Shown here piece after piece: positions 1-64,000 of a stretch of 64,000 nucleotides of DNA (position 1 is its first letter; each line of letters starts with the position of its first letter). The DNA comes from Amoeboaphelidium protococcarum X5 (taxonomy: Eukaryota > Fungi > Aphelidiomycota): NCBI GenBank assembly GCA_023515725.1, contig JALDTO010000266.1:62001-126000 (forward strand), written 5' to 3'. The notes beneath the pieces are model-generated. The model was given only the letters and a program-made list of their open reading frames with translations, made no database searches and was not told where the DNA came from. A program made the translations under genes and the position numbers.

Positions 1-2220
1 AAAGCGACGCCTCCTCAGAATGAGAGACAACTTGTGAAAGATCTTCACGTCATTCATGATAGCATGCTGCATCTACTCACCACCTTCTACAGGATAACTC
101 AGAGTCGCATCCGCCCAGCTTTGACCATCAATGATATTCTATGCCTTTTCATAACTCAACTTTGCACAAGATCTAATGATAGATTTTCCGAACCACGTAT
201 CCACAATCTAGGCATCTCGGGTCATAGTCCACATCACTGAAAACGTAAGCCGTTCCACATGAGGATTAAGACTGCATAAATCTTCACACAGAACTGAGGG
301 AAGCATAGGATACGCACGGTCCACCATGTACGTTGTCGTGGCACGATTTTAAGCTTCTCTATCCAACGCGGAGTCTGGCTAAATGAAATGACTAACATCA
401 GCAATATGAACACCGACCAGCAGATTACCATCAGATAAAGTCTCACACGATACAGCATCATCCAAGTCTTTAGCAGTCTCTGGATCAATGGTGAAAACTC
501 GCTTCAACCTCAAATCCCTACGTCCCTCTATCTCTTCCTCGGGTATGACAAACGGCAGCGAGGGAAGACACTTCAACACTTCTGAACTAAAATCTCTGAC
601 ATTGATGTTATGATTCTCTAATATTGCAGTAGACTCAGCCTTGACTTCACCCAAATGTCCAATGAACTTAACAAATTCAGCAAGCGGAGATGTGCTAGAC
701 TCTTTCCACTGCACAAGCCTCACAATACACAGCTAATCCTTATACTTTTCTATATTCGTAAAATAGTCCTAAGGAATCTTTTCGGTTCTAACTGTAAACA
801 GAGGACAGTTATTGTCACTTGGCTTAAATCTAACGAATTGCTATCTACCGCTGACTTTCCCTTTCTTAGACTCTTTTTTGCCAGCTTTGGTATCCACGAC
901 AGTTTTACTATTCGCCTTCTACTCTTCTTCTTATGTCAACTCGTCATCAGATTACAAATCCTCCCAATCTCCGTCATTGGCATCAACATCATCATCATCG
1001 ATTGCAGAAGATTTTTCATCAGTGCTCACGTCTAAACCATCAATTGTCTTGGTGGCGGAATAAGGTAACTGATTTTGAGAAGAAGAAGAAGACTGATGAC
1101 CCGCATCATCCTGTAAGACAATACCAGAAAATAAAAAGCCAGGTCTTTGGGAAATTATACCCACCACTCTACCAACTCTAACCAGACCAGAATCAGCATC
1201 ATCATCCAAGCTAATATCATCCACTTCTAGCTCAATATCAACTTCATCCTACTATGTCCCACCATTTACTTCAGATACCACTCTATTATCTGCTTAAGTG
1301 TCACGGACAGTTGTAGGAGAATCATCAGATTGAGGAAACGGACTGAATAATCTCTAAATATCGTCCACTTCAGACTTTTGACCACTAATAGCACCATCAC
1401 CCACAAGCTTTGAGTTAAAAAAGAATTCGGAAGCGTTGCGAACCTTTTTCAGCTCAGATCTCTCCACCTCACCCAGAAACTCAATGGCAACAGTATCGCC
1501 GTTAAAGGCACGATTCCTGTCCAGCATACCTTGCACCAAAAAGTCTTACTCGTAGCCGTCCACAGTCACATAGGCATTGTACCTATTGCGCTTATTAATC
1601 CTAATAATACCAAACTGCAATTTGTTCAAATTCTTCAGCTGTTTACACTCTTTGATACTTAAATGATCTGCATAAATTTAACGTCTGCTCTTACTCTTAG
1701 ACTTGGCCTGCTACTTAGTATCTCCGTTCTACCGAGAGTTCTTGGTCGCTTAAGCACTGCTGTCATTATTGCCAATGGACTTGACATTGCTTCTACTATC
1801 TCCGCCACTTAAGTTAGCTTTCACACTAATACTACTCTTCACTCTACTTGATTCTATTTGATTTGCATCATTATAACTCTTTTTTAAGCCAGGCAAATGC
1901 ATCAAGATTTCTCTAACCCACGGATATTCATCAACCGGAACCAGCGGGGAATTGCTTGATTATGTGCTAATCTAACCATTACTACTACCAACGCCTGCTT
2001 TCTTCTTCTACTTCTACTTCTACTTCTACTACTACTACTACTACTATTACTTCTTATTCCTACTGCTATTAGAATTCTTAGAACGATTATGCGAATGAGA
2101 TTCTCCATTCAACGGTGGAGGAACTTTGCTATAATCCCTCTACCCACTGCCAACACCATTCACAGACTAAGATAAACCACGCCTCTAAGTGCCCTGATCC
2201 AGTTCCAACTATGGAGTCAT
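1..2220 (-). CDS. DIS3L2/Dis3-like RNB-family 3'-5' exoribonuclease (3' end runs off the window)
   Basis: Track ORFs 1354-1539, 952-1224 and 379-723 share one frame from ATG 2220 when TAR=Gln. Motifs: DRNRAFNGDTVAIE, RRDLR..VFTIDPETAKDLDDAVS, VGVHIADVSHF. No PIN domain seen at the N-terminus, favouring DIS3L2. Confidence 0.85.
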
Positions 2221-2557
2221 TTTTATAAAGAGTATATTGCTACAATGTAAAAGACAGACAGCTTTCAATAATAAATTAGAAACAAAGACGATGACGATTC
2301 TTCTTAGAACTGGAGAGAGAAACGCGCGAACTCGTTTCACTTTGGGCGATCTCTAAACTCGAATGTTCCATCCAACATAGAGAAGATCAGAGCAAAGAGT
2401 ATGATTATGTGGATATGTTAAGACAAGTAAAATCTAAATTACACCTGAATCTTTATCCATTGAGTTTATTTATATTTATTTTTGTATGAATATAAGTATA
2501 TATATATATAGGTATCTTCTAAGATGATGTTGTAATTCAACCACCCACACCACCTTC

Positions 2558-4960
2558 TCACACCTGATCATCATTACCACGAATTCTCTGCTTCTCGAAG
2601 AAAGGCATCTCCAGAATGTCCATGATGTGCTGATCAGTAGACTTACAGTTTGGACATGGATCGCTAAAGCAGGAATTATAGACAAGAGTGTTGAATCCCT
2701 TCTTTATCTCGTTGAGGTCTTTGTCGCCATCTTCTCGGTAGTGAAAGACAAAGTTCAGTATCAATAGATCCATGTCGTTGGCCATGTACAGTTTCAATCT
2801 CTTGTACCACAGCGGCCACTTGTCAGGATGGGTTCCCACCTCCTGAGTCTTGACAAAATGACTCTTGATTGCACTGATTGTATCATGCAACTACTGTTAC
2901 ATCTCCGGCGTCATGTACTCAATTCCAACCATCATCACAAGCACATTATAGTAATCTCTCAGCCGTTTGAACCATGACTGCTCGTCAGTGGGTAATTTTG
3001 AGTTTTCAGTCAGCTTTTCAAAATTGGTCATCACCTGATCAAAGTTGCTATCACGCAACATGGACATGCCCAGATAGCGGAGATCAGACAAAGCGTGCAC
3101 ATTATCCTTCTTGAAGAATTTACCAATTCTCTCTGTGTGCGTCTGAGAAGGTGAAAACTTCTACTAGCGAACAATAGATGACCTGCCAAAGTCGATTATA
3201 ATAGGCTCGTAGAATCGTGACTTCCAAGGATGGACTAAAAATTTCTTACTTACGCGCTATTGCTAGTTTACATTAGGCGCGAAATTAGAGTTACTACTAC
3301 CAGCAGCACCGGAACCACCGGCACTGCCGCTACTACCACCGCGGGAACTGCTACTACCACTCTACAGTAATTTTCCAGCAAATTTGCTCACAAAAGGCTG
3401 CGTATTACCATTAGACACTTCGTTATCAGAATTCATAAATGAAGTAATTCTTCTCTAACTGCTTCTTCTATCTTCTTTAGGAACGTACACGGGCTCTTCT
3501 TCAACTTCGAAAGCTTCTTATTAGGGTGGTGGATTATGAACACCTTCAAGCGCTCTTCCATGCACATCCTACCTACCGCGTCCAATATTAACGCGAAGAC
3601 TCTCCATCATTCCAGTCATACCGCCAAGATCCTCACTGTAATCAAAATTAAGTATCAACGAAGTCAACTTCTACTAATCCGCGTCTGACTTAACCAACAT
3701 GATATTAAACGAAGTCATATCACCATGCAAGAATTACAGCTTGTTTGACGCGTAGAATAACGAACTCAGCACCTACAAAAGTACAGCGGCAGGCATATCA
3801 AGGAAATGGTATCTAAGCCACCGATCCGCCGAAATTGAGAACTCCTCAAGCGATCTCATCTCCAAATCGCCCATTCGATTCAAGTATGATTACAATAGGA
3901 GGCCATTTGAATTTGGGCTCAACTGCTCGGTGACAATGAAAAGCTTAGCGGGATGGGAATTTTTAAAGTTACCGACATCCTGTTAGAACTTCTTGATTTA
4001 CTCCACCGCTCTCTGATCATCAATACTCTATTTGATTATAGACTCCATCTGCTCCTAGAATATCTTCAAAAATACTCCAACAACATTATTAATACCGAAA
4101 ACAAAATCCAATGTCTTCACGAAGCCAACATATCGCACGCTCACGCTTTTACCATCAGCAGAAGGCATTGTGTACAACTTTTAGTTATCTACTAGATCAT
4201 TGATGTGAAAGCCAATTGACACTTCATCCAATCCATTACTGTACTTTGACGGCTCTTTTTCCATCTTTACCTATTCGGCATTTGGATAAGTCTGCACCTT
4301 GATCACCGCGAGCCTTCCGTCAACATGCTGCCAAGTGCCGCTAGGATACTTGCGCAACAGCTTTTCATCATTATTATAATCGAACCCGGTATTACCTTTA
4401 ACTTCAGACACCACGCGGACATTCTTCATTATAAAACACGTCTTTCGGACACTGAGAGCCTTCAAGACATTCTTCTAGAAATTTTCGCGATCTTCCATTA
4501 TAATAGGATAAGGATCGTACGTGGAGAAAAGAGCGGTGGCAATGGTCTAAGTGGCGACAGGATACTAATTATACACAGGCGGATTAGAGAAGTCATGAAT
4601 CCTCTGCATCAAATCTATCCATAATTGCTCATACTAATACGCGTCGCGTGGGTCAAATCCATGATCAATCAGATCACGCAGGTCAATCGAATCACTATCA
4701 CCGCCATACAAATTTCTAAATACTTATGTTCCAGTAGGACAGAAGGTGAATCGAGAGAAGGCGCTGGTCGGGGTGAACAGTAATTAGTGTGCGTTTGAGC
4801 GGACATTATCAGGTCTCACTCCGCATTGAAGAGTCTCCTATCTTCCATTTATATTAGCCTTGTACCTATAAGCATCTATGGGAGGACGTCTGCCAAAAAA
4901 CATCGCTTGAAGATGCGGTGCACACACGAGTGCTAAAAACAATGTATATTGATGCACCAT
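2558..4960 (-). CDS. Predicted secreted protein with a divergent (haspin-like) protein kinase domain, 800 aa
   Basis: Track ORFs 4271-4465, 2897-3100 and 2558-2890 share one frame from ATG 4960 to TGA 2558. Signal-peptide-like start MVHQYTLFLALVCAPHLQA. Kinase motifs LAVIKVQ, LFIVTEQL, LQFLHGDMTSFNIML, PIIIDFGRS. Confidence 0.75.
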
Positions 4961-6197
4961 CGCGCTTTCTATGAGGTGGTATCAATAAGCTCTTTTAAGC
5001 AGAGCAGTATTTATTACCGGTTGAAGGTGAAGGAATTGAGGATCAAATAAAAAATCCTCAAATACCACCGGGAATTCAGGGGAGTTACTCGTTGTTCGGT
5101 TCGCGCTTATTGCACACAATTGTGGATACCCCGTAAGTTATATTACTACTTCAGTACTTCACGGTGGAGTGAGGGGTTTTAATCGGAATTTAAAAATGGT
5201 ATTAAATGACGTAGCGCTTATTGAACAAGAATTATCACTGCGATAGTGCATAATTCAATTTCAATATCATTCTTAACATGCGTAAGTTTAAAGGAAATCT
5301 CGCGGATCACCTTGATCGGGCACTTCAGAGTGATGAGGTAACAACGGCCGTAGATTTTCATGATGCACATGAGGTAAACTTTATCGGATTACTCTATCCA
5401 GCTCTTCATACAGCAATTGATTACCTAGTCGGGAGAAATGCAAGCCATCAGTAAAGAGATCGCGTGGTGGACCATCATAATATTAAAAGGCTTTGATCAG
5501 ATTCACAGTCGCGTTAACTTGAGGAGTTATATCCATGCAAGCGTTAGAGTACAATGCAGTGTTAATATTTGATCTGTCGCATACTTTACCCTAACTATCC
5601 CGGTAAGCGGTCCATTCCGCTTCATCAAACAACGTTGGACTGATTAATATGATTTCAGAGCCTGGGAGCTTCAGTTTGACTCGATCAATGATAAATTGTA
5701 GATTACTTTTGTAACGCTGAACGAATACATGTTGCTTTGACTACCCATTGGGCAAGTTTGGAAGGACAGCATCATTAGTTCCAATGAATATAATGACCAA
5801 ATGAACATTATATAAATCCTAGAGTAGATGATCAATGACGCAGCGCAGCCATTCCGAGTTGTAGCCACCATACCCTTGATTTACTATTTGAGCTTTTCGT
5901 GCATAATCATTAGCCATTAGAGATGCCCAACCGCCAGTATTCACGTCGAAAGAGCGCTACATTCATTAAAATTGACTTGATGCGATTCATCGAGTTTCAA
6001 TGTTATCTTACCTGCGTCAAAGAATCGCCAATTAATAAAATTTGCCTCATGATTAGACGTTCCTATATTCAAGTGATCGATAAACAAAAACAAGATGAAA
6101 GACTACTTCAAACTAAAATTCATAGTTTATTTGGATATGTACATATCCTTATCACATTCCACTCAGAAGGTACTCAAACCTACATATAAACCGTCAC

Positions 6198-9100
6198 TCA
6201 CTTCTTAATACCTAAACTTCCCATTCTACCGGCAATCTCATCAGTGCCCGCCGTGTTCTTCTGCAAGACATTCTAAGGTAGATCTTGATTGTTCTTCACC
6301 TGTCCATTTCCTGCTCCGTTGACTTCATTTAAAGCACTCAACTTCTTAAAGTATGGTGCCATAAACTCAAAGAATGCAAACTGACCAGGCTCCAGACCAA
6401 ACTTGTAAACAAAACGACTTGCAAGATAGCTACCAAAGATAGCGCGAACGTAGTTCTCAGGCACACGACGAATCAGCTACTCCAAGCCGACTTTCTCCAG
6501 CAACAACTTTGGAAATGCTTCACTCAAAATTAATTTTCTCAAAGGCAGATCATCCCACAGGGAAGTTCTCTGCAACTGCTCGTTCAAGCGCACAATAGCA
6601 AAAGACAATTCATCAGACAGGATAGATCTTGGTGTTCCGCTGCGCTCATGCTCGCGCCAAATAGCTTCAAACTCGAGTTCAGCATTCTTCTCAATGATGG
6701 ACTGCACCGACTTGACGTATTCCTGATAGAAGGAAGGAATAACCTTGCTAACAGTACCATCTGGCTTCTTCTCGGTGTGCACTTGCATCAAGTCAGCAAA
6801 CTCCTCATCAGTCAAAGATAAAGCAGCCAACACCTCCAAACTACTACTAGTGACACCACCCTTGTTAGCACTAGCGTCCTTGAATATAACAACGCCAGCC
6901 TTCTCTAAACGCAGACGAGCCTCCTAGGTAAAGAATAGATTTGCTCCCTCAACAACGTACTTGAAGCGGCTTCTACCGTCCTAGTTCAACAATAGAGTCA
7001 CATTCGACAGATCGACAGCCTCAGGGCGACCACCGCAAGGCACAAAGAAATCACTCTCCACCAGCTTGTCTAAATGAAACTCATTTCTAAACTTCAGACC
7101 ATTATCAATAACAAATCCACCCAGTGCATCAGGAATCTTGACTCCATTTTCCTCAATCAGCACACGGAAACCGTTAGGGCCCAACTTGCTCACATCAAAA
7201 TGAGATATCATTTGTCTAGCATTCGCCAATCTCAAAATCTCCTCGCGATTCAGCCCATCACGATCATAAATGACACCGCTTCCATCAACAATTCCCACGG
7301 TTTTATCCTTAGATATCTTAATTTCATTCGACCCCAAATCACCATCCGGACCACCAGTCTAAAACTTGGTAATCTACTCTTCTTTCATTCCCAACTTGCG
7401 CAAAATACCCAATACATACTGATGCACGGAGCGAGTAGTCATACCGTACAAATCGTGCGGAATTCCACCTAAAGACTGAGACTTGCCAGTAGTGAAAGCC
7501 TTCCAAAACTGAGCTCCGCGACTCTTTGCATGCAGAGACGCCCAATCCATGAAATCAGCGGTTCCTTCATCTGGTCCTAGGAAAAGCATTTCAGGCTTCT
7601 CATACAAGTCAACGATGCGCTCCTTGATGCCAGGCGAATTGCCAACAATAAGCAAGTCAAGCATAGAATCAACATACTTTTCAAAGGCCACTTTAGGCTT
7701 GTCCTACTGATCAATGTCCAGCAAAATCGTTCCCTTAGATCCACCTTCAGGAATATCCTTGTTCTTTCTCTGCTGCGTACTGGCCAAGCTGTAATTCTCA
7801 TCAAACAGAGATCTCAAGTTGATACTGTAAGCCTCTCTATTACGACTTCTGATGATACGGATACCACCTCTGGCAACATCTCTGAATCTAATATGGAACC
7901 CACGGAACTCTGATCCGATAACAATGAACAGACCATACGGCTTCATCGGGTACTCAACCTCAGGCAGGAAGGCGGGATCCATACGGAAGGACAGAGCGAC
8001 TTTGGTAGGCTAGTAGAAGTTGGTCTTCAACACATGAGTATTAAAAGCGAGGAACGATTCAAAGACCATCTGCTCGTGCTAATTAGCCACAGTACGCTTA
8101 ATCTTGTCAATGAGCTCAGGAGCAGTCAGTGGGCGATCACTCTACAGACGTTGCAATGATAAAGTTGGCTTGGCAGTATTACCAGTCTGGCCAATGTAGT
8201 GCGTGACGGCAAAATTGACATACAAAGCCTTCAACAACTCGGGGTAATTCTTGATAATGTCCAAAATGTACTCACGTGTAAATGTATCCTGTCTCAGACG
8301 CTTCTTCATCTTGCCCAAAACTTCGGCATGAATAGGATTACTCTTAATGTCCAGAGCATTAGCCAAAGACGTAAACTCAGAGCCCAATCTATTCAGGAAA
8401 TGCTGCGCAAAAATCCAACCGACATATCCATAGATCGTCTCCTATACGGATAGTTACCCGGTCTGGAAGAAGTTCTGCAGCGGAGTGTGAGGAAGACAGT
8501 ACAGCAATGAAGCCTCTTTGATCACCTGATAAATAGACTGCTCAATTGGCACTCCCTTAGATGATGATGCTAGAGGGTTCAAATACAAACTAACGACGGT
8601 AACTCCATTGGAAAACTGTTCCACATACTTACGAGTTGAGTACAGATCATAGTAATGATAGAGATCACTCAGAGCACTGAAAAATGACTTTGTGGTGCGC
8701 TGGCGATAACCAATTACCAAACGCTTCTCGCGGCTCCCCTCAATCTCATACATCTCAATTACAAGACCAGTTCTCTCCAACACACGGCGAATCACAGACT
8801 CATAAACATTCAGAGTGTGCTAGCTGGCCTTACTCAGGAAAGTCTTGTCACCAATCATCTAAATGTTGGTCTCCTCCTCCTTGGTCGGTTCCGGCTTCAC
8901 AAAGTCACAGCGAGCAATGAAGTAGCAACGCAACTGAGTCTAGTTGGCAGAACTGACAGTGCCGAGAGAGCGATAAGTCTCCAAACGATAAGCCTTAGCC
9001 TTCGTAGATCCATCGAGGTACTTGGCATCAATCTTGCGTTCATGCGCAGGGCCATTTGTTTGACTAACACCAGGAGTAGATGTATGGATGTAGATTGCAG

Positions 9101-9509
9101 CATCGTCAGTCTCACGTTCCAAATTGATATCAAGCACATTATCGTTCTTGATGTAGGCGAAAATCTTGGCTCCATACAACGCAATGATATGATTGGCAAT
9201 ATTCTCGACAGACTCCAGCTTGAAATACATGTCATCAATGCCAAGATTGCCATAGAACCATGCAGTTTCATTATGCACCAGCTCTCTCGGAATAAATCCC
9301 TTATCCTCGATGGCCTTGCACACCTTCAACATCTAATCGTTCTTCCCTTCATACACAGTCTCAGCATACCCAGTAATCTCCTAACTACTTATGCGGTGAT
9401 AAGTAGAATTGACAGATTCCACAGAGGACGAACGATTCTTAGTCTCCAGAGAAGGAGCAGCAGCAGTAGCAGGCTTCAAAGGCTGCACACTTTGCGGTAA
9501 ATTCGACAT
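6198..9509 (-). CDS. GDH2: NAD-specific glutamate dehydrogenase (large form), 1103 aa
   Basis: Eight track ORFs in one frame from ATG 9509 to TGA 6198. Motifs GFHIRFRDVARGGIR, QQRKNKDIPEGGSKG, GPDEGTA, FTTGK, VPCGGRPE. Confidence 0.95.
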
Positions 9510-10023
9510 TTCTCAAAATGACAGAAAAGAATGAAATACTTTATTAAACACGTAACAGTAAGACTCGCAATTAATATAGCAATAAGCTATTCTAAACCAC
9601 TTGTATACAGTAGTTACAAGGTGGAACAAGAGATTTAATTTGTATTGTGTCTGTCTGTCTGTGTGAAAGAGAGAAACGATGACGAGAACTTTCGGCGTTT
9701 GAAACGATCGCGTCGTTCGTCCGTTTGTTCGTTCGTCTGGCTAGGGTCACTCTCTCTTCCCATGCAGAAAGTTCTCTTGGCGTCTAGGGTCAGTCAAGAC
9801 CCTCAGTCGTATCGCGCCTCAACAGTCATATTTACTGGCACAGTGCTATTCATCTGCGTCTTTGACAATTTGTAATGTTTCACTTCGGTCTAATAACGCA
9901 GAGTAACAGCAGAGAGGGAGGGGCTCAATGAGTTGATCAAAGGATTCGACTAGAAAAGCTTAATGAGACAGCTTTAATAAATGAATCTAAAAATTTATAG
10001 CATTATTATCTCTCAAAATCAAA

Positions 10024-11073
10024 TCAAACAGGCAGCTTTAGACGACGAAGACTGAAACGCGGCAATTTAGAGAGGCCATGAGTATACTATGCATCCTTAT
10101 AAGGGAAAGGAAACTTGACGTACAGCTACTAGATCACGGTGACATTAGCCTCGTTCTTATTGTGCAAAAATCGGTTGGTGACGAGATTCTACTCGTTAGG
10201 ATCAGCTGACCGGTGAGCTTTAATTCTTGCAGACCACTCAGCCAGCTATTGTCGAATTTAACTCAGCATGTCTTGAGGTTCATAAGACGCGTATTCCGAG
10301 TCCACCAGTGGTACAGTAGACGATAGAGGCATTTCTTGTTCCAATTCTTGCACCAATTGTATTTATTTCAGAGTCAATTGATTTGATAAATCTTACTACT
10401 TGGCATCATTAGTGTATTGTATAGACAACTGAAGCAGATCAGCCACGAGAGAAGGTACATTGTCGATCAGCGTATCTAGTAATTAATGGTCTCCAGAGAC
10501 GAGAGCACACATATACAAAGCTCTGATATCAATGGCGTTCATTTCAGCATATTCAGCCATAATATTAAAAGCAGCGTGATTGCGCGTCAACACAGCATGG
10601 CATACCAGTTTCCCGTACTGCTCAGAGGTGAGCTTAAACGTCGCGAGAACATCTGTAAGAACACGCGAGCAGATTTACTTTCTGTTTTCCATCGCCAGCC
10701 GTACAACTTGGTCCAGAGTTGAGAGTTGGAAGGCAAATTTGGCGCGTCCAAATGTCTCTTCCCACAACAGTAAATCACAGTCTTTGGCCGCATACATCAT
10801 TTTCAGCTCGAGGTACTTTAGCAGGACTGGAGATATGAAGGTCTCTTTAAGGTTGGTGATGGGATCTATTTTATCACCCGGTTCATAATTCTATCCATAT
10901 TCCGGAGATACCAGATTAGTCAGATAGAAAGCTTCATCTTACTATTTAGTATCAAAGAATGGCATATAAGTGTCCAAAAGATAATCTGCTATATCATATC
11001 CAATGCCGTAACAATAGAGCGCATTAAGTGCGTATATAATAATTGACAATTTAGATAATAATATCGTTGCCAT
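10024..11073 (-). CDS. Hypothetical protein with N-terminal signal-peptide-like segment, 349 aa
   Basis: Open frame (TAR=Gln) from ATG 11073 (MATILLSKLSIIIYALNALYCYG) to TGA 10024. No recognised domain. Confidence 0.65.
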
Positions 11074-11302
11074 TTTAAATTAATCGGCTGGGATATTAAT
11101 TGCGTGGTGGCAGTTAGTTGGATCAAGTAGAAAACAAATCTCGCAATCAGGGGCTGGCAATTGTATCAAACGCTGGGGTCAATAGCTATATACCAGATTC
11201 AAATAAGAGTATAGTAATAGATTAATAGATAGTTTGCAAAAAGTATTAATAAACTTTAAATCATGTCATAGTAAGGGATTAATGATTTTTTTTGGAGCCC
11301 TG

Positions 11303-13243
11303 TCAAACTGCAAAGTAACGCACACCTAAAAAGACTACAGCGGCAACAGTAGCTGACAAAGACGCAACTATCCAGAACTTCAACTTAAAGGATGCATTCT
11401 TAAAATCAACTTTAGCCTCATAGAAGTCTAAACGCAATTTATCACGACACAGAGAAGTGATAAGTACAGCTTCGTCGCGCGTATCAAATCTACACACGCC
11501 AGAGACCGTACCGTCACAGATAGCACGAGCATCATCGTATTTATACACAAGACTTGACTATATGGCGCTTATAGTCGCAGAGTAATTTCGGACAGCACGA
11601 TCGTACAATACGGCAATTAAACGATATTCCGCATACTCTTAAACTTAGAAAGAGACGTTTGCCTTAGGACCAGGCACGATCTTATACTGATTTGAAACTA
11701 CTTAAGAATAGTAACTTGGGTTAACCAAGATTACCATCAGTTTTTACGGGACTCCAGTCTACACAACTTGCAAGTCTACGCGCGAGCCAGCTGATAAGGT
11801 CATCGGTAAATACTGAATTGCATCTTCATAAGCACCACGAGGAACATGTAAGGTCAAGTTACTTTAACGTTGCTAAACTTCACTTTTCGGCTTGTGGTCA
11901 AAACATCCCACCAGCACTTTTCCAGTTATAACTCCACTGCTCCCACTCCATTTAGCTAAAGGGTCTATTACCATCTACTCTCCGCCACGGAACGTCATTC
12001 TAGTTACAAAAATTACTCCACTACTTAAGACAAAAATCACGAATATCATCCAAAAACCTAACAAAATTAATGGAAATGCATACTAAGCTCTCTAGCTAAG
12101 ACCATGAGTGACAAGAGGCAGTCTACAATTTTAGCCCTTACAGTCACTAGATTCTTTAGATGAATCAGAGTAACCAATGTACTGATCCTTTAAACAACCT
12201 TAGGATTTCGTAAACTTGGCTTCAACATCGATCACTAAGTACAGAGCTAGAACGAATGAACCGAGGAAGCCCAAGATCAGCAGCCAGTCACCTGTCAACT
12301 AACGCGGATAAGTGTATCTAGCATTAAAATTAACCTCGGAATCCATTACAGAACTACGAGATTAGGCCAACAGCCAGCGATTTTTAAAGGAAACAAGTTT
12401 ACCATTTGGTAGTCCAAGGTCATATCTTTCGATGACAGAACTTTATTCAACTTAATAGGCAATATTGGGCAAGTTGAAGGTGACAAACACTTTGACAGCA
12501 TCAGAAGTACGATCAACTAGAAATACTTCCGCACGACAATCCGGCGAATTAAAAGAGTTCCCAACAACGAAATTAGAGTCAGCCTATGCGGTGAATCTTT
12601 CATCAAATAATGGCTCCCCGAAAATGTCTCTGCACCGTATATCAATAATCACCGATTGAGGAGCAGTATTAGTAAGGATATCACCGCCAAAACGGACATC
12701 AAAATCAAATTCACCGCCATGAGAGAAAAACTTTCGACTTCTAACTATGTTCGGTACATCAGTTTTGGGACGCGTCAGCCAGACTTCTACCTGGCGCGTA
12801 CCAGCGGACGAGTTTGATATTAAATCAGGCTTCTGGTTTAGCAAGTACATATCAACAAACTGACTGGAGCGCAACCAAGCCATGTCCAATTCATTACTAG
12901 CCAAATCAATCAGTAGAGGACTCTATACCTATAAAGAGATACTAATTCTGACAGGAATCGCAATTAAGATCGGCAATAGCCAGAATATCAAATTGAAGAC
13001 CACAAATATGACGATCCATAAAAAGAGCATCAACACAGCTCTACCAAACACGTTCATAGCAATAATAAATGAGCTAAAACACTGATTTCCCAAAAATATT
13101 AAGTAAAATAAAATACCTTTTGGCAAATGCGGGAAATTATTCAACAGGAACTGCGCCACTCGAAGATTCTGTCTTACGTTCATCCACGAGGTTTTTGATA
13201 AATGGAGAAAATGATACCATCGCTGATCATTTTTGTGTATCAT
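11303..13243 (-). CDS. Hypothetical multi-pass membrane protein, 646 aa
   Basis: Track ORFs 12929-13243, 12584-12904 and 11303-11548 are in frame and end at TGA 11303. Several hydrophobic segments flank two beta-rich soluble regions. Confidence 0.7.
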
Positions 13244-13406
13244 TAGAACAGATTATCCCTGCCAGAACTTAATGATATGTGTAAACCTAGCGCTACTGAG
13301 TGTATTTTTGTTTCATCGCTGGCTAGAAAAACGTGCAGGGTCTACCTTCAAATGTCGATAGAAATATAGACCTCAAGCGTATAAAGCACGAAAAAGTTGT
13401 TTTTAA

Positions 13407-14514
13407 TCAATCAATGACTCTTTGCATCATCTACAGTAAAATAGATTCGTGATATGCATCAATGAAATCCTCCTACATTAATTTTGTACATATGATAATT
13501 TTTCTATGCCTGTTCTTTATATAAACTAATACTTACTTGCATGATAGTTTCAATGGCTCGAGAACTCCTTTTGGCGCGTACCAAAGCAATGGCTTCGGTG
13601 GCAGATTGACACATCTCAAGTTGCAGTAGTAAACAACACGCCACTAACCCTGCTCTCCCTATGCCTACAATTGTGATTACCTGCAACTTTACAGAAAGGT
13701 GTAATTTAAACTTACCGCCGCGGCAATGACACAGCACGTTCTGACCGTGTTTTAGTCTACCCACAACGTCGTCAGTAACTTTGGTTTTGAAATCTTAAAG
13801 ATCATCAGGAGCGAGTCCTTCAACAATAGGATACCGCAAAATTTCTATATTGTGCCTTTGTGCCAATCTTAAGTACTCATCTATGGGGGCATTAAGTTTC
13901 AGTAGCTCATCATCACTTAGCAAATTCACGATACAATTATATCCAAGCGTAGCAATTCTTGAAAAGTCTGCATCGAGATCTCTGCTTATAGGGCTCTTCA
14001 TCTTACCAGTTGCTCCATTCAGCCTCACCTTCTTGCCCGGAAGGCTACATAGAGCAAATTTGCCATATCGACTATGATTGCGTAAAGTTTCTCGAGATTT
14101 ATCAGTATCATCAGCAAGATCGCCTTCACTTTGAGCGATTCTCTTGCGGGAACTTGAACTGGTTGCCATCTATATACTCTCGCCGCCATTAAGATTCTAC
14201 CACAAGCTTTCATCGATAATTTCACTGATAATGAGGGGATGTGTCAGAGATGTTTTTATCACGGGATGAGGCAGAAGAAAACCACTGACTACACTCGATT
14301 AAACTCCGGTTATTGTGTGAGTCTACCATGAGTTTTCCAACTTGATCACTGAAGACATTTTGCTCGACTATGGCTGTTGGGCCTTGATGATTACAGAATT
14401 GCTCTATGAAAACTTATGTCTTGGGGACTTTCTACCTTATTCTTGCATTTCAAAAGTTATCGATTATAGTAGAATCTCTAAAAATTAAGCTAAGGGATGA
14501 TTTTGAGATATCAT
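13407..14514 (-). CDS. CDKN3/KAP-like dual-specificity protein phosphatase (2 introns)
   Basis: Motifs KTSLTHPL, LPGKKVRL and RDLDADF. The catalytic HCRGGIGRAG forms after removing GT-AG intron 13665-13715. A second intron follows AIETIMQ. Stop TGA 13407. Confidence 0.85.
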
Positions 14515-15207
14515 GGATCAGCAGGGGATCAGACAGCGTACTGTATGTTGCTCGTTGACAACGGTGGTTTATCACCAGTTCCGACACCAACAATGGCGGA
14601 TGCTTCGTCATACGCACTGTCAAGGTTATATATTGGATAATTTACAGACAGGTTCAGTAAACACGTTCAATTAAATGTTAAGTAAGAATTGTACAGGATA
14701 TAGAACATCTACCGCTAAATCTTAGTCGGCATATGCAAGAAGTGTTCTATGTCAACCATGAAAAAGTGAAAATATAGGTGATCTTATGAACTGAATTGCA
14801 CATCGATAAAATTGCAATTAGCAGATACCACACCAATTGATTTTCGATTTATCTATTCTACATACAACGACAGATGCGGTGTAATAGTTAAGTGGATAGA
14901 TCGGTGTAAATTTTGCACAGGCGAATCCATAATCAAAGAGACGCGTGTGTAATGCAGTAATGTAATAATGTATGACGCGTGCTATGGGGTAATACAGGCA
15001 CTGAATAGCCCGATACTCCAGCTACGCATCCGTGTAATTAATCTCTGACATCGTGTAGACGCAAAGCCTATAATTCGAGGCCACCCGTTCAATAAGTGTC
15101 ATTAAGTACAAAAATCTTAATTGAGAAAAGAAGAAGAGCGAACGATGCAAGATGCGCTTATAAATTCTATGATCTCTACTATTCTAAGTGTATCAATATA
15201 AACGCCA

Positions 15208-16289
15208 TCAAAATGATTTCATATTCTTCTTCTAAGTGCTAGCATAGTAGAAATACAGCGCAATAATAACAGCAACGACAGCCATTAGCTTGATCACAAA
15301 CTAGATGAAGCTGAATGCGCGAGATTTCACACCACCGCCTAAATCAGGACCACTTGACTGGCCACTTTACCCAACGTCCTCATGCTTGGAAGAGTCCACT
15401 GCCTCTTTACCGCCGTAAACAGTTATCTCTGGAGCCAGTTGAGTAAACGTATTCACGCGTAAAATGTCATGATTATCCACAAGATCTCCGGTGGCTGCAC
15501 TGAAACCGATGTATCCTGCATTAGGCAAGTTCACATTGGACACCACAAAGCACTATTACCAACCGGTTTCTCCTCGATCTGTAAACTCTAGCTTGAGAAC
15601 TTTATTCTTAAAGTACGTTGCTCTGGCAACAATTGAGTTTCCAACACTTCGTAGATTAGCCTCACAGCCTTGGCCGGCCATAGAGGCCTTGTTATCATTC
15701 CAATGATCATACTGCTTCGTACCATCATTCACCATGGCACTGATGTAAGGAAATGAGTGTTCGTGTTAACCATTAGGATAGGTGTCGAAGAATATACCCA
15801 AGCCTTTAAAGTTATCCTTGCCACCAAATACAGAGCCTTCTTCAAACTTCTCCGCAGTGTACCAAAAGGCAAATCCGTCGCCATGCTGTTGTGACTGACC
15901 GCCGTGAATCTTGAACTCGAACTCGACCGACCACGCTTCCGAAGCGACGGGACTACACACTATTAACATCAATTCGAATTAGATATCACAGACTCAAAAA
16001 ACAATATCAACCACAATGCTTACAATTTAGAATACAACCATCCGCGTTAACTTTTAGCTAAACTTGTCAATCTGACATAATCAAAGACTTTAACCAACAC
16101 GTTACCACCGAAATCCCAGTACTCATTTTCGAACTCATCATGCATGAATGGTGGATAGAGAGAGTGGCTGTAAATTGACGGGCCGAGATTTTGATCAAAG
16201 CCACCGTCCTCATTGTTGGAGAGCACCAGACTGAAATTACACAGCCACAAGTAAATTGACACTGTGATTAACTTTTAGATTAGAAACAT
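15208..16289 (-). CDS. VIP36/ERGIC-53-like L-type lectin cargo receptor (1 intron)
   Basis: Signal peptide; VRLT, HGDGFAFWY, FKGLGIFFDTYPN, GYIGFSAATGDLVDNHDI; C-terminal TM helix and KKNMKSF tail. Intron at about 15953-16023. Confidence 0.9.
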
Positions 16290-16649
16290 CTTTATCACAA
16301 TATCTACCTAATAGATGGGAGCTAAAAGTTATAAATAATAGTCAAGGTAGAGAAAAATAGATGTCGTCAAATTCGTCGCTATATGGGCGGTAGTCTGGAG
16401 GCCAAGATAATGATTGAATGTAGAGACGGTGATATAAATAGCATCGATCACAACAAGTTTGATATATAAAATCTCAGCCTTCAAACAAGTTTCCATTTAT
16501 TTAAACACACATTGAATCATCTCAATCAATCAAAAACAATAATTACATCAAAAATCATAGTCAGCGCACACATATCAATCGAATTATAAGACAGCCATCT
16601 TTTTAAACCGATAAAAGCTCATTACACAAACAGCGTCTGAATCAATAAA

Positions 16650-17919
16650 TCAATCCATCTTCTCTTCATGGCCAAACTTGTCAGGAAACACGTCCGCCAG
16701 CTTGTCAAACTCTTCAGTTGCAACAGCATTAGTGACTGATGTCTAGTAATAAGACGGAAATTAATGTTAAACCGCCTCCGAAGGCAATGCTGCTGAATTG
16801 ATTCCATTTCCAAAAGTTGCTTAATTCGTAAGATCAGACTGTTCCAAAATAGTAGGCAACTCAGGATGAGGTGATATAGAATTCACTGCAGGTAGAGTGA
16901 TACAATACGCACAAGAACAAGTCTAGCTACTATCACCATGACCCATATGCCACGAGGAAGTCTGATTTCCAGAGCTATACTAAATCTAAGACTGCTGTGA
17001 AATCATTGAGAAAGTGCTCGGATAATACTAGGAGTAGCTTCCTATTTGTGGATTACCAGATCCAAAGTAGGGGAAGTTCTCTAAAAATCCTTCAATAGGA
17101 GCGGGAATTGAATCATACATAGCAGTATCTTATGAAGTGGCTTGTTAATAGTACACATCCGCAACTTCTTCAAAATTACGCTGCATCAATGCAGGAGTAG
17201 ATTGCGCAAAAGTAGGCTTCTCTTGACTGAAATACAAACCAGTTTGAGGAGTATCTTCCTACTACTAATCCGCACAATCTTTATCTAATGTACTCGCTTT
17301 GTTTTACTAGCGTTTGTTATTATGCGCGAGAGTGTGTCTCCTAGACTTGTGTGAGCTCAGAGCGGTCAAATCAGGAGCACTCTGTCTTTTGCTCTGCTTA
17401 CTTCTAGCATGGTTGCGATAATCACTGCTACGAATCTTTCCCGTAAAAACACCATCCTTAAATTCACATTGATGATCAGGATCGATTCTCCAGTAACTTC
17501 CCTTACCAGGCCCATCATCATCAGATTTTGGAACTCTTGAGAATGCCTTGTTAATGGTCAAATTATGACGAATAGAGTTCTACACATCGGATGATAAGAG
17601 GCTATAATTCATTATACCGTATTATATAAGTTCATACCTGCCAACCGCCAGTCTATAATCTATAGTACTCAGGATACTTGTTAGATATCCAATCATAAAT
17701 GGTAGACAGTCGAGCCTTCTCGCCCGGCTGTGACATTATAGCCTGGCCGATCAGAGATGCCAGCGACAGTTTCGGCCTCTTTATCACAGCTTCACCTCCG
17801 TTGATATCAGCCAGCTATTCCTAATCTAATCCCGGCTGTACAGTGTCATTAAGGGGCGAGAAATAGAATAGATCTTGCTGCGAATTTAGAATGTTTGATA
17901 CTTCGTTATTTGTTTACAT
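16650..17919 (-). CDS. Forkhead-box transcription factor (1 intron; start uncertain)
   Basis: [15 protein letters not shown]...LSTIYDWI...GGWQ|[13 protein letters not shown]...[10 protein letters not shown], with intron 17580-17637. Stop TGA 16650. Nearest in-frame ATG is 17919. Confidence 0.88.
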
Positions 17920-18319
17920 TGTTGTTGTTGTACCAGCTTCTATCGTTGTTGGAATGTCAGACTGTTGATTGATACTCTACACTACCGCTTGATGTTCGGC
18001 TTAGCTCCATTATCAATACATTTATTTAAGCTCAAGTAGTCTTACATATTCTAAATATTATCAGCTATCCACAGGTTGTTGTTACAGAATGTCCAAGTCA
18101 CCAACGGTTAGTTCTAATGCTTAAGTCAAACAAGTGTACGAGCGGCCTCGCAGTTAGAAACAAACAATGGGATCTCTCGCGTGTTTCACAGGTGATCTTC
18201 TCGTTGCAATAATTACTGTTGAAACAGTAAGTCGAAAAGTTGCTCTTTAAGCGGAATATTTGAACAACATGAAGGAGCAAATTATGCGTAAGTACAAAAA
18301 TAAAATATAATCTTATTCA

Positions 18320-19615
18320 TCATCCAAGATTATCATACCGAGATCGCATGTTTACTGCGGGCAATTACTCATCTTTAAGCGTACTGTAGATGGAGAAATG
18401 ATTAGCATTTCTGGCCGCGATTTCAGGTGCCAACTTGTCTTGATTTAGCGCTTCGCTGCCGAAAGTCTTGTATGTCTTATTAAAGTCATTCCAAACTGAG
18501 TCCATGTCATCACCAAGAGACAATTGTTTATCATCATGGCTATTTTATGAGTATAAGCGATCAACCATGTCGTGCTTCTGAGACGCGAATGGGACAGCTG
18601 CAACGATTTCTTCTTCCACTTCAAGCACTGCAGATAGTGGCCTATTTTATTGCCTATTCAAGGCTATTGGTGGAGCGGGAAGAACATCGTGAGGTAAATT
18701 CTGACGGAATTACGGAGGAGTAGGAAGATGGTCTGCATAGGTGGAGGCTGTGAGAATTGGTGACACTGAGTATTGCGCATCATACCGCGGCCTCATATTA
18801 GCACCATGGTGATTATACGGCAGACTCTTTAGTTCAGCATCATAATCGTCATCATCTTTGTCCGCGATAACTTGGCGGTATCTGACAACTGCGAACACTA
18901 TGGCCAGCAATATGAACGTTCCAATACCTGAAAACATTGCAATACCACCAGCATTGAAAGGAAACGCGCCTCTAGCATATAACTCTTGAATAGAATTACC
19001 CTCGTTTTTCTCGGGAATGACAGGCTCGAATTCTTTTTCATTACCGGCCCGAGGCAGAGGAGTCGCAGAAGGTGTAGACGGCTCTGTAGACGAAGATTGC
19101 GTAGATGATGTCATGCTTTAGACAGTGGGATTCGGGGCAAGAGCCTCTCGTGCAGTCGGTGTTGAAGTTGTTTCAGCAGTAGGTAGTGATGCAGATTGAT
19201 CCCCCGGCTGAGGTGTGCTGTTACCTCCAGTGCCTGATACAGCTGGAAGTGGAGGATTCTAAGGCGCCCCGCCACTGGATACTCCAGTTCCAACTTATCC
19301 CCCCGGCTGTATGTTACCATTATTAGAATTACCAGAGCCACCTTGTCTATTGATATCCGCGGACGCGGGATTTACAGGAGGTGGCGGCGGTGGTTGAGGC
19401 ACCTAATTCGTTGTCACTCTTCTATCATCTTATGTTGCCCGTCTATTATTATCAGCTGTATTTGGCGGTGGAGGTGGAGGAGGGGGTCTCTAAATATTAT
19501 TGTCGCCATTTCTATTATTATTATTTGGTGTAGGTTGGCGCTGATTTTACGCGACAACTAACAGAGGGGACATCATTGCCATCCACACACAAAATCGTTT
19601 CAACTGAATCCACAT
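18320..19615 (-). CDS. Single-pass membrane protein with Pro/Asn/Ser/Thr-rich ectodomain, 431 aa
   Basis: ATG 19615 with signal-like MWIQLKRFCVWMAMMSPLLVVA, poly-Pro tracts, TM segment IAMFSGIGTFILLAIVFAVV, TGA 18320. Confidence 0.75.
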
Positions 19616-19801
19616 CGCGCTTTAACAAAGTCGCTTTAATAGGTCTAAAAATTAATAACTTAATAAAGATAAATAGCAAGACTGATAAAGAGAAATTGAA
19701 TCAAGTGTTTGAGCGGAATAATGCAACACTAGGCTATAATTTACAACGCGGACTTAATCCAGCCCTCTCATTGGTAGATCAAACATCACGATGTCACTCA
19801 A

Positions 19802-23794
<3,993 letters not shown>

Positions 23795-24064
23795 CTTAAG
23801 TTTAAAAGTTTGAATTAATCAGTTAAAATTGACGGTGAAATACAACTCACTATAAGGAGAAAAGAGCCAGATAAAGATAAAGAGAGCGAGAGTGATAAGT
23901 GAAACGGTCATTAACTGAAACTCGCGTCGGCGCCTTATCAAACTGAAACAGGAAACTCTGCTCTTTGAAACATCGCAGAGCTTTAATCACATCAGACATC
24001 GAGTAATCATTATTATTACAAAGGAAAACGCTAATACTAAATGTACAAGCAATATATTCAAAAT

Positions 24065-26095
24065 TCATGACAACTTTTGAGCATCAGTGGATTCATCGAC
24101 GCCCTCAATCAGAACCACGAATACTGTAACATCATCGTATCGGACATATCCGCGAGCGTACAACTGAGACGAGCAGCTGACCATCTCACGATCTGCCAGT
24201 CCATGGGCGAGAATGCACACTTTCTACAGCTTTCTCTAGATCTCCTTAGAGTATCTCAATTTATCCTCTGCGCGGTGTCTCTCCTCAATCGACAAGTCAA
24301 CGTCCATCTGGTGAGAGGCTGCAGATCCATCTTCAAACTCGTCATCTGCACACGTTTCAGACTGATGATCAACCAGAGACTCGCCGTTAATTAACTTAAA
24401 ACAATCAGGATCAGCATGTTCCATAGTATCTTCCACAAACTTGGACAACATCGAATGCTAGATAGCAGGATCTTGATGAGACAGATGATCCCATAGTCCA
24501 TCACTAGCCATGACCATCAGATACTTGTTCTGGTTAGGTTTCAACTGAACAAATGACACGTCTGGCTTACAATCTAGCAGAGCAGGCTCGTACTTAAAGA
24601 ACAAATCACCCATTGTGCCAGCCAAATTCAAGGTGGTACATGCCGGGAAATTCAGCTCATCAATCTTCCAACCAGGAGCTCTAGCAATGCGGCATCCTTC
24701 AAGCATACCAACATGTGTCTCCTAGAAATCGATACTGTCCAAAATGGCATTAGCCACACATTAATCGCGCCCGGCATAAATAAAGCGGCCACCATTTTCA
24801 TAGATTTTAATCGCCTTCTCAAGCTAACTAGGTGTGTGGTCTTTGGAAGCAAAGCATTCTTTCCAGTATGCTGAAGAGTCAAAGAGATCTTCATCACAGT
24901 CATCTAGACTCTGTGCTTGCTTTTACAGCATAAGTGTTCTTGAGTCACCTACGTTGCAATTGACCAGGAAGCCATTGTACAGCAGGTTGACAATTAATGT
25001 GCACCCATCATCATTGGGGCGTTTAGTTTTATATGGCGGCTTCAGCGATGGACTTTGAGACAAGTCTCCACCACAAGACAATATCCATTGGCGGTATTCT
25101 TCCAGCTTCTTATCGCAGTAAGACTTATCGACATCAAGAAACAACTACTATACACATTCTTTGAATTGCTTTTAATGGTCCAAGTCATAAAAGTTCCAGA
25201 CTCGACTGTTAACTAAACTAATTATCAGCTATGGCATCAACTTCACAGCATGTCTAGCACAATTAGCACCACCATGGCCGTCAGCAACCATGAACAATTA
25301 AAACGGGCGACCGCTAATCTCATGCACGAAGTTTGGATTCTCAGAAGACGATGGGAAATGGCAATCCTCCATATCAGCGTGAATATCAACTTTACCAGCA
25401 CCACAACCAGATGAACCAGGATACTTGTAACCTTTCTGTGTAGCAACGCTCCAGCAAAATCCATAGTCGATGCAGCCAGAAGAGGTTGAGTCAGACAGCT
25501 CGGCAGGAGAAGAATCGGTTGCATCATCACAGTGTGTGTTATCCGCATCATCGTCATGATCAACATCAACCAGGCCGTTGTCTTCACAGCCGCGTGAGAA
25601 AGAGACTTCAAACAAACCACTGGCCGCCCGCAATTGTGACGATTTGTTGCAACTAGGTGGAGACACGCCGTCAACAAACTCTGGCAATGATGATGAGACA
25701 CTCTAGTCTTTATTTACACCTTCATCTACTTCACTGCAGAAATTTGGGACACACTTTGGCGGCATAGGAAGTACCAGAGGAAAGCCAAACTCTGAGCGAC
25801 AACTCTAGTTGGAAACCAGAAAAAAGTCTTCTGAGCAAACACCACCAACACCAAGATCAGACTGCGGATATTTTTATTGAGTAGCAGTCTTTTTATCACA
25901 ATCAGAATCCAGCAAATCCTGCACAATCATAGATGATGATGACAATAGAGAAGTGGCAAACTCGGCGGAAACTACCTCCTCAGCAACGACAGCAGTGACT
26001 GAAGCAGCAGCGGCCATCACATTTACAGGAGAGGCGGCTCTTGAATTCTTCAAATCTGATTCTACAGATATATAATCGCTTTCCAATTTCATCAT
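24065..26095 (-). CDS. PP2C/PPM-family Ser/Thr phosphatase
   Basis: Five track ORFs in one frame. Motifs MED, VADGHGG, NVGDSR, MASDGLWD, DDVTV. TGA 24065. Confidence 0.88.
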
Positions 26096-26542
26096 CCTTC
26101 CAGCAGTGTGTGAATGAGTGATAGGCACCAAAGTTATGGTATGATGAGAGGATAACCGATAGAGAAGGAATGGATGAACAGATGATCAATAATCCTGTCG
26201 ATAAAATGACTTTGCGAAAAGATCGGATGATTGCGGTCGGGAAGAGAGTGACTGAGTGACAGAGAGAAAACGATGAAAGCGATCTGAGCAAATAGCTGAT
26301 CGGTCAACAACAAAAGACCGAGCCGGATTGGCCAGATCCCGAATTAGAATCTAGAATGCCAATTTAGATTTAGCGCATTTCAAAATACATCCTCTGGTTG
26401 AAGAGAATATAATAAGCCATATCTTAGCAGTATTGAGTCGTGTTAAAGCATGCGAAGCCCATTGTTTCTCACATTAATATTGAATGTTTGACGAGTCTTG
26501 GCACGCACGCTCGCTCGCTCGTAGTTTCTTAGCCGAAGACGC

Positions 26543-26773
26543 AAAGACAAGGCAACGGCAATTTGGGACGTTCCTATATCGGCCCCTTGATCGATCGTTT
26601 CATTGATGTACACTCAAAATTTGTGTATATACATTTTATTCACTGCTATTATACTTCTAGTTGTAAGCATGTAATGGCCCAATGATTTTTATATATATTA
26701 TGATTATTATTATCTTAGCTTATAGCACTCGGAAAAGGCTCGGTTGCACAAGTGTTCAGTCAGCTGGTCGTTG
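26543..26773. repeat. 231-bp direct repeat, copy 1
   Basis: Aligns to 29236-29466 with about 5 mismatches by eye. Confidence 0.92.
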
Positions 26774-26877
26774 ACCCACTTTGATTCGAATTCTGGCAGT
26801 CATTAGACAGTGTAGTAGACTGGTGGATAAATAAAGACGCATCAATTTTTGTCACAATACCGATATTGATCGACAAA

Positions 26878-27630
26878 TGAAAATACTAACGTTTATTTTC
26901 GCCATGTACTTCTAAACGGTATGTTGATGCCCTACAAGTTGGCAGCTGGCTATGACAGGCCCATCTTTGCGTTCGCATCGATGAAGAAGATTTAGATAAT
27001 TCCACCGCATCAGACACTTAATCCTTAAAATTCGCTTAAGATCCAGGAACTCATCCAATTTTCAGCTACAGAATTCACCAGCAAAGCTATCATTTCATCT
27101 GTATACAATTACTTACTGTACAACCAATGATTCTCAGTGTAGATTCAACTTATTAATAGGAGCCTACCAGTCATGAACAGCCCGACCATAAATCTTTGCA
27201 GAAATATTCTAAATATTTTCAATCAAATCATGATCATGATGCACAATTCTCGTAACACTACTTGATCCGCGAACTCAACGGTAAAGAGTTAGACCACATT
27301 TGTCTTTTCATTTCTCCTAATACAAATATATGTCTTCAGGATCGCTTAGACAGCCACGAATCGCATGAATCAAGATCTTCAAATCAAATCTTTTTTCACA
27401 GTTAGATGAATCCCAAGACTAGCCTTCTACTTATCATGTCTAGAGCGATTTGGAACCAGCACCGTTTAACGAAATCAGCTCAGATGCGCTGCTCGAAAGG
27501 TCAACAAGCACAGTGCTTCCACCGAGCCTTGGTATCTTTTAAAGGTCAAGTATATGAAATTACAATCCCAAATTTGTGGTGCAGCGTATAATGGGTAGAC
27601 TGCATCAAATAATTGGGATTACTATGATTG
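26878..27630 (+). pseudogene. Possible decayed secreted-protein gene
   Basis: Signal-like start MKILTFIFAMYF is followed by a frame break and then about 220 TGA-free codons. No recognised domain. Confidence 0.3.
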
Positions 27631-28146
27631 TGATTCAGGATCAGTATTTTATACCATATGCTGGGAAAAAGAACGAAATGAACACATTGCTTTTGTATGA
27701 AGGCCCAACTTTATTTTCTAGAAACTTAAAACTAGCAAATGCTGTCAAAGTTTCATTCTGGGTGGAAAATATAGTTGGCAGTAATACTTTGATTGTTTCA
27801 TCTTTTTATTGTTACAACACTAGGATCACAACGCCCAATTGTATAGAATCTAAACGCACCGGTTTCAAGGTGACAACTGTTCCTGAGAGTGTAAGTGCGC
27901 TACATTTGACACTTTACAATCTTTTCTGCTGTATATCTGGATCAATAAAACAATTTCTTAAAGTTGGAAAATATTGAATACAACTTCCTCTAGCAGTAAT
28001 TTAATCGTAAAAAGTTTTGTTTCAGTAAGAGATTGTAACTTCTACGACCGCCTTTAAGAGCTGATTTAAGATAATACCTAATAAAAATGAATAATGGGGA
28101 ACAATTTCAGCTGGTTGACATTTGACGCGTTTTTAGGCTCATAATA

Positions 28147-29196
28147 TCACCAACGAACAATGACCTTACCCATAGATTTACGACTGTCCACATGCTTCAA
28201 CGCGTCAACAATTTCGTTGGACGGATAAACTTTGTCCACATATGGCTTCAAAATTCCATTTTTATACGCATCAAAAACTTCTTTGAGAATCAGTTTCATT
28301 AAATGCGGACGATTTTAAGAGATTGTGAGCATATTCACACCAATAACTCCACGAGAGTATAACAAAAGCAGAATCGATGGATTGAATCCCATTGATAAGA
28401 GCATGTTAATACCACCTATTACACCACCATACTTCTAAGACACGTGCGTCACACTCGCCACGCCATAATTTACCATGACTCCTCCCTCTTTCAACAGTTT
28501 CATAGAACGAGCATAGACGGAACCGCCTAATGAATCAAATACAACATCAACCCCCTTCCCGTCTGTCGTCTCCTTGATCACTTCCACAAAATCTTGATCC
28601 TAGTAATTAATAGGATGGTCAATATTAAGAGTGTCGCGCATGTACTTTAATTTAGATGGATTGCTCGCTGTTCCATAAACAATAGCACCACGACTCTTGG
28701 CAATCTGAGCCAGCGCGGTCCCAACACCGCCGGCGGCTGCTTGAATTAGAACGTGATCACCAGGAGCAATTGTAGTTGCCCGACAAGCACAATACCATGC
28801 AGTTGAATATTAAACCATCAGAGCTAATGCAGCACCCGCGTCTGTATCTTCTTCGATCTTGGTACAGAAATCAACACCAGACAGAGCTTGACTCGAATAA
28901 CCTCCGAATTGACAGAATGCAGCGACTCTATCTCCAACTTTCAAAGGCGAATTATTTCCGCTGGACACGTTTATCTCCATAACTCTACCAACTACTTCGT
29001 ACCCAATCGTACATGGTAGAGGCGGACAATCATGATAGAGACCTTTGCAAGCCAGAATGTCAGCATAATTGATCCCAAAAGCTTCAACTTCCACCACAAC
29101 ATCGCCTTCCTTCTCAGCAGTTAAATCTGGCAGATCTTTTAATTCCAGAGCTCTTTCAAAATCTGTGCAGTTTTTGACTAAAACAAAAGACTTCAT
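28147..29196 (-). CDS. MDR-family quinone oxidoreductase / VAT-1-like NADPH oxidoreductase, 349 aa, intronless
   Basis: VEAFGINYAD, PLPCTIGYEVVG, VLIQAAAGGVG, GVDVVFDSLGG, SMGKVIV. TGA 28147. Confidence 0.92.
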
Positions 29197-29235
29197 TGGT
29201 ACAATGTTTAAATTTTATATTTCATCTCTTCCACT

Positions 29236-29466
29236 AAAGACAAAGCAACGGCAATTTGGGTCGTTCCTATATCGGCCCCTTGATCGATCGTTTCATTGAT
29301 GTACACTCAAAATTTGTGTATATACATTTTATTCACTGCTATTCTACTTCTAGTTGTAAGCATGTAATGGCTCAATGATTTTTATACATATTATGATTAT
29401 TATTATCTTAGCTTATAGCACTCGGAAAAGGCTCGGTTGCACAAGTGTTCAGTCAGCTGGTCGTTG
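29236..29466. repeat. 231-bp direct repeat, copy 2
   Basis: Near-identical to 26543-26773; begins 40 bp upstream of the oxidoreductase ATG. Confidence 0.92.
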
Positions 29467-29789
29467 GCCACTTCGAATCAGATGGCGAATATCGCGGTTT
29501 TTTATACTCTGTTATAGACTGCTTTATAAATACAGATCAAGTTTTGTAATTATACCGTTATTAATCAGCAACCGAGAATCATTATCCGTTTACTATCGCC
29601 ATGTACTGTACTTCATGTTATTGCACTTCAATTTAGGCAGATTGCTCGAAGAGGTTGCACTAAATATAGCACTTTAGAATCTATAACAACGTCATATATT
29701 GACTCTCATTAATAGCCTTTTCTCTCTTCTAATTTAAAAGTTAAATCCGCCATACAAGACATAATTATAGGATTCGAAGCCAACACGCA

Positions 29790-30734
29790 ATGCCGACATT
29801 GGGTTTGAAAGTTGGTTAAACAACAGTCGGAGATAAAAAGATTAACCTTCGAGCAATCCTAGCCGGTGAGACAAGCTTCCCTCTGACTGTCGATGAGCTG
29901 CGTATCTACATGTCTGATATTACCCATGACGTTGAAAATCTTGATTTCATGCGCGAGATTGTGAAGAGTGCAGAGTGCGCATGGTTTTACTCAATGATCA
30001 GCGGATTAAATGATGAACGTAGATCCGTTTTTATTGATCCTTAAGAGTATCAGGCCTTGAAACTAATATCTAAAGATGGGATCATTGGATATGCTTCTAG
30101 TTAATATAATAATGGAAGTAAAATTGAAAACTGCAATATGGAGCAGTTTGAAAGTTTAGTTTGTAAAGCGAATTAGAATATCATTGATGCATACATTGCA
30201 CCGGGATCTAAATTTGAGCTCAACATAAACAGTGTCACGAGAAATGCCGTCTTATAAGCGCCGTCTAATGCACCTCCGCTACAACTGTTTGCGCAGTGCA
30301 TTAAGGAAGTACTGTTCAATATTGAGACTAACGCTATTCCACGATTTGTAAAGTACGCGTCCAACACAAACATTGGTGAGAGGGAGGCCATATGGCGTCG
30401 CAACAACTTTTTGACTTTTGCAACTGTATATACTGCAAGTAATGCGCTTCTAATTGGGTTTAGCTAGCCGTCTCTTGCTAGACTGGGCTTGCTGCCCATC
30501 TGCTTTCTTGTATTTACCACATTCTGGCAGTGGAGAAGCAGGTTTTGCGTGGTGTTGGGAAGAAATAGTTTAACGCGGTACAGTGATGATCCATAATCTG
30601 AAGCTAAGCAGGTGTTTGAAGCCTGTGTGATGAAGAGTCACGCTCAGAGGTCGCGTGAGGTTTACCTTAAAAGTATTCTATGCATGATTCTGCTGATGGG
30701 GTGTACTCTTGCTCTACCTCCATATAATTTCTGA
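29790..30734 (+). CDS. Rax1-like RGS-domain protein with C-terminal TM helices, 314 aa
   Basis: Absent from the track but open with TAR=Gln: LRAILAGETSFPLTVDELRIYM..VENLDF..YIAPGSKFELNI..IPRF, then three hydrophobic segments. TGA 30732. Confidence 0.75.
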
Positions 30735-30840
30735 TGAATTTTGAAGATACAACCCATCTCAAATTTGATGAGATTATATGAGAATCGCATTAAAGTTAAC
30801 TATTTTTATTGAATTCTTGTATTTACACACTAATTAATAT

Positions 30841-32946
30841 TCAAATGTTGATGGCTGCGCCTATACAGCTCGGGCATTACAACTAGCCAGGTAGTTAAAC
30901 AGATATAGCAGACGTAGGACTAAGTAGTCTATCATGATTTTCATCGTATTAAGAGCCATGCTGCTTTAGAGCATCCAGATCAAGTTTGAGATGATGATTA
31001 TGATCATGATTCTGCTCTTACTCCAAGTCTTGGCTATTTGCATTATGATCATAACTAATATCACCATCGGGCGACTAAACCAGCGCATCTTCCAGTACAC
31101 TTGCGTCTTTGTGTTCAACAGGAGCTTCATGGAGATTATCACGAGGGGTGATTGATCCACTTCTATCATCATCAGCCTCTTCTTTCACTTAAATTTCAGG
31201 CGAACAGTCCTTTTATTCTAGAAGAGAACTTTCATTATCACCAGACCTTTGAGGATAATCTTAAACGGATTAATTAGGAGAGCCTTCAACATCAGCCTCC
31301 TAATGATTATCATCGGCTTAGGTATCATCCTCTCCGTACTGGCGAATAATGTTGATATCTCGAGTATTAGACGATGGATTCTCGTCAACAAACGGAAGCA
31401 ACTCTTTAGTGTCAATCAAGGATTTACAATTACTAACAATTTGTGCAATCTCCAACATCCATTGGTCAATCTTGGATGTGTCCAGAGTCTTGTGGCTGAG
31501 CACATTCTGCGCCTTATACAACTCTTGCACCACATTCCATATCAACTGATCCTTAATCCTCATTCTAAACTTCAATGCATGTCTCTCATCTCTATACCGC
31601 TAAATATAATCAGGAATTACAGCCAGCTCCATCTAAAGCTACTCAACCAGGTGATTAAGTTGATCAATAGTCACGAAATCATCACTATTCCTCTTCTGTG
31701 CCTTCCTCAAAACTGCCAGTAATTCATTGCGTTCATTTTAAAGCTCTTCATATTACTGGTTAGATATTTAGTTATTATTCACACCATTCTCTTTTGTGGC
31801 AACAGACTTCTAAACATTCAGCTAATCTTCAAGAGACTTGACTTAATTTTTTAACAATGCATTGTCTTATTTGATCTAATCATAGTACTTTTACAGAGTC
31901 TACTACCGATCAGTCAACTCCATCTTCTCCTCCATAACATCATGGATTCTTTATCGCAGCTCCTCAATCTAATCATTCAGGTAGACATTCTCTTCTAGTA
32001 AGTGAGCACACTTAGCATTAACAGCATTTAACTCCTTCTATAAATTCTCATTCTCCTTTCTCTATTAAACATCTGTTGAAGAATCTTCCGTCTATTAACC
32101 GATATCCACTTAGACTTTACTTGAAGTCTTCCTATCCTCAATTTGAACCATATTTTCAAACTTCATTTATAGTTCTTGAAGCTATCTGGTGGCTTTTTCC
32201 AATTCTAAACTTTGAGCGCCAAGTTAATTAGATGATTACTCTGCAGCCAATTTCCACTTCGCAACCTCATAACTATCATACTGCTACTTTGACTTTAATT
32301 CTGACGCCAATCTAACCACCTCAAGTTCCCGCTCAATCATCTTCTCCTACAGATCTTGATAGTCAGCCTTCAACTATTCGCAATCCTCCTCAATACCAGA
32401 TAGCCTTTCGATAGAGTTGACACGTTGGAGTAGGGCGAGATTCGATTTCTGCAGTTGTGAATATTTTTAAGACAATTGAAAATACTCGTCATCTTCGCCG
32501 TTACTATTACCTGGTGACTTGTACGAGGATAATGAGTACAGCTGTTAATCCACAGATGGTTTCCTGATACGTTTCTGAACCAGCGGGGACATAAGCGCAG
32601 ACTATGAAGGACTTATACTAGGAGGAGATGGTACTCGTATTCCACTATCTTCTACCTTTACTGGCTTCGCTGTAATTATTTCTTATTAAGCACTCCCATT
32701 AGTTGAGGGATGTGTGGCATTTGCCTAGGGAGACGCTGGTACCTGTTTAGGTGTAGCAGCAGAAGAATTAGAATACACTGAACTCTTGTCATCATTGACA
32801 GCAGTACCACCACTATAACCTCCCATCTCTTGATCGCTACTACCAGCACTCACATTCTTCAGTCTCGACTCATTACGCTGTTACAGCTTTTACCTTGCAT
32901 TAGCCAAAAGTTGATTCTTCTTCTCCGGAGTCACAGTCTTCATCAT
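30841..32946 (-). CDS. GM130/golgin-A2-like coiled-coil protein, 701 aa
   Basis: N-terminal KNQLLANARQKLQQR, long coiled coil, C-terminal CPSCIGAAINI* resembling the CxxCxG GRASP-binding tail. Confidence 0.6.
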
Positions 32947-33402
32947 CTTTTTATTAAGCTTGAAGAAGTTTTAATGAATAAACACTTGGTTGTTTTAAAA
33001 TAATGAAATGCAAATTTAACATAGAATCCAAACCAAGTAATAGAGACCGCAACTTTACAATAATGAGAGCAAAGTCCCAATAAAACGACTAACGCGACGA
33101 CGAACGGCCGTGCGGAGAATTTAAGAACGTTACTTCCTCTGCGAGTTCTCTCTAAAGGCTCGTTGCTCCGTTGCTCGATCCTTCTGTCTCTCGCCGCACT
33201 TCATTTCGTTTAAGCTGAACAGAATGTCATCAGATCGTGTTTGACTCGAGAAAAGCATCTGCATAATGGTATGGGAATTATGGGCATGGATTGGCCTATG
33301 CCACAGATTTTGAGCTGCCCTGAAGATAAATAGGGAGAACGTCAAGACTCTTCTTTGTTGCACAACTGATTCGATTACTACTGTACTGTATTTTTCACAA
33401 AT

Positions 33403-33470
33403 TAGGCGAATTAGGGACAGCAACGGATTTTCACCGCCGATCAAACTGTTGCGCGCGTAGCCTGGACTGA
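33403..33470 (-). ncRNA. Candidate Fanzor omegaRNA scaffold
   Basis: Lies directly after the Fanzor stop. Nested pairings AGG/CCT, ACAG/CTGT and CGGCGG-TGAAAAT-CCGTTG. A CGCGCG bulge could pair with the terminal TCGC. Confidence 0.5.
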
Positions 33471-35092
33471 TCATTATTGCGGGCGAGGAGGATCGTATCG
33501 AAATGGAACCGGCCTTTCACCACCGTCACGATTTCTTGCGAGAAAGATGTAGCGAATGTTTCGTGCCGCATTCACATCACGGTGCCAGATAGCTAAGCAA
33601 TTCTTATTTGGGCAATGCTTAATTCTCCATACTCGTGATTGAACAAGCTCACACTCACAATTACTACATCTTTGACTGGTTCGATACTCAGGGGCCAAGC
33701 GGACTCTACAGCGTTTCTTCAGCTCATAAAACAGCCGCTTTTTAGGAGTCGCAGGATATCCAGGAGAAGCAGTGTCAAAGTTGCCAGCGCCATATGCTAT
33801 GATGGTGTTATGGTCAAACTAACCATCTTGGCGGAGAGTTAACATACGCGCCAAATTGTCATAGGCCCTTTGACGCTTGGAGAATAGCTTTCTCCTCAGA
33901 TTTCGCCACATCTCAGGACGGTAGAAGCCAGTGAATGCATCTCTATGTTGCAGTACGTACTGCAAATGTTAGATGATTCCCAGAAACGAAGTTTTTAGTG
34001 GAAGGAATGTGGGCCATGGCATTAACGATCCCTGGAGCTCTTTCATTCCATTCAGCCCGCTTCTTTTCACCTAAATTTTCTTCGTTCTCTTCACGCCATC
34101 TGGCAGTCGTGTATACCAACTCATGCTTTCCATTTGCAAACGGCGTCTGCTCGGTTGGAACATCTGGGATTCGGTCATCAGGACCACAAGAAGCAGCCAG
34201 AAGCACGCCACGATTGACGTCAATCCCGATAACGCGAGTTTCATGGTTTACATCCAGTTCTTGATATCCGGTACCATCGAAAGCAAACCCGTAGCGGCTA
34301 GCAGGAGGGGCAGGATACGCTGGACTTAAAACGGAAGCAGAACAGCCAACACCATCGGATGTTATGGAGTAGCCAAAACGCCTTCTCTGATTTCCAGTAG
34401 TGGAGACCTTGTTCAAATTGAAACAATGTGACCACAAAGCTTGAGCATTCATCTGACGAACGTCTGGCAGATTAGCAGCAACACAAATTTCCTTCAATAC
34501 ATTGGAGGTGATCAGGATGTGCTTCTGCGTAAATCCATTTAAAGGCAACAACGCGTAAACGTTAAGCAGAGGACCTTCATTGTTCAGCAGATACTCCTCC
34601 TCATACATTTCATGGTTATTTTCAAATGTACGAAGGATACGCCACATGGATTTCAGATACAGATGCCAGTTGTTCTGAAGACTAGGCTTGTCCATTGGAA
34701 GATTGCAAAGGATGTACTAACGTGCGCGCGACTCGTAATAGTCCAGGTAATATACCACCAATTCTCCGTTACCACAATTATTAATGATTTCTGCAGGATA
34801 AGAAGGCATTTCTTCAATATCTTCAGGCGGATCTATCAAGGCCAAGACGTAAATAGCAAGAGTATTAACATCATTTTCCTCCAAACAGAAGCCGAGATGC
34901 TTTCGAAACTTGTGGCGCAGCCATTGTTTCAGCCTTGATGGCAAATTTGTGCTTATATGTCTAGCGCAATCGTCATTGTGAGCTGAAGCCAAGGTAGTAA
35001 CCATGTTTGAGTAGCCTCACATGTCACACCAAAACAAGTCAACGGGACGACGAGGAACATAATTTTAACTGTTAAGTTCAAGTAGTTACTAT
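33471..35092 (-). pseudogene. Fanzor1-type (eukaryotic TnpB-like) RNA-guided nuclease, main part, disrupted
   Basis: SITSDGVGCS, RuvC-I RVIGIDVN (D 34219-21), IIAYGAGNF, RuvC-II PEYRTSQ (E 33687-9), Zn ribbon CSNC..CPNKNC, RuvC-III WHRDVNAARNI (D 33576-8). One-base frameshift in the T5 run at 33992-6, in-frame TGA 35017-9, cut by an LTR element at 35092. Confidence 0.9.
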
Positions 35093-35274
35093 TATCAGAA
35101 TATGATCACACTAGACTGTGAGAATCTATGTGTGGCTTAGCATAGAGTCTGGGAAATGTGGCACACTCGAGAGCCTAGAACGTATACAATGGTGAAATGG
35201 CCAGCCATGGATTGAACAGTGATCTTGTATTCTATGAAATTATTGAAACATCAAACTCTACTACTATTTTGTTA
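35093..35274 (+). repeat. 5' LTR (TATCAG...TTGTTA)
   Basis: Direct repeat of 39433-39614. Confidence 0.95.
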
Positions 35275-35286
35275 CGTTATCAGCAC
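35275..35286 (+). promoter_or_regulatory. Primer-binding site CGTTATCAGCAC (half-tRNA-Ile type)
   Basis: Immediately 3' of the 5' LTR. Complementary to GTGCT[A/I]ATAACG of the tRNA-Ile(AAU/IAU) anticodon arm. Confidence 0.75.
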
Positions 35287-35291
35287 TGCTC

Positions 35292-36077
35292 ATGAGCTAA
35301 CAAGCAGCAGCAACCGTGTCTACACCAGCAACACCAACATCCAGCCGGATCTCCGACAGCGGGATCAAGATCGGCAACTACTGCGTACTAGAGAAAGCTC
35401 AACACTACGAGCTCTGGTGCAAGAAGATGGAGACTCTTCTTGTATGCATGGACTTATGGGATGACAAACTGAATCAACCTATTGACACTAAGGAAACGAA
35501 ATTTGCCATGGAGTCAAACATCTCTATGGACATCTTGCAGAATCATATTGACTGTTAATCCGCGTCTGAGTATTGGTCTGCCTTAAAGAAGACTTTTGCG
35601 CCAAAATGCATAGCGAATAAGGTGGATTTTGTCAAAAAGATCGCTAAGTTTGAGTTTGGGGAAGACGTCCAGGGTGATTTCATGCGTGCCAAGGCATTGG
35701 TACGCGGTCTAACTGCCGCAATGGGTGAAAAGCATATTGCAGTGCAGGATCTAATGTTGATGATCCTTATTGCAGCCCTACCTGAGCATTTAAGACCAAT
35801 TCGTGCCGTTATCACAGCTGGCGAGAAATTATGTGCTTGGGATGCTCTTGAGTCCAGATGTGTACAAGAGGATGCAACTTCAAGCCCTTCCTCTCTGAAA
35901 TCCTTCAAGACTAGAACGCATCGTGGGAAGTGCTTTGGTAAATCCTGCTACATTTGTGACCCATCCCTAAGACCAACCTGTTCAAAATGCAAGGAAGCGA
36001 AGATGGAGAAGTATTTCCACAAGGAGGATTCTGATTTCTGTCTGAAACAGTAGAATAAGGCTAATGTGGCCGAATGA
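35292..36077 (+). CDS. Copia gag, ending at TGA 36075-36077
   Basis: ATG 35292; YELWCKKMETLLVCMDLWD, ILIAALPEHL, Cys/His-rich C-terminus. Confidence 0.85.
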
Positions 36078-39000
36078 GATTAGGCCCCGAAGGACTCTTA
36101 GATGTGGGTGGTCGACAGCGGAGCTAGTGAACATTACTCCTATAATAAAAAGTGGTTTTCAGACATTAAATCTTTTAACACTTCTATTGGGACAGCAGAT
36201 TCGTCAATGTTGTGCACATCAAAAGGAACTGTCAATCTGACCACCAAGCAAGGGACAATACCTCTGAAGAACGTCTTCCACTGTCCATCTTTGAAAGAGA
36301 ACTTACTCTCTGTATCAAGACTATGCAAAGATGGCTATACAATGGTATTCTCAGGAGACAAAGCCCTCTGTTTTAATGACTTCAATATCACTAAGTAGCC
36401 GCCACCAATTTGGGTTGCCGAATCTTCAAAATATGACAAACTGTGGAGAATCGACCTAAGTAGTAATAGTAAGGCACTGTCATCCAGCAGTCCAGTCGGT
36501 AAGTAGATATCTTAGTGTGATGAAATGCATCAGAAGCTAGGACATCTGAACATCAAGGATACTTTGCGTGTATGCAAAGAACTTGGCATGGATTTGAGAG
36601 AGTCTGAATGTTCAGAGTGCACAGTGTGTATTTAAGCAAAAAGTAGGAAACCATCCATGAGCCCGCTTGAAAGGAAGGCCGAAAGAGTAGGACTTAGAGT
36701 TCATAGTGACATATGCGGCCCTCTTCCCTTGGACTTGGAGAACAATAGGTACTTGCTGACCTTTACAGACGATCACTCAAGATTCACTTTTGCGTTCTTG
36801 CTGAAGAAGAGATCTGATACCTTCAAGTACTTTTAATACGTTCACAAAGCCTTAGCAAAAGATGGTATCAAAGTGCAGTCCAGTACCTTTTCTGATCACT
36901 CCATTAACGAATTGGACTTGGCTAATCGTGATCCTACAGTGCCAATCCGCTATTTCAGAAGCGATAATGCATAAGAGTATCTGTCCACCGAGTTTTAAGA
37001 CTATATGTTGGTGAATGGGATTGCACATGAGCCCACAGTGCCATATACGCCTCAGCAGAATGGTATCAGTGAGCGTAAGAACCTCACACTATTCAACAAG
37101 ATCCGCGCTATGCTTATTCAGTCAGAGCTCCCGGAAAGATTTTGGGGAAGGGCCGCTTTGACAGCAGTGTACTTGACAAATATCAGCCCGACAGTTGCGA
37201 ATGGTGACAAGAGCCCATATCATGTCTTTCATGGTAGAAATCCGTCGATAAATCACCTCCATACCTTCGGAGAACATGCATTCATTCACATCCCATCTGA
37301 GTAAAGAGGCAAGTTAGATGCTAGAGCGACAGAGGCTATATTCATTGGGTACTCAGAGAGTGAGTCAATACTGTATTTTTACAACTTGGAGAAGAGAAAG
37401 ATAGAAAGAACGAATGGTTTTACTTTCCCATCAACTTAAGTATTTGGCAATAGGTTAATTCTAAGTGGTAAGAAGGAGGAACAACATGAGAAGGCTCCTG
37501 TGTCGTTCGAATTTGAGATGTACTTACGCTCTAGCTCCAACGACCCATAAGTGGTATCTGACTCCTCAGCTACTCATACCTAGTCAACTGAGATGACGCC
37601 GGGGGCGATTTCACGCGATATTCAGCCTCAGACTGGTTCCGATGGAAACTCTGCCAGTCTTGTTGATGAACAAGATTCCTAACCATTAGAAATTGATACA
37701 CCTGTTATTAAAGCTCCATAGGATATAAGTTCTAGAATTGATCCATGTAATATTGTGGCTGGGAAAAGAATTAAAAAGGCAAGGATTGCTACGCACCAAT
37801 GCAAAGCTCTCATAGTTCAGCATGATCGTGATCCTTTGTCTGTGACGGAAGCTCTATCTGGCCCCGATCGGAAACACTGGCGTAAGGCGATGTAAAGAGA
37901 GACGAAAGGGCTCATTGCTAGGGGGACTTGGATCGCTGTCAAGAAGAATAAGGGAGATCGTTTGATTAAGTGCAAATGGGTCTTCACTAGAAAGCGCAAT
38001 GACAAAGGACAAGTCGTTAAGTACAAAGCCCGCCTAGTTGCTAAAGGGTTCTCTCAGGTAGCTGGTGTGGACTATCAGGACACGTACGCCCCAACCGCCA
38101 GAACAAACTCTCTCAGGATAATGGTAGCCACTTGTGCGTCCAAGGATTACGAACTTGATTAAGTTGATGTTGTACAAGCTTTTGTTATTCCTGATCTTCA
38201 GGAGGAGTTGTACATGGAGGTGCCTGAAGGTGGCCTGTTAGATTGCCCTTCAGATTCAAAGTTGCGCCTGCTCAAAACACTCTATGGTTTAAAGTAAGCC
38301 GCCGCAGAATGGTATAAGCATCTATGTAGTTGCTTGCAATAGCTAGGATTTTTGCCCACGGCGTCAGACCCTTGCTTCTTTCATAGATAATCTGATGATG
38401 CTATGGTTTTGGCTCATGTAGATGATATGCTACTTGGAGTGAAAGGAGTTGTTGCCATGAAGTCGTTGAAGGAGCAGATCAAATCCATGTTGGACATCAC
38501 TGATTGTGGATAAGCTAACTTCTTCCTGGGTCTACATTTGGAGAGAAATCGACTGGACAGAACCATATTGATGCATCAACACCAGTTCATTGCAGAACTC
38601 TTAGAGTAAAGTGACATGTCATATTGTAAACCATCTACAATTCCGATGGAGCCAGGTTTACAGCTGAGCAAGGACGACTGCCCCCAAACGGATTACGACA
38701 TAGAGGCGATGAAGAGTATACCTTACCGTGAAACCGTCGGAGCTCTTCTCTATGCTGCATGCGCAACTCGGCCAGACATCTCCGCCGCCGTTGGAAAGGT
38801 GTGTAAGTTCAGTCAAAATCCTGGGGTTAAGCACTGGCAAGCCGTCAAGCGAATCTTGAGATACCTTAAGGGCACTAGCAACTTAGGGATCTTATTGGGA
38901 GGCCATCATGGTACTGTTATATAAGGCTGGTCAGATGCTGACTGGGCCGGTGACATAGATCAGAGAAAATCCACTGGTGGTTACGTATTCAAACTTTCTG

Positions 39001-39461
39001 ATTCGCCAGTCTCGTGGTCAAGCAAACTTTAGAATGTTGTGGCTCTATCAAGTTGTGAATCGGAATATATTGCGTTGGCCAACTCCGCTAAGGAAGCTAT
39101 GTGGCTTCGTCAATTGATGAAGGATATTGGTTACAAGCAGGAAGAAGCAACCGTCATCAATGAAGATAATTAAGGATCTATTGCTTTAGTCAAAGGTGGG
39201 AGCGCTCACTCTAGATCTAAGCACATCGATGTTCGCCATCATTTCATAAGGTATTGTGTGCAGAATGGAGATTTGAGAATAGTTTATTGCCCAACTGAGA
39301 AAATGATTGCTGACATAATGACTAAAGCTCTGCCCGCCTCGAAATTTGTAGAGCTGAGAGCCCTATTGGGTATGGCAACTTCAAAATTGTATCAATTGCC
39401 AAATGGTCACAATCTGTCTGATCATGGGGGCGTATCAGAATATGATCACACTAGACTGTGA
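36078..39461 (+). CDS. Copia pol (PR-IN-RT-RNaseH), same frame as gag, intact
   Basis: [84 protein letters not shown]. No TGA until 39459. Confidence 0.95.
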
Positions 39462-39614
39462 GAATCTATGTGTGGCTTAGCATAGAGTCTGGGAAATGTG
39501 GCACACTCGAGAGCCTAGAACGTATACAATGGTGAAATGGCCAGCCATGGATTGAACAGTGATCTTGTATTCTATGAAATTATTGAAACATCAAACTCTA
39601 CTACTATTTTGTTA
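39433..39614 (+). repeat. 3' LTR
   Basis: Appears identical to the 5' LTR; preceded by a short G-rich tract (ATGGGGGCG). Confidence 0.95.
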
Positions 39615-39770
39615 ACTATAAATAGGAGGAAGCAAGTTAACGTTAAGATCTTTACACAAGATATAGACAGCCGCTTAAATGAGAAGTGACCAATGCGTCT
39701 ATGAAACGTCTAATGAAGTTAATCATCGGTTGATCAATAAGCTATTTATATTTTGATCAAGCGCAAAACA
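39615..39770 (-). pseudogene. Probable N-terminal remnant of the Fanzor gene beyond the LTR insertion
   Basis: Removing the element and one TSD restores a frame (..NFIRRFIDALVTSHLSGCLYLVQRSQRQLASSYLQQLLELNSQNYVPRRP..). Degenerate further upstream. Confidence 0.5.
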
Positions 39771-40190
39771 TTTTGTTAAATTTATATTACGCATTATTAT
39801 ACGTCGGCTCACGCTTACATGGTAGTTTTTGGTCGTGCGCAATTATATTAGTACACATCAAGGCTGAATGTAGAGAGGTGTCATAGTAAAAGAGTCTTCT
39901 CATTATGGCCAACCTTCTATTTTGAATTGTGATGCCAACGCAAGTTTAAACATGCTCCTGAGTGAAGAGTAATTTGCAGGGAGTGAGAAACGCCCACATT
40001 GTAATTGACGCGGCTGAAAGCGCGCCTGACCTTTTCCGTGATTCGCTTAAAATGTGGAAAATACTGTAATTTGATCGAGCCGATTTCGATGATAAAAGTA
40101 CAACGCGTGAAAAAAAAACAAAGCTATTAACGTTTCAATTATCAATGTAAATTATATTCCCTTAATAATTAATCTGTGCGTCTGAATGAT

Positions 40191-40511
40191 TCATTCTTCA
40201 TTTACCGGTTGATATTATTTGATGTCATAGTATTCAATGTCGCCAGAGAGGCCGACGAAATAGCCAGTCTCCAATTCCAAGCCATATTTCTTGGACAAGA
40301 CTGATTAGGCGCGCTCAACCCTTTCAATCACTTTAGCAGGGGCCGGCTGTCCAACAACAGCATTCAAGTCGACGCCGTACAGAAACTCGCATGCATAACC
40401 TCTAATGACTTCACTAGCGTAAGAATCTAAGCCAAGCATTTCAATCTCCTCCTGGTCAAACATCATATCTTTGCTGCCGTTAACAATCTTGAACCCAAAA
40501 AAATCCGTCAA
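40191..40511 (-). CDS. Small hypothetical protein or gene fragment (5' end unresolved)
   Basis: Protein-like frame FFGFKIV...FLYGVDL...GYFVGLSGDIEYY ending at TGA 40191. No upstream in-frame ATG found before 40466. Confidence 0.4.
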
Positions 40512-40565
40512 AAGTATAATCGATGAAATAACACAAATTTAGCCGTGATGATACGACCTTGGCGG

Positions 40566-41151
40566 ATCTGTTTGTGTCAACACATTGCGCGACCATCTCT
40601 GTATTTTAAACAGATTCGAACTTAGTGACTTGAGCCAATCTGATTTTCCCGCAAACTACGAATTAGAGCAAGCTTATAGTCTGCTAAATGTCTACCAAGA
40701 GTAAGAACATACTAGTTCTGTTTTAAGAAGCGACTCGGGCAAATCTGTTCATTTCAACAGATCCGAAGGGTAAAAGCGGTAAAAACAACAGATCCTGATT
40801 TACGCACTGTACAATAACTTGTATCTAGCGGTTAAATGTTAAATGAACAAGCTCATAGAGTTATTGATGGTAATCTAGCCCGCGAATACGAAAATATCGC
40901 CCGAAATAGCGGCTCTGAGGAATCTGTTGTTTTCACTGGATTTCACGACGAATCCAGTGAAAACAACAGATCTTTGACTAGGCGGCCTGGAAACTACTTG
41001 CATAGATCCATTACAATTTCGTATGCAAGCTAACAAGCTACTTTAAGAGCATCTTGTGTAAGAACATGATCATCTCGCTTCATGACGCAGCCATGGGCGA
41101 TCTGTTCATTTCAACAGGTTTTAAGCTCAATTCTGTTGAATACAACAGATC
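40566..41151. repeat. Diverged tandem array of about 178-bp units, each with an ATCTGTT...AACAGAT palindrome of about 50 bp
   Basis: Palindromes start at 40566, 40743, 40922 and 41100. The unit at 40922-40971 has a perfect 21-bp stem. Confidence 0.8.
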
Positions 41152-41669
41152 CTGAGTGAGAACTGTAGAGCAACCTGTGTCAAGTCACTATTTATCAATA
41201 AAGCTAAGACATATAATGTGGAGTGAAGCAAGTATGCATTCTCAAATCGAATAACGCGAAATTATTAATGTGCTTGAAGTTTTTGTTGCTTCTTAAGCGA
41301 AGGAGCAGAAGTTGAAGAAGATACGTTATTCATCAATTAGCCAACCGAACCGCGAAGTCGTTACTGTACTTGGATTCGAGACACGTATAAATTACAAAAT
41401 ACAGTTTACGGTGGCACCTATCATGAATATTTACTAAATAAAGTTAGCATGATTAAACATTGAGGATGGATTTAATGATGCGTAATACAGTAAGAATAGA
41501 TAATTTATAAGGATCAAGAAGATTCAATCAATAGAGACTTCAGGATAAAGTGATGACGCGCAGAGTAAATCATCTTTACGCGACAAAGCTCTCTCGTTGA
41601 GATTTTCCAAAATTGAAATTATCGTAGAACGCGCTCAGTTATCACTAACCAGCGAAATAATAATTATAG

Positions 41670-42557
41670 ATGGAAAAGTATCAGAAAGTGGAAAAACTGG
41701 GAGAGGGAACGTATGGCGTGGTGTACAAGGCATAGAATAGAATAACATAGGAGATTGTGGCATTGAAAAGAATACGACTAGACAATGAGGAGGAAGGGAT
41801 TCCATGTACGGCGATAAGAGAAATTGCACTGCTGAAAGAATTGAGACATCCCAATATAGTGCGCCTAATGGATGTTCTGCATACAGAGAAGAAGTTGACC
41901 CTAGTATTTGAGTATCTCGACTCTGACTTGAAAAAGTATTGCGACAGTCACAGCGAACTGGATATGAGCACAGTGAGGATATTGATGCAGTAAATCTTAC
42001 AAGGAATCGCGTATTGTCATCAGAAGCGAATTCTTCATCGAGATCTCAAGCCGTAGAATTTGTTGATCAGCAAAAAGTTGGAGCTTAAATTGGCAGATTT
42101 TGGACTTAGTCGAGCATTCGGAGTCCCTGTGCGATCATACAGTAATGAAGTAGTGACACTTTGGTATCGAGCGCCCGATGTTCTCCTGGGCAACAAGTCG
42201 TATGACACATCTATCGATATATGGTCTATCGGATGTATTATGGGTGAGATGGTGAATAATAGGCCCGTCTTTCCCGGAACTTCTGTGAATGATTAGCTTC
42301 ATAAAATATTTTAGATTTTAGGCTCTCCTAATCAGACCGTGTGGCCTGGGTATGACAAGTTACCAAATGCGGCGAGTATGCTTTAATCTGACACTGAGGA
42401 GATGACGTTGATGCAGTACTAGCGAGAGAATTTGCAGCAAGTATTTCCTCGTATGGATGCTAATGCTCTATCTCTGTTGGAACTGCTATTACAGCTGGAT
42501 CCGCTTAAAAGGATATCTGCTCAAGAAGCATTAGACGCCGATTTTTTTAAACTATGA
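41670..42557 (+). CDS. Cyclin-dependent kinase, CDK5/Pho85-like (PCTAIRE), 295 aa
   Basis: [28 protein letters not shown](TAG=Q)[18 protein letters not shown] 42555. Confidence 0.95.
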
Positions 42558-42789
42558 GTTGTCACACACAAGTCTGTATGATTATATAATAAGTGTTATA
42601 TAATTCTAAATAATATTATACTCTAACTAACCATTCAAATCCTTAAAAAATACTTATCAGGCGAACCGTGTCAACAGCGTCGCGGACCCCTTCATCAACC
42701 GCTAGCACACACACCTCAAACTTCAGAACCTTATAAAGTGGTCAAGACCATCTAACCGATCCTTTGAACTCTTCTATTGTTAGAGCGCA

Positions 42790-44348
42790 TCATTTTTTAC
42801 CGGCGGACTTGTCAAAACTAGTATCCGGAAAGACCACAGTTTGTGGTGGATACCCATTGCGAGATTCTATGTAAGATTTCCAATCGAACGGCTGACCTGG
42901 CGGCTTCCACTGTTCTCTGCTCCATCGACTGGTCTATTTTGATTTGGATTGATGTGATGATTAGCCGAGATCCTAGGCGTTTACTCCTTGTTCCGCCGAA
43001 GGTAGTTGTTATAACGAGGAAGGAGGCGAACTACACGTTGTAACCTGCCCCACTGTATTTGCAACAGCTATTGCAACCATTTCCACTTCAGGACGACTTT
43101 CGTTGTTCAATTTTGGTTTTCCAGAAGGTAAGCAGGTTTCAAACATCGCGCTGATTCCAAACATACAGAGGCCAACAAAGCTCATGACACCAAGTTATAC
43201 GTTACGATACTCATCGCTGATCGACATTCCCATAAGAACCATCATTATCACAAAAAACGCGATACAAAATGCTGACGCTAGCAGACGAAAGGCCATTAAA
43301 AGAGACTTTTTACCCTGGCTGCGCGTTATGCAGGTGGCTATCAGGGATGCAACCCACAGTGAAACCAAGATTATTGTGATCACAAACATTACTTTGATCT
43401 TCATATCAGGATACTTCCATGGATGTGTGAGATACTCCCCGCTGCCTTCCTCGGGCACTTTCACGAATTCCATCAGCTTGCGACTCTATTGGAGGCATCC
43501 CTGCATGAAATCTCCCTAGCCACTCATAAACTAAACCATATGTCTTGCTCCAGCGAGGGGATCTTGTTCTTGCATCTTCAGTATTTAGAGAACTTCCTGC
43601 CCCTATTTAGCATTGCCAGTAGTTTTGTGCAAGAATTACGTGAGCATTTATGGCACCTGCTGCAAGTCCAGTCCTTGTTTCATCTTGCTCACCATAGCAG
43701 TAGACTACTTTGCCATCTGAGGAGCTTTCTCAATCAGATACTGAATAGGATCATCCAGACTAAAAGGTGTACGTTTCATAGTGTAAGTAGCAATTTGCTT
43801 TATAGCAGACAGCAGTCCGTGATCGCCACCCGTCATATCACTCATCATCTGGTCAAACTAAGCTGCACCACCATGTCCGTGCATCTTATCACCGCCATTA
43901 GCTAGATGTTGATGAGCAGAATTCATGAAAGCACCCATGCGCATCGCGTGAATGGTAGGATTCAAGCAGTTCTACCAAAAGATCAACCACATGAAAGAAA
44001 ATGATTAAGCTTAACTCATTGCGTTTATTATCTATTAGATGCACAAAATTAATTGTTTTTAATGAGTAAAATAAAAGGTAAAACTCACCGAATATACTTC
44101 TGTATAGGTCCATCCAGCACGTTTGACATCAGGGATACTTTGATTGGCTGCCTTGAAACATGATGGTTACATTAAGTTCACTCGTGTTGCAATGCATTCT
44201 ATACTAAATGAAAATTAAATCAAAATATATACGTACTTCCGGTAAGTGTAAGAATATGAATACGCTTGGCTTGATCTTAACTCACAGTCATAGGCGTAGG
44301 CAAAACAAGCGGCACGTAATGAGATAACGCGTATCGAGTCAAGTACAT
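42790..44348 (-). CDS. Hypothetical membrane protein (3 TM helices, 2 probable introns; start uncertain)
   Basis: Long open frame at about 44030-42790 containing three hydrophobic helices. GT-AG introns near 44032-44088 and 44200-44236. Confidence 0.55.
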
Positions 44349-44570
44349 TACAAGCACCAAAGGCCGATCATTACATAACCAGAATTCACACACTTCGCCT
44401 AGTGCTTTCGCAACTTTATATTTTTTTGTAAATTGTCGCTACAAAATTTTAAAAGCGAATAAACAGATTCATATCAAAAAAAATTTGTTACTGATCCCCA
44501 AAATCTAGACCCAAAAAGCAAACAACTGATTTTAGATATTGTAAGAGATACGTTGATGATCGGTATATAC

Positions 44571-45638
44571 TCATTTTCGTTAATTATACAATTCCCCTTG
44601 CATGGTCCAGTATCGCGATCTGATAAAATCAACTGAAGCCAACTAGGAGCATAGAGTCTGTGGATCCTGTTACGCGTCACGATGAAAGTCGAGTAGAAAT
44701 TCCAACAGCTGTGAGCTCTTAACATTGCCCTGAGTGTAGAGAGAGGTACATAACGGCAGAACTTTGTCTTTAAGGATCGACGATTTCTTATCCAGTACGG
44801 CTCGTAGATAGCTCCATGAACTCTCGTTACCAGGAGACAGTCTAATATTTTCCATGCAATACTCCACTTACTCTTCGATAGTCATACCAACATACTTGTT
44901 GCTCTTTCTCTAATCAGCAATATGATAATTTACAAACCATAAGTGATTCCAAGCAGAGTTATTTTTCACATCCAATTCGATGAGCTACTTGCAATAATTG
45001 ATCTCTACATCTACAATATCTCTACCAATTGCACCATCATCCTGGTCATCATGGGGAATGTATAGAGTCAAAAAGTATTGCCTATAAGACCAAGCATGAT
45101 AATTTTTGGCATCAAGCTCTAGAATCTAAGAGACATACGCCAACTCTGTCTACATCCAATCCAATAATTTCGATTGAGTATTGGACACATTATTATCACC
45201 AGATCTATTAACAGAATTCCTGAGTATAATGTCAATCAAAAACTATCGATGATGCCACAATTGATAATTCTTTTTATTCTCTGCAAGAAATAAGTTCAGC
45301 CATTATAGTTCATCATCAATCACTTTCAAATTATCAACCTAGGAGTTACCGCCTGCTACAACTTCAATACTTGAGTTCAGCAAAATCTTTTATCTGTAAT
45401 TCCAAACTGAGTAATGAGCAGGATTCAGAGCAATAATAGAAGTGGTGAGATTTAATGCACGGGAGCTCAACTCATTGCGCATAACCACAAACTTGAACAG
45501 ATCCATACACTTTACATACTCTTCAGGATACGCAATCGGGCAAAACTCAACCACACCATCCTTCTTCAACTCTCTCTCTTTATACAGTTTGCGGATAAAC
45601 TCTTGCGCATCACTTCCCCATTCTTCATCCATTCTCAT
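44571..45638 (-). CDS. RAM2: Protein farnesyl/geranylgeranyltransferase type-I alpha subunit
   Basis: PIAYPEEY, LNPAHYSVWNYR, KNYQLWHHR, DAKNYHAWSYRQ, KNNSAWNH, PGNESSWSYLR, DFIRSRYW. Confidence 0.92.
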
Positions 45639-45778
45639 ACCGCTTTCACTTATATTGTTAGCAGGTTTAAAATAGTCTGATTATGCACTATCTGTGTTAG
45701 AGGAAGAAAAAGTTATAGAAGAGACAAAGTAGAAAGGAAGAAGACGCGTCTGAAACTCGATAAAATCGCGTCATTCGT

Positions 45779-45797
45779 GAGAGAGAGAGAGAGAGAG
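45779..45797. repeat. (GA)n microsatellite in the RAM2/MIC19 divergent promoter
   Basis: Run of about nine GA units. Confidence 0.8.
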
Positions 45798-46018
45798 TGC
45801 GCGAGAGAAGAGAAAACTCCCAGCTTAACGGCAGCAGAGCAAATAAGAGACGACAGAGAGTAAAGCGTTTCCTTTCGCTGTTGAATTCAGATTGAAAAAG
45901 TTCAACATATTGCTGCTTAGCATCTGACAGATTCGCTTGAGTAACTTTAGTCTTCTCCTTTACAAATAGCTCTATTGCGGCATTTAAAAGTAGAATTATT
46001 GATCACTTGGTATTTTAA

Positions 46019-46645
46019 ATGGGAGTTTAAAATTCTAAAGATTAGGAACCGTACACGTTCTATCCTCCTAATGACAGGAGCGGTGCGCCTATTGATCATT
46101 ACTCTGTGCGCATGTCATAGACTCTGGTGGACAAGTTGGAGTCTAGGATGTAGGTGCCATCATCTGGTGATAAGGGGAATTCTCAACAGTTCTAAGGTGG
46201 TGTTGCATCATCGGAATCTCAACAAGAATCGCAGAATGCATCGTCGTAATCATCATCTTCTTCTTCTTCGGTATATAAAAGTACAAATGGCGGCGAAAAG
46301 ATGTACAGTCAGTAGGAAGTTGATTAGATCGTGAACGCCAAGTTGAAGAGCTATAGGCGTAATTCTGAAGGTGTGCACTCGAGCGATCTCATGCATAAAG
46401 CTGATCGTCTTATTGATTAGTAGGAGAAATTGAAAGCACATACAGGTGGTGGTGATGTTAAGATGCAGAACAAGTTACAGGCTGCTGTGGATGCAAGGGA
46501 GCAGGTTAAAGAGTGTTTTGCTCAACATTCAGGCCAAGTTTTGCATTGTGCTGATCAAGTTGAGTAGTTTACTCGGCTAACTAATGAGCTATACACACCA
46601 ACATCACCATCATCATCTTTGATGTTATAATTGTAGATTCTATGA
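46019..46645 (+). CDS. MIC19: MICOS subunit Mic19-like protein, 208 aa
   Basis: MGVQNSK myristoylation-type start, VRMSQTLVDKLE, C-terminal CX10C (AREQVKECFAQHSGQVLHCADQVEQF). Missing from the track because of TAR codons. Confidence 0.72.
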
Positions 46646-47327
46646 ATATCTCATTTACTCTCTTAAGTTTTAATTTGAGGATTTACATTCCCGAACCGGT
46701 AATCTTTGGGGCTTCAGAAATAGATATCGCTGTTTGCTTCATCTAGTTGTCGTTGCTAGGACCGAGAAAACGGTGAGGGTCTGCTGTCTTTTTATACGTT
46801 CGACACTTTTAATTAATAGAACTCACTTAGGAAATGATTCGTGTGCTTCCATCAAACAATGCGTTGGACGTTTCCGTGTTTTGAACTTGTCTGTTACCTG
46901 TTATATTCGTTCCATAAAGTTTTCTTTGCTTCATTTTGTCTTGTCATGCCACAGTATAATGTGCCTTATCGCAGTTTTCTTTGTTTTGACTGCGTGTGCA
47001 TTGTTTATCTTCTTTACCAATGATATGTTCTTTACAGAGACATTAGATTTTTGATGCCTTATACGCGGCTGGCGTCATTGATGCCCGACCAATGACCGGA
47101 AGTTTCGTTTCCATGAGAGAACAGCTGGACACCACGACTGCGATTTAATGACTTATTCAGAGGTATAGTACCGAGCTAACTTTAGGTCGGTAGTACCTCA
47201 GTTTAAAAATGTTCTCTTTTGAAGTTGATTAAACAGTTCGATTGAAATGCGTGTGACTTGGTTGCGATATTAAAGAAGGTCAAATAGAATGTAAACTAAT
47301 AAAACTAATATTTTAATGTGCATCTGT

Positions 47328-48836
47328 TCATCCTCTCTTAATACCAATCTTACTCAGACCAAAGTCGATCAACCAAACCTTGATTTCTTTATCCAATAAA
47401 ACATTGTTCGATTTAATATCGCCATGAACAACACCAAATTACTCTATACGCCCCAAAATATCGTCCAGCTAAGGCTTGACTTCTTGAGGCTCAACATGGT
47501 CACCATCAATCAATTGCATCCCCATGACATTAAAGCCGTCCACTTCTCAATGAAAGTACAGCTCTGGAATACAATCACCATGCAACTCTTTTAGAACGTC
47601 ATAGACTTGTAATTCATTCTTCCTCATTTTACGACCAACGTGGTTCTTAGTATCACAAATCTTAACCGCCATGTCAAAGCCGTCAACATTCCGCTTATAT
47701 ACAAATCCGCATTTCCCGCCGCCAATGGGAATGGCACGATCTAAGCTAGATATACTAAAGCCAGCAGGTAAACTGCTTATAGCACTTGATCGAATATTAT
47801 ATGGATGATACGATGAGCGTACAGAGAACGACTTTCGAGGAGATGAGGGGGTAGACTCAGGCGATGGGCTCCGATGAGTGCTTAGCTTCCATCAGCGACA
47901 ACAAATAACAAAAGCCGCGAAGAACAGATTAGCAATCATATGCCTCTGATATAAAAAGTGATCCAGCCTGAGGACGATAAAGAAACCAAGTTCTTTCATA
48001 AGTAGTCAGAGCTGCATAGCGGAGATTGTTGACACATAAATAAGTGTATACTCGAGTTATGTCGTCAAAGATACTCTTCCCAGCTCTTCGTGAGCCCTCT
48101 CCACGTTCATAATCCGCGTCAGCATGCCACCAATCTATCAAACTCTCTCCAACAGGTGGTGTGGGTAAATCCCAAATAGTCTTCACTTCAACGAAGGAAT
48201 AAGGACTGTTCGTCTTATCTAAATTTTCTTTACAAGCAATATAATCTGGTACACCTTTAAATTCCGGCATTTGGTTAGCAGTGAACTTTATGTCAGATCC
48301 AACATCCTTGAGAAAAAAGTTCATCATGCGTATAATGTTACTATGAACATAATGGTCAACGATTTTCTCCGCTTATATCGGCTCTTCGACAGAGTGAAAA
48401 CTCCGGCGATCAACAACCAAATTCTCAGGATATTAAAACTAATCAACCTAAACAGAGAAATCAGACCACAATTACACTTCCTAAGGAATTCTAGGATTGG
48501 CTCTTGAAGTACCAGATCTATTAGCAGGTCTTTCGTCATAAGTCACAGGCGGCAACGCGAGATTAAGAAAGTCATTCGCGGTGAACGGAGGAGGAGCAGA
48601 TGCAGAGGCTGCCACACCAGATCCAAGAATGTTCAACTAGTCCATCAAATCAATTTCATTATTCCTTAAATTATTGATCATATCGGTATGCGGCTACAAC
48701 AGTATAAAATACTGCTGTTTTCATCCTCACCGACTAAATCCCTCACCATCTACTAAGCACGAACAAACTTCTTTTCAGCCTCAACGATTTCCAGACGCAC
48801 GGTGGCCAACTTCTTTTCAATTTGTTATTTGTTCAT
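47328..48836 (-). pseudogene. Crinkler-like REase-fold + protein kinase gene, disrupted
   Basis: PDY..FVEVK..VYTYL..YAALTTYERTWF followed by [27 protein letters not shown]. In-frame TGAs and frameshifts. Confidence 0.72.
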
Positions 48837-50201
48837 CAGCTTCTTCGAGTAAGTAAATAATGGTTAGGTAGCAAAGTATTAATCTGGAAGATTATTTTAT
48901 ACCGTACGCAATATAATAAATCAACTAATGAAAAATGTAAATGAAATAAAAAAAGGAATTTCAACTCTGAAACCAGATTTCAACAGATCTGATTCGAATG
49001 AATGCCTTCCGGCCAATCATCATGCGTTAATCACGCGACTCCCTTTTCATCCAATCTGGAGGGGAGTAAGTCACCCCCTTGTGGTCAAGACTCAGACGCG
49101 TCAGAGCCGTGCCTGATGCTGGCCTAAAACCTATTGCACACGATATATTTTATTAGTTTCATCTATCGTTTTGATTTCAATTTTATTATACCCAATCCGT
49201 TATAAAAACCGTGGGAAAATGTTGTGTGAAGGAGCATAAGTAGGGCCTCCTAGTACTATGAACAAACTATTTTCTTGAAGATATAAAAGCCTTGATGATA
49301 GACGCTGCTTCAATACTTTTTTAGTTTCATCAAGTATTTTCAGTTCTGTGGTGATTTATTCTTACACCAGAAGGATGAGTGTTATATTGATCACATTTTT
49401 TTATTAGCCCGTTTGTATTACAAACTGTAAAGAATGATCTATGAGGTAGTAGCAATTTCTGACTTGGGCTAAAACAAGTAAAGGACCTGTCAAAGGAGTC
49501 ACGAGCAGGATTGGTGGTAAATCAACTGGATGTGAATGTGGCGCGAAATGAGAAATAATGACACATCTACTGCAGGATTGTTCTTTGTATCAAGACCGGC
49601 CAACAGCCCTTTAATGGTGTAGTAAGTGTGAACTTTCCGCAACATTGCAATATAAAGAAGTTTGTGGGAGAATCGTCCAATTCATGTCGGAGATAAGTCG
49701 ATTTGATAACTGAGAAGACGAGAGTAACGGTGATCAAACTCTATAGATAATATTTCTTCTGAATGAAATTAATTCTGGAGAGTTAACGCAATTAGTTACA
49801 AGCTGTGACGCGAATTAGAGACTTAATAGTATAAATAGAGAGTTTTTAAACACGAAACCCCTGTCCAAAGTGATCAGTAATTTGAGCTTAAGTCACATGA
49901 GCTGGGGTCCCAATTCAAAAATAAAAGTCTCGTAAGACTTTATTCAGTATTATTATCAATTCCATTGATAAGTAATTTGACTCCACAATGGTGCTGAAAC
50001 TGTTGGGTTTATGTTCTGTCGCTAACCTTAACCGTCGCCTTGGATAAGGAGAAATTTGGGCTCGGAATATCCGACTCTAGTCAAATGAGAAGAAGAAGAA
50101 AAATTCAAAAAATTCATGGCCCCTGAGCCTTTTCGCATGACATTAAAGATTGATATAAATTTGAAAATTATAAGTTTCAAGTACTAAAAGCAATGAACTT
50201 A

Positions 50202-53200
50202 TCAGAAAATTACTGTAAAGTATTTATACTTGTCCTTGATTCTCTTCTGCAAAGAATTCATCTTCCTCTTATCTTCTTCAGTCGGAGCCTTTTGCGTTAA
50301 AGGACACACAACATTATTCAAATGACTATTCTGCAATGTATACTTGGATTCTCCTGGCAATTTCATCTTCTAAACCTTCTTATAGGCAGAGCAAATGTGC
50401 ATAGATGGATTCAAAATAATCCGAACAATTTCTCGATGTTCCAAGTCGACTATAGATGAGCTCGAAGTCTAAACCGCCTTTGGCTGAGGAAGATGCAAAC
50501 CCATTCTCAGCTTTGACTGACTGTCGAATTTATTACCAGTCTTCTAGTTGATGAAAACAGATGGTAGTTGCAACTACTTTCGCAAACTCTTTATACTTTC
50601 TCTATGATCCATCAGAATATTATTCGCCATAAATCTCTACTTAAGAGCTTACTAGAATGCTATAAATTGACTTGCGGACTTGAGACTAAATTTCTTCAGT
50701 ACGTTATCAGCATTCGATTCCTGATCGAGCATCTGATAAATGCGCGCATTCCATACATCAGCCAGCGAACTAGCGTCGATTTTAACCAAATCGTTTTTGC
50801 TACTTGATATAAATGAGCCTAATACACCTATGAACAACGCAATTTCTTCGTCTGAGCAAAAATTACGAGGCACACAAAATTTTCCAGGTATCTTGCACTT
50901 AGGATAAGCATTGTAGCCAAGACTGCTATTCACAAAGAGGTTCATAACTTAAGAGTCGGCCAAAACCTATGCACATCCACTAATTGCTGATGAAATAGGA
51001 ACTAAGTCATTGGAAATATCACCAGAGTCAGTTTCAATAAGAATCGATTACTCTTCATAAGTATCACCAGATGTTCCAGCGGATGAAAGCAACTACTACT
51101 ATTTGAGATAAGAGTCAGCGCCGAACAACTCCAAATCACTGCAGTCATTCTTCAAGTTCCAAAAAACCTCTGGCACTATATTAGACTAAAAGCTAGTCTA
51201 ATTATTCACATATAACTGAGATAGCTTCGCAATAGTCATGATGTCAAAACTATAGACATTGGATTCTTAGTAAATCGAAGCCTACTTTGTGTTCCATCTC
51301 AATGCAAATTCCATATACAAATATTAAGCTAACTCTACAGACATAGAAGATGCATTAATCGCTCCACCACTAATTCGGTGAAAGCCTTCTTACCCGCTTG
51401 TCCCTCGCACATTACGATAATGATTCAGTTCGGAGTTAGAAGAATTAATGTCAACATACATGACCATACCAGGGATATCAGATAGACACCCATTTCGAAC
51501 GTGCACCATGTTGCGACCATGCTGAGCTTCCATATCAGCAGTAATGAAAGCAGGACACATCTCCTTGAATGAGCAGAAAACTTTGTTCAACCTGTCCGCA
51601 AGCTCATTAGGCGGAGGAACAGAGCGGCGAACGCAACCTCTCTGAATATACTATCGATACATCCATACGACATCGTACTCCTTACACCTTTCTTAATTAG
51701 ATAACACTTGATTTTTTCAACATCTTCCTCATTATTAACAAAGATCGCGTCACTTATACATGCCATAAATAGAGGATATATGCAATGATGCTTAGAGACA
51801 GGATATCTGTCAATAAAATGGAATGTATCAAGTTTTATTCGACTAATCGAAGCGCCCGAGGATGTATCAGGTGCGATTGACTGCGAAGGGACAGAGAACA
51901 AAATTTACTCTTGAAGCTGAGACGACTTGACGTAATAATCATAAAGCAGAAAAGAGGCAAATGCATCCTCTACCGCGTACTAAACTTGAGAAGCGGACAA
52001 CTTAGACACTCCCCAATTCAAGTGAGACTCTCCTTACAATAATTCTACCTTCAGATGACTGCGGACAATCGAGCCTAAGTCCATTTTCACTCTTGGCAAA
52101 GCTTTATCCCTAGGCTGTTCAGATTAGAAGGCGTCGCGCAAATCATGGATATTCGATACAGATACCCCGAACTGATTCAATAGTCTTGTGCAATCACCTT
52201 TAATGTTATTACCAACTTTGGTTATGTTTGAGTCATTAAGAAATGCCACGAGAGCAGAGGGAAACCCCGAGAAATGGCACAGTTGAATTACCAAACAGAC
52301 GCTCAAATTACAGATTTATACAACTTAAACCTTAGGCGGGGAGACGCTTAAAGTGTTGCTCTTGGTCCACTCGGCAGCGAAACCAACGTAGGGAGAGCGA
52401 CTAACTGCTTCCAGCATTTTAGACAGGATTTATACATTATTACAAAGAACGACTTCTCCGGTAAACTTTAATCTCATAGAGAGAGAAGGAGTTTAAGAAT
52501 CACAACTGGTAGCCAATTTCGGGAACACCGTTTTAAGAAATGGACCATCAGTACAACAATTGTCAATAGTAAACGCAGACGGCCCATCTAATCCTCGGTC
52601 AGCGTACCGCTAATTTATTCTCAAAAGTTGTGGTCTAATTTCTTTCAACGACTTGCTCTGAGTATAGTAAGAACCTACAATCATCTTGTTCTCATTCATT
52701 ACTGTATACATCGCTTCGAACACCTTTTACGGTTACTGAGTGATAAGCTTAGCGGCCGCAATGGTGTGATCTGCAGACAACACGTCCCCAGTGACCTGCA
52801 TTAGAGAGAGGACTTTATAATCATATGACTCTTTCGACCTTACTTTAAATCCTTTATCAGAACTTCTGTTGTGGGAATCTGAGCCTACCACGTCGAACCA
52901 CCACCAGCAAAGATGCTAAAAGGACGGATTTACTTCGGCTAAGCAAAGAACTTATGAATACCTAAATTACCTTTTCGAACACAGAAGTCATTGTATTCTA
53001 GAACCTTTCTCCTATAATATGCATTATTAATTTCTTTATACATCGCAACAATTTGAGAGAATGAAATGGAATCAACCGCACAGCGCTAGACCAAATCGCT
53101 CAAAACGGAATCTAAGCACGTCTTAGGATAAACTGCGACAGGCAGTTGACTCTATATGAAATCCGGCAGCTAACTCAAGCATCTAAAATCGTAACCGCAG

Positions 53201-54527
53201 ACCTATTTACCACAATTTTTATTGTTGCACTGATAACGAAGGCAAATGATATTATACTCACGCCCAAGAGAAGAAACTCTACGAGGTCCACTATCATTCC
53301 AGCCAACTCTAGTGAGGAAGCCTTTAACATCCCTGCAGTCTGAACAGGGCATATGTTTCACAAAATCATTGAACCACAACTCTGGAATCCAAAATATAGT
53401 AGTAACTCTGCACCAATTTACGGGATTCTAATCTCCAGCCATAACAAGATTAGGAGGATCATCGTGTATGTTAGTCCATGTTACCTTTCCTCTAGGCTTA
53501 CATGCGCAAGAACCACCTTTTTTAAAGTCGCACATGACGTTGTGACCACTTACACCATACATCATCAAATCAATCTCTTCGACATATCTTGCAAGCCATC
53601 TATACTTGTCATCATTCAACCATCTTAAATTTCCTCTGTACGTCTGATGCTCCTGAGAAGTTAGTCCAGACGCAAATGCAGAAGTAATAGTACCAGCAGA
53701 TGATGAAATGGGAGTAGCATTTATGTTTTCAAACACAGATTCATGCGCAGTCACAGAGACTGTGTTAAGAAACACACCTTGATCATAATCAACCTAACTA
53801 TCAACATGCAAAAGTTGTTGAGTTGATGTAACACAACCTGAATAAGGGTGACCTGCATTCAAAAACGCAGACTGGTTCAGATTTACTCCAGTATTAATCA
53901 ATACAGATGCTTCATTTCGCTTAGCAGCAGTGTTAATAAACACTTCACCATTTGGTTGTGACAGCTTAACAGCAGCATTTAACATTGCACCACCTACTTG
54001 AATATTCGCATTCGTGTTAATAAACACATATTCCTTGCTTCCAACAAAGTTTGAATCGTCAGCCACATACTAATCAGCTACAGAAGACCGAGTGCTGAAA
54101 ATCACTATTTATGAGGGAACATCGGATTAGGCAAAATCTCGTGGTGAACCATTCGGCGCTTTGTGAGAGCTAGCCATAAGAAAATCTTACTACGCATTAT
54201 TACCTGCTATCACCATGTCCACAGAATCATCGTCATCACTATATATCACGATGAAAGAAGATTGGCTTACATTACTTGATTATAAAGTTTATTTTAAGGC
54301 AGGCTTAGAAGTAATCAACTGCGATTGCTACTTAAACAGTTGATCGATTTTACCCTAACCTTTTGCTTTACAAATAGTCTAATGATAGTATTTATTCTTG
54401 AACTTCATCACTTCATTGCAGTTAGTCATGTCCATTTTCTGTCAGAATCTGATGAGATATTGCCTTCAAGCGTCCTTTTGTTAACTCCAGGCTTAACGAG
54501 TGGACGTTTAAGATCTTTACCAGACAT
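50202..54527 (-). mobile_element. DUF6729-type MULE-like DDE transposase pseudogene with embedded DEDDy 3'-5' exonuclease domain
   Basis: FWIPE..CSDC..GPRRV..YQC..LSQLP, then LSADHT, VMNE, IDNCC, exonuclease (VGFAAEW, VGNNIKGD, QYAVEDA), KLDTFH, GCLSD, RGTSGQEGFH. Frameshifts near 54430, 52850 and 51685. Element ends not found. Confidence 0.72.
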
Positions 54528-55912
54528 TTTTCGTGAAGCTTACAGTTCTTTAAACTCAAAAAAATGGGCTAAACAAGTAACAATAAAGACTGTTAAGTAG
54601 AAGAACGATGAGCAAATGGAAATTTCTTACCTTTAGTTATCTTAAACAAGGGGCCCGTTTTAAATGTTAAGACACATTTCATGTCGCGCAGTTTATTCCT
54701 CGCGCGTGTTTGACTGTTTTTCTGACTCGGATTCGCAATCTCTGAATTCTGCCTTGAGTGATCCGAGTCATTCCGAAATTGGCTGCGCCACTTTGTTGAT
54801 AAATAGAGCTCAGCCACACGGCACGTATACTGACTTTTATCTCTTCTGTTTTGCTTATTCTAACAGAAACTACACGTATTCATCGCCTTATTACTAAGAG
54901 TGTTACTGTCGTGATCAAACCAGATTACCAAGTCCTGGTTCTTGGGTTAATCATCTAATCAAGAGGTTAAAACGTATAGTAACACCCCGCCTTTTCTATT
55001 CTAAAGTTTTGATCAGATATTATCAAATGTAGATCAGTCACTTAGTTTTCTTTTACTGGTTTATTAATTGCTGATAATATCATAGTCACATCAACGCATT
55101 GAAATTAATAAGATTGATAAATTGTTGGAGCTTGCCTCAATAATGACGTCGTTTTTTATTTGAGCGTTTGCTCAGAATTGCGGCCGCGAAAATATGTTGA
55201 TGTACAGTATATCATGATAAAGTCAAGGGGAGAGGGAAATATGACAGCGTAGAAGGACGGAAGAAGTCATCGGAGAGAACGATTAGTGGTGAATAATCAG
55301 TATTGTGTTTGAAGAAAACGGAGAAGAAGCTCTTAAAGTCTGATTCGCATTGGTTTGATGGCATGTTTTCGAGCTGACGCTGATGATTACTAAAATCATG
55401 GCAAAGGGTGGATTCATTTTGTAGAGCTGAATTTGACCAGCAGCGTTTGTTCTCTGCCACGCCCTTGCGACCACTGTTGATTTCGGTTAAAACAGTAAAT
55501 GTCTGATGATCAGTTTTGTGGAGCGGCCTATAATAAACTTAAGTGATTTCCGACAACGCAACCGAATCTTACTCAAATTCTGATAAATTTTAATCGGATG
55601 TTAAGATTGTGAGAGTTTAAAAATGGAATGGACAAAAGATATGCAGTCTTGTGACATTTAGTCTATTTAAATGCAAGTAGTACGAATCTTTCGGACTCTT
55701 AATTTTGAAGCTGTAAATAAATCCTCCATTTATGCCTGTAACGCGCCTGACTTGGTTAAGTTACACTGTCAAGATCATCAAATCCTCACAACGGTTACAT
55801 TTATAGAAATTCTGGCTACCCAGATCGCGCTTATCCCCATTGCGTGTTTGTTTCAGCTCCGTTAAAAGTATAGACGATGCAGGAGGTCACTCAATAGATA
55901 TATTTAGCACAA

Positions 55913-57562
55913 TCAGTCAAAGTACTTGGCATCTATACCACCACTGGTTAGAGCAGACAAGTCGAGATTACCAGTAGAGTTGGAACGTACCGGTTATTGT
56001 TAATCAGATGCTATATCACGTACACATATTCTTCCATCTTGAGAACAACTGATTATATAGTGCCAGCTAAAATCTATTTTAAATACCCTGTTGGTATGTA
56101 AATTTTAGAATTCATACAACAGTATACCGCCGCCATTGTTATTGTTATTGTTATTGGCTACTCCACCACCCTCAACGACCATATCATTATTATCAGATGA
56201 CGATGATCCTGGAAGAGACTGATGTAATATTCTCTTCATGTCCCAGACTTTGACTACACCGTCATAGCCACCACTGATCAGAAAGTTATTATTGAACTGC
56301 AATGTACGCACAAGATCACTATGAGCCACAAAAGACTGTAGCAGTTGACCAGTGTGAACATTCCACAACTTTATCGTCTGGTCAGAAGATCCACTGGCCA
56401 CATATGTACCATTAAAGTGAATTGCCGCAATACCTCTGGCATGGCCAACTAGATCACGCAAACAAGTGCCATCCTTCTTAACAAAGTCCCAAACTTTAAT
56501 GATTCTATCGCCAGATGCACTAACCATCAGTCCCTTCTACACACTAATACTATTAACAGCAGCCTTGTGTCCAGTGCATGTGGTCAACAGATCCCATTAA
56601 TTGTTTTCTTTTTATCGCTACCAGATTTTGATAGTCTTATCTTTGGATGCACTCACAATATTATAATCATCATCATCAAGAACTACATTCAATACACTCT
56701 CACTATGTCCATGTATGGTGTGCAATAAGGCGTACTAATTCCGCCGATCCCACACTTTAATAGTGGAATCTGATGACCCAGTTACAACCAAATCATCATT
56801 AAAAGCCACGGTAAGCACCGACTGAGAATGACCATTCATAACATGCAACTACTCACCACTCTCAATATCCCATACGCGAACAGTTCTGTCACGACTACCA
56901 CTTATAATCTACCGATTCTTGCCATCATACATTACAGAGTAGATACCATCACGGTGTCCATTTATATGTCTGATATGCATCATGCCGTCATCATTCAACT
57001 ATCCCCATCTCTATTACAAACGTTCTTATTACTCACAAAGATGACGCCAAGTGGTCGGATGGTCCTTGAGTATCTTCTAATTGAGTTTCCAATCCTCAAC
57101 TTACTACTTGTATCGAAATCTAGTCTTGTACACGGACTCTTGACTGAACACTGAATTCCACCTTGATGATACCAGCTGGGCATTCTATAAATCTATTAAA
57201 TTACGGCAAAGTAATTGGGCAATGTGGACAGATAATTCCTGAGGCAGTTGAGAGATAAAGTCGACATATTGAACAGCTTTCGGTGTCATAATTGCTTTAA
57301 TCTGCTCCTGGAGCTTACCTACTTGTTATAGTGGCAATTCTTTGATTAACTGACTCAGAATATGAAATTACTATTCTGTTGAACATCTTCTCACCATATC
57401 CAGTATTTAAATAGTCAATATTGCACTAGGAGATTACTACTCTGATTGTACAGGTGTTGGGGCACTCGACTAGGAACTGCCACCTTCACTAAATCCCTCA
57501 TCATTAGTTCTCACAACGGGACGGACATCAACTTGCTACTATTACTACTAAATATCTTACAT
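55913..57562 (-). CDS. F-box/WD40-repeat protein (beta-TrCP/Cdc4-like), 549 aa
   Basis: VDFISQLPQEL F-box start; repeated GH...SGS.D.T.KVWD WD40 units. ATG 57562, TGA 55913. Confidence 0.88.
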
Positions 57563-57922
57563 ATTTTAATTATAGGTTTATATCAAAGCCAATACAATGA
57601 TAATGACTAAATTATATCAATACTTAATGCAGGTATTACAAGAGAAGCAAAGAGAGAAAGAAAGAGAGTTGTTTCAGGCGAAGAACAAGAACTGTGAATG
57701 AAGCAATTCGGCCGGAGATGGGGCGCGTTGTTGAGAGCGAGAGAGAGCTAAGAGCGAGAGAGAGAAAGCGGATGGAGCGGCAAAGAGGGATTTTAATCGT
57801 GGTAGGTTCAATTCAACAAGATACGTGCGTATGGTCTATTCATATCAAATAATTTAAATGAAAAGAAAACTTTACTACAAGATCAAAGATAATAGTTTCA
57901 TGGTCATATTACTTGATTGTTT

Positions 57923-59959
57923 TCATTAAATGCGCTTCAAATTTTGTCTGACGCGAGACACTGCCTTGACGTACTTTTCCAGCGGGGACGGACCTTGATC
58001 GCAAAGTTCTGCTTGATTTGAAGCCAGTTCCAGTGGAGATGCCTAGATGGTCAGTCTCTACTACTGTACCCACAAGGAGTTCTCATCTACACACTTTTAC
58101 AGAGCCACAATCTTCTTCTTGAATCCATCCAGAGCTTTTAGCTGGTGATAATGCTGTTCCAACAACTTTCTAATCTGACGCAACTGCATCTTGACACAGA
58201 CAGATAGTTCGGGGAAGGCAACGTGGCGGGACCATGACACCAGATCGGCTTCAACCACCTCATCTATCACATAGTCCAGCATTGGAACGTAATTCAGAGC
58301 AGTGCCTGCATACTTGGTAGACAGTTTAAGAGCAAATTGGATTTAGGCAGGTTTACCTCCACTACCAGCAGCGGGACCATCTTTAGATTTAATCAGTACC
58401 TGTACAACATCCATAACATTACTAAATGCCACAGACAGAATAGGTAGAAATACAAACTTGGAGCCAGATAAAGATTGCAAAGCTTTAAGTAAATGCAATC
58501 TCATTGGCAGATACTACTTGGCTGATGCAAAACGAATAATTCCAAATGCCACGGTAGTCAGAGGGAAATACAACTGATGCATAACATCTTCCTTAGGTGG
58601 ACATTGTCTATGCAATACCAAGCACCAAAGCCTCACCGACCACACTGTGGACCAATTTGCAATAGCTGCCGAGTTATCAGCAGACGGTTTAGTGATTGCA
58701 TTTCTTAACAAGACAGCCAGTTGACGGATTCCAAGGAAGCCCAGTGTATAGCAGAGCTCCTTCAGAGGAATCAGCGTCTCCACAATAGACTTCATCACGT
58801 ACTCAACAGCCTCGTAATTATGAGTCGCGGTGGACTTGCAACTGGTCAAGAAGGCCTTTATCAACAATTTACCGGCAAACAGTCGACCTTCTTTATCAGT
58901 GATAGCAGATAGCCAGCTCTTGATCAGAACCATTGCACCAGTCTTCATCTCAATATCGCGCTGAGCATCATAATCTACGGACGTGTCCACTTTGCAATTA
59001 CAAGCAAACTCGATCAGCAGTGTCCACAATTTCTTGGTAATTTTATTCAACTCCAACATGGAGAGTAATAATGCAACTTTACTCTGTTCTAATTTCACAG
59101 CTATAAAGTGGAGCATCTCGCGATCTTACAGCTGGTCTAGAAGTATAACCAGACAGGTAGAGTACTGCTTCATCAGAACCTTGTATTTCTTTGCAGCATT
59201 AGAAGAGCTGGATTTAAATCTGTTAGAATTAGTGTCACCAGACACGCCCAGCTGCTTGCAGATCATTAAAGGAATATCGGTGGTGATAACTTCAATCAAT
59301 TTGCTGGAATTGTCATTCAACGTAGCTGCTGACAGTTGAGCCATTTCTCCTTCATCGCCATCATCATTATCGCCTTCACTTTAAGGCATTAACATAGTTT
59401 TCAGCATACTGATTGCTTGCTTTGCAGCCGATACTGATGAATTATCACGAATCTATTTGATGATATCATCCAGAGGGTCCTCCGAAATCTCCGAGTCCTA
59501 TTCATCTGCCACTAAATCATCTTCATCCGAATCGCTGGCATTAGCTTCATCATCCACTAAATTTCCATCTTCCAGGTCTTCATTAAATTGCAATAATGCA
59601 GGATCATTCTCCTTCAAATACTTGTAAAAGTCTGGATCAGCACTCTTCAATTGTTCAAGCTGCATGGCATGCTCATTCAACGCGCCTTCATCCTGAGACA
59701 CGTTGCCATCTGACTGGGAATCTTCCTGCTACTCCATAATCACCGCATTATCTTCGCTGGCAGATTTATCAATTACCATATCTTCGTATTGCTCTCTTCC
59801 GGTAGAATTATCAGCAATCTTCAACTTCTTATTCTTCTAGAAACTCTCCTTCAAAGACTGGGATGATTTGCCATTTCTTGCAGCGCGTTTCTTTCTCTGT
59901 TCAATAACAGTCTTTAGCTTATTCTTATTGAACTTTTTAGTAGCTTTCTTTATCGCCAT
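57923..59959 (-). CDS. NOC2: Nucleolar complex protein 2
   Basis: MAIKKATKKF, LKSADPDFYKYLKENDPALLQF, YTLGFLGIRQLAVLLRNAI, AFPEL. Confidence 0.92.
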
Positions 59960-60179
59960 TATAAAGCAGTGTTAATCTTTACTTATTAAACGTTGATATA
60001 GCGATTTTAACAGAAGTTTAGTGCTTTTTACCAACGCAGAGTGAAAACGCGTCAAATTTTGTTCAGTTTTATCCATCACTTAAGACTGCTTCAAGAACCT
60101 TGTTTACATCAACTCTTAATTTATTAAATATCGATTAATCGCTGATAAGAAATTAATTAATAATTCAGTAGTATTTAAT

Positions 60180-61502
60180 ATGAAGGTTGGAATTGCACAT
60201 CATAGTCAAGTTTAGCGAAAGACTTCGAATGATCTATATGTGATGCCCAAGAATCCAGATCCGGTGCTGCATCCATTTGAGAAGGCGCGTGAATATACCA
60301 GAGCACTGAATTCTGCCAAGTTGGAGCGAATGTTCTCAAAGCCTTTTATCGCTGAGCTGGATGGACACAAGGATGGTGTTTATGCTTTGGCTAAGAATAC
60401 CAAGAAGCTCACAGAAATCGCGTCTGGCTCTGCTGATGGGGAAATAAAAGTGTGGAATCTGGCCACGCAGAAAGCCACCTGGTGCCTACAGAATGCCCAT
60501 GATGGATTTATTCGTAGCTGTACATTCAGTCCATTAAATGAGAATTTGATCACGTGTGGCGATGATAAATTGATCAAGATTTGGAATCCATAGTAGTAGC
60601 GAAATCAACCTCTCGCCGTAATGAAGAGTAAGGATTTCACAGTTGGCGTTGATCATCACTATACTAAAGATATTTTTGCCACTTGCGGATCCAAGATTGA
60701 TATTTGGGATTCCTAGAGATCTGAACCAATTTACTCTATGAACTGGGGCGTAGACTCTATCAATACTGTCCGCTTTAATCCTACCGAAGTATCGATTCTG
60801 GCGTCATGCGGAACTGATCGTAACATTACATTGTATGACATTCGAACTTAGACACCTTTATCGAAACTTGTGATGAGTCTGAAATCTAATGCCATAGCTT
60901 GGAATCCTATGGAGTCTTTTAACTTTGTGGTTGCCAGCGAAGATCATAATGTGTACATGTTTGATATGCGCAAGATGAAGTCAGCTTTGAACGTGTATAA
61001 AGATCATGTCAGTGCAGTTATAGATGTTGACTTTGCGCCAACTGGTCAGGAGATTGTGACGGCATCTTATGATAAAACTCTGAGAATATTCCCGATCTAG
61101 TAAGGCCATTCGCGTGATATTTATCATACGTCGCGCATGTAGAGGTTGTTTGGTGTACGCTATTCTATGGACTCAAAGTATATTGTCAGTTGCTCTGATG
61201 ACGCATCACTCCGTCTATGGAAGTCTAACGCGTCTGATAAGCTCGGACCTCTAGCTCCTAGGGAGCGAGCATCTCGAAAGTACAATGATCAGCTGAAGTC
61301 GAGGTATGGTCATATGCCAGAGGTGAAGAAGGTTCTCAAATCGCGTCACGTACCAAAGGCGGTGAAGAGCACGCAGCGGTTAAAGAAGATTGTCACTGAT
61401 GCTGAATCTAAGCGTAAAGATAATCTGCGGCGACATAGTAAGCCAGGTACTCTTCCATATCAGGCAGAACGTCGTAAAAACATAGTCGCCATCTAAAAGT
61501 GA
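60180..61502 (+). CDS. SOF1: U3 snoRNP WD40 protein Sof1/DCAF13
   Basis: LHPFEKAREYTRALNSAKLERMFSKPF, WNPMESFNF, SRDIYHTSRMQR. TGA 61500. Confidence 0.95.
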
Positions 61503-61579
61503 TAGTAATAAGAGTGAATATAGAACTATTATAAAATGTAAAAAATGAGTATAAATGCTCAACTATTATATTTAAATTT

Positions 61580-62137
61580 TCATGCAGTTGAACCTTCGAC
61601 TGGAGCAGGAGCACTTCCGGTGACAGCAGCAACTGGCTTCTTTGAATCCTTGGCAGCAGGCACAGGCAGAGATCTTGGCACACAGACAATCTCAATGTGG
61701 CACGGATGGCTCTGGAATGGATTGATACGACCGTGAGCTCTGTACGTTCTTCTACGCTGCTTTGGTGCCTGGTTCACCTAGATGTGCTTAATGTATAGAG
61801 AGTCAGTGTCCAACTGCTTAGCCTCAGCGTTGGCAAGCGCGTTCTTCAACAATCCCTCAATAAATTTAACACTCTTCACAGGCCAGCGACCCTGAGTGAC
61901 GCCAAATTCCAAAGCCTGTCCAGTTCTACCAACACCACCCTTAAATCTACGGAATGGAATACAACGCTTGTGCTCCTTAACAGCCTCCAAATACTACAGA
62001 GCCTTGTGCACATTCATATCCTTAACAGCCATTGCTGTCTCGCGAGTATTTTTGAAGTGAACGCGCAGATATGCACCTCTTGCCTTGGCGCAGCTGTTTT
62101 CGTCCACTTTAACAACGTTATATCTATTGTTGACCAT
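61580..62137 (-). CDS. RPL17: 60S ribosomal protein L17 (uL22)
   Basis: [42 protein letters not shown]. Confidence 0.97.
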
Positions 62138-62732
62138 ATTTAATTTCCTCACTAGATTACAGATGGAGATTAAATTGCGAAAATTTACAATTTCTTCACC
62201 CAATGCTACCAACGGCCAGAAAAGTTTTACTGATTAACGCGAACGGGCCTTTTTAGGTTGCTTAGGTTGATGAAAAATTGTTTTAGCCAATTTCCGAAAT
62301 CAGAGCGCGCGTCGTTGATTTCACCGTTGCTTTTCGGTCATAAGCATTTCAGGAGTCGCTCGCATTGGTTTCAGCTTAGATTTAAGCTTTGGTATAAAGT
62401 ACATCATTTAAATCCAATTGAGAAATTACAAAAGTAAAGGACTTGTTGGTTCAAAATGACTTAGGTTAGTATTTTGAGATTTTGTTATTAAAGTATTGGC
62501 GATGTTAGTAAAGATGCCCATAAGAAGCTCTTAAGTGTGAATGATGATCTGTTTTCTGTAGCGGAAAAAGCAGTGATCATATTTGGTCTTATGATACTGT
62601 AAACTTACAGCGATCATACTGTAGTCATTATTTGCTTGAGTGTTCTTATTATTATTTATTACAAATTTCACGTGTCATAATAAAAGAGATAAAGTGCCAA
62701 ACAACTCGGTATATATTCAAATATTTCAAAGA

Positions 62733-64000
62733 TCATGATAAATTGTAAAATTTCTACAGCCTTTCTCGCAGCGAAGGGGGAAAGTTGGAATAGTAATTGT
62801 CCCACTACGCGCCCAACATATTCTTGACACCACTCAGTATTGCTTGGAACGCGTCTCGCAAATCCTATGGAGCAGAAGGATACATTGCCACTGCATCTGC
62901 AAACCAGGAAAAGGATTTCAACAGTCCATTTGGGTTGGTCTAAATAAGTCTGCAGAATCCACGGAATGCCGACTCCTTCTCAGCATTTGGCTTTGTCTGT
63001 CTTAAAGCGCGACACCATGGCTCAACTATGACTTCCAAATTAGGAGCAATGCTCTCTGGAGAAATCAAGCTCAGTCTTCCAATAGTGATGGCAACATTTT
63101 CCTGTAGAATCTTTGAACTTTCTCTATGGAATAGAATAGCTAGCAACTGATCAGTCATTGGCTTTACGTAAGGAACCATTTCCTGGCCATACTGCATGGA
63201 AATTTCACCCGCAGCCCAGCAAGCATTATTCACCGCTGACAAATTAGTATCAACCAAATTTACGCTACTTTACTGAATCAGGACAGGCATAATCTGCGGT
63301 AGATACTGCTGCAAAGTGGCAAAGGAGTGGATCGCCAAATCACCGATAAGAGCAAATGCACTCTGACGAACCTCTGGAGATTCGTGGCAAATGCAATGCA
63401 GCAAAAGATCGTACAGAGATGGCTAAACTCTCTAAAGTAACGAAGAGAAATTCTACTGCAGAGCTTACACTATGCCAGACACCAAATCTAGAGCCACGAT
63501 CAGGAAATCAATATCAGGCTCATCCATCTGACCTGGGTTCTACTGATGCATTGCTTGTAGCGTTATGGTCTACTTGATCAGCTTGAGACATCTCTCATAG
63601 ATTGGGTGAGAGAATGGCTCAAAACTAGACCCCAAAGCAGCGGCGACTATAGATAAACACTCCAATAGTGGGAACAACTGTGGATCGTCATCACTCAATG
63701 TGTTCCATCGCACAATCAAAGGTGGCATCAGTAAATTGATATACTCCGGCTTCGCTAAGGCAGAACCAACACCTTCAGCAAGAGTTCCAACACTATCCAG
63801 CAGAATAGTGACATTCTTTTTCTGATAAAGCTGGAACGCTTGATTGAACACCTACAAAAGCTGCGGTAGATATGGCACCATGTAATCCAACGCTTCCTCC
63901 TCAAATACTGACAGAGCACTACATGCAGCCTCTTGAACGCGCTTGTTATTGCTTAGAACTGCAGTCAGTATGGCACTTAGCAAAGGTTCAAAGTACGACG
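62733..64000 (-). CDS. KAP104: Transportin-1 / karyopherin beta-2 (C-terminal part)
   Basis: NKRVQEAACSA, LFPLLECLS, DFLIVALDL, VRQSAFALIGDLA, NNACWAAGEI, ENVAITIGRL, EKESAFRGFC. Confidence 0.93.

Follow-up and report, generated by a model that had tools for sequence, protein, structure and literature searches.

An in-frame UGA at the gag/pol boundary of Ty1/copia retrotransposons in Amoeboaphelidium protococcarum, a host with UGA as its sole stop codon: a probable case of programmed read-through

A Ty1/copia retrotransposon of the aphelid Amoeboaphelidium protococcarum X5 carries a single in-frame UGA between gag and pol, and three further families of copia elements in that genome carry one at the homologous or equivalent place. 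We propose, with a probability of roughly 0.7, that this codon is the site of a programmed read-through depending on a short nucleotide context, which would yield the Gag-Pol fusion, a mechanism that we infer from the comparison of sequences. What is new here is the presence of a gag-UGA-pol retroelement in a host for which UGA is the only stop; the kind of arrangement is already known (Tj1/Tosmo, Tca2, MuLV). Our literature search found no paper tying Amoeboaphelidium to retrotransposons. The window, i.e., the whole stretch of DNA that was analysed, is 64,000 nucleotides long (contig JALDTO010000266.1, positions 62,001 to 126,000), and all coordinates given below refer to it.

The retrotransposon of the window is a Ty1/copia element of 4522 bp, located at 35093-39614 on the + strand, and both of its LTRs are adjoined by ACTAT, the 5-bp target-site duplication (Table 1). 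The preliminary description had noted that the LTRs appear identical and, indeed, they match at 182 of 182 nt. Pfam searches on the stop-free pieces of the element returned, in this order, Retrotran_gag_2, Pol_BBD, gag_pre-integrs (weak), rve and RVT_2, which is the order of copia elements. The overall arrangement is gag - PR - IN - RT - RNase H, with the integrase ahead of RT and the RNase H recognised by motif alone: the DADWAGD-type motif found within 38925-39300 is that known from the copia RNase H, and a Pfam search of the RNase H pieces gave no match, nor did one of the flanking host ORFs. The stop codon of pol (39459-61) sits within the 3' LTR, 29 nt in. The element is a young, intact, and recently active Ty1/copia retrotransposon.

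Table 1. Features of the Ty1/copia element and its borders (positions in the window)
Feature	Position	Strand	Evidence or remark
Target-site duplication ACTAT, left	35088..35092	+	same 5 bases flank both LTRs
5' LTR, 182 nt	35093..35274	+	100% identical to 39433-39614
Putative primer-binding-site-like stretch	35275..35290	+	directly 3' of the LTR; ~15 nt kept at the equivalent place in family H
gag ORF, 261 codons, 3 TAA/TAG as Gln	35292..36074	+	PF14223 Retrotran_gag_2, E 6.8e-5
gag Cys/His region	near 35926-36040	+	Cys/His spacing kept in family H
Putative recoding site GAA-TGA-GAT, TGA at 36075-36077	36072..36080	+	GAA-TGA common to families H, B, X
pol ORF, 1127 codons, without internal TGA	36078..39461	+	in the frame of gag
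Aspartic protease region, DSGAS at 36114-36128	36105..36338	+	PF22936 Pol_BBD, E 2.6e-20
Integrase: N-terminal HHCC zinc region (36516-36632), core, SH3-like part	36516..37301	+	PF13976 (weak), PF00665, PF13683, PF25597
Reverse transcriptase RVT_2	37926..38651	+	PF07727, 181.8 bits across 1 TAG + 5 TAA, no TGA
RNase H region, DADWAGD-type motif	38925..39300	+	motif only
Polypurine-like tract GGGGGCG, function inferred	39426..39432	+	adjoins the 3' LTR
3' LTR, 182 nt	39433..39614	+	100% identical to the 5' LTR
Target-site duplication ACTAT, right	39615..39619	+	

The frame running from 35292 to 39461 counts 1390 codons, among which 18 are TAA, 10 are TAG, and two are TGA, i.e., one internal (36075-77) and the terminal stop (39459-61). 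TGA represents ~2% of the trinucleotides of the window, so that a random frame of 1390 codons should contain ~28 of them; a single internal one is seen. Moreover, this codon falls within a linker of ~25 codons, from the Cys/His region to the protease Asp, which makes up ~1.8% of the frame. Our stop-codon count agrees with the preliminary description, which had reported one internal TGA between gag and pol and a pol otherwise intact (1127 codons free of internal TGA). The distance it had given, with the TGA nine codons before the protease motif, was approximate: by our count, the catalytic Asp (36114) lies 12 codons past the TGA and an in-frame Met (AUG at 36102) lies 8 codons past it.

Judged from the genome sequence, UAA and UAG are Gln codons and UGA is the sole stop. 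Our genome-wide searches covered the 23.6-Mb assembly (346 contigs). The strong RVT_2 matches (n = 31) span TAA and TAG, and TGA is found in one of them, a degraded copy; likewise, TGA is found in two of the 35 Pol_BBD matches, both in degraded copies. In pairwise alignments among four copia families, the partners of TAA and TAG are the Gln codons CAA/CAG or TAA/TAG themselves ~4 times more often than the background. Since the RVT_2 matches span TAA/TAG and, with one exception, not TGA, and since TAA/TAG align with Gln, UAR can be assigned to Gln and UGA to termination. A UAR-to-Gln code has been published for Amoeboaphelidium protococcarum (PMC5304391). The proposal that this host terminates only at UGA, made at the outset from the window, is thus borne out by TAA and TAG lying inside conserved domains in alignment with Gln, and by the near absence of TGA.

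The gag/pol junctions that we read are those of family G, to which the element of the window belongs, and of families H, B, X, and J; they do not include A, C, D, E, F, or K. Loci were joined from overlapping stretches of the same locus, solely for the stop and LTR counts. Family G has two full copies, one in the window and one on a 4.3-kb contig; 9 sites distinguish them, and the TGA is common to both. An independent assembly of public reads from the source sample gave a contig that covers 36030-37523 and is unchanged at the TGA. The element was encountered in DNA contigs and in no RNA run. DNA contigs from another strain, a biofilm metagenome, and a second organism cover pol only, at ~96-97% identity, and not the junction; with the protease piece as query, no relative was found in metagenome contigs. 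The proteins of family H are 52% identical to those of family G overall and 66% identical in the RT. In family H, the TGA stands at the homologous site (..KASKAAE*HS..) in 3 of the 3 intact loci examined. The question of whether genomic copies share the TGA, raised in the preliminary description, is therefore answered positively for both G copies and, at the homologous site, for family H. In family B (four loci, ~32% amino acid identity to G) and in the single element X, a lone in-frame TGA lies past the zinc knuckle and ahead of the protease. The RT identity among the gag-TGA-pol copia families of this genome is only 34-66%, and the close relatives among G, H, B, and X are only G and H. The TGA is replaced by TGG (Trp) in one decayed H-like copy, which also contains many frameshifts and other stops; this TGG is derived, because G and H both have TGA.

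Gag and pol share one frame in 5 of the 5 families examined, for which the chance would be ~(1/3)^5 if the frame were irrelevant. The elements of families B, H, and J each consist of a single frame with exactly one internal TGA, and their LTR pairs are 100% identical. Identical LTR pairs are in fact present in all the families checked, and near-identical copies exist elsewhere in the genome for all but one single-copy family. The copies of the checked families are 99.8-99.9% identical, have different flanks, and give alignments that stop at the LTR edges; they therefore correspond to separate recent insertions, and the families are live.

The nucleotides surrounding the stop are also partly shared. 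The contexts are GAA-TGA-GAT in G, GAA-TGA-CAT in H, and GAA-TGA-CTT in both B and X, so that GAA precedes the TGA in the four families (4/4) with a stop between gag and the protease, and C occupies the +4 position in three of them (3/4). The +4 base is also C in family J, and the AA at positions -2/-1 comes from the GAA. In the sample of 23 long host ORFs of the window, which is small and may include intron borders among its ends, the terminal TGA has C after it in 1/23 and GAA before it in 0/23. In the fission-yeast elements Tj1, Tcry1, and Tosmo1-3, the GAA-TGA-CT 8-mer is strictly conserved at the gag/pol stop, and this stop is reported to be essential for the transposition of Tj1 (PMC10085805). 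UGA read-through is promoted by AA upstream and by C or CU downstream of the stop (evidence cited in PMC10085805), and it usually leads to the insertion of Arg, Cys, or Trp (PMC13517186). The element of the window has a G and not a C after its UGA, an observation that speaks against read-through.

According to the programmed read-through that we favor, the majority of ribosomes would terminate at UGA 36075-77 and release Gag, while a minority would insert a residue at this codon, probably Trp, Cys, or Arg carried by a near-cognate tRNA, and continue in frame to produce Gag-Pol (PR-IN-RT-RH). A high Gag:Pol ratio would in this way be set by the leaky UGA. The signal would be a short local context, consisting of the UGA and the preceding GAA, with C or CU after the stop in the sister families, and a downstream RNA structure is seemingly not involved. 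Indeed, MFE folds of the 53-90 nt past the stop were no better than those of dinucleotide shuffles in the five families (z from -0.16 to +0.85), the values for the element of the window being +0.20 (53 nt) and +0.55 (90 nt), and a crude H-type pseudoknot scan past the stop gave scores at or below those of mononucleotide shuffles. The preliminary description had proposed a programmed recoding that a downstream structure could stimulate: the core of this proposal is supported, as the stop is kept across families, and the structure is not, as its folding and pseudoknot scores are no better than those of shuffled sequence. We also considered a recoding of the UGA to selenocysteine and rejected it, as no SECIS and no Rfam match at E <= 1 were found in 34500-40200.

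The most unusual side result of this analysis concerns families J and C, whose stops are internal to the integrase. In family J, represented by four or five near-identical loci, gag runs into the protease without a stop. Its lone in-frame TGA lies 545 codons in, with His-His before it and Cys-X2-Cys after it, that is, within the N-terminal zinc domain of the integrase; the 27 residues ahead of this TGA match PF13976 positions 25-42, the match ending exactly at the stop. When PF13976 was searched genome-wide, the match contained '1 TGA' in family J, in family C (four loci), and in a single degraded element; for family C, this TGA count within the PF13976 match is the whole of the evidence. Since the zinc domain continues colinearly past the TGA, a working integrase in J and C would require the in-frame decoding of UGA. 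We consider these integrase-internal TGA codons as the strongest argument that read-through does operate in this organism. The RT of J and C, which share the stop position, are 35% identical, while those of B and C, in which the position differs, are 58% identical; the stop position is therefore not simply following phylogeny. It is conceivable, although rather doubtful, that an in-frame UGA is the rule in the copia elements of this host, with a plastic position and an unusually efficient decoding, maybe tRNA-assisted or position-dependent, which would represent an intermediate towards codes in which all stops are ambiguous.

Several other explanations of the gag/pol TGA have to be weighed against the programmed read-through. 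Gag could stop normally at the UGA and Pol be made separately, without any fusion, by reinitiation, by internal initiation at AUG 36102, or from a minor internal promoter. This AUG, only 8 codons past the stop, stands directly before WVVDSGAS, and one or more AUG codons also occur on the way from the stop to the protease motif in families H, B, and X, the rough joint chance of such linker AUGs being ~1-2% from a Met content of ~2.5%; moreover, a weak promoter is present in the Tca2 junction (PMC2194720). We nevertheless regard a separate production of Pol as unlikely: it needs no common frame, whereas the five families (5/5) keep one and have no second TGA in the linker, and an unfused Pol would need another path into the particles. 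Furthermore, reinitiation cannot serve family J, whose stop interrupts the zinc domain of the integrase and is followed by an AUG only far within the core. The same integrase-internal stops could favor a bypass of the UGA by a non-canonical or host-specific route, e.g., a dedicated tRNA, distant cis elements, or a context-dependent sense reading of UGA remote from the mRNA end (Condylostoma type), in place of an ordinary near-cognate leak, since two families tolerate a UGA midway through a conserved integrase domain. The failure to find a local structure near the stop, the diversity of the bases after the UGA (GAT, CAT, CTT, CAA), the TGG (Trp) at this site in the decayed H-like copy, and the likewise unexplained bypass in Tca2 (PMC2194720) point in the same direction. 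On the other hand, UGA is no general sense codon, as it is absent from the 1127 codons of pol and from nearly all the RT and PR matches genome-wide; GAA-UGA-C(U) fits the known short read-through signals (PMC10085805); and the window contains no tRNA gene. Such a route thus seems improbable to us.

The TGA could also belong to a short in-frame intron spliced from some transcripts. The best-supported host introns of the window start with GTA, end with TGTAG, and measure ~40-71 nt. In-frame GT..AG pairs of 18, 27, 36, and 39 nt do span the TGA, but pairs of this sort are expected by chance, each family having 11-24 of them within 150 nt, none of the short intron candidates starts with GTA, and no TGTAG is found within 400 nt 3' of the TGA in G, H, and J. 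In family B, the only intron options would remove the active site of the protease, and the residues directly ahead of the TGA are conserved between G and H. Splicing is, in our opinion, a very improbable explanation. We give even less credit to the idea of a dead copy, whose TGA would be an inactivating nonsense mutation or an error of assembly. In its favor, family G has only two full copies, and TGG stands at the site in a decayed relative. This relative is itself full of other stops and frameshifts, whereas the element of the window has identical LTRs and a frame that is otherwise open. The TGA is present in both G copies and in the read-derived contig, at the homologous site in H, and at the equivalent boundary in B and X, and a nonsense mutation private to the copy of the window was rejected on these grounds.

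If the UGA is read through as we propose, the retrotransposons of this host depend on a leaky UGA even though its eRF1 has been retuned to UGA only. These families offer at least five natural contexts in which termination fidelity can be set against near-cognate decoding after a change of code. There is also a consequence for annotation, as gene callers using code 6 will split these elements into gag and pol, and the integrase of J and C will look broken.

Several known systems can be compared with the aphelid elements. In murine leukaemia virus also, an in-frame stop, which there sets the Gag:Gag-Pol ratio, is followed by the protease as the first domain of Pol. The read-through of MuLV uses a UAG, an 8-nt spacer, and an essential pseudoknot. 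In the aphelid host, UAG, the stop used by MuLV, is a Gln codon. The UGA-C of Sindbis virus, the UGA-CU of the peroxisomal isoforms of fungi and animals, and UGA-CUAG provide other examples of a leaky UGA governed, as we propose here, by a few flanking nucleotides, although none of them lies in a retrotransposon of a variant-code host, and the element of the window lacks the +4 C. In such short-context read-through, a near-cognate Trp, Cys, or Arg is inserted at the UGA (PMC13517186, PMC10085805).

Tca2 of Candida albicans is, like the aphelid element, a Ty1/copia retrotransposon with a gag-UGA-pol organization in one frame, and since Pol is made there from the full-length RNA, the stop must be bypassed (PMC2194720). 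Tca2 differs by a predicted 3' pseudoknot, none being detectable in the aphelid element. In S. cerevisiae, a 300-nt context of the Tca2 junction gave background read-through only, and the mechanism is still open (PMC2194720). This inactivity of the closest copia precedent speaks against read-through. Tca2, which had been cited as a read-through precedent from the beginning, retains this value for its gag-UGA-pol layout and loses it for the mechanism, since a simple context-driven read-through was never shown (PMC2194720).

The resemblance extends to Tj1, Tcry1, and Tosmo1-3, where a single TGA, preceded by GAA, stands between a gag and a pol of the same frame, and where no structure is required (PMC10085805). 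The GAA-TGA-CT of these elements is identical in families B and X, and the element of the window shares GAA-TGA only. Unlike these Ty3/gypsy elements, which live in hosts using the standard code, the aphelid elements are of the copia type, their host has UGA as the only stop, and a G occupies the +4 position in the element of the window. That GAA-UGA-CU occurs both in copia elements of the aphelid and in gypsy elements of fission yeasts suggests a short signal able to function broadly among fungi and related organisms.

The family G copia element is very compact. Its pol ORF extends 29 nt into the 3' LTR, up to its TGA (window 39433-39461), and the polypurine-like tract lies inside the coding sequence. 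tRNA 3'-end primer sites usually begin with TGG; the stretch directly 3' of the 5' LTR (window 35275-35290, ..GTTATCAGCACTGCT) starts without TGG and is kept in family H, another copia family of the same genome. A TGA-free antisense frame of 328 codons (window 35543-36529, minus strand) overlaps gag and protease, and family B carries one of 381 codons across pol; these long frames are probably a by-product of the single stop codon.

Pol sequence of this kind is also present in three sets of DNA contigs (runs X5, X8 and X9): one set is from a different strain of this organism, one from a second coded organism and one from a biofilm metagenome. In these runs, pol is about 96-97% identical to window 37012-39462 and gag coverage is almost nil, so gag in these sources has either been replaced or diverged much further.

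Terminal TGA is followed by C in only one of the 23 long TGA-bounded ORFs of the window, where C content is 22%, and this rarity may mean that true stops avoid leaky contexts. The frame-restoring host introns identified on the minus strand of the window, 40-71 nt long, all begin with GTA and end with TGTAG (see table).

The multi-copy copia families J and C carry their single in-frame TGA within the integrase N-terminal zinc domain (PF13976) and not between gag and protease. In family J, it is located between the His-His and Cys-X2-Cys motifs of this domain, in the context TTA-TGA-CAA-CAA.

Positions of host introns and of integrase-internal TGA loci (C, contigs of the genome assembly G000; L, a stretch taken from it)
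Feature	Location	Strand	Remark
Intron	window 15953-16023	minus	GTA...TGTAG, frame restored
Intron	window 17580-17637	minus	GTA...TGTAG, frame restored
Intron	window 20557-20603	minus	GTA...TGTAG, frame restored
Intron	window 21847-21896	minus	GTA...TGTAG, frame restored
Intron	window 22996-23035	minus	GTA...TGTAG, frame restored
Family J integrase TGA	L031:1237-1353 = G000:C249 near 498,000		
Family J integrase TGA, further loci	C264:2175148-2175282; also C136, C212, C133		
Family C integrase TGA	C164:107512-107676; also C207, C253, C314		

Copia insertions also cluster at G000:C264:1,502,000-1,515,000, where one family B and two family H elements are found within about 12 kb (stretches L009, L010, L026, L040, L047, L059 and L060); one of the family H copies is interrupted or rearranged, with a 532-nt internal repeat.

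At the gag/pol junction, family B (L037:1390-1400) and the single copia element X (L035, minus strand) present the 8-mer GAA-TGA-CT. Exactly this 8-mer has been described as strictly conserved among the fission-yeast gypsy elements Tj1, Tcry1 and Tosmo1-3 (PMC10085805).
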